In this document: positions 1 through 64,000 of the stretch, one piece after another
How the letters are laid out: the number at the start of each line of letters is the position of its first letter
Numbering within the stretch: the first letter of the stretch is position 1
The notes under the pieces: model-generated
Databases searched by the model: none
Told to the model about the DNA's origin: nothing
Seen by the model: the letters and a program-made list of their open reading frames with translations, nothing else
Assembly (NCBI GenBank): GCA_963835065.1
Contig: CAWIEK010000041.1
Location: 32,001 to 96,000, forward strand
DNA: 64,000 nucleotides
From: an uncultured Chthonomonadaceae bacterium
GTDB lineage: Bacteria; Armatimonadota; Chthonomonadetes; Chthonomonadales; Chthonomonadaceae
Reading direction: 5' to 3'
Position numbers and translations under genes: made by a program

Positions 1-13
1 ATTTGCTTTTCGC

Positions 14-1783
14 TCATGTCTTCCTTCCCTTTCCGGCATCGTCAAGAGGCGCGGCTGCCTGAGCGATTGTGTCCGCCTTGCGGCAGTGTGCCATCGTAAC
101 TTGCGCTTCCTGTAAATGCTCCTCCCAGGCGCGCTCCTCGACGCGGGCTTGTTCCCATTCTACGCTCTCGGCTTCCATTTCCGCCTGGAGCGCGGCAATC
201 TGCGTTTCGAGCGCCTTGCGCCTGCGCTCCGCCTGAAGCTGTCTTCGCGCGCCTTCCTGCTGTCGCGCCGCTGCCTCCGCGCGATCCCTGGCTTCCTGCG
301 CGAAACGGGCCGATCCGGTCAGCACGCCTTCCGGCCCCAGGTAGACATCCAAAAGTTCGATTCCCTGGTCCGTAAGCACATATTCACGAATCTGATTAGA
401 GTGGGCCATGCCCCGCGATTTCAGCACATACAGCCCGCGATTGCGCTCGCCCCCGATTTCGATGTCGCGCAGAAGCAGCCAGGTATCCATCACTGATGAG
501 ATGCCGTAGTCGGTGGACTCCGGGTTCGCATCGCTCTGCGTCCTGCTGGATAGATGCGTGAAGAAGGCGGTGATTTGTTCGGCCTTTAAGTAATCCACCA
601 GTCGGGTGAGCATGGCCCGGACTTCTTCATTGTTGCCTACAGCGATAAGATTGCTGATAGGGTCAATAACGACGACCTGCGGGCGAAGCGCCTGGATACG
701 TTTATGCATCAGCGCCAGATGCATCTCCAGGCCAAAGAGCGTGGGTCTCGCGGCAAAGAGATGGAGATTCTTCTGCGTGATCCAGGGTTCTAAGTCAATT
801 CCGAGGGAACGCATGTTGCGGACGATCTGAGACGGCGACTCTTCAAAGGCAAAATAAAGGCAGGTGTCGCCCCGTTGACACGCGGCATTCACAAAATGCG
901 CGGCCAGGCTTGTCTTGCCCACGCCCGCAGTGCCGGACACCAGAATGCTGCTGCCGCGATAGAAGCCCTGCCCGCCCAGCATCGTATCCAGGCGAGCTAT
1001 CCCGCTGGAAACGCGCTCGGTGGAGGCCACATGGTCTAAACCCAGGGAAGTGATCGGCAGCACGCTGAATCCGCTCTCGTCAATGAGGAAGGGATACTCA
1101 TTTGTGCCATGGGACGATCCACGGTATTTGACCACCCGCAGGCGGCGCGTGGAAATTTGCCCGATAACCCGATGGTCCAGCAGAATGACACAATCGGAAA
1201 CGTATTCTTCTAATCCTTGCCGGGTCAGCGCGCCGTCGCCGCGCTCCCCGGTAATGATGGCCGTGACGCCTTTCTCCTTGAGCCATCCAAACAGGCGTCT
1301 TAATTCCGCGCGAAGTATGGCCTCATTGGATAAGCCTGAAAAGAGGGCTTCGATAGTATCCAGCACTACGCGCTTGGCGCCGATGGAGTCAATGGCAAAG
1401 CCCAGTCGGATGAACAGCCCCTCCAGGTCGTATTCGCCCGTTTCTTCAATCTCGCTGCGCTCGACATGCACGTGATCAAGCGCCAACTTGCCCTGCGCGA
1501 CCAGCTCTTCAAGATCGAAGCCGAGCGAGGCTGCGTTCTGGGCCAGGTCCTCGGCCGTCTCTTCAAAGGCCAGAAACACGCCGGGTTCGTTGTATTCGGT
1601 GGCCCCCCGCGCGAGGAATTCCATTGCCAGCAGGGTCTTGCCGCAGCCCGCGCTGCCGCACACCAGTGTGGGACGGCCTTGCGGCAAACCGCCCCGGGTA
1701 ATCTCATCCAGGCCATCAATTCCCGTGGGACACTTCGGAAGCCGAGGCAAAGAGCGGTTAATTTTGAGGTTTGGTTCCAGCAT
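14..1783 (-). CDS. kaiC: Circadian clock protein KaiC-family ATPase (KaiC2-like, C-terminal coiled coil)
   Basis: Two RecA-like domains (GSAGCGKT, GTAGVGKT), EEYVSDCV, KYRGSSHGTNEYPF, KSRGMAHSNQIREY and VLTGSAR motifs. Phosphosite region reads GISSVMDT. Confidence 0.93.
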   Translation of the reverse strand: MLEPNLKINRSLPRLPKCPTGIDGLDEITRGGLPQGRPTLVCGSAGCGKTLLAMEFLARGATEYNEPGVFLAFEETAEDLAQNAASLGFDLEELVAQGKLALDHVHVERSEIEETGEYDLEGLFIRLGFAIDSIGAKRVVLDTIEALFSGLSNEAILRAELRRLFGWLKEKGVTAIITGERGDGALTRQGLEEYVSDCVILLDHRVIGQISTRRLRVVKYRGSSHGTNEYPFLIDESGFSVLPITSLGLDHVASTERVSSGIARLDTMLGGQGFYRGSSILVSGTAGVGKTSLAAHFVNAACQRGDTCLYFAFEESPSQIVRNMRSLGIDLEPWITQKNLHLFAARPTLFGLEMHLALMHKRIQALRPQVVVIDPISNLIAVGNNEEVRAMLTRLVDYLKAEQITAFFTHLSSRTQSDANPESTDYGISSVMDTWLLLRDIEIGGERNRGLYVLKSRGMAHSNQIREYVLTDQGIELLDVYLGPEGVLTGSARFAQEARDRAEAAARQQEGARRQLQAERRRKALETQIAALQAEMEAESVEWEQARVEERAWEEHLQEAQVTMAHCRKADTIAQAAAPLDDAGKGRKT

Positions 1784-2126
1784 ACGGACTATTTCTACTC
1801 TCGTAAAAGCGGGCGCTTACTTCGGTGATACTACTGCCTTATTCGCCAAGGGGAACTTTATCTCCTCCCTCTTCTTTTCAGCTATCGTCCATGATACATT
1901 CCGCTCCTGAACTCAATTCCTATTTTGCCATCTGCCTCCAATGATAGAAATAAGCCCGGCTATGAAAATTATTTTCAAATTTTCGGTTTGCAGGCATTTT
2001 TAGCAGGATTATGGCTGATTGTGCTGAAATATATGCCACGCCACCCGTGACAAGTCAATATGTCACGCTTACTACACGTTCAACGCAATTAGGGCCACTT
2101 ATGAAAACATTGGAAGGAATACAACA

Positions 2127-2510
2127 ATGTCCGCAAGTCCTATGGAAATTCGGAACCGCGTGACCCAGGAATTCCTCGGTTACGTTGGCACCGGCGTCAA
2201 CAACTCTGTCAAGGTCGCCGGGGAAGATGCCCTGATCAACCTGAACTGGGCAGAAAAAGATGGAAATACGTATCTCGCCAGGGATAACTACTGGCTGGGG
2301 GAGGGCAAGGATAGCTGGGCGGATTGGGCCTACTACTCCTGGTACTGCGCGGTTGTCTACAATCCGGACCACACGATTTCCATGAAGAGCGATCCGACAA
2401 GAAAGCTTTACATAGACGATTGGGATGGCATGCAGTATTTGCGCTGGACGGCCAGCGGGGATGACAACAATGAGGCCATCGTCACATTCGAGTTTGCGCC
2501 GCCGAAATGA
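2127..2510 (+). CDS. Hypothetical Trp/Tyr/Asp-rich protein
   Basis: 127-aa ORF with GGAAGGA SD upstream and protein-like composition. No family recognised. Confidence 0.65.
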   Translation: MSASPMEIRNRVTQEFLGYVGTGVNNSVKVAGEDALINLNWAEKDGNTYLARDNYWLGEGKDSWADWAYYSWYCAVVYNPDHTISMKSDPTRKLYIDDWDGMQYLRWTASGDDNNEAIVTFEFAPPK

Positions 2511-2614
2511 CGTTCTGCCACTCACTCGAGAAGCTGTCGCCCGTGAATACGGGCTTCAGTCGTAGAGGTTCTCGTTTTCCGGCTTCCTGTTGCCGGGACA
2601 AAAAGGGGTGCGAA

Positions 2615-4897
2615 ATGGTTCGCAGTAAATGGATATTGCTCGCGTTGGCGATAGCGGCCTTCGTTCTGCCCGCCACGCCGTCCTCGGCTTACGAGGAAGA
2701 CACCCACTTCGGCATGACGTATATGATCTGCCGATCCGTTGGCTTCACGCCGGACGAAGCGTTGCTGGTTGCCGCCGCCGATCAGGGCGTGGACGATTCG
2801 GATGGCACAAGCCCCGTCGGCCCGCATTTCTACAACGCGGTCGCGGAACGCTACATCGCTAATCAATGGATGTGGCACGCGATTGGCCGCAGTTACCGCG
2901 TCATCTTCGCGCAGCGGGATCGGATGTTCGCTATTTCCCAGGACGTGTGGCTGTCCAACAATCAGCGAGAGCGATTGGTCTTGCTGGGCGTATTCTTCCA
3001 TTACCAGCAGGATACATGGGCGCACCGCCGTCACTATCAAGAGGCTCAAAACACGGAAAGTTTGATCCCGGCCAGCCGAACAAGTTATACGCCCTATGCG
3101 TCTCCCTTCGGCCATTTTGTGACACTGGACAACGTGGTCTCATCCCCCTCAGACTATCATCAGCCGGACCGCCCGCCGTTCGATCCGGCGGCGGCGCTCA
3201 TGAACCTTGAAGACGGAATCGGCTATGCCAGCGCCTTTCTTAAGAACGTGCTGCACAGGACGCCCAACGCCCTTTTCAGCAGCTATGTCCCCGAAAACGG
3301 GGTTGTGGAAAACGGCGCCCAAACAAGTCCCTATGTACATCAGCTTCGGGTCGCTGCCACAGACCCGGCGCACAAGTACCTGCAGGAACTGGTCCATCAG
3401 CAGATCACGGCCTACGCCTATAGCGCGGCTCTGGATGAGGGCGACTACCCGGGCGAGTACTATGACCAGAAAAGACGTTGGCGCAATCAATCTGTTTCCA
3501 GCCTGGGAGACCTGGGCAAAGTGATGCAGCAATTCCGGGGGGTATGGGGCAACTACAAACAGCACTTCAACAACGAGGAGCTGCAGCCTGCGATAACCGG
3601 GGACGATACAACGCAGAAGTGGCAAGCCCTGAAGGAAAAAACGCAATTCACGGAGGGAAAGACCTGCAAGGACTATACGCGGCCCTATCTTGAAGGCATG
3701 ATGGGCGGATGGCAGGACGTGTTGGGACTGGATGTAAAGCCTTCCACGGATCTCCAACGGATCACCGGCCCCTGGACGCTGGTTCCGAAACCGGACAGCC
3801 CCACATCCCCGGCAACTCGTATCGTCTCTATAACGGCGGGGAAAAATGGCGCGATCCTGGGCGTCGGCGAAAACAATCTGGTTTATGCCAAAGCCAGCTT
3901 GGAGGCCGACTGGAAACTGATACCGGACCTCAGTCTCTCTGCCCCCGCCACAGCGGTGATGCCCTATAAGACGATGCTGAGTGTCTCCTCGGGGGTTTTG
4001 TTGGTGAAGCGGCCCTCCGACGCCGGCTGGAAACGCGCTCCGAACTCCAACGCTTTCATCGGCCCTACCCGCACGTGCGCTTTGATTTCTGTGGCGGCGC
4101 TGCCGGATGGCCGGGTACTGGGCATAAATGACGCGCATCAGCTAATGATCAAAGGGCAAAGCCCGTGGCAGCCTCAGCACGGCTATCTGACCTCTATCAC
4201 CGTCGCTCCAGATGGCTCCCTGTGGGGAGTGAATACGAAAATTCCCCATGGAAACAACGTCTTCCACCTGGTCAACGGCGCATGGCAACTGTCCGCGGCC
4301 AGATTAACTTTCATCGCTGCCGCCCCGAATGGAAATATATGGGGATCACCGGTCACGCCCGGTTCGCTCATGCGGCTGGAAAAAGGCGCCTCCCAATGGA
4401 CAACCCAGCCGGGCGCCGGAACCGCCTTCGCTCTCGACCCGGCGGGAAATATGTGGGCGGTAGATACGACACAATCCACGAGCAGTTCCTACCCGGACAA
4501 CATCTGGTTGTATGTGAAGATAGGCCAGCAGAACTCTATAGCCACCAAAAGCCGCTGGATAGGCCCAATGTATCTGACCGATATCGCCGTTGACTCGGAT
4601 GGCAATCCCTGGGGAGTGAACACGAAAATCCCCGCTGGCAACAACGTCTTCCACCTGTACGGCAACACATGGCAACCGTCAGCAACAAGACTGGTCCATA
4701 TCGCCGTCGCGCCGGACAAAACCGTGTGGGGGGTGACGGAAAGCGGTTCCGTTCAGCGGCTTGCGCCGGGCGCGTCACAGTGGGAGGATGTGCCCGACAT
4801 TCATCTGACCAATATCGTGATCGGCCCGGACGGAAGGGTGTGGGGAGTGGATACAACTTCCACGCAGCGCAACAATATCTACTTTCTGGTTCCGTGA
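2615..4897 (+). CDS. Secreted protein: DUF6765/Zn-phospholipase-C-like N-domain plus tectonin-like beta-propeller repeats
   Basis: Signal peptide MVRSKWILLALAIAAFVLPATPSSA. Motifs DTHFGMTY..GF..EA...A.ADQGVDD and LGVFFHYQQDTWAH. C-terminal repeats (I/V)AVAPDGxxWGV, with WGVNTKIPxGNNVFHL occurring twice. Confidence 0.72.
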   Translation: MVRSKWILLALAIAAFVLPATPSSAYEEDTHFGMTYMICRSVGFTPDEALLVAAADQGVDDSDGTSPVGPHFYNAVAERYIANQWMWHAIGRSYRVIFAQRDRMFAISQDVWLSNNQRERLVLLGVFFHYQQDTWAHRRHYQEAQNTESLIPASRTSYTPYASPFGHFVTLDNVVSSPSDYHQPDRPPFDPAAALMNLEDGIGYASAFLKNVLHRTPNALFSSYVPENGVVENGAQTSPYVHQLRVAATDPAHKYLQELVHQQITAYAYSAALDEGDYPGEYYDQKRRWRNQSVSSLGDLGKVMQQFRGVWGNYKQHFNNEELQPAITGDDTTQKWQALKEKTQFTEGKTCKDYTRPYLEGMMGGWQDVLGLDVKPSTDLQRITGPWTLVPKPDSPTSPATRIVSITAGKNGAILGVGENNLVYAKASLEADWKLIPDLSLSAPATAVMPYKTMLSVSSGVLLVKRPSDAGWKRAPNSNAFIGPTRTCALISVAALPDGRVLGINDAHQLMIKGQSPWQPQHGYLTSITVAPDGSLWGVNTKIPHGNNVFHLVNGAWQLSAARLTFIAAAPNGNIWGSPVTPGSLMRLEKGASQWTTQPGAGTAFALDPAGNMWAVDTTQSTSSSYPDNIWLYVKIGQQNSIATKSRWIGPMYLTDIAVDSDGNPWGVNTKIPAGNNVFHLYGNTWQPSATRLVHIAVAPDKTVWGVTESGSVQRLAPGASQWEDVPDIHLTNIVIGPDGRVWGVDTTSTQRNNIYFLVP

Positions 4898-4936
4898 TTT
4901 TGACGCGGCGACTTTGCCCGCGCCGTTCGCGTAGAA

Positions 4937-5008
4937 TAGACCTCTTTCATAAGTCTGCTCAATGAGCTAGCGATTGCCGTGTTCGCAAGGACTTATGAAA
5001 GAGGTTTA
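4937..5008. mobile_element. Tiny MITE-like remnant with IS-type terminal inverted repeats
   Basis: TAGACCTCTTTCATAAGTC (4937-4955) and GACTTATGAAAGAGGTTTA (4990-5008), 18/19 complementary, 34-bp core. Confidence 0.4.
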
Positions 5009-5015
5009 ATGTGCC

Positions 5016-5058
5016 GTTGCCTTCCTTTTCTGCTTCCGGGACAGAAAAGGAAGGCAAC
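5016..5058. terminator. Hairpin between convergent genes (likely bidirectional terminator)
   Basis: Perfect 17-bp stem GTTGCCTTCCTTTTCTG/CAGAAAAGGAAGGCAAC with a 9-nt loop. Confidence 0.6.
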
Positions 5059-5084
5059 AGGTTCTGCATCGTGACAGAAGCGGA

Positions 5085-5510
5085 TTAGAACAGGATGCTG
5101 TTGAGCGTCTGGTCAGTGCCCAGAATAATGTCCATGTCAATGTTGCTGTAGCCGTAGTTGCTTAGTGAGCGGGTGGTAAACGTCCGGGTTACCCACTGGC
5201 CGGGCTGCAACAGCGGCAAGCTGCCGGACAACGGCATCTTGGCCCCCAGGTCCCCATCCGCGTAGGGAGCGTAGTTGACCGTCACTGGCATTTGCGGAGA
5301 CGCGATATGGCAGATGTTCGTGAACGTCACAGCAAAGGTGACGCTGCCATCGGCATTGGTAACGCGGCTGCTTTCCTGCGCTTGTATGTTGTAAGTGGCA
5401 TCCAGGAAATTGTTGAGCTAGTAGGTGTGGTTGCTTACCACCGCTTGCGCATACAGGTACTGGCCGTGCAGGTTCTGGCTCGGCATGAGCGGCAGCGTGG
5501 CCCTGATCCG
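5085..5510 (-). pseudogene. 3' fragment of a beta-rich (Ig/CARDB-like) protein with an in-frame TAG
   Basis: One frame reads ...HGQYLYAQAVVSNHTY*LNNFLDATYNIQ...VTFAVTFTN...LQPGQWVTRTF. The stop is at 5418-5420 and there is no credible start. Confidence 0.45.
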
Positions 5511-5529
5511 CTTGCTGTTACAGCGCGTT

Positions 5530-6208
5530 CCCTCCCTGTCATTATTGGTCACTTCCCGGCAAGCGCTGCGACTGGGCGGCGAAACCGCGTATCCCCTGCC
5601 ACCGCTTGCCCTGCCCATCGAGGCCGACATAGTTTCGCTGGAAAGTTTGCGCGGCAATGACAGCATCGCCCTGTACATGGACCGCGCCCGCGCCGCGCGC
5701 CCGGATTTCGCGCTGACGGCGCAGAACGCGCCCGCCATCGCCGCCCTGTGCCGGCGTCTGGAAGGCATGCCCCTCGCGCTTGAAATGGCGGCGGCATGGG
5801 TCAAAACCATTCCGCCCGCCAAAATGCTGGAGCGGCTGTCCCAACAATTGGATATGCTGGTAAGCCGCCGACGCGACCTGCCGCACATCGAGGAGGGTTT
5901 GCGCCTGCGCGAGGAAAACGACGATCTCGCGGGGCTGGTGGAAACGCTGGAAACCATTGTAGAGGTTATGGCGACGCGGGGCGAAAACGAACGCGCCGCG
6001 CGCCTGGCCGGCAGCGCGCAGGCATTGCGTTTGCGAACCATAGGCCCCGCGCCCCGCCAACGAAGAAGCGCAGTTTGCCCGCAGCCTGGGACAAGCGCAG
6101 GCAACCCTGGAAGCCTCCGCGTTTGAAGCCGCGTGGAAACAGGGCGAAGCCCTGACGCGCGAACAGGCAATTGAAATGGGGCGCGCGTACATACATGCGC
6201 TGCCGTAG
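5530..6208 (+). pseudogene. Remnant of a STAND/NB-ARC ATPase-TPR regulator (5'-truncated, internally deleted, frameshifted)
   Basis: LLVTSRQALRLGGE, LCRRLEGMPLALEMAAA and RRRDLP are followed directly by a terminal TPR segment, then AFEAAWKQGEALTREQAI in another frame. Homologous to 46348-49038. Confidence 0.75.
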
Positions 6209-6263
6209 GCGATTGAAGGCAGTCTCGTCTAAAGAACACAGTCGGCGCAAAAGGTACATTGTT

Positions 6264-7046
6264 TCACTCGCGCCTGCTCTCCCCCGGAAGCAAGGTAGAG
6301 CCATCGGGCGCGCACACCGGCGCGGCGCTTCCCGGATGCCGCGCGCCTGCAAGCGGATAATAACCGTTCTCCTTTAGAATACGCGGAACCTCTTTGCCGC
6401 TAATCCAACACGTTCTGCCCGCAAACGTGTAGCCATGACAATTGAAGGTGGACGTACTGCTTCCCACACGATGCAGTTTAGGATACAGGCAGGAACCAAT
6501 CATGTGTTTAACAGCCGCTAGACTGGGCTTCTGTGTTTCTGTTTCGGGATGGATGGGAGAGATAGTATGTCCGCGATCTGTTTGAAATTGCAGCGTATTT
6601 CGCGGGCTGGTGAGGCGTGAGGACGTTCGCTTGAGTTGGTTACTGCCTCGATCCGTATGGTAGGCTACCCACGTGCCATAGTGAATGGAGGGAATATCAT
6701 CGGGATTATGTCGGTATAGCCCTAAATTGCCCCATTGACTTTCTATTTCGCGCACCGTTCTTCGATCTGTGTCCACGCGCGTAATCACGCCGGAATGAAC
6801 AATGACGCCTTTGAGGGTATACACCACAATATCGCCGGGACGCGGCTCCGATACATCGGCAGCCACGCGAATATTGCGCGGCTTGTCCTGCCTTCCCCCT
6901 GACGCAGAGGCGCGCGCCAACGTATTCGGCGTTTGGACAGAGCCGAACACGTTACTGATTCTGTGGGAAGCCGCGATAGTGACGAGGAAAGGAGACACAG
7001 CTAAGACACTAACAAACACGAGCCAACGCAATGACTTCAAGGTCAA
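6264..7046 (-). CDS. Exported papain-like (NlpC/P60-related) protein with permuted His/Cys halves
   Basis: Hydrophobic N-terminus. PGDIVVY..HSGVI..ESQWGNLGLYRH..YG precedes FNCHGYTF..WI..VPRILKENGY. Confidence 0.65.
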   Translation of the reverse strand: MTLKSLRWLVFVSVLAVSPFLVTIAASHRISNVFGSVQTPNTLARASASGGRQDKPRNIRVAADVSEPRPGDIVVYTLKGVIVHSGVITRVDTDRRTVREIESQWGNLGLYRHNPDDIPSIHYGTWVAYHTDRGSNQLKRTSSRLTSPRNTLQFQTDRGHTISPIHPETETQKPSLAAVKHMIGSCLYPKLHRVGSSTSTFNCHGYTFAGRTCWISGKEVPRILKENGYYPLAGARHPGSAAPVCAPDGSTLLPGESRRE

Positions 7047-7179
7047 AGTTCCTATCTAAAGCAACCGTAAAGGCGCATCAAATTTCGTGATGCTTAACTA
7101 AACCTGTCCCAACGCTGACGGTTTCACTTCCCATCTTTCTTGACTGTTTCCTGCTGTGCTTATAGGATACAAAGCCGGC

Positions 7180-7279
7180 ATGAAAAAAATATGAACGGAA
7201 AATGAAGAAGTTATGAAAAGACTGTCCCGGCGGCAACCCTCGCTCTGCAAGGCAATGCCCGCTTTCATAACTTTTTCAT
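7180..7279. promoter_or_regulatory. Putative OmpR/PhoB-type operator array
   Basis: ATGAA at 7180, 7191, 7202 and 7213 (exact 11-bp period) and TTCAT at 7264 and 7275, lying between divergent genes next to an OmpR-family regulator. Confidence 0.6.
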
Positions 7280-7395
7280 CGAAAAATGGCATCCTACAGA
7301 TGGCATCCTATTAACAAAACTATAATGAAAGCTAAATGGAAGATAAATGGAAGCGAGGTATGCTGTCCTATCGGAGAGGAAGTGGAACCAGAACC

Positions 7396-8082
7396 GTGCG
7401 GATTTTACTTATCGAAGACGAAGAAGATATAGCCGATGTCGTTCGGCTCGGTTTGGAGGAGGCGCACTACTTTGTGGATGTTGCCTCGGACGGGCTGATG
7501 GGACTGCAAATGGCCTCCGAGCAGGGGTATGCCCTGCTTCTGCTGGACGTCATGCTGCCCGGTATCAGCGGGTGGGAAGTCTGCCAGCGCCTGCGCGCCC
7601 GCCGCGACCTCACGCCTATCCTGATGCTGACCGCCCGAGACGCTTCTCAGGATCGGGTGCGCGGGCTGGATATAGGAGCCGACGACTATCTGCCCAAGCC
7701 CTTCGACTTCCCGGAATTGCTGGCGCGCATTCGCGCGCTTCTGCGCCGTGACAAGATGCACCGCACCCGCGTGATACGCATTGCCGACCTCGAAATAGAT
7801 ACCGGCGCGCGCCGCGTGTTTCGCAGCCGCAGGGAAATCAGCCTGACGGAGCGGGAGTACACGCTGTTAGAGGCCCTGGCGACCCACGAGGGGCGCGCTT
7901 TGTCACGGGAGTTCATTCAGGAGCGCGTGTGGAGCGATGATGCCAGCTATTCCAATACCGTTGATGCCTACATCCGCCTGCTGCGTAAGAAGATCGACAT
8001 TCATCATGCGCAGAAGCTGATCCAAACCGTGCATGGCGTCGGCTATGCCTTGCGAGCCGCGCCAGGCGAGGAGGTGCCATGA
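7396..8082 (+). CDS. OmpR-family response regulator
   Basis: RILLIEDE, LDVMLPG, LMLTARD, GADDYLPKPF and wHTH end IQTVHGVGY. GTG start is inferred. Confidence 0.93.
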   Translation: MRILLIEDEEDIADVVRLGLEEAHYFVDVASDGLMGLQMASEQGYALLLLDVMLPGISGWEVCQRLRARRDLTPILMLTARDASQDRVRGLDIGADDYLPKPFDFPELLARIRALLRRDKMHRTRVIRIADLEIDTGARRVFRSRREISLTEREYTLLEALATHEGRALSREFIQERVWSDDASYSNTVDAYIRLLRKKIDIHHAQKLIQTVHGVGYALRAAPGEEVP

Positions 8083-9599
8083 GAGCGTTTCCCTTTTTGC
8101 GTACCATGCGGGCGCGTCTTACCCTGTGGAACGTGTTCGTCCTCGCCCTCATGCTCCTGACCCTGGGCGGCATCCTGCGCGCCGTCGTGACGCACAATCT
8201 CATGGCTGCCATTGACAGCGATCTTGCCCACCGCGCGCTGCGTCACAAAGAATTTTGGGCCAACGTGCCCCAGGCAAGTCACGAACACTGGCCCCCGGAG
8301 AAACGTCCCTCGGGGAAACTACCCGAAGGGCCATCAGTCGGCGCGCAATCCGTCCGCCAACGACCGCGAACAACGTTGGTAGCCGCATCCTCTATCGAAA
8401 TAGGCACGGCGTCCCGCTGGCGCGCGCCCGTCATCGAGCGCGTGTTCGATGGCAACGCAAAGCAGAGCTGGCCGCCCTATGAACAGGAAGCGCCCTGGAG
8501 TCTGGAGGCGTTTGCTCACGCCGCGCAGGGACAGGAGACATATTCGACTATTTTGGAGGGAGGTGAGCGGGTGCGGGTTCTGTCTGCGCCGCTGCGCCGC
8601 CGCTCCGGGCAGGTGGCGGGTGTCGTCCAGGTGGGGGCCTCGCTCGCCGATGTGGACCGTTCTCTGAACAATCTGAATACGACCTTGCTGACCCTCATGC
8701 CCGTTGCTCTACTGATTGCCGGTGTGGGAGGACTGTTGCTGACGGGCCGGATGCTGCGGCCTCTGCGCCATGTCAATCAGGAAATCGCGCTCATCCGAGC
8801 CGAAGACCTGTCCCGTCGCCTCATGGTGAGCGGGCAGGACGAATTCTCGAATCTGGCAACCAATGTCAACGCCATGCTCCATCGCCTGGAGGAGGCATTC
8901 GCGCAGCAGCGTCGCTTTACTGCCGATGCCTCACACGAACTGCGTACGCCGCTCACGGTTATCAAAGCCCACTCCAGTCGGGGTGTGGCCGATCCAGAGA
9001 GTTCCGAGAAGCAGCGGCGGGCGTGGGCCGCGACAGATCGGGCCGCGACCCTCATGAACGCTATTGTCCAGGATTTGCTCCTCCTGGCCCGCTCCGACGC
9101 GGGACAACTCACCCTGGCCCTGCATCCTACGGCCTTATGGGACAGCGTTGAGGCGGCGAGGGAGGCTGTTCAGGCGGAAGGCAGTGCCACAATCTCCAAC
9201 CATGTTCCTCGCCATCTGATGGTAAGCGGCGATACGATGCTCCTCACGCGGCTGTTTACCAACCTGCTGAAAAACGCGCTGCGCCATACGCCAGCCGAGG
9301 GTTCTATCACAATCATGGCAGAGGCAAGGAACGATACGATCATCGCCACGGTTGCAGATACGGGCACGGGCATCGCGCCCGATCACCTCCCCCATCTCCT
9401 GGAACGCTTCTACCGCGTGGACGAAGCGCGTTCGCGCGCCGGGGGCGGAACCGGGTTGGGGCTGTCGATCTGCCAGAGTATTGTGAGCGCGCATGGCGGC
9501 AGACTTGAAATCACCAGTTCTGTAGGTGTAGGCACGACGGTGCATGTCTCTCTGTGCCCCATAAATCCAACCGATGTTATAATCAAGCGGGCGAATTAA
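8079..9599 (+). CDS. Membrane sensor histidine kinase (HAMP-HisKA-HATPase)
   Basis: Two TM segments, ASHELRTPL, NLLKNALRH, DTGTGI, FYRVD and GGTGLGLSI. ATGA overlap with the regulator. Confidence 0.93.
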   Translation: MRAFPFLRTMRARLTLWNVFVLALMLLTLGGILRAVVTHNLMAAIDSDLAHRALRHKEFWANVPQASHEHWPPEKRPSGKLPEGPSVGAQSVRQRPRTTLVAASSIEIGTASRWRAPVIERVFDGNAKQSWPPYEQEAPWSLEAFAHAAQGQETYSTILEGGERVRVLSAPLRRRSGQVAGVVQVGASLADVDRSLNNLNTTLLTLMPVALLIAGVGGLLLTGRMLRPLRHVNQEIALIRAEDLSRRLMVSGQDEFSNLATNVNAMLHRLEEAFAQQRRFTADASHELRTPLTVIKAHSSRGVADPESSEKQRRAWAATDRAATLMNAIVQDLLLLARSDAGQLTLALHPTALWDSVEAAREAVQAEGSATISNHVPRHLMVSGDTMLLTRLFTNLLKNALRHTPAEGSITIMAEARNDTIIATVADTGTGIAPDHLPHLLERFYRVDEARSRAGGGTGLGLSICQSIVSAHGGRLEITSSVGVGTTVHVSLCPINPTDVIIKRAN

Positions 9600-9794
9600 T
9601 AACAGGTGCAGCCTTATGAAAACAGCAACGCGCTTCGCCTTCCCGATCAGGAAACCGGAATGGGAGCGGCGGCCTTTGCCGCCGCTTATGAGACGGGATG
9701 CCTGGCTGAATGGGAGCAGATCGTCGTTTCCGCATTGGAACCCGGTTTGCCCTTGATGCCTGCCGCCCCTCCCTCCGGCCCGTGAACGCTCCGT

Positions 9795-9988
9795 CTATCT
9801 GGCGTTCCGCCAATGGGAGTTTCGCATGGGCGGGTATCAGTCCACGTTCAAGTGGCTCGATGACCGCAGGCCGTGTCCTGACCGAAACCGACATTACGCA
9901 TTACCGCAAAATGCTCGCATCGTTGCGCGAAACGAGCGTGTTGCTGCCGTCTGTGGATGCCGTGTTCACGCGGATGCTGGGCGGATGA
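9795..9988 (+). pseudogene. C-terminal remnant of a Type ISP/IIG-like restriction-modification enzyme
   Basis: Across frameshifts it reads LSGVPP/WEFRMGGYQSTFKWLDDR/GRVLTETDITHYRKMLASLRET, resembling the GGYQVxxKWLKDRxGRxL..DIxHY..L.ET family terminus. Confidence 0.6.
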
Positions 9989-10048
9989 GGGTCCAATCTT
10001 CCAATCTGTACAAACAAGACAAAAAGAGCAAAATAACACGGAAAAAGC

Positions 10049-10076
10049 GAAACTTTTGCTCGATACGTCCGTCTAA
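10049..10076 (+). promoter_or_regulatory. ECF-sigma-type promoter (copy A)
   Basis: GAAAC-N16-CGTCTAA. The boxes and spacing are conserved in copy B while the spacer sequence diverges. Confidence 0.6.
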
Positions 10077-10081
10077 ATACT

Positions 10082-10280
10082 AGAATAACGTCTACTATAC
10101 AGACGTTATACATACAGGAAGGGAGGTGCCAGTCCTATGTTTCACCCCTCCCGTTCGCCCTGACGCTTACGAGGCCACGACGCCTCTCTCCTACAACTTG
10201 ACACAACGAGACATCGGGCTGGAAGCGCTGCATTGCCAAGATTTCGACGATGACTCTACATACTCTTTTTTCTACATGCC
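10082..10280 (+). ncRNA. Candidate structured small RNA / micropeptide transcript (copy A)
   Basis: 127-nt core (10137-10263) has 6 mismatches and no gaps versus the reverse complement of 50452-50578. Hairpins show G-U-preserving changes and the 3' end is T-rich. Confidence 0.55.
10137..10163 (+). CDS. Candidate 8-aa micropeptide MFHPSRSP (copy A)
   Basis: SD AGGAAGGGAGGT 9 nt before ATG. Identical ORF in copy B. Confidence 0.35.
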   Translation: MFHPSRSP

Positions 10281-10400
10281 CTTTTTCCGGCGCTTTCATC
10301 CTTCATCCTGCGAAAATGCGGGCAGGCATAGGGTCGGTGTTCATCCAGGATGTGCTTCGCAATGTCGAGCGTACCATTGGGTGAGCTGCAATCTGACAAC

Positions 10401-10439
10401 GCAAACACCCTGTTCCTTATTTGGAAGCAGGGCGTTTGT
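10401..10439. terminator. Imperfect hairpin, possible terminator
   Basis: GCAAACACCCTGTTCC-TTATTT-GGAAGCAGGGCGTTTGT. Confidence 0.45.
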
Positions 10440-10607
10440 CATCTTCGGGCGGCGCGAATGTAGGTATACTGTTTCCATGCGAGAAACAGTTTACAGGAAC
10501 GTTCTGGTTCCTCAAACGGCAATAGCTTGGTGTGAGGACACCGCGAAAGGAGAATACGCGCAAGTTTTAACCGTCTCTGGCGGAGCGGCTTAGGCGTAAA
10601 GCAGACT

Positions 10608-11417
<810 letters not shown>

Positions 11418-11501
11418 CCGGTATAGAGTGCAGTGGCAAACCGTCTGCAAAGCCTGTAACTGTGAGCTGGCTTGCGCTGTCAAAGAGTTTGAATTCCGGC
11501 A

Positions 11502-11530
11502 TTGACACCGCGTGGGTTTTTTGCTACACT
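11502..11530 (+). promoter_or_regulatory. Sigma70-type promoter of the toxin-antitoxin pair
   Basis: TTGACA-N17-TACACT with an extended TG. Confidence 0.65.
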
Positions 11531-11614
11531 AGAGAAAGTTTCTTGACACAGCAACTGATACCTTTGAAAAGCGAAGTCTGCTTTGCCGTGCCATTGTCGA
11601 GAAGGAGAGGTGAA

Positions 11615-11827
11615 ATGGCCGAAGTTACTGTAGATACCGAGCAGCAGGTGGAAACATCTGCAAACGTGGTTGCCCATGCCTTGTCGCAGGGCACTGCAAC
11701 GCAACAGGTTGTTTCTCCAGAACAGGCTGCTGACCTCTGTGAAACGCTAACGGATGTCAAACCTGCTACGGAGGCGCTGCGCAAAGCGGCTGCAAAACCG
11801 CGTCGTTTTGTGTTTGTTGCCCGATAA
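11615..11827 (+). CDS. Putative antitoxin resembling the DUF1778/TacA C-terminal part
   Basis: SD GGAGAGG. VVSPEQAADLCETLTDVKPATEALRKAA resembles the DUF1778 tail. Directly upstream of a GNAT toxin. Confidence 0.6.
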   Translation: MAEVTVDTEQQVETSANVVAHALSQGTATQQVVSPEQAADLCETLTDVKPATEALRKAAAKPRRFVFVAR

Positions 11828-11839
11828 AGCAGGCCGCAG

Positions 11840-12332
11840 ATGCTGACCATCGTTGCCCTTACTGAGTCGCATAATCGAAAGTCGTTCAATTGCGGTAGAC
11901 CTGCATTGAACGACTTTTTGATAAAACGCGCCCTTTCTCCGTATTTCCGAACGTATGTGGTTGTGCCGGAACGAACCTCATCCGAAATCATCGCCTTCTT
12001 CACGATAAGTCCCGATCCTACGGAAATTATACGGGGTGACTACAAAGCAGGCGGGCTGCTCACTCGTCTGGTGAAGCTGGAGTATTTAGCCGTTGATAAC
12101 AACTAGCAACGGCATAGGGGAAGACCTGCTCGTCTACATCATGGAGCAAGCCGTACAAGCCGCCACAGAGTACGCGATTGACGCTCTGGTTTTGACGCCG
12201 CTCGACAAAGAGGCCGAGCAGTGGTACCTAAAACGCGATTTCGGATTCGCGGTAACGTACATACCCGACAGAGCATTAATTTTGTCTGTTGAAACCATGC
12301 GAACAGTACTCGGCGGTTCCTCAACAGAATAG
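11840..12332 (+). CDS. GNAT toxin (TacT/AtaT-like), frameshifted near 12104
   Basis: HNRKSFNCGRPALNDFL and LEYLAVDNN, continuing in another frame as NGIGEDLL...AEQWYLKRDFGF. Confidence 0.75.
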
Positions 12333-12374
12333 TAAGCAGGAACATTCCTATTTGTTTTTGTTCTTTTTCGTTTA

Positions 12375-12450
12375 TTTCGCGTCTTTCGCGGTTCCCTCGC
12401 TCCTAATCTTTTCTCTGTGACCCCTCTGTGTCTCTGTGTCTCTGTGGTGC
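12375..12450. repeat. Intergenic short tandem repeats (TTCGCG and CTCTGTG types)
   Basis: TTTCGCGTCTTTCGCGGTT and CTCTGTGACCCCTCTGTGTCTCTGTGTCTCTGTGGT. A similar TTCGCG..TTCGCGGTT occurs near 62305. Confidence 0.5.
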
Positions 12451-12489
12451 AAGTTTCTTACTCTTCTTTGCGTTCATTCGAGGTTACTT

Positions 12490-13528
12490 ATGCCAACCGA
12501 CTCTGTTCTGCCTTTGTGCCTGACCGCCTATAGCCTGCCGCATACGATGGGCTATGTGAAAACGCGCGACGATGCGCCCAATGCCGCGCCCCTGACGCCG
12601 CTTGGCCTAGCGGATTTAGCCCGCGATTTGGGACTGGCGGGCGTGGAACTGCCGCTTGCCGCTCGCGTCCCCTCGTTCAACGGCCAGATTGTGGAAGCTG
12701 CAGGCGTCCCGGACAATTTTCCTGAAGAACTGGCGTCCCGGAATTTAAAACTGGTGGCGGATTACGGCGCGCTGCTGGATTACGACGCGGCGCATACCCG
12801 CGCTTATCTGAACAAGGCCGCGCAGGAGGGCGCAAAAGTCGTGCGCGCGATTTTAAGCCATTTGCTGTGCGGCGACCGGCGTAAAATGGCAGGCGGATGG
12901 GACGCGCACCGGGACGCGATTGCCGTGCGCCTGCGCGAACTGCTGCCGTATGCCGAAGACAAAGGCATAATTCCTGGCATTGGAAAACCATCAGGACGCG
13001 ACAACCGAAGATTTCTGGTGGCTGTATGAGCAGACGGGGCAAAGCGCGGCGTTCGGCGTCACGCTCGACACGGGCAACCCGCTTTCCGTCGGACAAGACC
13101 CCGCAGAAGCGGCGCGGCAACTGGCTCCTCTCATCCGGCACGTGCATCTAAAAGATTATACGATGCACTTTGCGCCCGAAGGCTTTCGGCTTGTACGCTG
13201 CGCGGCCGGGGAGGGCGTGATTGACTTTCCGGCCATTATGAAAGCCGTTCGCGCCAACGGCCATGACCTGCTGCCGGGAATCGAAATCGCCGCGCAGCAG
13301 ACGCGCACCATTCCGCTTCTGGAACCCGATTGGTGGGAACATTACCCGGTCAGAACTACGGACGCGCTCATTCCCGTCCTGCAAATCCTGTGGGCAAAGG
13401 GCAGGCCGCAAAACGAACCCTATTCCAGCGCGTGGGAGCGTGGCGAGGGTTCCGAAACGGTGAAGCAGGAAGAATTAGACGTGGTTCGGCGCAGCGTGGC
13501 GTACTTCCGCTCACTGTCAACAACATAA
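12490..13528 (+). CDS. Sugar phosphate isomerase/epimerase (xylose isomerase-like TIM barrel), frameshift near 12970
   Basis: GLAGVEL, then ENHQD, LDTGN, HVHLKDY and GEGVIDF in the joined frames. Confidence 0.85.
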
Positions 13529-13557
13529 AGAAACCGACAATTCACGGGGCGCGTAGG

Positions 13558-13665
13558 GGCTGTTAAGAGCCACTCCCAGTAGGCGCGGCATTTGCGTCCG
13601 CAGGACGCTTGTACTTTCCTGCCGGGTACTTTCAGTACCCGGCCTATGGGGAGTGGCTGTTAAGA
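13558..13665. mobile_element. MITE/REP-like intergenic element
   Basis: Inverted ends TTAAGAGCCACTCCC and GGGAGTGGCTGTTAA, internal hairpin GCCGGGTACT-TTC-AGTACCCGGC, and GGCTGTTAAGA at both ends. Confidence 0.45.
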
Positions 13666-13682
13666 AAAGGGGCGAAGCCGCC

Positions 13683-14544
13683 ATGAAATCTCCTGCGCAT
13701 CCGGTTAAGGCATTCTCGTTGGTTGAGTTGCTTGTGGTGATTGCGGTTATTCTGATATTGGCCGCGCTGCTGTTTCCGGTGTTTGGAAGCGCGCGGGGCA
13801 AAGCGCGGCAGACCGCCTGCCTGTCGAACGCGCGGCAGCTTGCCCTTGCCTGCGAACAGTACGTCAGCGATAACGACAACACTTACCCGCTCCTTTGGTG
13901 GGCGGGCGCGGCTTATCCCTACGTCAACAACACCGCCGTCTTACCATTGTCCCGAAGATGGCAACCGGGCCGCAAAAATGGACAAGGGCGCGACGGCTTA
14001 CCCGGTTTCCTACGCCTACAACATCAACCTGCTGGACATGCCCCACCATACCACAGCGGAGGTGACTTCCCCGGCGCAATCCGTGCTGCTGTTCGAGGCG
14101 ACGGGCATCAACGCGCAGTTGCTGGATACGACGGAAGGCGTTCGCTCCGATACGATTGGCCCGCAGCAGTTTTCCGGCGGCGGCGACGGCCTTGATTGTA
14201 ATCTGGAAACCACCGGCCCAACCACGCAGGACACATCTCAATACCCTAATGCGCTGTATGCAACCGGCCTCCTGGACAACTGGCAGGAAACCACCGACCA
14301 CTGCCCCCCGCAATACGAAGACCACAACGGGCGCCACAACAACGGCTCTGTCTTTGTCGCAGTGGATGGACACGCCAAATGGCTGCCGGGCATGCAAGTG
14401 AGCGCGGGCTACAACGCCCCATCCGCAAGCGCCGATCAAACCCGCAGCGGCTGCATCTCCCACGACATCCAAGCGCAGCCAACGCAGCCCTGCGCCGCCG
14501 GTTCCGCCAACGGCAAACACACATTGACGTTCAGCATCAAATGA
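13683..14544 (+). CDS. Prepilin-type N-terminal cleavage/methylation protein with H-X9-DG motif (DUF1559-like), frameshift near 13940
   Basis: KAFSLVELLVVIAVILILAALLFPVF..ARQTACLSN and C-terminal RHNNGSVFVAVDGHAKW. Confidence 0.88.
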
Positions 14545-14679
14545 ACGGCATAATCAGCAACAAATAGGCGGCAAAACACGATGAGCAAAGAAACGTATTC
14601 GCCTGTGGAAACTTCCATTGGATTTCTGCGTGGACGCGATGCTGTGTATCTGTATACGCTCCATTATGACGGCAGTACG

Positions 14680-15909
14680 TTAGAGTGTTTGCGACAAGGG
14701 ACAAGCAAAGAACGCTTCTTGACGGCTGTGTTCCGTCACGGCTTTTGCTTCCTCCGTATTCCTGCTTTCAGCATGAAGCGGCGATTGGCGTTCGCGCAAA
14801 GCGTTGCCTGCGCGTCCGGCGACAACGGCTTGCAGTTCGGCCACAATGGACAGCGCGATTTCATCCGGGTTGTCCGCGCCGATGTCAAGGCCGACCGGCC
14901 CATGCAGGCGGGCACGTTGGGCGTGGGTTGGCGTAACGCCTTCCCCTTCGATATGCTCCAGCAGGCGGTGCAGGCGCTTCTTCGGCCCTAAGACGCCGAT
15001 GTAGCGCGCGGGCGAAACGAGTAACTGCGCCAGCAAATCCGCGTCGTGCAGAAAGTTATGCGTCATCAGTAGGGTGAAGGTGTCCGGGGCGATTTCTAGT
15101 TTTTGAGGCAGGGCGTCCGGGGTGCAGCCGACAACCGAATCGGCCTCCGCGAACCGTTCCGCCGATACCAATGTACAGCGCGGATCAACAACGGTGACAT
15201 GCCAGCCCATTTGTTTCGCCAGGCGGACAACGGGCAAAGCGTCCTGTCCCGCCCCGAAAACAACCAGCGGGCGCGGCGGCAGCACACATTCGAGACTGAT
15301 TTCCACTGTCGCGCCATGTGTCTCGTAGCGCCGAACTTCGGTTTTACCCTCCTGCCGCATACGAACCATATCCTGAATCAAAATGTCGTGAAGCGGGCCA
15401 CAGCGCAGACGGCCCTCACTGTTTCCATTCTCATGCAGAATCAGCCGGTCGCCAACCACCATGCCGGACTTTGAACCCTCCTCATTCGTAACGCGCAGTA
15501 CCGTTGCAAGTACGCCTCGCTTGCGCGTTTCCAGACACGTTTGCAGAAATGCCAGTACATCCTTATCAGGAACTTGGGCGGTTGTTGGCGTCAAGCGTTC
15601 CAGCAGCACATGTACCACGCCGTTGCAGCCCAGCCCGAAACCCCAAACAATATCTTCATTCGCGGTTGAATCATACGTGACAAGTACCGGCCCGCTTGCC
15701 GTCCGTTCCCACGCGGTTTGCAGCATATCCGCTTCCAGACACCCGCCGCTGATCGCGCCCGCCGCCCAACCTTTATTGGTAAACAGCATCCGCGCGCCCG
15801 GACGCCGGTACGTGGAACCCTCCGTTTGCACAACGGTTGCCAGAAACGCCGGTTCGCCCGTTTCCCGTATCTGCCGCCACGCTTCCAAGATGGCCTGTGT
15901 TTCGTTCAT
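14680..15909 (-). CDS. xdhC: XdhC/CoxI family molybdoenzyme maturation protein
   Basis: GSTYRRPGARM, ISGGCLE, FGLGCNG, LMTHN, YIGVLGP and PVGLDIGADNPDEIALSI. Confidence 0.9.
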   Translation of the reverse strand: MNETQAILEAWRQIRETGEPAFLATVVQTEGSTYRRPGARMLFTNKGWAAGAISGGCLEADMLQTAWERTASGPVLVTYDSTANEDIVWGFGLGCNGVVHVLLERLTPTTAQVPDKDVLAFLQTCLETRKRGVLATVLRVTNEEGSKSGMVVGDRLILHENGNSEGRLRCGPLHDILIQDMVRMRQEGKTEVRRYETHGATVEISLECVLPPRPLVVFGAGQDALPVVRLAKQMGWHVTVVDPRCTLVSAERFAEADSVVGCTPDALPQKLEIAPDTFTLLMTHNFLHDADLLAQLLVSPARYIGVLGPKKRLHRLLEHIEGEGVTPTHAQRARLHGPVGLDIGADNPDEIALSIVAELQAVVAGRAGNALRERQSPLHAESRNTEEAKAVTEHSRQEAFFACPLSQTL

Positions 15910-15920
15910 TGTAGTTCCTG

Positions 15921-16044
15921 AGTAGTCAGTAGTCAGTAGTCAGTAGTCAGTAGAAATACCTGCTTACTCAAAATTGTGCAGTGCGGTAACAACTTACAGG
16001 CGAGGGTTTTTCTACTGACTACTGACTACTGACTACTGACTACT
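15921..16044. repeat. Inverted heptamer arrays (AGTAGTC)n/(GACTACT)n
   Basis: 36-bp perfect inverted repeat, 15921-15956 versus 16009-16044. Confidence 0.85.
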
Positions 16045-18320
16045 ACAAAAGCTTATCCGGCGTAATCGGCAGGTCGCGGACGCGCTTGCCGGTGGCGTGG
16101 AAAATGGCGTTGGCGATGGCGGCGGGACCGCCCGTGATGCCGATCTCGCCTACGCCTTTCACGCCAATCGGGTTGACATGCATATCCGTTTCCTGCACGA
16201 AAAAGGCGTCTATGTCGGGCACATCGGCGTTGACGGGAACGTGGTACTCGGCAAGGTCGCGGTTGACGACGCGGCCCAGGCGCGGGTCCATGATCGTCGC
16301 TTCGTGCAGGGCCATGCCGATAGCCCACACCATGCCGCCTAAAATTTGCGAACGGGCGGTCTTGGCATTTAGAATACGCCCCGCCGCGAACGCGCCCACC
16401 ATGCGGGCAATCCGCGTTTCACCCGACGCCGGGTTGACATGGACTTCCACAAACTGCGCGCCGAACGCATGGGACGAATACTCTTTCTTTTCTTCGCCCG
16501 GTTTCGCGCTGCCTTCCGCCGTCAGCATATCCTTGTTGTTACGTTTCAGCAAGTCAGCGTAGCTTTCGCCCTGCGCGGGGTTGTTTTTGACGAACAAGCG
16601 CCCGTTTTCGCTGCCGATCTGGTCTTCGGCTTGGCCGTGTAAGGGCGAGTTGGCATCCCCTATCGCTAATTGAACAGCCTGCTTGCGAACTTCAAGCGCC
16701 GCCGCTTTTAAGGCCGAGCCGACGCTTGCCGCCGTTTGCGAACCGCCCGACACCGGAGCCTGCGGCATCCGAGTATCGCCCAACTCAAAGCGGGCTTTCT
16801 CTACCGGGACGCCCACAATTTCCGCGATAAGCTGCGTCATGATCGTATACGTGCCTGTGCCCAAATCCTGCGTTCCGCTCACGCCCCGAACGCGCCCGTC
16901 CGCCATGATTTCTACGCGGGCGGTTGCCTCACTGCGGTTTGTCGGATACGTGGACGTTGCCATGCCATAGCCGATTAGCCAGCCATTTTCGGTTTTCATG
17001 GAGCCGATTGCGGGGTTGCGCTTGCTCCAGCCGATGCGCTCCGCGCCCTGCCGGTAACATTCGCGCAGTTCCTTGCTCGACCAGGGCAGTTTGCGGTGTT
17101 CGTCCATTTCGGCATAATTGCGCAGGCGCAGTTCAACGGGGTCAAGATGCAGCGCGTATGCCAGTTCGTCCATTGCGGACTCCAGCGCGAAACAGCCCGG
17201 CGCTTCTCCCGGCGCGCGCTGGCTTGTGGGCGTCCCTTTGTTGATGCGAACCAGTTTATGCGTCCCTACCACATTCGGGACATGAGTACAAAATGGGCGC
17301 GACAACGCCGCATTTTTCCGTAAACTCGTCATAGGGCGAGGTGTTGTTCGTTGTCGCGTGAATGATGCTTTGCAGTCTGCCATCCCTGTCCGCTCCAAGC
17401 GCGACGCGCTGCAATGTCTGCGCCCGATGCCCTACGGACGTAAACATCTGCTGCCGCGTCAGTTCCAATTTGACGGGACGGCCTACTTTGCGCGCGGCAA
17501 TCGCGGCCAAAACGACGTGCGGCCACGTAAACCCCTTGCATCCGAACCCGCCGCCCACAAAATAGCAGACGGTACGGACGTTTTCGCGGGGTATGCCCAA
17601 AATTTTAGCCGTGACGTTTTGTGAACCCGAAACCCATTGCGTCGCGTCGTAAATGGTCAGTTTATCGCCTTCCCAGGCGGCAATTGTGGCCGAAGGTTCC
17701 ATCGGGTTGTGGTTTTCCACGGGCGTTCGGTACAGGCGATCCACTTTTACGGGAGAAAGCGCAAGCGCCACTTCCGGTTCGCCGCGCTTGCTGTCGTTGG
17801 GTTCGCGTCCCGCATCCGCCGGCGCTTTGATGGCTTCGTGCAGATGCCGCTCCATTTCGGTTTTGGGCGGCTCCTGCTGGTACTCCACTTTCACCCGTTC
17901 CCCCGCGTACCGCGCCTGCTCAAACGTTTCCGCGACGACGACGGCGATATGCTGTCCGCTGTAATAAATGGTGGCATCTTGAAGCGGCAGGAGTTTTTGT
18001 CCCGGTTTGCCGGGATTCTGCTGCTGTTGCTGCTGCTGCGCGTCTTCGGGCTTGCTTTTGGCGTTGGCCTGTGGGAACTGGTTTAATTTAGGCGCGTTGA
18101 GGTGCGTGATAATGGTCAGGACGCCGGGCAGATGTTCCGCTTCACTGGTGTCTATGCTGACAATGCTGCCGCGCGCAATCGTGCTTTGGATGATGTAAGC
18201 GTGGACAAGGCCGGGCAGGTCGAACTCTGCCGCATACGGTGCGGTTCCCGTCACCTTTTGCCGCCCATCAATGCGGTTGAGCGGCTTGCCCACAATCTGC
18301 CCACCTAAACCATTGCTCAT
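16043..18320 (-). CDS. Xanthine dehydrogenase-family Mo-binding subunit (PaoC/YagR-like) copy 1, frameshift near 17280
   Basis: RIDGRQKVTG, HNPMEP, VGGGFGCKG, RAPGE, QDLGTGTYT, GGSQT and GVKGVGEIGITG..RVRDLPITPDKLL. Confidence 0.9.
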
Positions 18321-18353
18321 GTCTGTTTCAAGCTGCATGACTCAAAACTCCTG

Positions 18354-19064
18354 TTACTTTCTGTGTTGCTTTTCGTGTTTTTCTTTCAGGTCTTCCGTCA
18401 AGGCCCAGAGCGCTATGCGCTGAAGCAGAACGCCGATGACGGCAACCGCGCCGGCAAAAGCCGAATAACGCATAATCTCCGAAGGCGTGGTGGGAATATA
18501 CAGCAGCGCTCGGTTGATATAGGGACTCAGCCATTTTAGCGTCATCAACTCACCGGCAAAGACCACGCTTCCCATGAGGAAGGCTTTTGCAGGGCGTCGA
18601 ATCAACAGGCCAAGCGCAAAAGCGATGCAAAAACCGCCCGTTTCCAGCCTGACCATGCCCATCAAACTGCCAAGCCCGCATAGCGCGGCCAGAATCGCGC
18701 CGAACACGTGAAAAGAACGTTTTCCAGTCCGTCCGTCAGCAGTCGGCGCGGCGAATGGAAGAAGGAGCGTTCGCCGCGTGGGAACCTCGCCAACCGTCAT
18801 GACTTCCTGCTGCGCTTCCGCCGCAATCTCGGCAATGGCCTGCCGCACGAAAGATCGGGTTCAGCTCGGTTTCCACGCAGGATAATTGCAGTTCCTGAAC
18901 GGTTCCCATAGCAACACTGCTCAAGGCGGTTCCCGAATTTCGCGCCGCAAGCATCGCGTCTGCTGCTGCAATCGCGCCGCCCGTTCCCAAACGTCGCGCT
19001 GCATGGTGGCATCCGGGCGCAGCGTGGAAGTGGGCGCTTGTTCCAGTTGTTCAAAGTGTTGCAT
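18354..19064 (-). CDS. Hypothetical membrane protein (about 4 TM), apparently two frameshifts
   Basis: SD GAGGAGG then MQHFEQLEQ...VWERAARLQQQ. It joins via DAMLAAR..ELNPIF to VRQAIAEIAAE and a hydrophobic C-half. Confidence 0.55.
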
Positions 19065-19088
19065 AGGACGCTCTTGCCGTCTGCCTCC

Positions 19089-21574
19089 TCAAACAATTTT
19101 ATCCAGCGTGATCGGCAGGTCGCGGACGCGCTTGCCGGTTGCATGGTAAACGGCGTTGGCGACGGCTGCCGCTACGCCCGTAATGCCGATTTCGCCGACG
19201 CCCCGCGCGCCCGGACCGCCGATGTGCGGGTCGGGAATGTCGAGGAAGTAAGTTTCAATGGGCGGAATGTCGGCGTTGACGGGAACATGGTACTCGGCAA
19301 GGTCTCGGTTGAGAATACGCCCCGTGCGCGTGTCGGTAACGGTTTCTTCCAGCAGCGCCATGCCGATGCCCATAATGGTTCCGCCGACAATCTGGCTGTT
19401 GGCGGTTTTCGGGTTGAGGATTTTGCCCACGTCGAACACGTTTACAACTCGCGCAATGCGGATTTCACCGGATTTAGGATTGATATGCACTTCCACGAAC
19501 TGCGCCCCGAACGAGTGAAAGGCATACTTGATCATGTTAGCGTTGGCGTCCGGGTCGGCGGAAATGGTAAGGGCGTCCGGCATGTCGCCGCCCGTCGGGA
19601 TTTTAGGCTGGCTGATGGTGTCACTGTTTCCGCTTCCACTCCCGCTGCCTGCCGTTTGCCCCGATTTCTGACTGTTCCGGCTGTTCTGATTGTGCTGGCT
19701 GCTCTGACTGTCTTTGTTGTCCGGCTTTGCGGCGTGTTTGTCGGTTTGGCGGGCGTCGGGCTTGCTTTTGTTTTCTTCCTGCTTGCCCTGCATTTCCGAG
19801 GTTGCCGTTGGCGCGTTGATGACGACTTCCACAGACGGCTGGCCGGAACCTTTTACCACGTCCGCAAAGGACATGAATTTGTCCGCCTGCCCGCGAACAA
19901 CCAATTTGCCGTCTATGGCCTGCACTTCGCTTGGCGACCTGCCGGACAGAGGAGAATTGGCATCTTTGCATGGCAAGCGTCACGAGTTTGTCTATCAGGG
20001 CGCGGGCTGCGCGCTGCACGGCGGGAGCGACGCTGGCAACGGTTTGTGATCCACCAGAAACGGGCGCGGGCGGCAGGCTGGAATCGCCCAACATAAACGT
20101 AACCTGTTCGATGGGCAGGCCGAGGGCGTCCGCCGCCACCTGCGCCATAACCGTATATGTGCCCGTGCCAATATCCTGCGTGGCGCTTGACACAACCACG
20201 CGGCCATCCGGGGAAATGGAAGCGCGGGCGGACGCGGGCGAGCGCAGGGCAGGATAGGTGGCGGTTGCCATGCCCATGCCGACCAGCCAGCCGTCCGCCG
20301 TTTTCATCGAACCGGGCATCGGGTTGCGCCGGTTCCAGCCGAACTTGTTCATGCCCAGGCGGTAGCAGGCGATCAAATATTTACTCGACCAGGGCTGCCC
20401 GGTTTGCGGGTGCGCGTCGGCATGGTTACGGATGCGCAGTTGAACCGGGTCAATCTGCATTTCGTAGGCCAGTTCGTCCAGCGCGGACTCCAGCGCGAAC
20501 GTGCCGGGGGATTCACCGGGCGCGCGCATGGGCGTAGGCGTACTCCGGTTCAAACGCGCAAGGGTGTGCGACACTTCCAGATTGGGGCAGGCGTACAGCA
20601 TTTTCGTGGTTAGACCCGGCGGCTCGCAGAACTCGTCCACTTCCGAGGTGTGCGTGACCGTGTGATGCCGGATGCCCATCAGACTGCCGTTGGCGTCCGC
20701 GCCCAATGAAATTTGTTGTACCGTTCGCGCCCGGTAGCCATTCGACGTGAACATCTGCTGCCGCGTGACGGCGATTTTCACCGGGCGGCCCACTTTGCGC
20801 GCCGCGGCGGCCGCCAGAATGGGAGGCCACCACGTCAGCCCCTTGCTGCCGAACCCGCCGCCCACATACGGCGAAACGATTTTCACCTGATTCGGGCGAA
20901 ATGCCCAATGCCTGCGCGCAAATGATGCGGCTGGCAACCACGCCCTGCGCGGAGTCGTACAGCGTCAGATGGTCCCCGTCCCAAACCGCAATCGTGGCGT
21001 GGGGTTCCATCGGATTGTGATGCTCGACGGGCGTACTGTACGTCTGCTCGATCTGCACGGCGGATTGCGCCAGCCCTTCAGTCGGGTTCGCGCGCCGGGT
21101 TTGCAGGTCTTCAAAGCCGAAGAACTTGGCGGGCTTGTACGCCCGGTTCATGCCCTGCTCGATTTCCACAACCGGCTTTTGCGCTGCATACATGACTTCC
21201 ACGAGGTCGGCGGCATGTTGGGCGTGTTCCAGCGTATCGGCAATCACAAGCGCGATGTGCTGTCCGTTGTAATGAATCGCATCCGTTTGCAGAGGAACGA
21301 ACAGTTCACCCGGCTTGCTGCCCCCCGCGCCGTTCGGGTCGGGCATGTTCAAGCGCGGCATATTCTGGTAGGTGAAAACAGCAAGCACACCCGGCGCGGC
21401 CTGCGCCGCGTTGGTATTAAGTGACGCAATGCGCCCCTTGCTAATAACACTTTGCACCAAAACGCCGTGCGCCAGATTGTCTATGTTATGTTCCGCCGCG
21501 TAGGTGGCGGTTCCGGTCACTTTCGCGCGCCCGTCCACGCGGTCTACGGGCTGTCCGATAGTTCCAAAGCTCAT
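19089..21574 (-). CDS. Xanthine dehydrogenase-family Mo-binding subunit (PaoC/YagR-like) copy 2, frameshifts near 20885 and 19975
   Basis: RVDGRAKVTG, HNPMEP, VGGGFGSKG, MRAPGE, QDIGTGTYT and GARGVGEIGITG across three ORF pieces. Confidence 0.9.
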
Positions 21575-21636
21575 GTCGGCCTCCTGTTCGCATCAGCACC
21601 GTTCAAATAAAGCGGTTGCCACCTCCAAAACAAGTT

Positions 21637-21746
21637 CGTAGGGACACAACATGTTTGTGTCCTCCTCCGGCAGAGGCGTGTCCTCCGGTAGATGAGAGCG
21701 CGGACACAACATTGCCAATGCGGACACAACATGTTGTGTCCCTACG
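21637..21746. repeat. GTAG-type REP doublet (REPIN-like)
   Basis: CGTAGGGACACAACATGTTTGTGTCC ... GGACACAACATGTTGTGTCCCTACG in inverted orientation. Confidence 0.7.
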
Positions 21747-21772
21747 AAGTTTCATCTGAAGCGCTGATGCTG

Positions 21773-22759
21773 TTATGCCATGCTGCTGACAACGGCAAGG
21801 CCGCGAACAATAGTACGCCTGGCGAGTTCCACTTTGAAACCGTTGTACTTGTACTTTTTTGCGCCATGCAGGGCTATGTCCGCCGCCATTTTGAAGGAGG
21901 CTTCGTTGGCGGGCTTGCCGGTCAAGGCTTTTTCCGCGTCCAGCGCGCGCCAGGGCTTGTGCGCTACGCCGCCAAGAACCAGGCGGCAATTTGCAATCGT
22001 GCCGTTCTGCACGTCCAATGCCGCCGCAACGGACACGAGCGCGAACGCATAACTGGCGCGGTCACGCACCTTGATGTAATGGGAACGCGCCGCCCAGGGC
22101 ATCGCGGGCAGTTCGACGTGCGTAATCAGTTCGCCATGTTCCAAAATGGTTTCAATGTGGGGCGTGTCACCGGGCAACAGATGAAACTCCGCGATGGGAA
22201 TACGCCGAACACCCTTCGCCCCCTGCGTGACGACAACCGCGTCCAGCGCGTACATGGCAACGGCCATATCGGACGGGTGCGTGGCGATGCACTTGTTGCT
22301 CGTGCCCAAAATGGCGTGGATGCGATTGAAGCCTTCCAGAGCGGAACAGCCCGACCCCGGCTCGCGCTTGTTGCAGGGCGTGGCCGTGTCGCGGAAATAG
22401 TAGCAGCGCGTCCGCTGCAGCAGATTGCCGCCCGTTGTCGCCATGTTGCGCAATTGCGCCGACGCGCCCGCCAGTATCGCTTCCGACAGCACGGGGTAAC
22501 TTTTGCGTATGGTTTCATCATGCGCCAGGTCGCTGTTGCGAACCAGCGTTCCGATACGAACGCCGCCGCCCGGCAGGGTTTCTATCTTGTTTAAGGGCAG
22601 GCCGTTTACATCAATCAGACGCTGCGGTGTTTCCACATTCAGTTTGATGTTGTCAATCAGGTTGGTTCCGCCCGCCAGAAACGTCGCCTGCGGGTTGGGG
22701 GCGACTTCGGCGACGGCTCCGTTCGCGTCCGCTGCGCGCATGTAGGAAAAAGGCTGCAT
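21773..22759 (-). CDS. FAD-binding subunit (PaoB/YagS-like)
   Basis: LAGGTNLID, GASAQLRNMATTGGNLLQRTRCYYF, CNKREPGSGC, HPSD and KVRDRASYAFALVSVA. Confidence 0.93.
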   Translation of the reverse strand: MQPFSYMRAADANGAVAEVAPNPQATFLAGGTNLIDNIKLNVETPQRLIDVNGLPLNKIETLPGGGVRIGTLVRNSDLAHDETIRKSYPVLSEAILAGASAQLRNMATTGGNLLQRTRCYYFRDTATPCNKREPGSGCSALEGFNRIHAILGTSNKCIATHPSDMAVAMYALDAVVVTQGAKGVRRIPIAEFHLLPGDTPHIETILEHGELITHVELPAMPWAARSHYIKVRDRASYAFALVSVAAALDVQNGTIANCRLVLGGVAHKPWRALDAEKALTGKPANEASFKMAADIALHGAKKYKYNGFKVELARRTIVRGLAVVSSMA

Positions 22760-22761
22760 GG

Positions 22762-23511
22762 CTAAGATTTCCCTTCCTGCTTGTGCTTGTCGTCCATCAC
22801 GCTCTGGATGGCCGCAACGATGTTGGGGTACGCCCCGCACCGGCAGATGTTGCCGCTCATTTGTTCGCGGATGTCAGCCGGGGTTTTGGCCGTGTTTTCG
22901 CTGACAACGGCAACCGCCGACATAATTTGTCCCGGCGTACAGTAGCCGCATTGAAAACCATCGTGGGCGATGAACGCGGACTGCATCGGGTGCAGATTAT
23001 CGCCGTCCGCCAGACCCTCAATCGTGGTGATTTTCTGTCCCTGGCACATAATGGCAAGCGTCAGGCAGCTATTAACGCGCCTGCCGTCAATGTGAACGGT
23101 ACACGCGCCGCACTGTCCGTGATCGCAGCCTTTTTTCGTGCCGGTCAAGTGCAGGCGTTCGCGCAGGGCGTCCAAAAGCGTGACGCGCGGTTCCAAAGAA
23201 AGCATTTGTTCCTTGCCATTGATGTTGAGCGTTATGTCAACTGGCGCGACGGGGGGCGCAGCCGCGCGAACGGGCGCATGCGCGACAACGGGGTTTGCCC
23301 CGGCCTCGCTTTCCAGCAGCAAGGGCGCGACGGCAAGACTGGCGCCCACGCCCGCCGCGCCCGCCAGAAATTCCCGGCGCGAGGGCGCATTGCCGGATAT
23401 AGTAGGTTCGGTATCCGGCTTCAAATCCAGAATATGCGGGCGTGAATGCGCGCGTTCCTCCGCTTCGGTTGTGAGCGGGTCCTGTAAATTGTTGTTTTCC
23501 AGTTCTTCCAA
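22762..23511 (-). CDS. (2Fe-2S) subunit (PaoA/YagT-like) with Tat signal
   Basis: SRREFLAG, KKGCDHGQCGAC, FQCGYCTPGQ and NICRCGAY. GGAGG SD before a TTG start. Confidence 0.92.
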   Translation of the reverse strand: MEELENNNLQDPLTTEAEERAHSRPHILDLKPDTEPTISGNAPSRREFLAGAAGVGASLAVAPLLLESEAGANPVVAHAPVRAAAPPVAPVDITLNINGKEQMLSLEPRVTLLDALRERLHLTGTKKGCDHGQCGACTVHIDGRRVNSCLTLAIMCQGQKITTIEGLADGDNLHPMQSAFIAHDGFQCGYCTPGQIMSAVAVVSENTAKTPADIREQMSGNICRCGAYPNIVAAIQSVMDDKHKQEGKS

Positions 23512-23643
23512 TTGGGAAACCTCCGCGTTGGCGACACATAAATCGAAGGGCAGATCAAGAGCGGAATGGGGTAGTGCCTATATTTGGAATTACGCGCCGG
23601 TATAAAGGATTGGTTCATCAGGCGCTGGTTATATATCGAAATA

Positions 23644-23752
23644 CAGGTGTTCAGGTATTTGGGATTAAGTGATTCGGATGTTAGGATGTAGATGAGGTTT
23701 CTGATGCCTAATCTCTGAATCTCTAATGCCTAATGCCCAATGCCTGATGCCT
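23644..23752. repeat. Degenerate heptamer repeats (TGATGCC/TAATGCC type)
   Basis: CTGATGCCTAATCTCTGAATCTCTAATGCCTAATGCCCAATGCCTGATGCC, preceded by loosely complementary G/T-rich units. Confidence 0.55.
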
Positions 23753-23786
23753 TCTCTGTTCGGAGGAACTCTGGTACAATAATGGT

Positions 23787-24794
23787 ATGAAATTACCACT
23801 CTTCTTTGGACGCTGTTTGCTGGCGGGAATGGGCGTGGCGCTGCTGCTGACGAGCGCGGTTTTGCTGGGCGCGAGCGTGTTCGGCAGTTGGCGGTTTGTG
23901 CTGGGATGGACGTTTCATCTTGTCGGGCAGGCTTGCTGTCTGAGTATGTTGTGCCTGCCCGGATGGTGGCGTTTGGCTTCGCAACAGCGCGCAACGCGGC
24001 TGACGGGGCAAAAGGACGCTTCACGGCTGGCGTCTGTAGGCGCTATTCGCCCGGCGCGTTTCCGCCCGGAAGCGCAAATTCTACGCCTGCTGGCAGCAGG
24101 GGGCGCGGTGTTTATAATGTTATGCGCGCTGACAGTGGGCGCTATCGGACTGCGCAATCTGCTGCGCCTGCGCGAACATGGCGTTATGACGCTTGCCACA
24201 ATCACGGGAACCACGTTCCGCGAAGCCGGCCCGATGCTGACCGTGACGTATGCGTTTGTCACGCCGCATGGCCTGCCCGTGACGGACACGTTTCGCGCGC
24301 CCCGGCATTTGCTGCAATCCTTGCGCACAGGCAACACTCTGCCGGTCACGTACCTGCCTTCCGACCCCGCTGTCCATACCTTGCAGCGCGTGGATAATGG
24401 CCTGGTGGCGCGGCATTTCCTGTCGGGAGTGGCGGTATTACTCACGCTTGCCGCGTATATTGGGCTTCCCCTGTTGCTGGTTGAGCGGCGATTGCGCAGG
24501 CAATTGCGATTGGCGCGCGTCGGCGTGGGCGTGACGGGCAGCATCGTGGTCTGCAAGCCGCTCCTGTGGCGCAAAAAGAAACGCGGCTACCTGCTGACGT
24601 ATGCCTTCGCCACACCGGGCCGTCAGGTGTTCATCGGGCGCGCGCTGATTCCCTACATCCCGGATGAGCCGACCCTGCCGGGCTTTCCGCTCACGGTTTT
24701 GTACGACCCTCTGGTTCCCGGCATCAGCCTGCCCCTCGCCGCCTTCCACACCGTCGAACTGCCCAACATCCGCAAAACGGTTCTGGCGGCGTAA
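23787..24794 (+). CDS. Membrane protein with two DUF3592-like domains
   Basis: TM helices each followed by G....A/G.I....(V/L)TYAF.TP.G....(V/L).Y.P..P modules. Confidence 0.7.
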   Translation: MKLPLFFGRCLLAGMGVALLLTSAVLLGASVFGSWRFVLGWTFHLVGQACCLSMLCLPGWWRLASQQRATRLTGQKDASRLASVGAIRPARFRPEAQILRLLAAGGAVFIMLCALTVGAIGLRNLLRLREHGVMTLATITGTTFREAGPMLTVTYAFVTPHGLPVTDTFRAPRHLLQSLRTGNTLPVTYLPSDPAVHTLQRVDNGLVARHFLSGVAVLLTLAAYIGLPLLLVERRLRRQLRLARVGVGVTGSIVVCKPLLWRKKKRGYLLTYAFATPGRQVFIGRALIPYIPDEPTLPGFPLTVLYDPLVPGISLPLAAFHTVELPNIRKTVLAA

Positions 24795-24801
24795 ACCAAT
24801 C

Positions 24802-24902
24802 TGTCTTGAACTATGATTTCTGTGATTTGCAGGATTACCATGATTGAGAAGACGCACCGTCATGGTAATCATAACAATCATGTGAAATCATGGTTCAAGA
24901 CA
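24802..24902. repeat. Intergenic inverted-repeat element
   Basis: TGTCTTGAACTATGATTTC versus GAAATCATGGTTCAAGACA (18/19), with inner GATTACCATGA/TCATGGTAATC. Confidence 0.65.
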
Positions 24903-24999
24903 ATGCCGCCGTTAAGCAAGGCCACAGTCATACACGATAAAATCAAAGGACTGCGCCGTGAAGCGCTGCCCTCTATCACAAAGACGAGGAGGCAACAAC

Positions 25000-25554
25000 T
25001 TGCTTAAAGGGGAACGAGTGACATTGCGCGCTTGCGAGCGCGAGGATTTGCCGCGCCTGCACGAATTCAACAACGATTTGGAAGTGGAATTATTGGGCGG
25101 CGGGGATGCGCCCAAACCGAAATCCCGCGAACAGATGCAGGCGCAGTTCGAGGAGCGCGAAAAATCCGACAAGCCGCGCCCGCAGGTCGTGGGCGATTTT
25201 GTCATCGAAGCGGATGGCAAGGTCATTGGGATGTGCGGACTGTGGCGCTATGACCCGACGGCTTCCACCTGCGCGATGGGCATTGGCATCGGCGACCGCG
25301 AGTATTGGGGCAAGCATTACGGGCGCGAAGCCATCGGCCTGCTGCTGGATTATGCGTTTCGCGTCCACAACCTGCGGCGCGTATGGCTGGACACATCGAG
25401 CGCCAACCCGCGCGCCTTGCGCTGCTATGTGGCCTGCGGTTTCGTGGAAGAGGGCCGATTGCGCCAGCACGACTGGAACAACGGACAGTACGTAGACCGC
25501 GTATATATGGGCATACTGCGCGATGAGTACGAAGCAAGCATAAATGTGAAGTAA
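25000..25554 (+). CDS. GNAT acetyltransferase, RimJ/RimL-like
   Basis: LKGERVTLR, GIGIGDREYWGKHYGREAI and NPRALRCY..GFVEEGRLR. GAGGAGG SD before TTG. Confidence 0.9.
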   Translation: MLKGERVTLRACEREDLPRLHEFNNDLEVELLGGGDAPKPKSREQMQAQFEEREKSDKPRPQVVGDFVIEADGKVIGMCGLWRYDPTASTCAMGIGIGDREYWGKHYGREAIGLLLDYAFRVHNLRRVWLDTSSANPRALRCYVACGFVEEGRLRQHDWNNGQYVDRVYMGILRDEYEASINVK

Positions 25555-25580
25555 GTGTAAAGGACATTTCCGGCCTGCGC

Positions 25581-26591
25581 ATGGACAATGAGAACGAGAG
25601 CCAACCTGCCGCGCCGCATGACGCCGACGTACCCCTGCCGGAACAAAGGACACCCAACATTCCGCCACAAGCAGACAATGTTGATGTTACGCATACCGTA
25701 TGGGAAGCGCATAGCCGGGAAGCCGGACTGCGCCGCGCGGCGTTGAAGCGTTTGCAGCGCATGGGCGTGGCAGGCCTCGAACCTCTGCTTCAATTGCTGC
25801 AGGAACACATGAGTCGGCGGCGGCGCGTCCGTATGGTTGTGACGACGCTTGCCTGGCTGTTGCTGCCGGTCTCGCTGCTCATGGCTCCCGGCCTGCTGCT
25901 GAGTATCTGCATGGGCGGCAATGCGGTTTTCTTTGGTATCGCCTTTGTTGTCTGGATTGCCAACTGGGTCTTGTTCGTGATGCGCTCACGCCTTCCCATG
26001 ACGGCGCGGCAGCGTGAAATCGTGGATATATTCGCTGACATCCATGATTTGCGCGCCATTTGCCCCCTGCTGGACGCCCTGAGTTTGCAGCCGGAAAACG
26101 ATCCGCCTATGCTACGCGAAACCTTGAAGCGTCTGCTGACGCAGGCGCGCGCCTCGGATGCCGGCCTGTTCACTCCGCGCCAGCGTTCCATTCTGTACCG
26201 GGAACTGATTACGAAAAGCCGCCATCCCGCGCAGTACGGTTTCATCCTTGCCATCCTTAAAGCATTGGAGCAAATCGGAACCACAAGCGCGATTCCCTAC
26301 GTGGCGGAACTGGCGCAGCGCGCTTATCCCCGCCCTGCCCCCCTCGAGGTGCGGGAAGCGGCATACCGTTGTGCGGAGTATCTGCGCGACCATGCGGGGG
26401 AACTGACAACCCGCCAAACCCTGCTGCGCGCCTCCGCCCCCAATCAATCCCGAACGGAAACCCTGTTACGCCCCGCGCAGGAGCCGGAAACGTCCCGCCC
26501 GGAAACCCTGCTGCGCCCCGATATGTCCCCGCCTGCTAATTCCTCTACTCCTTCTGATACACAGCCGCCTGATGCGCCTCCTGCGCCGTAG
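25581..26591 (+). CDS. Membrane protein with HEAT-like repeats and TLLR(A/P) tail repeats
   Basis: Two TM segments, DLRAICPLLDAL, ILKALEQIG..AIPYV, and TLLRA/TLLRP three times. Confidence 0.75.
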   Translation: MDNENESQPAAPHDADVPLPEQRTPNIPPQADNVDVTHTVWEAHSREAGLRRAALKRLQRMGVAGLEPLLQLLQEHMSRRRRVRMVVTTLAWLLLPVSLLMAPGLLLSICMGGNAVFFGIAFVVWIANWVLFVMRSRLPMTARQREIVDIFADIHDLRAICPLLDALSLQPENDPPMLRETLKRLLTQARASDAGLFTPRQRSILYRELITKSRHPAQYGFILAILKALEQIGTTSAIPYVAELAQRAYPRPAPLEVREAAYRCAEYLRDHAGELTTRQTLLRASAPNQSRTETLLRPAQEPETSRPETLLRPDMSPPANSSTPSDTQPPDAPPAP

Positions 26592-26663
26592 GCCATAAAA
26601 TGAGGAACGTCCATATTCCCGCCGCTTACCCCGTAATTTTTCGTGAAAATTTGCACAGAACTC

Positions 26664-26693
26664 TTGACGCTCTTTTGAACCGTGTGCCATAAT
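26664..26693 (+). promoter_or_regulatory. Sigma70-type promoter upstream of the Rhs locus
   Basis: TTGACG-N18-CATAAT with an extended TG. Confidence 0.5.
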
Positions 26694-26824
26694 ATGTCAT
26701 TAACATCAATCACCATGCAACACCGCGTCATTGATGTGACAGCGAACCTTCCACGTTGTAGTTTGCTCCTGTTTGACGGCGGTGTTCTTGTTCCGTATAT
26801 TTTTAACGGAGAGGGACTACTTGC

Positions 26825-27049
26825 ATGATGCTTCCTGTTTTTACACGCCCTCGCTTGCTTGCCGCAAGCGCCTTGCTGTGCGCTGCCCTTTCGGGCTGTC
26901 GGCAGCCGTCTGTACCTTCCGCCGTTGTACCTGTCTCTGTACAGGCGAATAGTCGTACCACACCAACCCGTATCTTCTCCACCACACATGTTCAATCGCT
27001 GCCGCTGTACCGTCAGGCGCAACAGGCTTGTTCCCATCGGAGCGTATAG
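26825..27049 (+). pseudogene. Short or truncated lipoprotein upstream of Rhs
   Basis: SD GGAGAGG and lipobox LSGC. The ORF stops just after the helical segment PLYRQAQQAC. Confidence 0.45.
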
Positions 27050-27152
27050 CGCAATATGCGGCTCGTTGTGGTTCTGTTCCCGGCAAATCCCGGTAGGTTC
27101 CTTCCACGTCCAGCGCGGCCCTTGATTGTCGCGTTGTATTTCCTGCCCTCGT

Positions 27153-30100
27153 ATGGCAGAAGAAAGGAACATTGCCTTGGTAAGCAACACACAGGAAAGC
27201 GAAATCCAATCGCTTTCGCAACAACAAAGCAGAGTGGCCCGCTCCGGTTGGCTGCGCCGCGCCGCTCTGTTGACTTCGGTTTCTTTCGCGTGGAGTTTTG
27301 TGCTGGCCCCGCCTGCGCTTGCCCTCGCGCATTCCCCGCGACAAGACCGCGTCGGCGTCCGCCTGCTCACGCCGGAACAGATGCGGCGTATGTGGGGGCG
27401 GCAGACAAAGCCACAGGCCCATGCCGTTTCGGTGGCTGCCGCGCCCGGCGACACCTTCCCCTGGGAGGGCAGCGCGGGCGACGCCAACACGGGCAACGGC
27501 AACAAGCAGACGGAAATTCCCCTTGTCGGCTGGACACAGAAGGGCGGCATGCCGGTCAATCTGACGCTCACCCATAACAGCGAAACCAACCGCAATGCCG
27601 AGTTGGGCTACAAGTGGAGCCACAGCTACGACATCTACCTGATGAGCAGCGGCGGTAACAGTGGAGGAGGAACCGGCGGCAGTGGCGGCACAGGCGGTTT
27701 TGCGCAGGCAGGTACGGCTCCCAACGCGCCCGGTGGCGGCGGCGGAACGGGAGGCGGCGGCGCGTTCGCGTCGGGCAGCAATCTTACGGTTCATTGGGGC
27801 GATGACCTGTCGTACCCGTTCGCCAACAACGGCAGCAATGCGTTTGCCGCGCCGACGGGCATTCACGACACGCTGGTTCAGAACGTGGACGGCACGTTCA
27901 CGCTGACCAAAACCAGTCAGGTCAAGTACCACTTCAATGCCGCGCTGTACTGCGACAGTATCACCGACCCGAACGGCAACAGCCTCAGCATTGCCCGCAA
28001 CGCGGCAAGGTATGTCACGAGTGTCACCGACGTAAGCGGGCGCAGCCTCACCTTCGGCTATGACGGCAGCAATCGGATCACGTCCGTGACCGATCCGCTT
28101 AACCGAGTGTGGACGCTGGCGTATGATGGCAGTGGCAACCTGGCTTCGGTCAGCCTGCCGGTTCTGAACGGCGCGACCTATACCTATGCGTTCCTTTACG
28201 ACGCCAACCACTGCCTGACGGATCTGAAAACGCCGAAAGGCAATCATTCCACGTTCGGCTACAATGGGGATGGCAGCGTGGCATGGGAACAGGACGCGAT
28301 GGGCAACCAGACGGCCTTTGCCTACCAGAGCGGCCTGACAACGATCACGGACGCCAACGGCCACGCGACCACGCACACGTACACCAACGGGCTTTTGACC
28401 CGCGTGACGGACGCATTGGGCTACCACGAGGATTACCAGTACGATGCGTCCAACAACAAAACACAGGTGAGCGACAAGCGCGGCTTTGCGTGGAACTTCA
28501 CCTTCGACGGCAGTGGCAACCTGCTGACAAGCAAAGACCCCTACCTCAACACCACGACAACAGCCTACAACGCCAAGAACAAGCCGCTGACGGTCACTCT
28601 GCCGTCGGGACGGCAGACGGTCAACACTTATGACGGCAGCGGCGTTCGCGTGACGCTTGCGCAGCAGAAAGCCGCCAACGGTACAGTGGTTTCTTCCACT
28701 TCCTTCGCGTACAACGCGGACGGAACCGTTGCCGGTAAGACCGATGCCAACAGCCATACCACGAGCTACGGTTACGATGGGAATGGCAACCTGACCAGCG
28801 TGACCACGCCCCTCGGCCATGCCACCACGTTCGGCTACAATGCGCTTGGCGCGCAAACGAGCAAGACCGATGCGCTGAACCGGACGACGATCTACACCCT
28901 CGACGCCTGGAACCGCACAGTTGCCATCACGTATCCCGACAGCACCACTAAAACGCTGGCCTACGATGCGGACGGCAACCTGACCGGTTTCACGGACGCA
29001 ACCGGCACAACCACGCGCAGCTACGATGCCGACAATCGCCTGCTCTCAGAAAGCAAGAACGGCGCTGCCGTCGTCAGTCACACGTATGACGCGACGGGGC
29101 AGAAGGGCTTGCTGTCCACCACAACCGACGCCAACGGGCGGGTTCTGACATACTCCTATACGAGCCGCAATGAACTTGGCGGCGTGAGCGAAGCGGCAGG
29201 CGCGGTCAGCTACGCCTACGATGCGGACGGCCACGAAACGGGTATTAGCAACCCCAACGGAACCGTCGTCAGCAAGAGCTATGACAATGCCGGGCAGCTT
29301 ACGAGTGTGGTGAACAAGACCGGCAGCGGCAGCGTTCTGTCTTCCTTCTCTTACACGCTGGACGTGGACGGCAGGCGCGCGGCGGTTGGGGAAGCGGACG
29401 GCAGCAGCGTCAGCTATGGTTATGACGGCGCGGGGCGGCTGACAAGCGAAACCCGCAGCGGAACCGGCGCATACAGCCTGTCGTATGTGCTGGACGGGGC
29501 AGGCAACCGCCTGAGCCAGACGAGCAGCAATGGCACAACCACGTTCGCTTATGACAGCGACGACGAACTGCTGTCCACAAGCGGCGTGTTCACCAACAGC
29601 TATGGCTACAACGCCAATGGCGAGCAGACCACGCGCACACTGAACGGCACGACCTACAATCTGGCGTTCGACTTTGACGGGCAGATCAGCAGCATCGCGC
29701 AGGGCGCAAACGTGGTCAGCTTCGCCTATGATGCGGCAGGGCGGCGCGTGAGCCGGACGGCAGGCGGGACAACGACCAACTTCCTGTACGATGGCGGGCA
29801 AGTTCTGCTGGAAACGCAGGGAAGCAGCACGACAGCGACGTACACGTATGGCAACGCGCTTGTCAGGAAGGATGGCGAGTTCCCGCTCTTCGACGGACAG
29901 GGCAGCGAGCGAACGGTGACGAACAGCAGCCAATCGGTGCAGGGCAGCATCGTCTACAACGCTTTCGGGCAGACGGTTTCCAGCACCGGCAGCAGCACAA
30001 GTCCCTACCTGTACGCGGCGACAAGCGGGTACAGGAACGATGGCGATGCCGGACTGAGCCATGTGGGAGCGAGGTACTACGACGCGCAAGTAGGCCGCTT

Positions 30101-30500
30101 CATCTCCCGTGACACCTACCTTGACCAGAAGCCCTACCTCTACTGCGAACACGACCCCGTGAATCGGCTTGATGCCAATGGACATTCTTGGAAAGGATGG
30201 GGTGTGGGACTTGTAGCAGGAATTACTGTCGGTATTCTGCTCAGCGCCGCAGTAGACATCGTTACGGCAGGAGCAGGAGCGCCTGCGAACCCTGTCATTA
30301 TCGACATTTCTATCGGCGTTATCTCCGGCGGGTCTGGAGGATATGTGACAGGACAAATTGATGGGAATGTGGGGACAAGCACTCTGCAAGGCGCAATCGG
30401 CGGCGGTATCATCGGACCGATTTCCGGTGCGCTTGGTTCAGTTGGCAAACCCTTGGTCCGGGCAGTAGCAAAATTCTTTGCCCAGATCAAATTCGATTAG
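27153..30500 (+). CDS. Rhs/YD-repeat polymorphic toxin with N-terminal signal-like segment and Gly-rich hydrophobic C-terminus
   Basis: DUF6531-like NTGNGN..LGYKWSHSY, many YDxxGxL repeats and core HVGARYYDAQVGRFISRD..PYLYCEHDPVNRLDANG. The start could instead be TTG 27177. Confidence 0.92.
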   Translation: MAEERNIALVSNTQESEIQSLSQQQSRVARSGWLRRAALLTSVSFAWSFVLAPPALALAHSPRQDRVGVRLLTPEQMRRMWGRQTKPQAHAVSVAAAPGDTFPWEGSAGDANTGNGNKQTEIPLVGWTQKGGMPVNLTLTHNSETNRNAELGYKWSHSYDIYLMSSGGNSGGGTGGSGGTGGFAQAGTAPNAPGGGGGTGGGGAFASGSNLTVHWGDDLSYPFANNGSNAFAAPTGIHDTLVQNVDGTFTLTKTSQVKYHFNAALYCDSITDPNGNSLSIARNAARYVTSVTDVSGRSLTFGYDGSNRITSVTDPLNRVWTLAYDGSGNLASVSLPVLNGATYTYAFLYDANHCLTDLKTPKGNHSTFGYNGDGSVAWEQDAMGNQTAFAYQSGLTTITDANGHATTHTYTNGLLTRVTDALGYHEDYQYDASNNKTQVSDKRGFAWNFTFDGSGNLLTSKDPYLNTTTTAYNAKNKPLTVTLPSGRQTVNTYDGSGVRVTLAQQKAANGTVVSSTSFAYNADGTVAGKTDANSHTTSYGYDGNGNLTSVTTPLGHATTFGYNALGAQTSKTDALNRTTIYTLDAWNRTVAITYPDSTTKTLAYDADGNLTGFTDATGTTTRSYDADNRLLSESKNGAAVVSHTYDATGQKGLLSTTTDANGRVLTYSYTSRNELGGVSEAAGAVSYAYDADGHETGISNPNGTVVSKSYDNAGQLTSVVNKTGSGSVLSSFSYTLDVDGRRAAVGEADGSSVSYGYDGAGRLTSETRSGTGAYSLSYVLDGAGNRLSQTSSNGTTTFAYDSDDELLSTSGVFTNSYGYNANGEQTTRTLNGTTYNLAFDFDGQISSIAQGANVVSFAYDAAGRRVSRTAGGTTTNFLYDGGQVLLETQGSSTTATYTYGNALVRKDGEFPLFDGQGSERTVTNSSQSVQGSIVYNAFGQTVSSTGSSTSPYLYAATSGYRNDGDAGLSHVGARYYDAQVGRFISRDTYLDQKPYLYCEHDPVNRLDANGHSWKGWGVGLVAGITVGILLSAAVDIVTAGAGAPANPVIIDISIGVISGGSGGYVTGQIDGNVGTSTLQGAIGGGIIGPISGALGSVGKPLVRAVAKFFAQIKFD

Positions 30501-30506
30501 CAGATT

Positions 30507-30542
30507 GCCCCACCCCTATGCAGAATTGCATAGGGGTGGGGC
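30507..30542. terminator. Perfect hairpin after the rhs stop
   Basis: 16-bp stem GCCCCACCCCTATGCA/TGCATAGGGGTGGGGC, 4-nt loop, no U-tract. Confidence 0.5.
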
Positions 30543-30573
30543 CTACTAACATCAGACGGCATGTAGGTGTTAT

Positions 30574-31044
30574 ATGAGACTTCAGGTTCCAGAATTATAC
30601 GCCAAGCAGATTAAAATAAGAAGGGTAGGCTTTCTTCTTATTCTTCTATTAATATGCTGTTCACTCGCATGGCTTGTAAGTACGGCATTTTCGGTAGGAG
30701 GCTGTGCAATAACCTGTGTTGGATTAATTAACGTGATTTTGAACTATCGTAGACCTTTATTTTACGACTTAGATGATCAGGGAATTTGCCTCAGCACAGT
30801 ACAAGGAACATTAAGCTTAAATGGGCTGAATGGTTGTGTAGCAAGGTACTGGATAGATTGGAGTAAAGACCCACTTGAGGCTTTCGATCTTACTCATTGG
30901 CAACAGTTCCCTGCGCTACTTCTCGTATCTAGCCGTTTTCCGCAAGGCAGGCTCATGCCTATTTACAGGCAAGATGTAGAGCGGGTCGTCATTTTTTTAG
31001 AAACACAGGTTAGTTTACTTGCAACATGCTCAGGCAAGCATTAG
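30574..31044 (+). CDS. Putative immunity protein 1 (2 TM plus soluble domain)
   Basis: Low-GC ORF directly after rhs. Shares LDxxGIxL and HWxxxP with 31662-32114. Confidence 0.65.
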   Translation: MRLQVPELYAKQIKIRRVGFLLILLLICCSLAWLVSTAFSVGGCAITCVGLINVILNYRRPLFYDLDDQGICLSTVQGTLSLNGLNGCVARYWIDWSKDPLEAFDLTHWQQFPALLLVSSRFPQGRLMPIYRQDVERVVIFLETQVSLLATCSGKH

Positions 31045-31053
31045 GAGCGAGAG

Positions 31054-31565
31054 GCAGCAGCAATCCCTACCTGTACGCGGCGACAAGCGGGTACAGGAAC
31101 GACGGTGACGCCGGGCTGATGCACGTGGGAGCGCGGTACTACGACGCGCAGGTGGGACGCTTCCTCTCACGAGACACGTTCCTTGACCAGAAGCCTTACC
31201 TCTACTGCGAACACGATCCCGTCAACTACACCGATCCCACTGGGCATCTCAGTAAAGGTCAATGGGCCGGCCTCGTAGTTGGCGGAGCGATTATCATCGG
31301 TGTCACCGTAATAACTGGTGGCGCGGACTTGCCTGTGCTTGGAGCCATAGGAATCAACTGTGGCACAGGGGCGTTGGCAGGAACAATCGGTGGTGCGGTC
31401 CAGAGCGGCGTTGATCATGACCACAATCTGGGAGGGGACATGAGAGACGGAGCTATCCAAGGAGCCATTGGAGGCGGATTGACCGGATCACTGGGAACAG
31501 GTCCCATAGGCAAGCCGATTGTCAACTTCATTCGTGCCCTATGTAAGTTGGTCCCGATTAAGTAG
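31054..31565 (+). pseudogene. Orphan Rhs core-extension plus alternative C-terminal toxin module
   Basis: 31064-31225 repeats 30002-30163 (PYLYAATSGY...YCEHDPVN), followed by DPTG and a related Gly-rich CT. No credible start of its own. Confidence 0.85.
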
Positions 31566-31569
31566 CTGA

Positions 31570-31622
31570 TTGTTGTGGTTGCTCACGCAGATTATCTTAG
31601 TCAGCGTGAGCAACCACAACAA
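31570..31622. terminator. Perfect hairpin after the orphan CT stop
   Basis: 19-bp stem TTGTTGTGGTTGCTCACGC/GCGTGAGCAACCACAACAA. Confidence 0.5.
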
Positions 31623-31661
31623 CACAACCAAGCATGGAAACTCCTGTTGTGGAGGTAGATT

Positions 31662-32114
31662 ATGCTTATTTCATTACGGATGGCCTGGAAACTTCAATTG
31701 CATTCCCTAATACTGCGCGTCTTGCTGATAACCGGTTTTGCGCTTGTTTTGCTTCTGCCCGGAGCGCTTGGCTATACCGTCTTTGGCTCGGCTGCCTTGA
31801 CAGGAGGATTAGGTGTGGCGTTAGGGAATGGTATTTTGTTGGTGTGGAGCAGCAGGAACCGCTGGCGGTACACCCTTGACGAAAAGGGAATTCATCTTGT
31901 TATGGGAAGTTCTTCTTTCGCAAGCTCGCGCCTTCTCTTCAATTGGCAGCAGGCTTCCCTGTCTTCTATATCTTTGCATCACTGGCGTGATTTGCCCAGT
32001 ATTGAAGTTTTCCCGGAGAAGGGAAGGAAGATTGTTCTTGTCTACGAACCCCAAGAGCAACGCAAAGTGTTACAGGAAGTCCTTCCCTTGCTGGAGCAGC
32101 ATAGAATATGCTAA
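31662..32114 (+). CDS. Putative immunity protein 2
   Basis: SD GGAGGT, two TM segments, YTLDEKGIHL and HWRDLP. Paralog of 30574-31044. Confidence 0.7.
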   Translation: MLISLRMAWKLQLHSLILRVLLITGFALVLLLPGALGYTVFGSAALTGGLGVALGNGILLVWSSRNRWRYTLDEKGIHLVMGSSSFASSRLLFNWQQASLSSISLHHWRDLPSIEVFPEKGRKIVLVYEPQEQRKVLQEVLPLLEQHRIC

Positions 32115-32183
32115 CCTGAGCTACGATGTAGGGAACCGCATCACGTCCATTGTCTCAGGTAAACTGCTGAAAAGGAGCAAACA

Positions 32184-32939
32184 ATGCAGATACGCAGAGG
32201 ATTGAGGAAAGCGCTGGCGGTTGTTGGAATCGGCGTAGCGGTAGGCTGTCAGATGGGGCGACAGGCAACGGCGGGGGAACCGAGATACAAGGGGCAGAAA
32301 GCGGATGCCGCGAAAACGGTGATGCTGAAAACGGCGGATGGCTGGAACCTTGTGGGCGACCTGTATACGCCTGCGGGCAAATCGCAGGGAAGCGTGATTT
32401 TGCTGCATCAGCGAAGTGGGCAGAGCCGCGATTGGGCGGCGCTGTGCCGCGCCCTGCAAGCCGCGCATATCACCGCGCTTGCCATTGACCAGCGGGGCGC
32501 GGGACGCTCCACGCAGGGGCCGGGCGGAACGGGCAATGATGCGCCCTGGCCCACCGGCGGCGATGTTGCCGCCGCCGTTCTGTTCCTGAAAGGCAAAGAA
32601 CCCATCGGACTGGCAGGGGCGTCGTATGGCGCGAACAACGCCCTGATTTACGCTTCCGCGCACCCCGCGCAGATCAAGAGCGTGGCGCTGTTTTCACCGG
32701 GCGCGAACTACAACGGTTTGGACGCCCTTGCCCCGGCGCGGCAGTACAAGGGCGCAGTCCTTATCTATCACGACAAAAACGACGCCATTGCCGGAAGCGG
32801 CCCGAAACAGATCAATCAAGCCCTGCCGGGACACGACCACGCGCTGCGCCTGTCCAACGGTTCCCGACACGGAACCGCCTTGCTCACCCCCGCTAACATC
32901 CGCGACGCGGTTGCTTTTTTCCAGAAAACGCTCCAATAG
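32184..32939 (+). CDS. Exported alpha/beta hydrolase
   Basis: VILLH, IDQRGAGRS, GASYGA nucleophile elbow and HGT. Confidence 0.85.
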   Translation: MQIRRGLRKALAVVGIGVAVGCQMGRQATAGEPRYKGQKADAAKTVMLKTADGWNLVGDLYTPAGKSQGSVILLHQRSGQSRDWAALCRALQAAHITALAIDQRGAGRSTQGPGGTGNDAPWPTGGDVAAAVLFLKGKEPIGLAGASYGANNALIYASAHPAQIKSVALFSPGANYNGLDALAPARQYKGAVLIYHDKNDAIAGSGPKQINQALPGHDHALRLSNGSRHGTALLTPANIRDAVAFFQKTLQ

Positions 32940-32991
32940 GAAGGGATAACAGGGTTTAGCCTGTATTTTGGGTGGTATTCCAGCCGGGAGT

Positions 32992-33207
32992 TCAGGGAGT
33001 TCCCGCAGATGTGCCGCTCGCAGGCGTGTTTGCCGATGTGGAAGCGGCGGCGCTGTGAAGCTGCGCCGGCACTTTGAAAACATGCACTTTGTCCCCGGCG
33101 GCAACGGCAATCAGTGTGCCATCCGGCGAAAAAGTCAGGGCGGACACGGTTTCCGGGACAAACAGGGTTGCCAGGCGTACAAAGTCGTCTGAGGTCAAGG
33201 TTGGCAT
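32992..33207 (-). CDS. Small protein with a single WD40-like blade
   Basis: GGAGA SD and VSALTFSPDGTLIAVAAGDKVHVF. Confidence 0.6.
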   Translation of the reverse strand: MPTLTSDDFVRLATLFVPETVSALTFSPDGTLIAVAAGDKVHVFKVPAQLHSAAASTSANTPASGTSAGTP

Positions 33208-33223
33208 TGGTATCTCCAGTTCA

Positions 33224-33344
33224 AGTGGTCAGTGGGCAGTGGTCAGTGAAATGCCATCTGACTGCAAGATAGACTTGTGTGTAAGCGACAGCAAGCAGTG
33301 TCGGCGGTCTTGTCCTAACCACTGACCACTGACCACTGACCACT
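33224..33344. repeat. Inverted heptamer arrays (AGTGGTC)n/(GACCACT)n
   Basis: 33224-33248 versus 33320-33344, 24/25 complementary. Confidence 0.8.
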
Positions 33345-33346
33345 AC

Positions 33347-35075
33347 TCACTGACTCTTGCCTCCCGGCGCAAGCGGGTTCGCGCTGTCGTTGGGCGGCGT
33401 TGGCGTTGGTGTAGTGGTTCCTTTTTCCGGGTCGGGCGTGGGTGTCGGCGTGGGAAGCGGTTCGGGCGGCGGAAGGGGCTTGGGCTGCGGCTCCACCGTG
33501 ATCTGCTTGACAACGGTTTTGCCCAGATTGTCCGCTGCCGTCAGCGTAAACATGGTTCGCTCGTTGAGGGTGACTTCGCGGATGCCGGACGGGTCGCCGT
33601 TCGTGACAATCACGTTGCCCTTGTCGTCTTCGATGTGAACACTGGCCGTCCGCTTGGCGGACCAGCGCAGGCGAACCGGGACGCCGATATACACGGTTTT
33701 GGGCGCGGCGAAATCAGTAATGGCGGCAACCGACGTTTCTCTGGAAACGACGCTGATTTTGACGGTCTTCGTGACGGACTGAACGCGCTTGTCGGCGCTG
33801 ATGGCCCGCAGGAAGTACGTGATGTTGTCGCCGATGCTGTTCATCACGACGGGCGTGGAGCGCTGCAGGCTGCTGAAGGTAGTGCCGCCCGGATCAAGGA
33901 TGTATGAGTCGGCGTTTTTGCCAAGCCAGGAAAATATCACCTGTTCGCCGACATGCACTTTGGCGGTATCGGCGGTGAACGACACGATGGTAGGCGTCGG
34001 GGGCAGGGGCGCGGCCATGACATTGACGGTAACGGACTCCGTCTTCCACTTGCCCTCATTGCCCGGTCCCGTCACGTGCAGCGTGTACGTGGTTTGCGGG
34101 CCGGCTGGGAACAAACTGCTGATTGCCCGAACTCTTGCCCAGTTCGCCGTCCGAGACTTCCGTGCCTTTTTCCCCCGTGCTGTGCGTCAATTTTATCGTG
34201 GGCTTGTCGCCGGATACGTCCCATGTAAGCGTAATAGGCTTATTTTCCTGAACAGCAGTCGGCGTGGCGGCGAAATTGTTCAGTTTCACGGGTATGGGCG
34301 GCTCCGGCTTGAACGCGGCGTATCCCCCCGCGCCCAATCCCGCCAGCAGTAAGAAAAGCCCAACAAACGGCGAAACGAGGGCGCGACGCTCGATTTGTCC
34401 CTGCGTTTTAGCCGACACGTAGCTGTCTTCACTGGAACGCGCCGACACGGTAAAGCTGTACAAGCGCGGGCTGCCGACCCACGCGGACGTTTTGGGGCGC
34501 GCGGCCATCAAAATCGTTTGGGTTTGGCCGGGTTTCAGAACGATGTGATCCACGTCAAACTCATACGCGCAGTCGTCTTCCGGGTCACTGGCGTACAATT
34601 GCAGCACTTCTTCGGCGTTGCCCTCGTTGGCGACGGTCACTTCAAAGTCATTCAATGGCCGGAAAAACGAGGACGTGGCGCGGCGCGGGGCCATTTCCAC
34701 CTGCAGGCTGTCAAAGGATTTCACGATCAGCATAGCCTGCGCAATGCCCACTTCGCCGGTTTCCATCGCCACCACGCGCACCAGAAACGGGTACGAACCC
34801 GCCCGGTTTTCGCTGCTGCGATTCATCTTGAAGTTGATGCGCTCGCTGACCGTCGCTCCGGGCGCGACATTGACGGCGGGAACCGGGATGTTGTACCACT
34901 CGATGTCAATGCCTTCCACTTCCAGAAGGAGGCGGTCGGGCGTCGCCTGATGATTGCTCATCGTGACGACGAGGCGCGTGGCGCTGCCCGGTTCAATCGC
35001 CAAATCCGGCTGATCCAGCGTGACGACGATTTTCTGGACATCCATAAATTGCGTATCCGAAATCGCTGAGGACAT
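33347..35075 (-). CDS. Membrane-anchored protein: COG1470-like cytoplasmic Ig domains, TM, extracellular Ig repeats, Pro/Thr tail; frameshift near 34110
   Basis: RAGSYPFLVRV, VANEGNA, TM FVGLFLLLAGLG, repeated F.A....V..G..(I/V).(L/F).W and TYTL motifs. Confidence 0.75.
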
Positions 35076-35442
35076 AAAATAAACCTTTATCGGGAGCGCC
35101 TGAAAAACATCTAATGTGCAGATAAGTGTCATCAGGCGCAATCAAGGCGGGGGTAAAGCGAACTACACTTTTCTATCGCTGCGTCATTATAGTCAACGCT
35201 GCAAAATTTGTCAATCATTTCGCAGTGGCGAGAGTTTTCCGGGGATTTTCAATGCCCCGGAAGCAATTGCATTGGAAGCGCCCTCTGTGCCTGCGTCCGA
35301 AAAGCAAAAGAATTACGATTTGATTCTTGATTCGGTTCCACGCGCTTGCTAAATTACATCCGAATCGGTATAATTGACGCAAGGAACACTTCTGCACGAC
35401 CTAATTTCCCTGCCTTGCCCCCACAACACACAGGAAACACTT

Positions 35443-36969
35443 ATGTTTTGTACTTCATGCGGCACGAAAAACGCGGCGGACAACAATTTTTGCAAGCAAT
35501 GCGGCAGCAAACTGGATCGCGCCGCCGCCGCCAAAATCAACCAGGATGACTTCGAGCGCGCCCTGCCCGAAGATGAGCAGATGAGTACGCTGCTGGAACG
35601 CGCGTATCGCCTGCGCAAAGAATTCGATGTCGAAGGCGCGATTGGCTTATGCGAGGAAGCGCTGCGCCTGCGCGCCGACAGCACCTCCGCCCATTCCCTG
35701 CTCGGCCAATTGTACGAGGAAAAAGGCGACCAGGAAGCGGCTATCCGCGAGTACGAGCGCGTCCTGCACCTGAACCCTGGCAGCATCGCGGATCGCGTGA
35801 AACTGGACGAACTGCGGTCAAAGGGCGAGGAAGGCAGCGAACGCAAGCCGCATACCCGCGTGGTCATGGCCGATCCGCACGTAATGCCGGGATTGGGCTA
35901 CGCCCGCTTTACCAGCGTCGGCGTCGGCCTTGCGCTGCTGGTACTCGGCGGACTCGTCGCGCTGCAATTCCGGCCCCGGTCTGTGGTTCCTACTACGCTT
36001 TCAACAGATACCTCTATCAGCCGCGCCCCGGTCAATGGATCACCGGCCAACGGAGCAAACGCAGCCGGAACAACAATGGCGACAACAACCGGCACAGGCG
36101 TTTCCCCAAGTCTGCCGGGAACAACCCCGGACAAAATCGGAACTGGAACTGCAACCGCGTCCAATTCCGCCACGCCGAACGCCGCTCCCGTTCCCAATTC
36201 GGCGGTAACGCCTCCTGTTACCAATCCAATCGCTGCCAATGGAAACCCGTCCCCTGCAAGCCCCCCGGCTTCTGCGGCTCCAACCGTGATTTACCGGCCC
36301 GGCCCCATTCAGTATGTGCGTGTGCCCACCGCCGCCGCTCCTGATGTTGCGGCGGGGGCGCGACTGCCGGGCATCAAGCGGCCAAAAAACAATGCGGGTA
36401 ACAATACTTCGGGCGGGCTTTCCCCCAATGGAACCTACGACGGAACCGCCAGTGGAAACGGCAGCGGGCGCATCATTTTGAACGGCGACCCGGACGTGAC
36501 CGAAAGCAACGGCAAAACCATCGTCAAAGTAAACCCCGCCGACGTTTCGGGCAAAACCGATGCTTCGGGCAGAAAGGGAGACAGCGACGGCAATGGCGGC
36601 AACGGTTTCAGCCGCATCGTCGTGGATAAAACCCCCTCCGGCGCGACCCGCATGGCTTCCCCGTCCGCCCCCGCGTCTTCTACCGAGTCGCGCTCGTTCC
36701 TCGCAGTGGGCGACGACAAGAAACGCCAGCACGATTACAAGGGCGCGATTGACGCTTTTACCAAATCGCTTGCCAGCGCGGGCGACCAGATGGGCTACGT
36801 CCTGCAGCAGCGCGCCCTGTGCTATCAGCAACTCAATGAACTGTCCTCGGCCAAAGCCGATTACGAGCGCGCCATCAACGAATATCGCAAGCTGGAAGCC
36901 CGCGATCCCGAAACCGCGCGCAACGGCGTTCGCGCCTGCGAAAAGGGGATCAAAACATGCGGCAATTAA
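35443..36969 (+). CDS. Zinc-ribbon plus TPR membrane protein
   Basis: MFCTSCGTKN...FCKQCG, TPR AHSLLGQLYE, one TM, a low-complexity linker and a C-terminal TPR. Confidence 0.85.
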   Translation: MFCTSCGTKNAADNNFCKQCGSKLDRAAAAKINQDDFERALPEDEQMSTLLERAYRLRKEFDVEGAIGLCEEALRLRADSTSAHSLLGQLYEEKGDQEAAIREYERVLHLNPGSIADRVKLDELRSKGEEGSERKPHTRVVMADPHVMPGLGYARFTSVGVGLALLVLGGLVALQFRPRSVVPTTLSTDTSISRAPVNGSPANGANAAGTTMATTTGTGVSPSLPGTTPDKIGTGTATASNSATPNAAPVPNSAVTPPVTNPIAANGNPSPASPPASAAPTVIYRPGPIQYVRVPTAAAPDVAAGARLPGIKRPKNNAGNNTSGGLSPNGTYDGTASGNGSGRIILNGDPDVTESNGKTIVKVNPADVSGKTDASGRKGDSDGNGGNGFSRIVVDKTPSGATRMASPSAPASSTESRSFLAVGDDKKRQHDYKGAIDAFTKSLASAGDQMGYVLQQRALCYQQLNELSSAKADYERAINEYRKLEARDPETARNGVRACEKGIKTCGN

Positions 36970-39380
36970 CTCCACCTTTCTCCTTAGTTCAATCAAAACA
37001 CTCACGAACCTTCCTGCTTCTGCTCAGTGGCTGCTGCCTGTCCCTGTCGCTTCTAACCTCCCCCGTATCTGCTCAAAACGCGCAGCAGGGAAGTCAGGGA
37101 ACAGGAAACAGGGAACAGGGAACAGTCCAATCCACAATCGAAAATCGAAAATCGAAAATCGAAAATTCCCCAACACCCTCCCAGGAATTGCCCCTCCTCC
37201 TCCTCGTGGTGCAGCGTCCGCAGGGAACGCCCGCTAAAAAAGACGACATGAACACCGCCCTGTCGCTGATGCTGCGGGCGTCCGTGCGCGAGTCGCGCAA
37301 GTACCAGGTGATCTTGTACAGCGCGGAACACCCCAGTATCCGCCGCGTCCTGCTGGAACACGCCATTGCCGCCTCGGAGTTGGCGGAGCCGATTGCGCCC
37401 GAAGCTCTGCAAAAACTGGCGAAGTTGATCGGCGCGCATGACATTTTGATGGTCAGCAGCGCGCTGGAAAAATCCGGTCTGCGTACCGATGTGCGCCTGA
37501 TGACGGACGCGGGCGCGGATACATGGATCACGCCCCTCGCGCAGCCGTTCATCGTGGACGCGCAATTGGGCAAACTGCGCCTGAAAAACGAGCAGATGCT
37601 GGCGCTGACCGTAGACGACATTGACAAGTATCTCGGCGTTCCCTCCCACCTTGCCAGCAACCTGACCAAAACCATCATCATCGGCAAGACAGACCCGAAG
37701 AAGAACAAGAACGCCAAGAACAGCAAGAACGCCAACAATCCGAAAACGAAGAGCGGCGACAACAGCGAAGACGATGCGCGAACTGCCAAAAATGGAAGCG
37801 CTTCCGAGGATGGCGGCGACAGCGCCAACGGCGGGAAGCCCACGGACCCTGCCACCGGCAACACGAACGGCGTGAACGGAACCTCCGGGCGCATAACTCG
37901 CGCGGCGGACAAGACGCAGGCAGCAGAAAAAACGCAGGCGGAAAGAGCGAACGGGAACAGCGCCGGGAACAATTCTGCCGGAAACACCAGCGGAAACAAC
38001 ACCGGCAACGCCCCCGCAAACCGTTCTGCTGACAACAATAATACCGGGAACGACACGAGCGCGGACACGGACGCGCAAACCGCAAAAACATCGGCGACAG
38101 GCAAAAGCACGCCCCGAAAAACCAACAAGCCGTCCGTGAAAATCGCGCGCAACACGCAAAAGTCGCGCGGCAACTCCGACACCACAGCCACTCCGAACAC
38201 GGCGGGCGAGGTCGGCAATGCCGGCGCAGCCAACGGTTCGGGCAATGGCGCGGGTACGCAGGGCGCGGCATCGGAGGCTAACCCGGCGGCTTTGCAGCGC
38301 GTGACCAGCGACAATCTCAAAAACAAGCCGGAAGACCGCAAAAACCAGCCGGCCATTCTGGACACGGACGCGGGCGCAAGCCTGCTTGCCGAGCCGAACA
38401 TCATTCCCCCGGTTCCGCCAACCGACAAAATTGATTACGAGGCGGCGGCGGATCGCTACCGGAAGACGGGCGACCTGTCCAACGCCATCAACTCGCTGCG
38501 GCAGGCCATCAACGAAAACCCCCGCGCCCTGAACCTGCGCAAAAAACTCATTATCGCCTATCAGGATCGGCTGCTGCCCGACCTTGCGGCTTCGGAGATT
38601 GAGCGGGCATTGGTACTGGCTCCGGGCGACGCCGACCTGACCAAGCTGCGTGCCAGTACCCTGTTCGGCAAGGGCGATACCACGAACGCCATTAAAATGC
38701 TGCGCGACGTGGTTGCCGCGCATCCCGGCGACACGTCGGGGCAGGTGGCATTGGGCGACGCGCTGCTGGCCGACGGCCAATTCGCCGACGCCCTGAGCGC
38801 GTTTGAAACGGCGGCGAAAAACGATCCCAAAAGCCCGCTTCCGCACCGCCGATTAGCGCGGGTACTGGCGGCGCGGGCAGGCAGTGACATTACGCAGTAC
38901 GCCGCGTGTCTGGGGCAGATCGAGCAGGCGCGTAAACTGACGCCGACAACCGACACCCAAACCTATCAGGGCGATTACTTTGAATTGATGCTCCTTCTGG
39001 AAACGCGCTTGAAGGACATGCTGGATCAGGTAAATGAAACATCTATGGGCGTGGGCAAACGCGCCAACGCCGACCTGATGCAGCATGCCACCGACCTGAA
39101 AGAGCGCGCCGAAGCCGCGTCTGATTTTCTGGACAAGCTGCCGCCCGCAGCGGGACAGGACGTGACCCATGCCCATTACGGACAGGGCGCGGCCTTATTG
39201 GTGCAGTCCATCGGCTACCTGCGCAAATTCATCCCCTCCAACGAAGCGCAGATCGGCAACTCCCTGCGCGCCACCCGCATTGACGCCCTGACCGAACTGA
39301 CCAACGCCCACGACCGGCTCATCGCCTCCCGCGAAGTGCTGGAAAAAGGCCGCGCCGCAACCGGCGTGTCCGGCAACTGA
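36957..39380 (+). CDS. Exported TPR protein with N/G/S/T-rich linker
   Basis: Signal-like N-terminus and TPRs (ALGDALLADGQFADALSAFE). Overlaps the upstream gene. Confidence 0.8.
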   Translation: MRQLTPPFSLVQSKHSRTFLLLLSGCCLSLSLLTSPVSAQNAQQGSQGTGNREQGTVQSTIENRKSKIENSPTPSQELPLLLLVVQRPQGTPAKKDDMNTALSLMLRASVRESRKYQVILYSAEHPSIRRVLLEHAIAASELAEPIAPEALQKLAKLIGAHDILMVSSALEKSGLRTDVRLMTDAGADTWITPLAQPFIVDAQLGKLRLKNEQMLALTVDDIDKYLGVPSHLASNLTKTIIIGKTDPKKNKNAKNSKNANNPKTKSGDNSEDDARTAKNGSASEDGGDSANGGKPTDPATGNTNGVNGTSGRITRAADKTQAAEKTQAERANGNSAGNNSAGNTSGNNTGNAPANRSADNNNTGNDTSADTDAQTAKTSATGKSTPRKTNKPSVKIARNTQKSRGNSDTTATPNTAGEVGNAGAANGSGNGAGTQGAASEANPAALQRVTSDNLKNKPEDRKNQPAILDTDAGASLLAEPNIIPPVPPTDKIDYEAAADRYRKTGDLSNAINSLRQAINENPRALNLRKKLIIAYQDRLLPDLAASEIERALVLAPGDADLTKLRASTLFGKGDTTNAIKMLRDVVAAHPGDTSGQVALGDALLADGQFADALSAFETAAKNDPKSPLPHRRLARVLAARAGSDITQYAACLGQIEQARKLTPTTDTQTYQGDYFELMLLLETRLKDMLDQVNETSMGVGKRANADLMQHATDLKERAEAASDFLDKLPPAAGQDVTHAHYGQGAALLVQSIGYLRKFIPSNEAQIGNSLRATRIDALTELTNAHDRLIASREVLEKGRAATGVSGN

Positions 39381-39382
39381 AC
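39291..39382 (+). repeat. 92-bp direct repeat, copy 1 (3' end of the TPR gene)
   Basis: 88/92 identical to 40810-40901. Confidence 0.9.
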
Positions 39383-39696
39383 ACAACACGCCCGCGAAGC
39401 CCTATGCCACGTCTTCAGTAGCCGGTTTATCGGCGCGGTCATTTCACGCTTGATCACAAAGGCATTTGCATACTTGACAGCCTGAAAACCTTCCGGGTTG
39501 ACTGAGTGTAGCGGGGAAGCGGCCCGCCGTACCTGCCTGCTTCCCGTCCACAGCGCTACGTTTTAGAAATGAAGGAGGAAAAGACGGCCTGCGCAACGTA
39601 ATAGAGAACAGATATGAACTACAATCTGTTTCAGGAAACTGCCTGAAGGTTATAAACGCAGAACCATTGGAGCAGGCTGTACAAGGAGAAAAGCAG

Positions 39697-40263
39697 ATGG
39701 CAACTTCACCGGAAGAAGGCATGGCGAGCTTGTTTCGCAACCTGGAGACCAGCACCGGAAAATCCCTTGCAACATGGATTTCAGACGCGCGAAGCGCCGG
39801 GATTGGTAAACACAAACCCCTTGTTGAACATCTTAAGCAGGAGCACGGACTTCCGCATGGTTATGCCAACCAGATCGCTCTACGCGCGCTTGCCCCGGAC
39901 GATGCTCCTTCCGCCGGAAGTGAGGCATTGATTGAGGCACAGTACACCGGTGCAAAGGCGGCGCTCAAGCCCATCTATGAAGCGATAGCCGCCGCTGTCG
40001 CCGCCTTCGGGCCAGATGTGGAGTTGTCTGCAAAGAAGGGGTATGTCAGCCTGCGCCGCTCCAAACAGTTCGCGCTCCTTCAACCCTCCACCGCGCAACG
40101 CCTGGACGTTGGACTGATTTTCAAAGAAAGAGCGGTGGAGGGGCGTTTGGAGGCGGCGGGCAGCTTCAATGCCATGATGACACATCGGGTAAGGGTGAGC
40201 AGTATCGCAGAGGTTGACGCCGACTTGATCGACTGGCTGCATTGCGCTTACGAAAACGCTTGA
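39697..40263 (+). CDS. DUF4287/DUF5655-like protein
   Basis: TGKSLATW, LKQEHGLPHGYAN, KKGYVSLRRSKQFA and MTHRVRV. AAGGAG SD. Confidence 0.85.
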   Translation: MATSPEEGMASLFRNLETSTGKSLATWISDARSAGIGKHKPLVEHLKQEHGLPHGYANQIALRALAPDDAPSAGSEALIEAQYTGAKAALKPIYEAIAAAVAAFGPDVELSAKKGYVSLRRSKQFALLQPSTAQRLDVGLIFKERAVEGRLEAAGSFNAMMTHRVRVSSIAEVDADLIDWLHCAYENA

Positions 40264-40408
40264 GCATAGTGCGGGCAGTCTAAGGCGACCCTTCTCGTAT
40301 GAGGCAAAAATATCTTTCACGCTGTTCTACCCTTGTACAAGAGCCTCCGTTCTTCGCTGACGGCGACATGGAAGAACATAACGCCTATGCTTACCAGAGG
40401 AGATAGTG

Positions 40409-40798
40409 ATGAATTCCACTGTGCTGAAACCGAAGGTCACATCGTTTGCTCCGCAATTTCTTGTGGATGATTTACAACAGTCGGTCGCCTATTACCGCCG
40501 GCTTGGTTTTAAGTTCGGCGAAATATGGGACGGGTTCTATGTCATCGGGCGGCTTGACGGACTGGAGTTGCACTTGAAGGAAGCCCCCAAGGATGAGGCG
40601 GAGCGCAAGCGCCGGAGAGACGCTGAACACCTCGACGCTGCGGCAGGCGTGGAAATGATTGATGTGTTCTACGAGCAGTGCGTAGCGAACGGTATGATGA
40701 TCGTAAAGCCCCTTGCCTCCACAGAATGGGGTACGAAGGATTTCTACATCGAAGACCCCGACGGCTACCTCATCTGCTTCGGCGGGCAGGTGGAATAG
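40409..40798 (+). CDS. VOC family (glyoxalase/bleomycin-resistance) protein
   Basis: VDDLQQSVAYY..LGF and WGTKDFYIEDPDGYLICF. Confidence 0.88.
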   Translation: MNSTVLKPKVTSFAPQFLVDDLQQSVAYYRRLGFKFGEIWDGFYVIGRLDGLELHLKEAPKDEAERKRRRDAEHLDAAAGVEMIDVFYEQCVANGMMIVKPLASTEWGTKDFYIEDPDGYLICFGGQVE

Positions 40799-40809
40799 TC
40801 AAGAAACAC

Positions 40810-40901
40810 ACCGAACTGACCAACGCCCACGACCGGCTCATCGCCTCCCGTGAGGTTCTGGAAAAAGGCCGCGCCGCAACCGGCGTTTCCGGCAACTGAA
40901 C
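40810..40901 (+). repeat. 92-bp direct repeat, copy 2 (stranded gene end)
   Basis: Encodes the same TELTNAHDRLIASREVLEKGRAATGVSGN* with 4 synonymous changes. Confidence 0.9.
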
Positions 40902-40950
40902 CGCATCGAAATTGCGCTGTCGGCTGCCGGGGCTGGAACGAAGTGAAGGT

Positions 40951-41784
40951 TTATTTTCGCGGATCGCCTTGCGCGGCGTTCGAGACGGCCTCCCACTCCT
41001 CCCAGATGGCGAGGCGGTCGGCATAGGCGGCGCGCACCATAGGCAAGCCGGTGCTGCCGAGGATAAATCGCAGCGGTGGGTTCTCCGCGTCCACGATCTT
41101 GAGGACGGCTTCGGCGGTCGCTTGCGGATCGCCGCGTACCGCGCCCGATAAACGCCCGAAAGCCTGCTGCCGCAACTCGGCGTAGGTGTCCATGCCCGGC
41201 GCGATCTTCAGCGACGCGGGGCTGCCAAACTCGGTGGCATAAGCGCCGGGTTCGATCAGCGTCACCGCAATGCCAAACCCTTTGACCTCTTGCGCCAGGC
41301 TTTCGTGGAGCGCTTCAAAGGCCCACTTGGAGGCGCAGTAAAAGCCGATAAGCGGCATCGCCACATGGCCCAGGGTACTCGATACGCCTACGATGTGTCC
41401 GCTGCCCTGTTGCCGCAGCAAAGGCAGCGCGGCTTGAATGACGCGAAGCGTACCAAAGTAGTTCGTATCAAACTCAGCGCGAACGTCCGCTTCGCTCGCT
41501 TCCTCAACCGTGCCGACCAGAGAATAGCCCGCGTTGTTGAGTACCACGTCCAGCCTGCCGAAGCGCGCGTGAGCCTGCTGAACGGCAGTCTGCACCTGCT
41601 CGGCATCCGTGACGTCGAGCGCCAGAGGAAGCGCGGCGTCGCCGAAACGCTCCTTTAGATCGGTCACGTCTTCCACTTTGCGGGCGGTCGCCACAACCCT
41701 GTCGCCTCGCGTGAGCGCGGCTTCGGCCCAGATACGCCCGAAGCCGCGCGACGCGCCGGTGATAAACCAGACTTTGCTATTCAT
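40951..41784 (-). CDS. SDR family oxidoreductase
   Basis: VWFITGASRGFG, NNAGY and YCASK. Confidence 0.93.
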   Translation of the reverse strand: MNSKVWFITGASRGFGRIWAEAALTRGDRVVATARKVEDVTDLKERFGDAALPLALDVTDAEQVQTAVQQAHARFGRLDVVLNNAGYSLVGTVEEASEADVRAEFDTNYFGTLRVIQAALPLLRQQGSGHIVGVSSTLGHVAMPLIGFYCASKWAFEALHESLAQEVKGFGIAVTLIEPGAYATEFGSPASLKIAPGMDTYAELRQQAFGRLSGAVRGDPQATAEAVLKIVDAENPPLRFILGSTGLPMVRAAYADRLAIWEEWEAVSNAAQGDPRK

Positions 41785-41851
41785 GTGATTCTCCTTTGAG
41801 CGTGTGATAATGTGGTACTATCAAGTTCACTCAGGCCAAGTATACCCGCGT

Positions 41852-41891
41852 ATCTGAACAGTGTCAAGATAAATTTGAACGGTGTCAAGAT
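41852..41891. promoter_or_regulatory. Tandem TetR-type operators
   Basis: ATCTGAACAGTGTCAAGAT and ATTTGAACGGTGTCAAGAT pseudo-palindromes between the divergent SDR and tetR genes. Confidence 0.7.
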
Positions 41892-41902
41892 TAAAGATAA
41901 AA

Positions 41903-42535
41903 ATGCCTCAAAAAAGATCAACCTACCATCACGGCGACCTGCGCGCGGCCCTGATTCAAGCGGCGGATGCCATCATCGCCGAAGAGGGCATTGAAGCCTT
42001 TTCGCTTCGCGCCGCCGCGCAGCGCGCGGGCGTGTCTCCGGGCGCTCCGGCGCATCACTTCGGGAGCGCGAAAGGACTCCTCACCGAAGTGGCTCTTTTA
42101 GCGTTTGAACGGGTTGGTCAGTACATCGAGGAAGCGGGACATTCGGACGATGTCGTTGCGGACGCGCGCGCCCTGAGTCTCGCGTTTGTTACCTTTGCTG
42201 TTGACCACCCCGGTCACTTTCGTCTGATGTTTCGCAATGATCTCGTGAACCGAAATGATCCCCGCTATCCCGAAGTCAGCATCAAGCCCGGAATGCGGCT
42301 CAGTCTTGCGATTGCCGCCTATCACGGCAAATCCACTGTAGACCTGAATCGGTTCGAGGATGCTGCCGACACCTTCTGCGCTTTGTCTACGCTGCATGGC
42401 CTCGCGCATCTGGTTCTCGCGGAAAAGACGGCTCCTTTCTTTGAGAACGTTACTTCCCGTGACTTCGTGAATAAGGACCTGCCCAAAGTGCTTGAGCGGA
42501 TGTACCCGTACAAAGATCGGATGCCTGCAGCCTAG
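41903..42535 (+). CDS. TetR/AcrR regulator (WHG-like C-domain)
   Basis: YHHGDLRAAL, FSLRAAAQRAGVS..AP.HHF and LHGLA. Confidence 0.92.
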   Translation: MPQKRSTYHHGDLRAALIQAADAIIAEEGIEAFSLRAAAQRAGVSPGAPAHHFGSAKGLLTEVALLAFERVGQYIEEAGHSDDVVADARALSLAFVTFAVDHPGHFRLMFRNDLVNRNDPRYPEVSIKPGMRLSLAIAAYHGKSTVDLNRFEDAADTFCALSTLHGLAHLVLAEKTAPFFENVTSRDFVNKDLPKVLERMYPYKDRMPAA

Positions 42536-42657
42536 GCGCGCTGGCATGTATTGCCAGCGAAAAGAGGCGGTGAGCGGAAGCGCGCCACATGAAGTTCATT
42601 TTTTCTGTATAATTTAGGGGAGGCTCCACACAGCGCTTCTTTATAAGGACAAACCGA

Positions 42658-43047
42658 ATGACGACTGACCAGGAACTGTTGACAACCGCTTACCGCGCGT
42701 TCAACGCCCGCGACCTCGAAACTGCCTTAGCAACCATGCACCCCCAAGTCGAATGGCCCAACACGATGGAAGGCGGATACGTTCAAGGGCATAGCGGGGT
42801 ACGCGCCTACTGGACTAAGCAGTGGAACCTGGTGGATCCCCATGTCGAACCTCTTCGGTTTGCAATGGACGCGAACGGGCGCATTGTGATTGACGTGCAT
42901 CAAGTGGTGCATGACCTACAAGGTCATCCGCTTGAAGACCTGATGGTTCAGCACATCTATCGAATAGAAGAGGGTTTGATCCGCCGCATGGAAATGGGAG
43001 AAGACAGACGCATGGCAATCGGTGGCGACGGAGTGAAGTCTGAATGA
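42658..43047 (+). CDS. SnoaL-like / NTF2-family protein
   Basis: AYRAFNARD, VEWPNTMEGG and VRAYWTKQW. Confidence 0.85.
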   Translation: MTTDQELLTTAYRAFNARDLETALATMHPQVEWPNTMEGGYVQGHSGVRAYWTKQWNLVDPHVEPLRFAMDANGRIVIDVHQVVHDLQGHPLEDLMVQHIYRIEEGLIRRMEMGEDRRMAIGGDGVKSE

Positions 43048-43141
43048 GTGAAAAGAGCAACGCTACGCCCCGGATCAGCAGCGATTCGGGGCGCTTTCGC
43101 GTTAAGAAAGTCGTTCGTAACTCCAGGGTAACTTTAGGTTC

Positions 43142-46123
43142 TCAGCGCCAGTCTCCCATGAGCGTGAAGGGCGCCCAGTAGTAGGGGTGTCCATGCTTTG
43201 TGTCATGGAGCAGGGAAAGTTCCGCTGCGCGCAGGGCGGCGGCTTTGCCCTGCGCAAGGCTGGCGTAGAACGCGCCCATCAGCGTTGCCGTTGATTCGTC
43301 ATCTACCGACCACTGGCTGAGAACCTGTGTCGGCGCTCCGGCCACAAACAGCGCCCATGTCAGCCCGATAATGCCCTCCCCGCTCCGCTTATCGCCCCGC
43401 GCCGTATTGCAGGCCGACAACACCACCATGTCCGCTTGCAGGTTCATGTCGAACAACTCGCGCGCCGTCAAATAGCCGTCTTCTTTGCTGTCGGGCGCGG
43501 GCTTGGCAAGCACCACGCTCGACAGCAGGGGCGAAGCGTCGTTGAAAAACGCATGGGAAGCGAGATGCAGGTAGCGATACTGTCCCGCTTTCTGCTTAAC
43601 AATGGATTCCTGCGCGTCCGCGCCCGTGTAAATCGCCGCGTCCGGTATCTCTTTGCGCAGCATATCCATTTCGCGCTGCGTTCCCGGCAGGGTTGTGATA
43701 TGCCCGCCGCGTGGCAGCAGCAGGACGCGCGAGGGGGCATCAAGCGGGCGTGAAGGCGCATCCAATGGCCGCGAGGGCGCGTCAAGAGGACGAGTAGGCT
43801 CTTTGACAGGACGCGAGGGCGCATCTAAGGGACGCTGGCCGGGGATGTCCTTGTTGTCGCCGAACCGCTCCGCGCCGCCGAAATCGGGATTTCCCAATGC
43901 CAGCAGCGTGTTGGGCGCTTTCCTGCCCTGCCGATCCTGAAGCGCGGCCTGTACGCCCGTCGCGCTGTAGGCGTAAGCGATTTCATACCGTTCCAGCAGG
44001 AATTGCTTGCCGTCGTGCAGGGCGGCAAAGGGCAGGCTCCACAACGGTCCGTCCGGGCAGACGACCAGACGCTTGATGCCCCCTAGCGCGGGCGCGGCGG
44101 GGCGCAGCAGCAGGTCATAAAGTTTTTGCGCGTTCCCCTGATACGCTTTGCGCGGGTCGGCGCATAAATCGCGGAACGCTTCCACCTGCGCAGACAACGC
44201 GGCGCGGGTCACATCAACCGGGAAAACGCTCAGTTTGGCCGCGCCATTTTGCTTTGTCACCACGAACAGCAGCGTGTGGTCGGCCCCGCTCATGTCGGGG
44301 TACTCTTTGGCGTACAGGGTGGCGAACTCCAGCAGAGCCGTATCGTCAGGAAGAAAGCGCGCGACCTCCTGCAGCGTCACGGTCGTTGCGGCGCGTTTGG
44401 CGGCAAGTTCGGGGTGCTGCGCGTACAGGCTGTCCTCGTAGGCTTGCAGATCGTGTTCCGTTCGCGTGAGTTGCTCCTTCAGCGCGGCGAACCGCTTTTT
44501 CGCCCCGACCTCGTTGTTGACGCCTTCGCGCACCATGTCCGCGTTCAGCTTGTCCGCCGATTGGCGCAGTTCCTGTTCGCGTTGCGCCTGCTCTGCCGTC
44601 AGGCTCTGGCGGATGTCAACTTTGCCCCCGGCCATCAAGTCCAATAGCGCCCGCGCCTTGATTTTCTGCACTGTATCAAACGCCTGCTCCGGCTGCTTCG
44701 ACTTTATCAGCAGCGCGATGCTGCGATGCAGGCCATACAAAATCCGTTCGACAAAACTGACCTTCAAATCGCTGAAACCGCCCACGGACGCGCGTACCCG
44801 GTCGGCTTTCAGCACGGCCTGATCCAGATGGGTTCGCGCCTGCGCCAGTTGGCCGTTTTCTTCTTCGGCAACCGCGATATTATACAGCGTGCCCGCTTCT
44901 TCAAGGGCGTTGCCGGCAACGCCGGGGCTTGTCAGGGCGCGATTCAAAACCGTCAGCGCCTGCTGAAAGTATTGCCGGGCGCGGGTTTTTTGCCCGAGCG
45001 CCAGATACACTTCCGCCTGATAATTCAGGGTGGCTCCTTCCCATTCCCAATTGTCAAGCGAATGATACAGGCGCGCGGCCTCCTCATAGCGCGGCAGGGA
45101 TTTGGCCGGCTGATTCAGCGAGCGATACGCGCCACCAATGGTTACGAGGCAGGCAGCCAATCCGCTGGTGTTGGCGCTTTGGCGCAGGAGCGGCAGCGCC
45201 TGGTTAAGGTATGTCAGGGCTGTCTGCGACTGCCCCTGTTCCTGGTAGATCACTCCCAGCACCATCTGCATGGTGAGCATGAGGTCGCGGCGCCCCAACG
45301 CGCGCCACACGTCTGTGGCTTGTTTGGCAAAATCACGGCTTTGCGCGTATTGGCCCATGTTCGCGTACACGCAAGTGAGCGCCGTGAGCGCCAGGCCTTC
45401 CCCATTGCGGTCTGTCACGCCAGCGCGCGCCTGCAAGGTCCTCTGGCTGTACTGCATGGACTTCAAGTAATCGCCTGCTTCCAGGCAGGCGTACGCAAGC
45501 GTTCCCACCATAAGGGAGCGTTGATCTTTGCTGCCGCCCTGCTCCATATAGGGTAAGGCAAGTTCAAAAGATTCTACAGCCTTCGCCCATTGTTCGCGCC
45601 CCATGTAGATACCGCCTGCCATAAACAGCGCTTCCATCTTGAGCGTGGCGAAGGCAGGATCGTCACCCACCGCAACGGCCTGCTGCACATAATTCAGCGC
45701 TTTATCCTGCTGGTTCAATGCCTTGCAGTCTTCCGCCAAAATCGTCAGTATGGCGACCTGCATTTTTGTGATATGGCGCTGCTGGAAAAACGGCAAAGCT
45801 CTTTGCAGTTGACGTATGCCGGTGTCAAATTGAAGCCCTGCAGAATTTTGTACTCCCAGATATAAAAGCGCGTAAGCGGTTCCGGCGGTATCGTTTTGCG
45901 CCTGCGCTTTTTGCAGCGCGGATTCCAAAAGCCGAAGTTTCTCGACGAAATTATTTGCCTTGCCCGCCTGCTGCGCTTTGGTAATCAGGGTGGCGACTTC
46001 CGCCGTCGGCTCCGACGAGTCCGTTTGCGCGCGAACTCTGCCCGGAACAAGGCTGACCATCAACAGCAGAAGCAACAGCAAAGCCATCAGGCGGCGGGAA
46101 CAGCAAATTAGCGAACGGAACAT
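43142..46123 (-). CDS. Secreted TPR plus CHAT (caspase-like) domain protein
   Basis: Signal peptide, TPR array, PDGPLWSLPFAAL, LHLASHA, VVLSACNT, SQWSVDD and HPYYWAPF. Confidence 0.92.
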   Translation of the reverse strand: MFRSLICCSRRLMALLLLLLLMVSLVPGRVRAQTDSSEPTAEVATLITKAQQAGKANNFVEKLRLLESALQKAQAQNDTAGTAYALLYLGVQNSAGLQFDTGIRQLQRALPFFQQRHITKMQVAILTILAEDCKALNQQDKALNYVQQAVAVGDDPAFATLKMEALFMAGGIYMGREQWAKAVESFELALPYMEQGGSKDQRSLMVGTLAYACLEAGDYLKSMQYSQRTLQARAGVTDRNGEGLALTALTCVYANMGQYAQSRDFAKQATDVWRALGRRDLMLTMQMVLGVIYQEQGQSQTALTYLNQALPLLRQSANTSGLAACLVTIGGAYRSLNQPAKSLPRYEEAARLYHSLDNWEWEGATLNYQAEVYLALGQKTRARQYFQQALTVLNRALTSPGVAGNALEEAGTLYNIAVAEEENGQLAQARTHLDQAVLKADRVRASVGGFSDLKVSFVERILYGLHRSIALLIKSKQPEQAFDTVQKIKARALLDLMAGGKVDIRQSLTAEQAQREQELRQSADKLNADMVREGVNNEVGAKKRFAALKEQLTRTEHDLQAYEDSLYAQHPELAAKRAATTVTLQEVARFLPDDTALLEFATLYAKEYPDMSGADHTLLFVVTKQNGAAKLSVFPVDVTRAALSAQVEAFRDLCADPRKAYQGNAQKLYDLLLRPAAPALGGIKRLVVCPDGPLWSLPFAALHDGKQFLLERYEIAYAYSATGVQAALQDRQGRKAPNTLLALGNPDFGGAERFGDNKDIPGQRPLDAPSRPVKEPTRPLDAPSRPLDAPSRPLDAPSRVLLLPRGGHITTLPGTQREMDMLRKEIPDAAIYTGADAQESIVKQKAGQYRYLHLASHAFFNDASPLLSSVVLAKPAPDSKEDGYLTARELFDMNLQADMVVLSACNTARGDKRSGEGIIGLTWALFVAGAPTQVLSQWSVDDESTATLMGAFYASLAQGKAAALRAAELSLLHDTKHGHPYYWAPFTLMGDWR

Positions 46124-46347
46124 GAGATGTTCTCCCTGACAAATTTAAGAGGGATGTGCCGGCAGGCGCGCTGTGTCAGGCTTCCTGTTGCGCCGTCCGG
46201 GTCTCCTGCTGTATGAAACGAAGATTGAACGCGGAAAGTTCGGCGGAGTACCTCGCCGGCACTGACGGTCTTTCGCTCCTTCCGTTTGAAGAAAGCGCGA
46301 TAGGGTACAATACAGCAAGCACTATTCAGCATGAGGAGCGGCGGCGC

Positions 46348-49038
46348 GTGGAACTTCCGACGGGCATTCTGACCCTGGTTTTTACCGACATACAGGACTC
46401 TTCCGAGTATTCGGAACGGTATCGCGCCGCCTTTGAGCCGCTGCGCGCCGCTCACTTCCGCCTGCTGCGCGAAACCCTGCCCCACTGGAACGGGCAGGAA
46501 GTCAGCACGGCGGGCGACGCGCTGTTTCTGGTTTTCGTCAACGCGGCGGAAGCTGTGCAGTGGGCTGTGGAAGCGCAGCGCCGGCTTGCGGCCTACGATT
46601 GGCCGGTTCTGTCCGCCCCGGAAGGCGCAGGCGATCCGCCCGCGAAAGTGGAAGTGCGCGTTCGTATCGGTATGCATACGGGCGAACCGTTTCTCAGCCT
46701 GGACGCGGCCCGTCCCGATTATTTCGGCCCCGCCGTCAACCGGGCTGCCCGCGTTTCTTCCGCTGCGCACGGCGGACAGATACTGCTGTCCAGCGCCACG
46801 TATGCGCTTGTGCAGTTTGACCTTCCCGCCGAAATCGCCTTTCACGACTGCGGCCTGCACCGCTTGAAAGGCGTCGGCGAAGACCAGTTGTGGCAGCTTC
46901 AGGCCCCGGATTTGCTGCAAGAATTTCCGCCGCTGAAAACCCTCGACCCCGAACGCCATAACCTGCCCGTTCCGCCAACGCCCTATCTTGGCCGCGAACA
47001 CGACATTCGCGCCTGGCTGGAAAAACTGCGGCAGCCCGCCACGCGCCTGCTTACCTTAACCGGTTTCGGCGGATTGGGCAAAACGCGCTCGGCGCTGTAT
47101 CTGGCGGAACTCAGTTTGGAAGACTACAAGGACGGGGTGTGGTGGGTCGAAGCCGAAGAAGCGCGAACCGGGGACGAGATGCTGCAGCGGATCGCGGGCG
47201 CGCTGCATCTGCCGCCCCAATCGCAAATGCCTGCCCGCGAACAGGTAAGCCGCTTTTTGCGCGAGCGCAATCTGCTGCTCGTCCTTGACAATACCGAGCA
47301 GGTGGCGGACGCGGGGCGCTTTGTCAAGGAACTGCTGACGCAGGCTCCCAAAGTAAAGTTCATGGTCACGTCGCGGTGCGCCCTTGAAATTCAGGCCGAG
47401 CGCGTGGTCGAAGTGTGTCCTTTGCCCCTTGCCGAAGCCATTCCGCTGTTCGTGAACCGTATCCGCGACCGGCAGCCCGCGTTTGAATTGTCCGAGGAAA
47501 ACCGCGACGACGTGGCGGAACTGTGCCGCCGGCTGGACGGCGTTCCGCTCGCGCTGGAACTCGCGGCTTCCCGTATTGCGATGATGTCCCCGCGCCAGAT
47601 GCTCGCGCGCCTGAACGAGCGGTTCAAGCTGCTGCAAACCCGCGCCCCCGACCTGCCGGAGCGCCAGCGCGCCCTGCGCGCCACCATTGACTGGTCTTAT
47701 GATCTGCTGACCGACGAGGACAAACAGCTTTTCGCCCAAACTTCCGTGTTTGCGGGCGGCTTCGCGCTGGAAGACGCGGAAGCCGTGTGCGAAGCGTTCG
47801 ACGTTTTGGAAGGCATTGCGGAACTGCGGCATCATTCGCTGCTGCAAAGCGAAACCGAAACGGGGGCGCAGCAAACGCGCTTTGTGATGCTGAACTTGCT
47901 GCGGGAATACGCGCAGGAAAGACTGGCAATGACCGGGGAAGGCGGCGCGATTCGCCTGCGCCACGCCCGCTACTTTCTGGAATATGCCCGTCAGCGCCTG
48001 GCGCAGATGCGTACCCCGACTGAAGCGAACGCGCTGCGCGAATTGAAAATCAACGCCGACAACCTGCGCGCCGCGATGGAAGGGGCGCAAACCGAAAACG
48101 ACCTGGAACTGTTCGCGGAGTTGGCGTTGATGCGCGGCAGGGCTTTGTGGCGGCGCGGCTTTTCCAATGACGCCATTCAGCCCATTGAAGCGGCAATCGA
48201 GGCGCTGCAAACAGGCAGCCTGCCAACTGCCACCCTCCTGCCGCAACTGTTGTGGGAGCGCGCCGGGTTGTACCTGGACCATCTGGAAACCACGCCGGCA
48301 AAAACGCTGGCAAAACAAGCGCTGGAGGCTTTTGTCCGCGCCAATGACCGCGTGGGCGCTGCGCGCGCAAAGGCTCTGCTTGGCAGCATCGCGCGCGAAT
48401 CGCGGGAGTATGCTGAAGCGCGAGCGTATTTCGCATCCGCTCTGGACTTGCTTCATTCCCCGCAGGAAGACACGGAAATCGGCAACATTTACAATACTTT
48501 CGGCGTGTTGGAGCGCCGGGACCCACAGGGCAATGGGGAGGAAGCGCAGAAACATCTTCAGGCAGCCATGCAAATCCGGCGTCGGCAGGGGGATCGGCGC
48601 GGCCTGGCGGAAACTCTGAATAACCTGGGCGTTCTCGCGTATGAACAGCAAAACTGGCCGCAAGCCTGGGACAATTACGCGGAAGCGCTGAAGCACGAGC
48701 AGGAGATTGGAAACATGCAGGGCATCGCGCGCACCCTGTTCAATCTGGCGGAAGTGGCGGAGGAGCGCGCGGAGACGGAACGCGCGCTGCGCCTTGCGGC
48801 GGGAGCGGAAACGCTGATGGAGCGGGTCAAGTCGCCCATAGCCCGCGTGGCGACGGAAAAGTTCAACGCCATTGCCGCTTCGATAGACGCTTCCATTACG
48901 CCTTCCCTGAGCAAAGTGGAAGACTTGAACGCGTTGCGGCGGGCCGCTTCCGACCACACGCTTGAAACCCTGATTCCCTGGGCGATGATGGAGCCAAGCC
49001 TCAAAAGCGCAGCCCGAAGCGGCCATGAAGCAGATTGA
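46348..49038 (+). CDS. Class III nucleotide cyclase-like + STAND (NB-ARC) ATPase + TPR protein
   Basis: FTDIQDSS, GDA, RIGMHTG, VNRAARV, P-loop GFGGLGKTR, LLVLDN, LDGVPLALELAA and C-terminal TPRs. GAGGAG SD before GTG. Confidence 0.92.
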   Translation: MELPTGILTLVFTDIQDSSEYSERYRAAFEPLRAAHFRLLRETLPHWNGQEVSTAGDALFLVFVNAAEAVQWAVEAQRRLAAYDWPVLSAPEGAGDPPAKVEVRVRIGMHTGEPFLSLDAARPDYFGPAVNRAARVSSAAHGGQILLSSATYALVQFDLPAEIAFHDCGLHRLKGVGEDQLWQLQAPDLLQEFPPLKTLDPERHNLPVPPTPYLGREHDIRAWLEKLRQPATRLLTLTGFGGLGKTRSALYLAELSLEDYKDGVWWVEAEEARTGDEMLQRIAGALHLPPQSQMPAREQVSRFLRERNLLLVLDNTEQVADAGRFVKELLTQAPKVKFMVTSRCALEIQAERVVEVCPLPLAEAIPLFVNRIRDRQPAFELSEENRDDVAELCRRLDGVPLALELAASRIAMMSPRQMLARLNERFKLLQTRAPDLPERQRALRATIDWSYDLLTDEDKQLFAQTSVFAGGFALEDAEAVCEAFDVLEGIAELRHHSLLQSETETGAQQTRFVMLNLLREYAQERLAMTGEGGAIRLRHARYFLEYARQRLAQMRTPTEANALRELKINADNLRAAMEGAQTENDLELFAELALMRGRALWRRGFSNDAIQPIEAAIEALQTGSLPTATLLPQLLWERAGLYLDHLETTPAKTLAKQALEAFVRANDRVGAARAKALLGSIARESREYAEARAYFASALDLLHSPQEDTEIGNIYNTFGVLERRDPQGNGEEAQKHLQAAMQIRRRQGDRRGLAETLNNLGVLAYEQQNWPQAWDNYAEALKHEQEIGNMQGIARTLFNLAEVAEERAETERALRLAAGAETLMERVKSPIARVATEKFNAIAASIDASITPSLSKVEDLNALRRAASDHTLETLIPWAMMEPSLKSAARSGHEAD

Positions 49039-49259
49039 CGGCAGTACATCACTCAATCAGGAGCCGCCCTGATTGTGGAAACATCGTGGAGGAAAGTTCA
49101 CCGGCAGGCCCTCGTGTTTCTTTATTGATGTCGTGTTCCTTTTCAATCAAAGGTAATCGCGTCAAAAATAACGCGGCGAATGGTTTTGTCGGGCAGGCAG
49201 GAATCGGGCGCGCGCATGGCGAATGTTGAATTACGAATTCATACAGGAGCGAGCCGGCA

Positions 49260-50354
49260 ATGCGCTATGTTCTGGGAATCGAAGGGGGGCAGGCAACGAC
49301 AACAGCCGTTATCACAGACGAAACGGGCTGTGTCCTCGGCATCGGTCAGGGAAGTTCGATGCGCCCCGGACTGGAAACAGGGGATGGCGCGCGGGCGCAG
49401 AAAGCCCTGGGTGACGCGGTTCAGGCCGCAATTCGCATGGCCGATCTGGAAAACGCGCGCATTGCCGCCGCCTGCATCCACGCTGCCGCCCCTGCTTTTG
49501 CTTACAATCCTGTTCCAAACAGCTTCGGGCGTCCAAACGCGGCAGATACCGACTCAGCGCCAAACCAACTGCGGCAAAATAACGCGCGGCGCGTCAAGGT
49601 GCTGGAACCCGATTTATTGCAAGCGGCCTGCGAAAACGTTCTGCCCGACTCGCGCCTGCTTTTTGAAACCGGGCCGCGCGTTGCCCTGTATGCCGTGACG
49701 TTTGGGCGTCCGGGTGTGGTGGTCTGCGCGGGCATCGGGGCAGTCGCGTATGGACGGAACGAACGCGGCGAACAGGCGCAAAGCGGCGGATGGGGGCGCG
49801 TGTTGGGCGATGAGGGGAGCGGCTACTGGATTGGCCGGGGGGCGCTTGCGGCCTGCTGCCGCGCTCAGGACGGCATCGAAGCGCCGACGCAGTTGGAACC
49901 CTTGCTGTTAAAGCATCTGGAAATGCCCGATTTGAACTGCGCGCGGGAAGCGATTGCCTGTAATGCCTTAACGCCCGCCGACATTGCCGCGCTGTCGGAA
50001 ATCGTCAGCCGCGCCGCCGCGCAGGGTGACAAGGCCGCGCGCCGCATTTTGCGCGAAGCGGGAAAAGAACTGGCATTGAGCGCGCAGGCCACCTTGCGCC
50101 GCCTGAACATGGAGCAGGAACCTGTTGTCGTGGGAACGATGGGCGGCGTGTTTCGGGCGGGGCGGGCGGTGCTGCGCGCGTTCCGCGAAACAGTCAAACA
50201 GGCCGCGCCCAACGCGACGATTGTGCCTGCCCGCGTCCCGCCCTGTGTGGGAGCCGCCCTGATCGCGCTGGAAGCCATTGACGTTCCCCTGCGCGAAGAA
50301 TTGTTTGCGAACCTGGAAACCCACCTGCCCCGTCTCGCCGCAGTAAAGGCTTGA
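49260..50354 (+). CDS. BadF/BadG-type sugar kinase (N-acetylglucosamine kinase-like)
   Basis: LGIEGGQATT and GGWGRVLGDEGSGYWIG. Confidence 0.88.
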   Translation: MRYVLGIEGGQATTTAVITDETGCVLGIGQGSSMRPGLETGDGARAQKALGDAVQAAIRMADLENARIAAACIHAAAPAFAYNPVPNSFGRPNAADTDSAPNQLRQNNARRVKVLEPDLLQAACENVLPDSRLLFETGPRVALYAVTFGRPGVVVCAGIGAVAYGRNERGEQAQSGGWGRVLGDEGSGYWIGRGALAACCRAQDGIEAPTQLEPLLLKHLEMPDLNCAREAIACNALTPADIAALSEIVSRAAAQGDKAARRILREAGKELALSAQATLRRLNMEQEPVVVGTMGGVFRAGRAVLRAFRETVKQAAPNATIVPARVPPCVGAALIALEAIDVPLREELFANLETHLPRLAAVKA

Positions 50355-50435
50355 ACGCTGATAGATCTTAGAGCGCAAGGGTATTTTAGGTTCGTAAATC
50401 TATCCTTCCCGAATCGGTGGAAGCGTTGGACAAGC

Positions 50436-50628
50436 GGCAGGTAGAAAAAAGGTATGTAGAGTCATCGTCGAAATCTTGGCAATACAGCGCTTCCAGCCCG
50501 ATGTCTCATTGTGTCTGGTTGTAGGAGAGAGGCGTCGTGACCTCGCAAGCGTCAGGGCGAACGGGAGGGGTGAAACATGGCTCTGCACCTCCCTTCCTAT
50601 GGATAACGCCTTGTAGTAGACGTATGTA
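50436..50628 (-). ncRNA. Candidate structured small RNA / micropeptide transcript (copy B)
   Basis: Inverted homolog of 10082-10280. It points at the 3' end of a convergent gene, so it leads no downstream CDS. Confidence 0.55.
50552..50578 (-). CDS. Candidate 8-aa micropeptide MFHPSRSP (copy B)
   Basis: SD AGGAAGGGAGGT 8 nt before ATG. Identical to copy A. Confidence 0.35.
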   Translation of the reverse strand: MFHPSRSP

Positions 50629-50632
50629 CTGT

Positions 50633-50661
50633 ATAGACGGCTGTGTGGTACCAAAGGTTCA
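50633..50661 (-). promoter_or_regulatory. ECF-sigma-type promoter (copy B)
   Basis: TGAACC-N16-CGTCTAT on the minus strand. Confidence 0.6.
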
Positions 50662-50979
50662 CTCTTTTCGCGTTGTTTGGCTCTTTTTTCTGTTTCTTTG
50701 TTTACGGGCTGATTGCTGTTGGCGTCGTGCAAGGCAGGCGAGAATCTAATCGGTTTTTCGGTGCGCTACAGCCCAAACTTTTTCGCGCCAACAATGAATT
50801 TCTTTGCTGTAGGGGCGCTTGCTTGCTGCGCCCGATTCGCCTGCGCGGGTACGAGTTGTCCGACAATGCTTGACGCGAAAACAGGTTGTCAGGCGTATAA
50901 TAGATTGTGCGCGAAATCACAAATTTTTAGATTTTCAGCTTTCAAGTTTCAAAAAGTAAGGGGCATGCCGGTTTAGCCT

Positions 50980-52626
50980 ATGGAAACGCACTGGGCCATT
51001 GATATGGGGACGACCAACACGCTGATCGCCAAGTGGGTTGGAACACACGCTGTTACCGTCGCATTAGAGGAACTTGCAGAATACGAACCGGCCTGGCGAA
51101 CGCCGCTGATTCCTTCCGCTATCTACTTTCAGGACGAAAAACGCGCGATTATCGGCAGGCCCGCGCTTGCCGCCCGCGAATTTATGCACGGCGCGGACAT
51201 GCAGATGATGGGGCCGCTCGCCCGCTCCTTCAAGAAAACATTGGCTCGCGCCAGTCAGCAATCTGTCGCGCAGGTCGGGTCGCAGTCCATATCGGCGCGG
51301 CAATGCGCAACGGTTTTCCTGAAAGAGCTGCTGGAAGCCAGTGGAGAGTATGAGCGGCAGCGCGCCGACCCGCACCAGACCAATGTGCAGAAAATCCTCC
51401 GCGCCCTGCGCTGGTGGCGCAAGGAGGGGCAGGTCACGGATTTGACCATGACCGTTCCTGTAGAAAGTTACGAGCCGTACCGGGCGGAACTGTCGCAAAT
51501 CGCGGGCAAACTGGGAATTTCGCGCAGCCGCTTCCGTACTCTGGATGAACCCGTTGCCGCCGCATTGGGCTACGGCGTGGATTTGACGGACGAAAAGCAC
51601 ATCATGGTGGTGGACTTCGGCGGCGGCACGCTCGATCTCGCCATTGTCCGCACCCATCCGCCCACGTCGAGCGGCGGCAAGGACGCGGTAGGCCAGCACC
51701 GCGCCACGCTGCTGGCGGCGCGCGGAGCCAACTACGGCGGCGAAACCATTGACGGCTGGATCGCCGATCTGGGCTGTTCGCGGCTGATGGCGCATCAGGA
51801 TACCCTGCGCCCCATGCTGCTCAGTCAGGCCGAAGCAATCAAAAAAGACCTGAGCAACAAAGCGGCGGTATCGGACAGCAGTTATTTTTTGCTGCAGGGC
51901 GGCGGGCGCATCGAAGTCAACCGGCAGGACTTCCTCGACATGCTGGAAGAGCGCGGCCTGTACAAAACGCTGGAGATTTTGTCCGACGCCACGCTCGACG
52001 ACTGCAAGCACGAGATCAGCGAAGCGCAATTGGACGCCATTCTGCTTGTCGGCGGTTCTACGCTGCTGCCGGGCGTCCGCGAACTGTTTGAGCGCCTGTT
52101 CGGTCCGCAGCGCGTCCACTACTGGGAACCGTTTGAAGCCGTTGTCAAGGGCGCGGCGGTGTTCGGCGCGGGCTTCAGCGTGGACCAGATCGTACACCAC
52201 GATTACGCCATTCGCGTTTATAATGACAGCCAGCAGCGTCCCGAATACGAGCGATTGGTCAAGCGCGGCACCGGCTACCCGACGCCCAACCCGTTTGAAA
52301 CGCGCTATTACGCCGTGACGGAAGGCCAGCAGTTGTTCCGGCTTCCCATTTGCGAGGTCGGGTACGGCGGGCGGGTCAGCCTGCCCTGGAGCAAGCGCAT
52401 CAACGGCAACGAATACTGGCTGCCGACGGGACAGGAGGAGGGCGAGTGCGTGATTACGCTCAACGAAGGCGACGCCCTGCGCCTGGCTCCCCCCGGTTCG
52501 GGAACGCAGGCGCGGCTGCGGATTGACTTCACCATTGACGCCAACCGCTACCTGTGCGCCACTATCCACGACTTGCAGCGGCAGCGCGACCTGCGCACCG
52601 AAGAGCGCGTCGTAAAACTGCGCTGA
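50980..52626 (+). CDS. Hsp70-family protein (atypical; no canonical DnaK substrate-binding domain)
   Basis: AIDMGTTNT, DEPVAAALGYG, VVDFGGGTLD and LVGGST. Confidence 0.88.
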   Translation: METHWAIDMGTTNTLIAKWVGTHAVTVALEELAEYEPAWRTPLIPSAIYFQDEKRAIIGRPALAAREFMHGADMQMMGPLARSFKKTLARASQQSVAQVGSQSISARQCATVFLKELLEASGEYERQRADPHQTNVQKILRALRWWRKEGQVTDLTMTVPVESYEPYRAELSQIAGKLGISRSRFRTLDEPVAAALGYGVDLTDEKHIMVVDFGGGTLDLAIVRTHPPTSSGGKDAVGQHRATLLAARGANYGGETIDGWIADLGCSRLMAHQDTLRPMLLSQAEAIKKDLSNKAAVSDSSYFLLQGGGRIEVNRQDFLDMLEERGLYKTLEILSDATLDDCKHEISEAQLDAILLVGGSTLLPGVRELFERLFGPQRVHYWEPFEAVVKGAAVFGAGFSVDQIVHHDYAIRVYNDSQQRPEYERLVKRGTGYPTPNPFETRYYAVTEGQQLFRLPICEVGYGGRVSLPWSKRINGNEYWLPTGQEEGECVITLNEGDALRLAPPGSGTQARLRIDFTIDANRYLCATIHDLQRQRDLRTEERVVKLR

Positions 52627-52644
52627 CTTTATCTTTATCTGTTC

Positions 52645-52787
52645 GTAACTCTTCACCACCAAGGCGCAAAGAACACCAAGAAGAGCAAGAAGAAATTGCA
52701 GGAGAGATCGAGACTGACTTCGACTGTATGCCTTTTAATTGCCTGTTTTATCTTGGTGTTCTTAGTGTCTTGGTGGTGAAGAGTTAC
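52645..52787. repeat. Long intergenic inverted repeat (CACCAAG-type units)
   Basis: 37-bp arms at 52645-52681 and 52751-52787 with 3 mismatches. Confidence 0.8.
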
Positions 52788-52836
52788 CTTTGTTCATTGA
52801 TCGTCAGGTGTTCATCGTTAGGAAAGAGGTTTTATT

Positions 52837-54512
52837 ATGGCAAACGAACGTGAAGAAGGATTGGCGGCGCTGCAAAACGGCGATTTTGCGACTGCGCAGG
52901 CCAGATTGGAAGCCGCCATTGCGCAGAATCCCGGCGACGCGCAGGCGCATTTGTACCTGGGCGGCGTGTACCACCAGATGAAGCGCAATGAGGATGCCGT
53001 TCGCGTCCTGTCGCGGGCAACCGAACTGCAGCCCATGAGCGCGCAGGCGCAGTACAATTTAGGCATTGCGCTGGAAGCGCTCGGCTCACATCAGCAGGCG
53101 TTCGAGGTTTACCGCAAAGCCGTCGCCTTGCAGGACAACTACCCGCTGGCGCAGCAGGGCATCGAGCGCATGCAAAAGGCCATGCAAAGCGCGCCGCAAA
53201 CAGGAATGTACGGCGCGGCCCCGGCTCCTACAGGCGTTTATGGCGCGTCACCCACTCCGACAGCCTACGGCGCTCCCCCTGCCCCGACAGGAATGTACGG
53301 GACGTCCCCGGCCCAACCCGGCTACGAAGTGACCACTGCCGCGCCCGCATACTTGCCGCCGCCCGCGCCCGGTTATGGAGCCGCGCCGATTCGCAGCCTT
53401 ATGCGCAGGATCAAACGCAGCCCGTTCAGCCGGGGTACGCGCCGCCCGCCCAACCGGGATATGCCCAACCCGCGCAGCCCGGTTATGCGCCGCCTGCCCA
53501 ACCCGGCTATGTTCCCCCCAATGTGCAGCCCGGTTACGCGCAGCCGACGGCTTACGGCCAGCCGCAGCAGTACGATCTTGCGGGCAATCCCGTCGCCACG
53601 CCGCAGCCCGCTTACGGACAAGCTCCGGGCGGCGCGTATGCGCCTCCCCCCGGCCCCAACGGGTATCAGGGGCAGCAGTGGTCGCCCTATCCCATGCAGG
53701 GACAGATGGTGAAGGAAGACAACTTCGATCTCCTACAGGCGTTCAAGGATTGGGGGCAGATTCTGGTTTCGCCCTTGCATTTCTTTGATGGCGAAAGAGG
53801 CGCGGCGGGCTTTTCGGCTCCGATGGCGCAAACCCTGGCGTATATTCTGGTCAGCGGTCTCGTGGGAATGATTATGAATGTGGTCACGGGACATACCGGG
53901 ATGATCATGTGGGCTATCGTCGGCATCCCGCTCAGTTTCCTGGTCTTTCTGCTCACCTGGATGATCTGGGGCGGCGTCAATCACGGTATCAGCCGCATGT
54001 TCGGCGGCAGCGGCGAGTTTTCCGGCAGTTTCCGCGCCGGCGTTTATGCCGCCGCGCCGTTTATGACCATGCTTATTGCAATTTCCCTTCTCAGCCCGAT
54101 GCTCACTCCCAAGTCGGCGGGAGTGGTAATGGCCGATCCGCAGGTTCACGTGGTTCGCGCGCAGTATGGCAACCAACCTTACGCCGGTTCCCGTTTTGGA
54201 CAGCCAACCGGCAGAACGTCGTCATTCGGCACGTCTTCTTACGGAACATCATCCCCCTACGCCAACGCTTATACACAGGGCAACCCCCTGATTGGCTTGC
54301 TGGCGCTTATCAGCATGGTGTGGTCTATGGTGCTGATGGTTTTCGGCATACGCGCGACACAGAACGTGGAAACGGGCGCAGCGGTGGGCACGGTAATTCT
54401 CAGCGTGATTGTCACGGGCATCATCCTCTTCGGGATTTGTCTCGTGCTGGGCGTACTGTTTGCCGGTGTAATCACTTCGGCAATGCCGCACTCCGGGGGT
54501 ATAAATATGTGA
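52837..54512 (+). CDS. TPR + Pro/Tyr/Gly-rich linker + Yip1-like membrane domain, frameshift near 53385
   Basis: AHLYLGGVYHQMKR TPRs, QPGYA repeats and a multi-TM C-terminus after ILVSPLHFF. Confidence 0.8.
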
Positions 54513-54599
54513 CGGCTCCCCACCTCTAAAGGCGAGAACTGCTCCGGACGGGCCGTTACATTTTTACAACCCCTAAGTTGAGGGGTGAGAGCAAACAAC

Positions 54600-54673
<74 letters not shown>

Positions 54674-54686
54674 TGAGGAGAAACTT

Positions 54687-55958
54687 ATGGCGAATGAACG
54701 CGCGGACGGCGTGACCGCTTTACAGCGGGGCGACCTTCCGACCGCCGCCATTTTGCTGGAACAGGTGGTTCGGCAAAACAAGGAAGATTTCGAGGCGCAT
54801 TTGTATCTGGGCGGCGTGTACCACCAGATGAAGCGGCACGGCGACGCGGCGCGCGTCCTGACTCGCGCCGTAGAAATACAGCCGGGCAGCGCGCAGGCGC
54901 GGTTCAACCTGGGCGTGGCGCAGGAGCAGGGCGGCGATTTGGAAGGGGCGCAAGCCTCGTTCGAGCGCGCTATTGTGCTGCAAGCCGAGTATCCGGCAGC
55001 GCATGAGGGACTGGAACGGGTTCAGGCGCGCTTGAACGGGCTGACGGCAATGGCTGCGCGCGAAACCGCCGCCTCCGAACCGCAAGTCCCGCCCACCGCA
55101 GACAGGCCCGCGTTTGCCAGACCGGTCAATTCTTCCTTCGGCAACGCTTCGCCTGCGTTCGCGCCATCCGATTCCGCGCCGTCCGAGTTGCCTGCATCGC
55201 CTGCGTCATCCACGCCATCTTCTTCCGCGCCGCCTGCCGGTTATATGCCCGCGTCTTCGGCAACCCCTTTCTCTCCACCCGGCTATGGCGCTCAGGACGC
55301 CAATATCCCGCCGCCTGCCCCCGGCTATGGCGCGTCTGAATATGGCGGGGTGAACTACAATACGCCGTCCGTTCCGTCTGCGCCCGGCTATTCCGCCGCG
55401 CCTGCGCCTGGTCTCCCTCCCGTTCCGCCGCAAGCCGCCAACCCTTACGCGCCGGGTTATGGTTCCAATCCTTATGCTCCGCCGCCTCCCGGTTACGCGC
55501 CGCCCTATCCGCAGTCGCCGGGATATGGACAAGCGCCGGTTCCGGGACAGCCTGCGCCTTACGCGCAGCCGCCTGGCTATAATCCGCCCCCGCCGTATGC
55601 GCCCCCCGCTCCGTATGGTCAGCCACCGTATGGGGCGGGGTATGCGCCGCCGGGGGGATACGGCTACGGGGGCGCGCAGCAGTATGTTGTGGCGCAGCAG
55701 CCGGTTCCGCAGGAAGCGACCATAGCCCTGATCTTAGGCATTATCGGCCTGCCTCTCGCTTTCACCGGCCTGGGGATTGTGTTTTCTCCGATTTCGCTGT
55801 ATCTTGCCCTGAAAGCGCGGCGCATGATGCAGGCCAACCCCGGCCTGGGCGGGCAGGGAACCGTGACCGCCGCTCTGTGGCTGTCCAGTATCGGCCTGAT
55901 TTTGAGCCTGTTTTTCTGCCTTATAATCCTGATTGCCATATTTGCCGGCGTTAGTTAA
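54687..55958 (+). CDS. TPR + Pro-rich linker + DUF4190-like membrane domain
   Basis: N-terminus paralogous to the 52837 gene. ATIALILGIIG...ALKARR...GGQGTVTAALWLS. Confidence 0.85.
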   Translation: MANERADGVTALQRGDLPTAAILLEQVVRQNKEDFEAHLYLGGVYHQMKRHGDAARVLTRAVEIQPGSAQARFNLGVAQEQGGDLEGAQASFERAIVLQAEYPAAHEGLERVQARLNGLTAMAARETAASEPQVPPTADRPAFARPVNSSFGNASPAFAPSDSAPSELPASPASSTPSSSAPPAGYMPASSATPFSPPGYGAQDANIPPPAPGYGASEYGGVNYNTPSVPSAPGYSAAPAPGLPPVPPQAANPYAPGYGSNPYAPPPPGYAPPYPQSPGYGQAPVPGQPAPYAQPPGYNPPPPYAPPAPYGQPPYGAGYAPPGGYGYGGAQQYVVAQQPVPQEATIALILGIIGLPLAFTGLGIVFSPISLYLALKARRMMQANPGLGGQGTVTAALWLSSIGLILSLFFCLIILIAIFAGVS

Positions 55959-56062
55959 GGCATCAGGCATATAGGCATTAGATATTAGGCAATAGGCATT
56001 AGGAGTACAGCGAGGACCAAAGCAGGTATGAACCTGATGCCTGATGCCTGATGCCTAATGCC
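55959..56062. repeat. Inverted heptamer arrays (AGGCATT/AGGCATC versus GATGCCT)
   Basis: GGCATCAGGCAT..AGGCATTAG.. versus CCTGATGCCTGATGCCTGATGCCTAATGCC. Confidence 0.7.
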
Positions 56063-56087
56063 TCCCACGCACTGAAAGGAAAATTTC

Positions 56088-56870
56088 ATGTTTCGTTTAT
56101 GTTCTTCGCCTTTGATGCTGACCGCGCTGACGCTGTTCAGCGCGGCGGTAGTATTGCCTTCGGCGGATGCCAAACCGCGCGCTCCCAAAGCGGCGTTTCG
56201 GGGCGAAGCGGCAGCCCTGTCTACCGGGTTTCTGACCAAGACCATCAAGCAGGGTGGGGAGGAGTACAAGTACGTGGTGTACGTGCCCGCCGATTATGAC
56301 GGCAGCAAACCCTACCCGACTATCGTTTTTCTCAATGGCGCGGGCGAGTGCGGACGCGACGGTCTGAAGCATGTGGCGACGGGGCTTGGCCCGGCCATTA
56401 TGAAGGACGCGAGCAAGTGGCCGTTCCTCGTGCTGTTCCCGCAGAAGCCGACCGTCAGATCAAATTGGGAAGACCATGATGCGCTTGTCATGGCAATGCT
56501 GGACAAAACCAAAGCCGAGTACAAAGTAGATACAAGCCGCCTGTACCTCACGGGATTGTCGCAGGGCGGGCATGGAACCTGGACGATTGGCGCGAAGCAC
56601 CCGGATATGTTCGCCGCGCTTGCGCCCGTCTGCGGCTGGAGCGATACATCCACCGCTTCCACTCTCAAACCCCTTCCCATCTGGTGCTTCCACGGCGAGG
56701 CCGACCCGACCGTGAAAGTGGAAAAATCGCATGAAATGGTGGATGCCGTGAAAGCCGCCGGCGGCGACGTGAAACTGACAACCTACCCCGGCGTCGGCCA
56801 CAACTCCTGGGACAACGCCTACGGCAAGGAAGATTTGGGCGCGTGGTTTTTGCAGCATACGAAGAAGTGA
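56088..56870 (+). CDS. Secreted esterase/peptidase (alpha/beta hydrolase, COG4099-like)
   Basis: RLYLTGLSQGGHGTW, WCFHGEAD and GHNSW. Confidence 0.88.
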   Translation: MFRLCSSPLMLTALTLFSAAVVLPSADAKPRAPKAAFRGEAAALSTGFLTKTIKQGGEEYKYVVYVPADYDGSKPYPTIVFLNGAGECGRDGLKHVATGLGPAIMKDASKWPFLVLFPQKPTVRSNWEDHDALVMAMLDKTKAEYKVDTSRLYLTGLSQGGHGTWTIGAKHPDMFAALAPVCGWSDTSTASTLKPLPIWCFHGEADPTVKVEKSHEMVDAVKAAGGDVKLTTYPGVGHNSWDNAYGKEDLGAWFLQHTKK

Positions 56871-57032
56871 GCGTGGAGAGTGAAGAGCGGAGAGTTGTTG
56901 ATGCTTGCAGGCCGGGCGTATGGAAGGTACGTCCGGCTTTGTTTGTCTGTGAACAGGCAGCGAATTCGAGGACAGTTACGTATCATTGGATAATAATGTA
57001 ATGGGGTATGGGTGAGAGGGAAGGCGGCAGGC

Positions 57033-57995
57033 ATGAAAATTGTGGTCACGGGCGCGACGGGGTTTGTCGGCCCCCCCTTGTGCGCCGAACTGGTTGGGGG
57101 TGGGCATCAGGTCACAGTGGTATCGCGGGACAAGATGAAGGCGCAGGCGACATTGGGAACGCAGGTACGCAGCCTGGGATGGGAGGAGGCAAAGGGAACG
57201 GCAACTCCTGCGGGTTCTGCAAGTGATTGGAAGCAGGCGGTTGCCGACGCGGACGCGGTTATCAATCTGGCGGGCGCGTCCGTCGGGGATCAGCGCTGGA
57301 CGCCCGCGTACAAGGAGCAGATTCGCGCTTCCCGCGTGGATACGACGCGCAAATTGGTAGAGGCCATGCGGCAGTCCGAACGCCGTCCGTCCGTGTTTCT
57401 CAGCGCTTCGGGCATCGGCTATTATGGCGACCGCAAGGACGAAACGCTGACGGAAGCATCCGCGCCGGGGGCGGGGTTTCTGGCGGACGTGTGCAAAGCG
57501 TGGGAAAGCGAAGCCGAAAAAGCGGAAGCATTGGGCGTTCGGGTTGTTCGCCTGCGCCTCGGTGTTGTCTTGGGGCATGGCGGCGCATTGGAAAAGATGC
57601 TGCATCCCTTACCCCTGCCTATTAATCCCTACAAGTTGGGCGCGGGCGGGCCGATGGGAAGCGGCAAGCAGTGGCTGTCGTGGATACATCTGGACGATGT
57701 GTTGGGGCTGATAACGTGGGCGTTGACGAACGCGCAGGCGCAGGGAGCCGTCAACCTGACCGCGCCCAATCCCTGCGCCAACGGCGAATTCGCCCGCGCG
57801 CTCGCCGCCGTTTATCACCGTCCCGCCGTCCTGCCCGTACCCGCTTTCGCCCTGCGCGCCATGCTCGGCGAGTTTGCCGAAACCCTGCTCACAGGCATGA
57901 AAGTCCTCCCCACAGTGGCGGAACAGCAGGGTTACCGGTTTCGCTTTCCTACTTTGGAACCTGCACTGAAGTCGTTGCTGGTGGCTAATATGTAG
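57033..57995 (+). CDS. TIGR01777-family NAD-dependent epimerase/oxidoreductase
   Basis: TGATGFVG, INLAG, SRVDTT and GSGKQWLSWIHLDD. Confidence 0.92.
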   Translation: MKIVVTGATGFVGPPLCAELVGGGHQVTVVSRDKMKAQATLGTQVRSLGWEEAKGTATPAGSASDWKQAVADADAVINLAGASVGDQRWTPAYKEQIRASRVDTTRKLVEAMRQSERRPSVFLSASGIGYYGDRKDETLTEASAPGAGFLADVCKAWESEAEKAEALGVRVVRLRLGVVLGHGGALEKMLHPLPLPINPYKLGAGGPMGSGKQWLSWIHLDDVLGLITWALTNAQAQGAVNLTAPNPCANGEFARALAAVYHRPAVLPVPAFALRAMLGEFAETLLTGMKVLPTVAEQQGYRFRFPTLEPALKSLLVANM

Positions 57996-58020
57996 CCAAG
58001 GTAATACAGCAAGGTATGTT

Positions 58021-58100
58021 GTAGGGGTTCTGCTTGCTGAACCCTGCACAAACGCAAACGCAGGCGCAGCAAACGCGGGCGCAGCAAGCAGCGCCCCTAC
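58021..58100. repeat. GTAG-type REP doublet overlapping the recJ stop
   Basis: GTAGGGGTTCTGCTTGCTGAACCC ... GGGCGCAGCAAGCAGCGCCCCTAC. Confidence 0.65.
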
Positions 58101-59941
58101 CTAAATGTAATGATGGCTACTTCATGCTCATGGGAGAAACGAATCTCCTGCGCGTGAATTTGGGCGCTGAGAAGGCCATCGCGGGTATCGCAGGCAAGGC
58201 GGGCGGCAATGTCCAGGCGCGAGGCTGTGGGATATTTGCCTGCATCCGCGCCCCGGCCCCATGCCATTGCCGTAAGCGTGTTGGAATCATCGTCGCGCAG
58301 GGTCAGTTTGAGATGTTCGCCCTTTTTGACGGATTGCGCCCGAACCACGCGCAGATTGCGCAGCAGTAACAGGGGTTCGGTACGATCTTCGCGCAGGGGA
58401 GCCATGTGCGCCAGTACGCGCAGGGTTTCCAATGAAACGTCACCGGCTGCAAACTCCCCGTCGAAATCCAGAACAGGCGGCGCAATCGCTGCGCCTTCCT
58501 GCCGCGCCTGAATTGCCTGTTCCCGCCGATACGCCGTAACCCACGCATCCAGCCGTTCCGCCAGCAGGGGCAGGTTTTCCGCAGGCAGGGCAAATCCGGC
58601 GGCAAACGCATGGCCGCCGCAGCGCGTCAGCAAGGCTTTACATTCGGGCGATTTCAGCGCGTGGAGAATGGGCGTATCGCGGGGTGAGCGGCACGATCCC
58701 ATGAGGGTTCCGTCTGCGCCAATCCGGGCGGCAAGCGCGGGGCGGTTGAATTGTCCCGCCAGTTCGGACGCGAGCGGGCCGAGCAAGCCGGGCTGCCATT
58801 CCGCGCAGGCCACAACAACAATCCCGTCATGCAAGATTCCCATTCCCGGCTGCGCGGCATCGCCGGACAGCAGGGCAAGCGCTTCAGTTTGAACCTGCGC
58901 CTGCATGATTTTGCGCTGCCGATTGAAGCCTTCCAGACGCATGGCTCCCTGCCGCGCATCCGTTTCTTCCTGCGCTAGCAGCACATCAAGGGCGTAATGC
59001 GGATCATCCACGCGCCCCGGAGCGTTCAAGCGCGGCCCGATTTGGTAGGCGATACTCGCGCTCGACAGCAGGGATGTGTCCACTACGCCGGACGTTTGCA
59101 GCAGGGCGCGGAGGCCGAGTTTTGCGGTCTTGCGCAACTGCTCCAATCCCAACTGCACCAGAACGCGGTTTTCGTCCACAAGCGGGGCCATATCCACAAC
59201 CGTGCCCAACGCGACAAATTCCAGCAGGCGATTGCGCGCGTTGGTCAGGGACAGCCCGCGCCGTTCGCACAACGCCAGCATGGTTTTGAACGCCACGCCC
59301 ACGCCGGACAGGGCGCGAAACGGGTACACGGAATCGGCGCGGTTTGGATTGACAATCGCCACGCAGGGAGGAAGCAGCGCGTCCGGTTCCGGCTCGTGAT
59401 GGTCGGTGACAATAAGGTCTATGCCCATTTCGCGGGCAGCGTTTGCGGCCTCGTGCGCGTCCGTGCCGCAGTCTACGGACAGCAATAGGGTCGCGCCATT
59501 CTGCTTTGCCCGTTCTAAAGCCTCGACATGCAGGCCATAGCCGTCGTTCAGGCGGTGCGGTATGTGGCACGTGACGTTTGCGCCCAATCTTCGCAGCGCG
59601 TACACCACAAGCGCGGTTGCCGTAATGCCGTCCGCGTCGTAATCGCCGTGTACGTGAATGGTTTCCCCATTTTCAAGAGCGCGGTGCAAGCGTTCCGCAG
59701 CCGCTTTCATATCGGGAAGCAGCCAGTGGCTATGCAGCGCGTCGGCATCCGGGCAATTGAACGCCTGCACCTTGTCCGCCGTGTCCAGTCCAAGCCGCAG
59801 GTACAGTCCCGCAACGCTCGCTGATACGTTCAGCGCGTTCGCCAGAGTATCTGCTTGTGCGGCATCAACAGGCGTAATCCGCCATTGAACTTCGGTTTGT
59901 CTGTTATCCGTTGGCAGCAAAGAAAGGTTGTTTGTGTCCAT
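58097..59941 (-). CDS. recJ: Single-stranded-DNA exonuclease RecJ
   Basis: HGDYDADG, DGYGL, VDCG, TDHH, LSGVGVAFK, GPRLNA and GGHAFAAG. Confidence 0.93.
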   Translation of the reverse strand: MDTNNLSLLPTDNRQTEVQWRITPVDAAQADTLANALNVSASVAGLYLRLGLDTADKVQAFNCPDADALHSHWLLPDMKAAAERLHRALENGETIHVHGDYDADGITATALVVYALRRLGANVTCHIPHRLNDGYGLHVEALERAKQNGATLLLSVDCGTDAHEAANAAREMGIDLIVTDHHEPEPDALLPPCVAIVNPNRADSVYPFRALSGVGVAFKTMLALCERRGLSLTNARNRLLEFVALGTVVDMAPLVDENRVLVQLGLEQLRKTAKLGLRALLQTSGVVDTSLLSSASIAYQIGPRLNAPGRVDDPHYALDVLLAQEETDARQGAMRLEGFNRQRKIMQAQVQTEALALLSGDAAQPGMGILHDGIVVVACAEWQPGLLGPLASELAGQFNRPALAARIGADGTLMGSCRSPRDTPILHALKSPECKALLTRCGGHAFAAGFALPAENLPLLAERLDAWVTAYRREQAIQARQEGAAIAPPVLDFDGEFAAGDVSLETLRVLAHMAPLREDRTEPLLLLRNLRVVRAQSVKKGEHLKLTLRDDDSNTLTAMAWGRGADAGKYPTASRLDIAARLACDTRDGLLSAQIHAQEIRFSHEHEVAIITFR

Positions 59942-60237
59942 GCGTCGGCTCCGCAAAAAAGAAGGAGTAGTTGTCTTTATGTCTACTACATTCTTACGCG
60001 GGAAAGCGGAACCGTTGTGCCGACATTTATCCACTTTATGCAAAACGAAAAAAGCTCCTCTCCCGGCGGGAACGAGCGGCCAGGAAAGGGTGTCTATAAA
60101 TGGACGCCCAGGGTGAGGTACTTCCACAACCAAACTGAAAACGGGGTAGAATGAATGTATCGCGCAGCGCAGCCGATAATCGCTTATTGATACTTCTACT
60201 TTGCGGCCCCTTGCGGCTGCCGGAATGGATATGCAAC

Positions 60238-60885
60238 GTGAGCGAGAGTGTGATTGAACCTGCTTCCAGCAATGTGAGCAACCCTGTTTTGAGCAAGGAC
60301 GCGCCCGCCGCTCCTAAAGGCCGCTTGTTCGTGATTTCCGGGCCGTCCGGCGTGGGCAAGGACGCCCTGCTCGGACGCCTGTATCAGTGCCTGCCTAATA
60401 TCAAGCAAAGCGTGAGCGCGACAACCCGCGCGCCCCGCCCCGGCGAAACGGACGGCACAGACTACCATTTTTTCAGCCACGCGCAATTCGAGAGCGACAT
60501 TAGAAATGGCTATTTTTTGGAACACGCTCGCTATGGAACCGATTACTACGGGACGCCGCGCGGCAAAGTGGACGACCTGCGGCGGCTTGGCATAGATGTG
60601 GTGCTGAAAATCGAAGTGCAAGGCGCGGCGCAAATCAAGGAACTGGTTCCCGACGCCGTTCTGGTTTTCATCAAGCCGCCCAGTTTGGCCGAGTTGGAGC
60701 GCCGTCTGCGGTCGCGCGGCACAGACACGGAACAAAAAATCATGGACCGTCTCGCCATCGCGCAGTACGAACTCGCGCAATTGTTTCTCTACGATTACAT
60801 GGTGACGAACGATAATTTTGAGACGGCGTTAAAAGTGCTGTGCGGCATCGTGGCGGCGGAACGGGAAAGAGGAGCGCATGTATGA
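60238..60885 (+). CDS. gmk: Guanylate kinase
   Basis: ISGPSGVGK, SATTRAPRPGE.DG.DY.F, YYGTP and IEVQGA. Start uncertain. Confidence 0.93.
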   Translation: MSESVIEPASSNVSNPVLSKDAPAAPKGRLFVISGPSGVGKDALLGRLYQCLPNIKQSVSATTRAPRPGETDGTDYHFFSHAQFESDIRNGYFLEHARYGTDYYGTPRGKVDDLRRLGIDVVLKIEVQGAAQIKELVPDAVLVFIKPPSLAELERRLRSRGTDTEQKIMDRLAIAQYELAQLFLYDYMVTNDNFETALKVLCGIVAAERERGAHV

Positions 60886-62278
60886 ATACGAGGAGACAAC
60901 TGAAGAACACAGCGCCCTGACTTCCACGCCGCAAACGTTGCTCGGCAAAGAGATACTGCTCGGCGTTACCGGCAGCATTGCCGCGTACAAAGCCGCCGAT
61001 TTGTGCAGCCGCTTGGGGAAATTGGGCACGAATATCCATGTCGCGCTGACGCCTGCCGCCGCGCAATTTGTCGGCGCGGCTACGTTTCGCGCGCTGACGC
61101 GCAATCCCGTTGTCATGGATGTATTCGATGAGCCTGCCGACAAGCGCATCGCCCATATTGATCTGGCGCAGTCCGCCGATTTAGTGTTGGTTGCGCCTGC
61201 AAGCGCGGACATTCTCGCCCGGATGGCGCATGGGCTGGCCGATGACATGCTTTCCACCTGTCTGCTTGCCACGCCGCCCACAACGCCCCTGCTGGTCGCC
61301 CCGGCCATGAATACCGTAATGTGGGAACATCCGGCTACGGTTGCCAACGTACAGACATTGAGGGCGCGGGGAGTTCAGTTTATCGCGCCCGGTTACGGCT
61401 TGCTGGCGTGTCAGGATATGGGCACAGGTAAACTGGCGGATGTGGAAGACATCGTTGCCGCTGTATGCAAGCAACTGGAACCTCAGCCGGATATTGGGCA
61501 GGCAGGCAATGACAACGCCGAAACAGCAAGCCAACATCCAACAACATCGGAAACCGAATCATCCGGGAAATCGTGGCAGGGGAAGCGCGTCCTGATTACC
61601 GCCGGGGCAACCCGCGAACCGCTCGATCCCGTCCGCTTTTTGTCCAATCGTTCCAGTGGCAAAATGGGGTACGCGATTGCCGGGGAAGCCGCCGCGCAGG
61701 GCGCAGTCGTCACACTGGTCAGCGGATTTGCCACCGCCACGCTGCCGCCCGGCGTGTGCGTGGTTTCGGCGCATACGGCGCAGGAGATGCTTGCCGCCTG
61801 CCAATCCCATTTTGCCGACTGCGACGTGTTTATCGCCGCCGCCGCCGTTGCCGACTACGCGCCCGAAACCGTACAAACGCAAAAAATTAAGAAGCCGGAA
61901 TCACCAACAGACAGCAAGCACACAGCGGAAGCAAACGATCCGCAAACGGAAATAGTGACGCTCCGCCTGAAGCGCACACCTGATATTGTGGCAACATTGG
62001 CGCGTTCCAAGCAACCGGGGCAAATCGTCGTCGGCTTCGCGGCGGAAACCGAGCATCTCTTAGCCCATGCCCGCGCCAAACTTGAATCCAAGCGCCTCGA
62101 TCTCATCGTCGCCAACGACATAACGGCGCAAGGCGCAGGTTTCGACACGGACACCAACATCGTCACGCTGCTCTGGCCCAATGGACAAACGCAGGTTCTG
62201 CCCCAAATGTCCAAAAGCGAAGTCGGACGCGAACTCCTTCACGCGCTGTTGCCTTTGTTGCAGGCGCGTGAAATCTAA
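60878..62278 (+). CDS. coaBC: Bifunctional phosphopantothenoylcysteine decarboxylase/ligase
   Basis: GVTGSIAAYKA, PAMN, TREPLDPVRFLSNRSSGKMG, AAVADY and GFAAET. Confidence 0.95.
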   Translation: MYEYEETTEEHSALTSTPQTLLGKEILLGVTGSIAAYKAADLCSRLGKLGTNIHVALTPAAAQFVGAATFRALTRNPVVMDVFDEPADKRIAHIDLAQSADLVLVAPASADILARMAHGLADDMLSTCLLATPPTTPLLVAPAMNTVMWEHPATVANVQTLRARGVQFIAPGYGLLACQDMGTGKLADVEDIVAAVCKQLEPQPDIGQAGNDNAETASQHPTTSETESSGKSWQGKRVLITAGATREPLDPVRFLSNRSSGKMGYAIAGEAAAQGAVVTLVSGFATATLPPGVCVVSAHTAQEMLAACQSHFADCDVFIAAAAVADYAPETVQTQKIKKPESPTDSKHTAEANDPQTEIVTLRLKRTPDIVATLARSKQPGQIVVGFAAETEHLLAHARAKLESKRLDLIVANDITAQGAGFDTDTNIVTLLWPNGQTQVLPQMSKSEVGRELLHALLPLLQAREI

Positions 62279-62363
62279 TCTTTATTGTTCTTTTTTCGTT
62301 TTGGTTCGCGTTTTTCGCGGTTCTTCCGTATTCTGTCTTGTCTTTCTTTGGCTGTAATTTTTC

Positions 62364-63480
62364 ATGCTCAACACGCCGCTTCGCAAAAACATGGACTGGC
62401 TCCTGCTGCTGCTGGTATATCTGCTGGCCGTGATTGGCGTTCTGATGATTTTCAGCGCCACGCATGGCGACGCCGCCGCATTCCACAAAAAGCAGATGAT
62501 TTGGATTGTACTTGGCACAGGTGGACTCGCGCTGACCGCCACACTGGATTACCATCTATATACGCGCTTTGCCAAACACCTGTACTGGTTCAATTTGGGC
62601 TTGCTGCTGCTGGTGAAAGTGAAAGGCTCGACAACGAACGGCGCAGCGCGGTGGATAAAAATCGGCGCGTTTCAATTGCAGCCCTCCGAATTTGCCAAAC
62701 TGTTCGTGATACTCACGCTGGGAGTCTGGCTGGCGCGGCGGCAGGAGGAAATCAAGGACTTCAAAACGCTCGGCCTGTCCTTGCTGTACATCAGCGTACC
62801 GACGTATTTGATTTTGAAACAGCCGGATTTGGGAACCGCGCTGGTGATTCTTGCCATCTGGTTCGGCATGACTTATATGGCGGGCGCAAAGTTAAAGCAT
62901 CTGGCCGCGTTTGGACTGGCGGGCGTGGGATTGTTCAGCCTGATGCTGTGGACGGGCAAAATCAACAAGTATCAGGGGGATCGGCTGGCAACGTTCTGGT
63001 CGCAGTTCACGGGCAAGGAAGACGCGGGCGCGAAAAAGGAAGGCTACCACGTCGTGCAGGCGCGTATCGCCATCGGGTCGGGCGGATTATGGGGCAAGGG
63101 GTATCTGCACAGTACGCAGGTGCGCGGCGGCTACGTGCCGGAAAAACAAACCGATTTTATTTTTACCACAGTCGGCGAGGAATGGGGGTTTGTGGGCGCA
63201 TTGGCGCTGACGGCGATTGTACGGCCTGCTGCTGTGGCGCGGGACGCAAATCATTGTCGCCGCCGATGAAGATGTATTGGGCAAATTAATCGCGACGGGC
63301 ATCGTCACCATGCTGACGTTCCATATCGTTGTCAACATCGGCATGAACATCGGCATCGTGCCGGTTGCGGGCGTTCCCCTGCCTCTTGTCTCGTCGGGCG
63401 GCAGCAACATGCTGCTCACGCTGGCGGCTATCGGCCTGCTGCAAAGCATCCTGCGCCACCGCCACCAGTTGCTGTTCTGA
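62364..63480 (+). CDS. rodA: Rod shape-determining protein RodA (SEDS), frameshift near 63215
   Basis: GAARWI, LQPSEFAK, QPDLGTA, AIGSGG, PEKQTDFIF..GEEWGF and PVAGVPLPLVS.GGS. Confidence 0.9.
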
Positions 63481-63542
63481 GGTTAGGGTTTTAAGGTTTT
63501 AGGGGTTGGGTATTGGGTTTGTACCTTACACAAGGCGCGCTT

Positions 63543-64000
63543 ATGGCAATCAACGGCGACAAATTGGCGGTGGAGGGTGGGAGGCCGGTTCGGGACGTTG
63601 CGCGGCGTCCCTGGCCGGCATGGCCGGTTTATGACGCGGCGGAAGAACGCGCTTTGCTGGACACGCTGCATAGCGGGCATTGGTGGCGCGGAGAAGGCGA
63701 GCAGGGACGATTGTTTGAGCAGGAATTTGCCGCGTACCATTCAGCCAAACATGGCGCGGGCTGCGCTAATGGAACCGCCGCTCTGGAGATTGCGCTGCGG
63801 GCGCTCAATATCGGATATGGCGACGAAGTGATTCTGCCCGCGTATACCTTTATCGCAACGGCAAGCGCTATTCTTGCGGTGGGCGCAGCCCCGGTTTTCG
63901 CGGATATTGACCCCCATACGCTGACCCTTGATGCCGCTTCCGCCGCGTCCCTCATCACGCCCCGAACGCGCGCCCTGCTTCCCGTTCACGTTGCGGGACG
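63543..64000 (+). CDS. DegT/DnrJ/EryC1/StrS aminotransferase (runs off the window end)
   Basis: Translated by hand: MAINGDKLAVEGGRPVR...FEQEFAAYH...ANGTAALEIAL...GDEVILPAYTFIATA...PVFADID. Confidence 0.9.
   Translation, partial: MAINGDKLAVEGGRPVRDVARRPWPAWPVYDAAEERALLDTLHSGHWWRGEGEQGRLFEQEFAAYHSAKHGAGCANGTAALEIALRALNIGYGDEVILPAYTFIATASAILAVGAAPVFADIDPHTLTLDAASAASLITPRTRALLPVHVAG

Follow-up and report, generated by a model that had tools for sequence, protein, structure and literature searches.

The question raised by this locus is what kind of genetic element is carried twice in the window, i.e., the whole 64,000-nucleotide stretch of DNA that was analysed. The original prediction described an intergenic unit that recurs in inverted orientation, and the recurrence was confirmed, as the 127 nucleotides of copy A from the ATG at 10137 to 10263 are found again in copy B with 6 mismatches and no gaps. 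The boxes GAA(A/C)C-N16-CGTCTA are present in both copies (10049-10075 and 50660-50634), and the Shine-Dalgarno (SD) sequence (10116-10127), the ORF MFHPSRSP-stop (10137-10163), and the hairpin at 10171-10186 all lie where they had been placed. The parts listed for the unit thus stand, and the description overlooked the R-x-P-stop motif and a larger 3′ hairpin, P2 (10208-10256). The features of the two copies, located from the sequence, are as follows.

10011-10271, plus strand: copy A.
10011-10048, plus strand: A-rich tract of copy A, 5′ of the −35 box, putatively UP-element-like, with an A-rich consensus over 142 copies.
10049-10075, plus strand: putative ECF-type promoter of copy A, with the −35 box GAAAC at 10049-10053, a 16-nt spacer, and the −10 box CGTCTA at 10070-10075.
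10086-10108, plus strand: 5′ hairpin of copy A, containing a second CGTCTA motif (10089-10094), assessed by pattern counts.
10116-10127, plus strand: SD sequence of copy A, which can pair with C-rich codons of its own ORF.
10137-10163, plus strand: micro-ORF of copy A, MFHPSRSP-stop, with the family motif R/H/L-x-Pro-stop.
10171-10186, plus strand: hairpin P1 of copy A, with a 5-bp stem and the loop CACGAC, beginning 7 nt past the stop codon.
10187-10207, plus strand: unpaired, A/C-rich linker of copy A, in which 1-2 nt indels are tolerated.
10208-10256, plus strand: P2-P4 of copy A, a long imperfect hairpin with a near-invariant apical sequence (10225-10238), the helices being recovered in the fold of copy A.
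10257-10271, plus strand: tail of copy A, a conserved (A/G/C)CATA followed by a pyrimidine/U-rich tract, likely the 3′ end, with a geometry that is not that of a canonical terminator.
50445-50700 (approximate), minus strand: copy B, convergent with a BadF-type gene.
50660-50656 and 50639-50634, minus strand: −35 and −10 boxes of copy B, GAA(A/C)C-N16-CGTCTA.
50598-50587 and 50578-50552, minus strand: SD sequence and ORF of copy B.
50544-50529 and 50507-50459, minus strand: hairpins P1 and P2 of copy B.
50384-50411, minus strand: degenerate ISAzo13-type transposon end that faces outward and is located downstream of copy B, with a weight-matrix score of 13.0, which is at the threshold.

Elsewhere in the window, at 12436-13528, a xylose-isomerase-like TIM-barrel gene is apparently split into two frames, and a stretch of one same-genus genome (G002) aligns across it.

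What had been taken for a duplication is actually a family of 162 copies in the genome under study (G000), as found by blastn of the core against the whole genome at E ≤ 1e-3. This recurrence is far beyond chance, and 152 of the 162 copies are full length. An nhmmer profile search of G000 returned the same 162 copies and just 4 further matches, all with E > 1. The nearest-neighbour identity lies between 0.73 and 0.92 for 156 of the 162 units, and three pairs of copies, 99-100% identical across the unit, are probably segmental duplicates.

The genomes of relatives were searched with a covariance model built on 43 copies. It found 47 copies in G002 and 13 copies on the 6.6 Mb of G001, the second same-genus genome. 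No copy was found in the other 39 genomes of the family outside the genus or among 150 genomes of the phylum, where the pre-filter of the search passes merely 23-89 candidates per genome, so that remote forms may have been overlooked. A laxer run on 37 relatives outside the genus gave one match at E = 0.026, which lies inside a coding region and is due to chance. A pattern scan gave 33 matches in genome contigs, 3 of them chance matches in other phyla, a single chance match in metagenome contigs, and none in viral contigs. The contigs of one sequencing run held related copies only, and blastn against plasmid and phage collections gave no match to the unit. The named records carrying the element belong to Chthonomonadaceae, a family of Armatimonadota. 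The element family is confined to one genus and is known from genome assemblies. The statement that the RNA belongs to no known family also held, as the window gives no match to Rfam at the gathering threshold; in the E-value mode of Rfam 15, 3 weak matches appeared, the best with 14.4 bits against a threshold of 80. The literature searches returned no account of such a repeat in Armatimonadota or of stress minigene RNAs, and none of the titles listed for MITEs and small RNAs concerned this element.

The surroundings of the copies were analysed on our own approximate gene calls. Only 4 of the 162 copies overlap a called gene, and the rest are intergenic. In 101 of 161 cases the downstream gene is read from the other strand, and neighbour families recur at most 7 times, which indicates that the element is the leader of no gene class; no family of transposase-like neighbours was found either. 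One copy (G000:C53:218943-220730) stands convergent with and directly after the RNase J gene, probably by chance.

Upstream of 144 of the 162 copies, the strict pattern GAA(A/C)C-N16/17-YGTC(T/A) provides the conserved −35 and −10 boxes at the 16-17 nt spacing of an ECF-sigma promoter, to which type the motif presumably belongs. Genome-wide, 138 of the 187 matches to the GTCTA form of the pattern sit at an element. A second promoter class with a CTTCTAAA core precedes 9 of 40 G002 copies, one G000 copy, and a G001 subfamily. The leader between the promoter and the SD sequence is highly variable and often carries heptamer arrays, and the constant part of the unit consists of the SD sequence, the ORF, the 7 nt, P1, the linker, P2, and the tail. 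The 5′ hairpin ACGTCT/AGRCGT, proposed as a part of the unit, is confined to a subfamily and not a family feature, as its pattern occurs in only 54 of the 162 copies; a doubled GTCT motif occurs in 147. The SD sequence is paired in the local fold of 158 of the 162 copies, the fold being made with no composition control. There are 67 sigma-like matches in G000. A divergent sigma-70-like gene at G000:C56:28723-29470 (L173; also cited as G000:C56:28804) has the element-type promoter pattern upstream, and it is a candidate for the autoregulated cognate sigma factor. Heptamer arrays are abundant in intergenic sequence genome-wide (about 200 doubled matches for each of two units), as are REP-like palindromes (324 and 117 matches), and both often adjoin or sit within the leader of the element.

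The reading frame of 8-9 codons begins with an ATG after the SD sequence in 160 of the 162 G000 copies. A terminal Pro followed by the stop codon is found in 156 of these 160 copies, as R-x-P in 144, H-x-P in 6, and L-x-P in 6, and the distance from the stop codon to P1 is 7 nt in 150 of them. In the terminal Pro codon, which is CCC in 139 of the 160 copies, positions 1 and 2 are invariant and position 3 alone varies; the sole variation of the stop codon in G000 is from TGA to TAA. The length from start to stop is a multiple of 3 in 157 of the 162 copies, and the P1-P2 linker shows 30 length variants, none of ±3, where the copies are related and the events are not independent. For 41 copies of G001 and G002, the stop codon was sought at fixed offsets, and it lies 7-8 nt before P1 in all 41 (TGA 18, TAA 22, TAG 1), with a terminal Pro in 39 and Arg at position −3 in 35. 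The ORF ends of these two genomes use all four Pro codons (CCC, CCT, CCG, CCA) and all four CGN Arg codons. Exceptions at position −3 include Leu, shared by an old subfamily, and Gly, seen in a single G002 copy, and six G001 copies have longer frames (14-16 codons), mostly with non-ATG starts and in one case with a premature stop. This pattern of variation indicates that the micro-ORF is under coding selection. Because the position of the stop is fixed while the stop, Pro, and Arg codons vary, the selection appears to act on the C-terminal residues and the geometry rather than on a diffusible peptide. The idea of a dual-function RNA or micropeptide can thus be kept as regards a translated micro-ORF, whereas a freely acting peptide is unlikely, since conservation is mainly at the C-terminal end.

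Two other readings of the frame were rejected. Selenocysteine insertion at UGA with a SECIS element is at odds with TAA in 22 and TAG in 1 of the 41 copies of G001 and G002, though tRNA-Sec is present in the genome, and a +1 frameshift is ruled out since indels of 1-2 nt occur, as does a CGA/TGA change in the +1 frame. Besides tRNA-Sec, G000 has tmRNA, and about 17 tRNA genes are packed within 2 kb of one contig (about 430270-432290).

ApdA and ApdP arrest in the register that has RAP at the P site, and a selection for stalling motifs yielded RxPP and R/HxPP (PMC10951233); TnaC, PepNL, and NanCL are known to arrest at stop codons (PMC11890864), and a C-terminal Pro reportedly triggers SsrA tagging at termination (a reference in PMC11890864). 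Because the motif resembles these arrest and stalling motifs and arrest at stop codons has precedents, pausing of the ribosome at R-x-P-stop is likely.

The RNA fold was examined by a covariation test in which 43 copies were compared with 500 shuffles and with slid controls. In the proposed helices, 92.2% of the alignment cells pair, and the covariation score is 0.143 compared to 0.103 in the shuffles, none of which reach it, and at most 0.075 in the slid controls. P1 and P2 covary modestly: two of the five covariation measures fail to beat the shuffles (93/500 and 115/500), and most of the two-sided base changes belong to a single G001 subfamily of 4-5 sequences, so that independent events are few. 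In P1, 99.1% of the cells are paired, and one pair shows a two-sided change. The G-U pairs fall on the sense strand in the 43 copies; the folding z-scores are weak, and the sense strand is no better (−1.71 versus −2.19). As the changes are mainly those of one subfamily, two measures fail, and the z-scores are weak, the helices are probable rather than proven. The near-invariance of the P1 loop and the P2 apex suggests that they contact a binding partner. No partner protein was found, and an antisense-target scan of the genome gave 5 one-mismatch matches elsewhere for the invariant loop and none for the P1 pattern. Taken with the neighbour and ORF data and the absence from Rfam, the covariation supports the original prediction that the unit is a structured RNA gene, present in many copies, that stands alone and has a translated micro-ORF.

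G001 and G002 have an empty site in place of copy B, with about 500 nt absent between conserved genes. Many copies with terminal inverted repeats and target-site duplications had been named in advance as the mark of a MITE, and this was found in part. Outward-facing ISAzo13-type ends flank 43 of the 162 copies, with a right end downstream in 35, a left end downstream in none, and a left end upstream in 12; both ends are present in only 5, the conserved unit itself has none, and 119 copies are without any such end. TTA stands on both outer sides in two of the five two-ended composites, and elsewhere there is no pair of ends to define a duplication. No terminal inverted repeats bound the unit of copy A, and the ends of the unit are ragged; lacking terminal repeats of its own, the unit does not qualify as a plain MITE. 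A PF07592 transposase is present in G000 and G002 and was not found in G001, and just 2 of 40 G002 copies have ISAzo13-type ends, which indicates that these ends explain one sublineage. ISAzo13-family elements lie at G000:C41:162050-163410 and C53:451920-453290, and G000 also contains a family of short MITEs with ISAzo13-element ends, often enclosing a REP-like palindrome.

The age of the sites was assessed by synteny for 40 G002 copies, 36 of which have orthologous flanking genes. Eleven G002 junctions are syntenic in G000, where 7 of them are occupied, and of 71 flank orthologues, 25 are no more than 1.5 kb away from a copy, compared to 422 of 5591 genes overall, which indicates that many sites are old. 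For the orthologous sites at which a partner is present (12 of 14, one of them doubtful), core identity is 0.79-0.88 between the two genomes and 0.88-1.00 with the best paralogue in the same genome. Because orthologous copies are less alike than own-genome paralogues, the family shows concerted evolution, in which copies become overwritten at their sites and each genome homogenises its own set. The diagnostic 4-mer AAGA, for example, occurs in 153 of the 162 G000 copies versus 2 of 40 G002 copies, and the promoter class and the peptide class may differ at one orthologous site. An enrichment of the element at breakpoints is suggestive only (25 of 36 element junctions are non-syntenic versus 47 of 95 other gaps of at least 300 nt). 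Decayed copies are nearly absent, with one truncated among the 47 in G002; this clearly broken copy, of which the 3′ half alone is joined to REP-like sequence, lies at L217:230-330.

The spacing of the copies was evaluated from 105 neighbour gaps and 2000 random placements in intergenic gaps. The coefficient of variation (CV) of the spacing is 0.74 compared to 1.00 at random (1 of 2000 draws is as low), and 4 gaps below 10 kb were seen compared to 27 expected (0 of 2000). Five other repeat families, used as a control, have CVs of 0.91-1.15 and show no evenness. Convergent neighbours are nearer than divergent ones (medians of 21 and 48 kb, p = 0.0008), a difference that was noticed post hoc; a paired test of upstream and downstream spacing was not significant (n = 69, p = 0.28). 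No leading- or lagging-strand bias was found by local GC skew. Local hopping was rejected, as neighbouring copies are no more alike than random pairs.

Among the explanations considered, we tentatively prefer, at somewhat less than an even chance, an RNA gene under an alternative sigma factor, in which a ribosome paused at R-x-P-stop shields a structured 3′ RNA acting by dosage. Transcription from the predicted alternative-sigma promoter is very probable, and so, to the same degree, is translation of the leader of 8-9 codons. The pause at termination on Arg-x-Pro-stop is rather probable; with the P site holding Pro and the A site holding the stop codon, the 7 nt would place P1, at +14, at the mRNA entry of the paused ribosome. 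The ribosome would then shield the folded 3′ RNA from 5′-to-3′ decay by RNase J, a match to which is found in the genome above its cut-off; ribosome protection against RNase J1 and stabilisation of transcripts by bound ribosomes are described in the cited part of PMC7509114. Given these steps, it is close to an even chance that the output acts in trans by dosage, where the invariant P1 loop and P2 apex of all copies, fired together by the sigma factor, would titrate a protein. As DNA, the copies would have two routes of spread, namely capture between ISAzo13-type ends, in one sublineage, and recombination or gene conversion from copy to copy. Against this reading, a simple dosage sponge fails to account for the even spacing, which is left unexplained together with the convergent/divergent polarity, and gene conversion by itself can keep copies alike.

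An explanation that dispenses with benefit to the host is a selfish hitch-hiking module, in which the RNA serves the spread or persistence of the element and its intactness reflects selection among donor copies. The outward-facing ends, including the five composites with TTA on both outer sides of two, the empty site orthologous to copy B, the overwriting of orthologous sites by other subfamilies, and the larger copy numbers in the two genomes with PF07592 transposases all speak for it, and ssr9, which uses the ISPpu9 transposase, offers a precedent in the cited part of PMC12288879. We nevertheless regard it as unlikely, considering the 119 copies and nearly all of the G002 copies that lack an end, the failure to find an IS110 transposase in G000 or G001, and the near absence of decayed copies. 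Spread occurs by DNA, since the promoter, upstream of the predicted start, is copied too, and spread at the DNA level gives no reason to select the ORF or the RNA fold. The same selection on codons and pairing in the interior largely refutes the reading as an ordinary MITE or a neutral repeat, in which the promoter, the ORF, and the folds would be remnants of a parent transposon. This reading, which would fit the high copy number, the intergenic and partly empty sites, the nearby IS ends, and the cognate PF07592 transposase, is highly improbable in view of the ragged unit without bounding repeats and the lack of a transposase-like neighbour family. Least credible, and hardly to be entertained, is a retron-driven bacterial SINE, i.e., a dispersed template RNA for a type XIII retron reverse transcriptase (RT). 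It was suggested by a type XIII retron with no ncRNA directly before the RT (classification in the cited part of PMC7736814), and one such RT is carried by each of the three genus genomes. Upstream of the retron operon, however, lie 2-3 tandem msr-msd-like units of its own, and 62 of 401 phylum genomes match the RT query. Among them are G020, G024, G191, and G193, in which the RNA model gives no match, and 28 RT loci give no element match better than E = 1.8.

The ribosome itself might be the target, if sequestering ribosomes or peptidyl-tRNA-Pro were the output and 160 minigenes, switched on by the sigma factor, throttled translation for stress or dormancy, the 3′ RNA merely stabilising the complex. 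The R-x-P-stop motif with its fixed geometry and the predominance of CCC as the last codon would suit this; overexpression of TnaC depletes tRNA-Pro according to the cited part of PMC11890864, and a frame of 8-9 codons would leave no space for a second ribosome. Yet the last codon varies among genomes, so that the target is not one particular tRNA, the 3′ loops vary less than stability alone would demand, and some G001 frames are longer, which makes the idea quite unlikely. The even spacing, its absence from the five other repeat families, and the post hoc difference between convergent and divergent neighbours would be explained by a chromosomal landmark acting in cis, a site strongly transcribed and anchored by a ribosome, required roughly every 50 kb, that would delimit supercoil domains or serve to load a DNA-tracking protein. 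With just 13 copies in G001, none in the other searched genera, and no significance in the paired test, this is doubtful to a slightly greater degree, and loss of close pairs by recombination could likewise thin the short gaps. Beyond the preferred reading of a ribosome-shielded RNA acting by dosage, the element might represent a new class, a self-contained RNA gene with a single ribosome parked on an R-x-P-stop leader that resists rescue. Kept intact at up to 162 evenly spaced positions, it would let one stress sigma factor switch on a chromosome-wide lattice of RNAs with bound ribosomes, which stores ribosomes and marks domains, while recombination between copies reshuffles the genome; this is a speculation, and improbable as a whole.

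The retron operon of G000 (G000:C50:52485-60450, minus strand; L127, L128, L129) consists of ARM/HEAT, SWIM-BRCT, and RT genes. The nearest copies of the element are about 8-11 kb from the RT gene and not contiguous with it, and the element was rejected as the msr-msd, the operon having its own units. G000 and G002 have three of these tandem units and G001 has two, and the long hairpin differs from unit to unit. The G000 ARM gene lies in three frames (L127:8000-11750), owing to frameshifts or assembly errors, and is intact in G001 and G002; at 30 RT loci, the end of the SWIM gene is within about 200 nt of the RT gene. Another RT gene, at G000:C49:681100-683500 (L108), stands beside small Cas2-like and Cas1-like frames and is probably part of a CRISPR adaptation module with an RT, where the Cas frames were named by eye and the RT by a PADLOC match.

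The family is strongly constrained, and it fits neither a MITE, a RAPP leader, a retron RNA, SECIS, nor any Rfam family. Few sRNA families of bacteria are known to have more than several copies, and a repeat in high copy number is usually a transposon shell in decay. In this family of 162 copies, the promoter, the frame, the stop-to-hairpin distance, and the pairing remain intact, the spacing is even, and evolution is concerted. Sibling sRNAs and protein-sponge RNAs such as Csr/Rsm, Qrr, and 6S likewise have their own promoters and stand alone, and they act by dosage, as the element would. The element differs from them in having no Rfam match, about ten times as many copies, and an obligatory translated leader. 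With MITEs that carry promoters, ORFs, or sRNAs, such as Correia, QMITE, and BOX/RUP, as far as the cited part of PMC10969869 describes them, it shares a dispersed, intergenic, high-copy distribution, empty sites, and some copies between IS ends; unlike them, it lacks terminal repeats, its ends are ragged, its promoter, frame, and pairing are under purifying selection, and its spacing is even, which raises the testable question of what maintains the even spacing of a bacterial repeat. The ssr9 sRNA of ISPpu9 is also an sRNA gene with extra stand-alone copies and a borrowed transposase, but it has 8 copies rather than 162, IS110 rather than ISAzo13 ends, and, in the cited part of its description, no micro-ORF (PMC12288879). 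The 5′ stabilisers at which a ribosome blocks RNase J (the ermC leader, hbs, STAB-SD), in the cited part of PMC7509114, share the strong SD sequence, a possible stalled ribosome at the 5′ side, and the presence of RNase J in the genome; those guard an mRNA, whereas the protected part of the element would be a non-coding RNA.

The RAPP-like arrest peptides (ApdA, ApdP, SecM RAGP) share with the element an Arg two residues before the P-site Pro (cited part of PMC10951233), and TnaC, PepNL, and NanCL, which arrest at their own stop codons, share the format of a short upstream ORF (cited part of PMC11890864). In the element, unlike these leaders, a stop codon takes the place of Pro in the A site (R-x-P then stop in 144 of 160), the peptide is just 8-9 residues long, no regulated gene follows downstream, and there are 162 copies. 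The family thus provides more than 200 natural variants of a minimal R-x-P-stop motif that can be tested in a cell-free system, and these bear on the minimum length of a termination-arrest peptide and on how a paused ribosome escapes rescue.

Follow-up and report, generated by a model that had tools for sequence, protein, structure and literature searches.

A dispersed small gene with a strong Shine-Dalgarno sequence and a proline-stop mini-ORF, a candidate ribosome-trapping RNA, in a Chthonomonadaceae genome

The stretch of DNA analysed here (64,000 nucleotides; the window) carries two copies, A and B, of a short conserved unit. The neighbourhoods of this unit support the view that it is a free-standing, self-contained small gene and not a cis-leader, and a profile search with its core finds 162 intact dispersed copies in the 8.0-Mb genome. 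Our preferred reading, to which we assign a probability of roughly 45%, is that the unit encodes an ECF-induced RNA that would trap ribosomes at a dose set by copy number. Stress would switch on the predicted ECF promoter, provided that transcription does start from the motif that we find; a very strong Shine-Dalgarno (SD) sequence would then load a ribosome onto the mini-ORF, and the ribosome would stall at the proline-stop codon against a downstream hairpin (P1). Ribosomes trapped in this way would slow translation, presumably in proportion to copy number, and the structured 3′ domain is predicted either to make the RNA more stable or to touch a protein or the stalled ribosome. Such a scheme would imply a function in stress or dormancy.

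Results

Architecture of the unit in the window

Copy B, a minus-strand unit, has on one side a gene for a BadF/NagK-type sugar kinase (49260..50354, plus strand; Pfam PF01869) and on the other a gene for an Hsp70-like protein (50980..52626, plus strand; PF00012), both outside the unit. As a sequence-only reading had described, its minus-strand ORF (50578–50552) points at the 3′ end of the convergent kinase gene, whose stop (50354) faces the unit from about 100 nt away, and reads away from the divergent Hsp70-like gene. Upstream of the promoter are phased A-tracts (50661..50703), UP-element-like and predicted to bend the DNA. These are followed by a predicted ECF-type −35 box, GAACCTTT (50653..50660), a predicted −10 box, CGTCTA (50633..50639), both from motif alignment, and a second conserved GTCTAC motif directly past the predicted transcription start (50616..50623). 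The very strong SD, GGAAGGGAGG(TG) (50588..50597; judged by hybrid energy with the genome's own anti-SD), precedes a mini-ORF encoding MFHPSRSP-stop (50552..50578), an instance of the family rule R/H/L-x-Pro-stop. Beyond a 7-nt spacer (50545..50551), fixed in length and variable in sequence, come the 5-bp hairpin P1 (50529..50544; from alignment pairing and the single-sequence minimum free energy fold), a C/A-rich unpaired linker of 20 to 24 nt (50508..50528), and a long stem, P2/P3 (50459..50507), with the invariant apical segment GCGCUGYAUUGCCA (50477–50490). The unit has a sharp conserved end, CUCUACAUA, and then a U-rich tract (50445..50461), with the conserved core ending at 50453; all of these features are on the minus strand. 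We found no canonical terminator after copy B. Two features were absent from the two-copy view: the number of copies, and a decayed right terminal inverted repeat of an ISAzo13-family insertion sequence beyond copy B (50386..50413, minus strand), which matches the end of intact ISAzo13 elements. The same intergenic gap contains a short palindromic REP-like repeat (50796–50830) with about nine matches in the genome.

Copy A (plus strand) has the same layout, with predicted −35 (10049–10056) and −10 (10070–10076) boxes, second GTCTAC motif (10088–10095), SD (10117–10126), mini-ORF MFHPSRSP-stop (10137–10163), and P1, linker, P2/P3 and conserved end (10171..10262). The two copies are 92% alike over 141 nt, far above chance. 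Copy A is followed, as the earlier reading had it, by a further hairpin (10401–10439, plus strand; −21.6 kcal/mol, z −5.4, 0 of 200 shuffles equally stable) that is locus-specific, single-copy in the genome and not in the repeated unit; the SDR gene then starts at 10608, 345 nt past the end of copy A (10262). The claim that the longer GTG ORFs over the two copies run in different frames also held: they start 11 nt (A) and 10 nt (B) 5′ of the ATG, and their 155-aa and 62-aa products are unlike.

Other repeats in the window include intergenic heptamer tandem repeats arranged as inverted arms (15921–16044, 33224–33344 and 54600–54673), similar runs of which occur in many unit copies, in the 5′ leader and the 3′ tail, and a 92-nt repeat, 96% alike, at a TPR gene end and in the region after a glyoxalase gene (39291–39382 and 40810–40901). 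A gene for a 1124-aa RHS-repeat protein (27126–31565) has its 3′ region repeated at 87% about 1 kb downstream (29992–30163 versus 31054–31225), an arrangement that resembles an orphan toxin module.

The unit is intact, numerous and, among the genomes searched, found only in the genus

Nearly all copies (160/162) cover at least 140 of the 152 profile positions. The lowest score is 118 bits, and nothing in the genome falls between this score and the profile threshold, that is, we find no decayed core fragments. All 162 copies retain the apical loop, P1 and the 3′ end motif. Near-identical copies are absent save for three pairs with shared flanking duplications; the copies are mosaics. Two congeners (Chthonomonadaceae) carry 13 (G001) and about 40 (G002) copies. 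Outside the genus, a DNA search of 58 relatives and a covariance-model search of 98 relatives, with 36 candidates scored per genome, both of limited sensitivity, gave 0 genomes with the unit; among the GTDB pattern matches listed, the 10 of 40 outside the family Chthonomonadaceae were all chance, as were three viral matches and one metagenome match. In DNA contigs of four public runs, the core has more than 100 times the depth of its flanks, a depth that does not equal copy number, and contigs of one run reach into copy B from both flanks.

A predicted ECF-type promoter belongs to the unit

Upstream of the cores is the motif GAACC(T/C)TT-N17-GTCTAA, with a spacing of 17 to 19 in 145/145 matched copies, which we take to be the promoter of an ECF-type sigma factor. 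The A-tracts are centred at about −60, −49, −39 and −29 relative to the GTCTA box (145 aligned copies). The motif is linked to a core in 157/159 matches, and of the genome's 161 best-scoring motif sites, 148 fall inside units. The genome encodes 57 sigma factors. Natural controls for expression are available in both directions: one locus has promoter and leader with no core (G000:C54:109038–109134, G000 being this genome), and three copies (h59, h145 and h150) have cores whose promoter is lost or displaced. Some congener copies use a different promoter. In G001, the alternative promoter and hairpin leader of five copies also precede a gene for a 253-aa membrane protein that has no core (L145:1921–3000, contig C3); this protein has no Pfam match, and its N-terminal His motif resembles those of nickel/cobalt transporters. 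One G001 subfamily may have borrowed a metal-responsive leader.

Selection on the mini-ORF acts on its proline-stop end

The SD of the unit is extreme. Its hybrid energy with the genome's own anti-SD has a median of −15.3 kcal/mol (158 copies), and an equally strong SD is found in 0.09% of 4292 called genes, which puts it in the top 0.1%. Folding predictions for full-length transcripts (133 copies), however, give the SD a median unpaired probability of 0.05, its partner being mostly the ORF about 20 nt downstream, and this counts against the trap reading.

An in-frame ATG/GTG-to-stop ORF follows in 154/162 copies (103 of 8 aa and 39 of 9 aa); the eight copies left out of the ORF counts comprise four frameshifted copies, two with ATT starts and two missed by the regular expression. 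The last codon is proline in 154/154. Residue −3 is arginine in 143, histidine in 6 and leucine in 5; the ending is Ser-Pro-stop in 114/154 and Pro-Pro-stop in 36/154, and CCC-UGA closes 138/154. The codons are common ones. The suggestion that only MFHPSRSP is conserved is correct for the A/B pair and fails genome-wide, where this peptide is encoded by 49/154 translatable copies among more than 60 different peptides.

The congeners separate codon from amino acid. In their 54 distinct copies, the final residue is proline in 52, with all four codons used, and residue −3 is arginine in 45, with four codons, or leucine in 8; the stops are TAA (29), TGA (24) and TAG (1). Across homologs, then, the in-frame Pro-stop persists while the identity of the stop codon and the ORF length do not. 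Across the genus the peptides are 8 to 16 aa long and constrained in their last three residues alone, and the distance from ATG to stop is a multiple of three in 75 of 79 distinct sequences. An R/H-x-P C-terminus occurs in only 38 of 4973 called genes. Comparison of the copies shows, at the level of sequence variation, that selection acts at the translation level on R/H/L-x-Pro-stop.

Because the SD is extreme, the N-terminus free, R/H-x-Pro placed before any of the stops and a hairpin held at fixed distance, the arrangement suggests a ribosome parked at termination. The translation-level selection, the rank of the SD, the fixed 7 nt and the conserved structure all favour a ribosome trap, as do a payload better kept than the ends of its vehicle (see below) and the lack of core fragments. 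EF-P, which is present in all three genomes, speaks against one.

A structured 3′ domain lies at a fixed distance from the stop codon

The distance from stop to P1 is 7 nt in 149/154 copies here and in 52/54 congener copies, with variable spacer sequence. A distance of 7 nt places P1 at the ribosome's mRNA entry site. The structure was tested against 50 of 59 available sequences. Over P1, linker, P2 and P3, 92.6% of cells are paired, compared with 89.8% in shuffles and 38 to 50% in slid controls; P1 is paired in 100% of cells with one A-U to U-A change, P2 in 83.8% and P3 in 98.4%. Five pairs have two-sided changes; as the alignment consists of related sequences and also served to draw the structure, this covariation is support rather than proof. 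Single-sequence folds of A and B yield the same structure, and their cores do not exceed shuffles in stability (z −0.5 and +1.2). The variation in G-U pairs fits the ORF strand, which settles the strand in the sense first proposed; an RNA from the opposite strand folds no better and was rejected. Rfam gave 0 matches in the window and 0 at E ≤ 10 over copy B, and otherwise only chance or below-threshold matches.

These data bear on a second reading, in which the structured 3′ RNA is itself the effector and binds or sponges a protein through its invariant loop, while the stalled ribosome only protects against 5′ decay or couples RNA level to translation. The apical loop is invariant in 162/162 copies and across the three genomes, and a weak folding energy together with strong covariation suggests a bound partner. 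An SD ranked in the top 0.1%, however, is more than protection calls for, the genes within 3 kb of the 162 loci included no partner protein, and the P1 loop, linker and apical loop have no 16S rRNA complementarity beyond that of shuffles. We regard an RNA effector as unlikely, although it retains appreciable weight.

Copies are spaced along the chromosome according to their orientation

Copies avoid one another. Only 4 of 105 gaps between copies are below 10 kb, against a null median of 27, and 0 of 1000 placements gave so low a count. The median gap depends on relative orientation, being 21 kb for head-to-head (n = 27), 36 kb for tandem (n = 58) and 48 kb for back-to-back pairs (n = 20; p 0.0007; permutation 0/2000), as if each copy excluded others over about 10 kb downstream and about 24 kb upstream. 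The flanks are also asymmetric. DNA 0.4 to 3.4 kb upstream is lower in GC in 109/146 copies, beyond control gene ends, and the effect fades by 6 kb; at 20 loci chosen because their upstream gaps are long, the genes in these gaps are of PIN, HNH, Uma2 and ankyrin types or are orphans. For G002 copies, the upstream flank has no match in this genome in 14/29 and the downstream flank in 4/29. We saw no orientation bias relative to regional coding strand or GC skew (83 versus 75). Junction turnover is lower at copies than at control gaps when counted by anchor (4/26 versus 151/332, p 0.003), a difference that is only suggestive because the count by junction gives p 0.07 (2/21 versus 76/257). As the assembly is fragmented (71 contigs), the spacing and flank patterns need a closed genome.

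A product acting purely in trans does not explain this spacing, and a diffusible trap does not predict its polarity; the action in trans that the sequence-only reading envisaged is plausible and incomplete, in that selection on the act of translation and orientation-dependent spacing suggest a local effect as well. One could suppose that each copy acts locally and nothing more, with induced transcription and a parked ribosome shaping supercoiling or domains, or with antisense read-through silencing convergent genes. The scarcity of short gaps, the ordered medians, the low-GC upstream DNA and the lack of a canonical terminator after copy B fit such action. Yet the positions are mostly species-specific (a site common with this genome is clear for 9/40 G002 copies and 1/11 G001 copies), the neighbours are unrelated, and the invariant loop would be left unexplained. 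We consider purely local action improbable.

Two unrelated insertion-sequence shells carry part of the family

At one locus the G002 flanks are joined in an exact empty site, where this genome has a 476-bp insert flanked by 10-bp direct repeats and bounded by imperfect inverted repeats. An ISAs1-type left end is present on 18/162 copies, and both ends are found by pattern in 13, of which one is doubtful; 10-bp target duplications in ISAs1-type copies are exact in five and have one mismatch in three. Their 19-bp terminal repeat is also found at both ends of an intact ISAs1 element at G002:C4:225500–226770, and no intact ISAs1 partner was among the pattern matches in this genome. An ISAzo13-type right end lies 3′ of 40/162 copies, copy B included, and a left end 5′ of 6/162, and 12 further copies keep part of an ISAzo13-type tail. 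Two intact ISAzo13 elements (G000:C53:451920–453288 and C41:162050–163417) encode their transposase in two parts (112 + 312 aa), and elsewhere the genome contains at least nine empty ISAzo13 derivatives of 80 to 130 bp. About 75 copies lie within ends of these two unrelated families, while about 87 of 162, copy A included, have no recognisable shell; copy B has only the right end. Part of the family fits the definition of a MITE (miniature transposable element with inverted repeats), and the family as a whole does not, since its members are not all bounded by both ends. For 15 other congener copies, divergence was too great for an empty-site junction to be located.

In ten ISAs1-type units, the SD/start and core windows are 88 to 94% alike, compared with 82 to 84% for the inverted-repeat windows and 73 to 79% for the left flank. 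By this sequence comparison, the payload changes more slowly than the ends on which transposition depends.

The unit could in principle be neutral or selfish MITE cargo, conserved by gene conversion among copies. Its ISAs1- and ISAzo13-type ends, target duplications, empty site and mosaic copies are what such cargo would have, and the available portions of two reports (PMC5896051, PMC10969869) describe MITEs that contain promoters, sRNAs and small ORFs. Conversion, however, makes letters uniform and gives no preference to changes that are synonymous, replace one stop with another, come as 3-nt indels or restore pairs, and neutral cargo does not account for ends that diverge faster than their contents, for one cargo in two unrelated shells or for the many shell-less copies. 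We judge it quite improbable as an account of the family.

Searches for other mobile partners gave none linked to the cores. IS110, reverse transcriptase (RT) and TnpB candidates were rejected: an IS110 transposase occurs 0 times in this genome and G001 and once in G002, with no core nearby. For IS91, a search for a Y2 transposase gave matches in 0/3 genomes and none in the control genomes either. An integron cassette or dif-like site was rejected; the only upstream integrase that we checked resembles Xer and scores below the integron cut-off, and there is no repeat enrichment more than 500 nt upstream. Separately, an RT of 476 to 481 aa beside a SWIM-BRCT gene (L147, L148 and L149), an arrangement that looks retron-like to us, is conserved in all three genomes, and a second RT adjoins Cas1 (L146); no core is near either RT.

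The unit is free-standing

Only 1/162 copies overlaps a gene (gene calls made for this analysis). The downstream gene is convergent in 100/160 and same-strand in 60/160 (binomial p 0.002), and the upstream gene is divergent for 94 copies and same-strand for 60, with the remainder at contig ends. No neighbour protein family is common to more than 13/162 loci (within 3 kb). The orthologous kinase–Hsp70 gap is short and has no unit in both congeners. Because most copies face a convergent gene and share no common neighbour family, the unit is not a cis-leader, as had been proposed from copy B, and comparison of gene neighbourhoods accordingly turned up no single gene class downstream.

A cis-acting leader or attenuator of the tnaC/pheL type, or a +1 frameshift cassette, is refuted for the family as a whole, although single loci could be co-opted: Pro-stop ends and CCC-UGA are known pausing and shifting sites (PMC3082878, as far as its accessible text goes) and a minority of downstream genes are on the same strand, but most copies face a convergent gene, the congeners use CCA, CCG or CCT with TAA, copy B has a stop in the +1 frame, and linker length varies by non-multiples of three. 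A long ORF or +1 frameshift product was rejected because the frame is not conserved. That the released peptide is the product, the other option first offered, is just as remote: the ORF is intact in nearly all copies, but the peptides are too numerous, and too free in N-terminus and length, for more than the C-terminal x-x-Pro-stop and the 7-nt hairpin distance to have been kept.

Discussion

The known system closest to the proposed ribosome trap is the CreT RNA. In the available part of the report on the Pseudomonas aeruginosa 'proline-codon toxin' (bioRxiv 10.64898/2026.06.02.729485), an SD, a mini-ORF ending Pro-Pro-stop and a hairpin are all needed, the RNA is bacteriostatic and inhibitory in vitro, the distance from ORF to hairpin is dispensable and the hairpin sequence is free. 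Our unit resembles CreT (the same preprint and, for the haloarchaeal CreT, the accessible portion of PMC8501985) in its strong SD, mini-ORF ending Pro-stop and downstream hairpin and, on the proposed reading, in that the RNA and its translation would matter and the peptide would not. It differs in having 13 to 162 copies in place of one, its own ECF-type promoter motif and carriage by insertion-sequence ends. It also differs in its code: mostly Ser-Pro-stop with arginine at −3 and common codons, where CreT has two consecutive rare or proline codons, and this difference weighs against a trap, CreT needing two prolines. Finally, the spacing in the unit is fixed at 7 nt, and its 90-nt 3′ domain is conserved in sequence. 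Because distance and hairpin sequence are both conserved here, unlike in CreT, this domain probably has a function beyond protection. The greater conservation is a point against a plain trap and one for an RNA effector, since the CreT hairpin tolerates sequence change and this one does not.

The unit does not qualify as a CreT, as our comparison found no CRISPR-repeat-like CreA and no cas linkage. Two repeat types and the 26 spacers parsed from part of the arrays gave, against the copies, best matches of 10 to 15 nt (E 0.1 or worse). One copy (L109; G000:C63:58338–59972) has a CRISPR array 435 nt away, with no sequence link.

Arrest peptides offer a second comparison. Stalling at R/HxPP (PMC10951233) and tmRNA tagging at Pro-stop (PMC3082878) are described in the available sections of these papers, and both lend the trap support. 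Arginine or histidine two residues before a P-site proline is shared with the RAPP/RxPP peptides ApdA, ApdP and SecM (PMC10951233), and proline before the stop codon with the TnaC and PheL leaders (PMC3082878), as far as the available text of each goes. Those peptides, by contrast, lead a downstream gene, and RAPP, as described there, needs proline or glycine in the A site, where the unit has a stop, a further argument against a trap that works in the same way; the peptides here are also mostly 8 to 9 aa and variable. With a stop in the A site and no regulated downstream gene, the unit is not a member of the RAPP class.

Prokaryotic MITEs such as Coxiella QMITE1/2 and Neisseria Correia elements, in the accessible descriptions (PMC5896051, PMC10969869), are likewise non-autonomous, intergenic and present in tens to hundreds of copies, with inverted repeats and target duplications. 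The unit is unlike them in having one cargo in two shells, a cargo better kept than its ends, no decayed cores, about half of its copies shell-less, and copies evenly and polarly spaced. Among other systems, IS110/IS1111 bridge RNAs, IS91/ISCR ends, TnpB/IscB omega RNAs and retron RNAs are short structured RNA-like DNA tied to mobile elements. Unlike bridge, omega and retron RNAs, the unit has no linked IS110 or RT partner and no Rfam match. Our search of the published literature, whose coverage takes in few subscription journals, returned no description of the unit family.

If the ribosome-trap reading is right, a CreT-like proline-stop RNA can serve the host outside CRISPR, with transposons having multiplied it into a translation brake of 160 copies that one sigma factor controls. 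The unit is small and cloneable and comes with natural synonymous, stop-codon and structural variants, so that stalling at termination and the action of an entry-site hairpin are directly testable. It also provides a rare case of MITE cargo under stronger selection than MITE ends, and the orientation-dependent spacing is a chromosome-scale pattern as yet unexplained. A bolder proposal, which we hold to be doubtful, is that the units constitute a new bacterial gene class, in which a ribosome-trapping RNA makes up nearly the whole regulon of one ECF sigma factor, its dose tuned to 162 copies by insertion-sequence hitch-hiking and its loci spaced by polar exclusion. Were this true, a single sigma factor would halt translation genome-wide, for example on drying, and the loci would give structure to the chromosome and gather foreign DNA at their promoter side.
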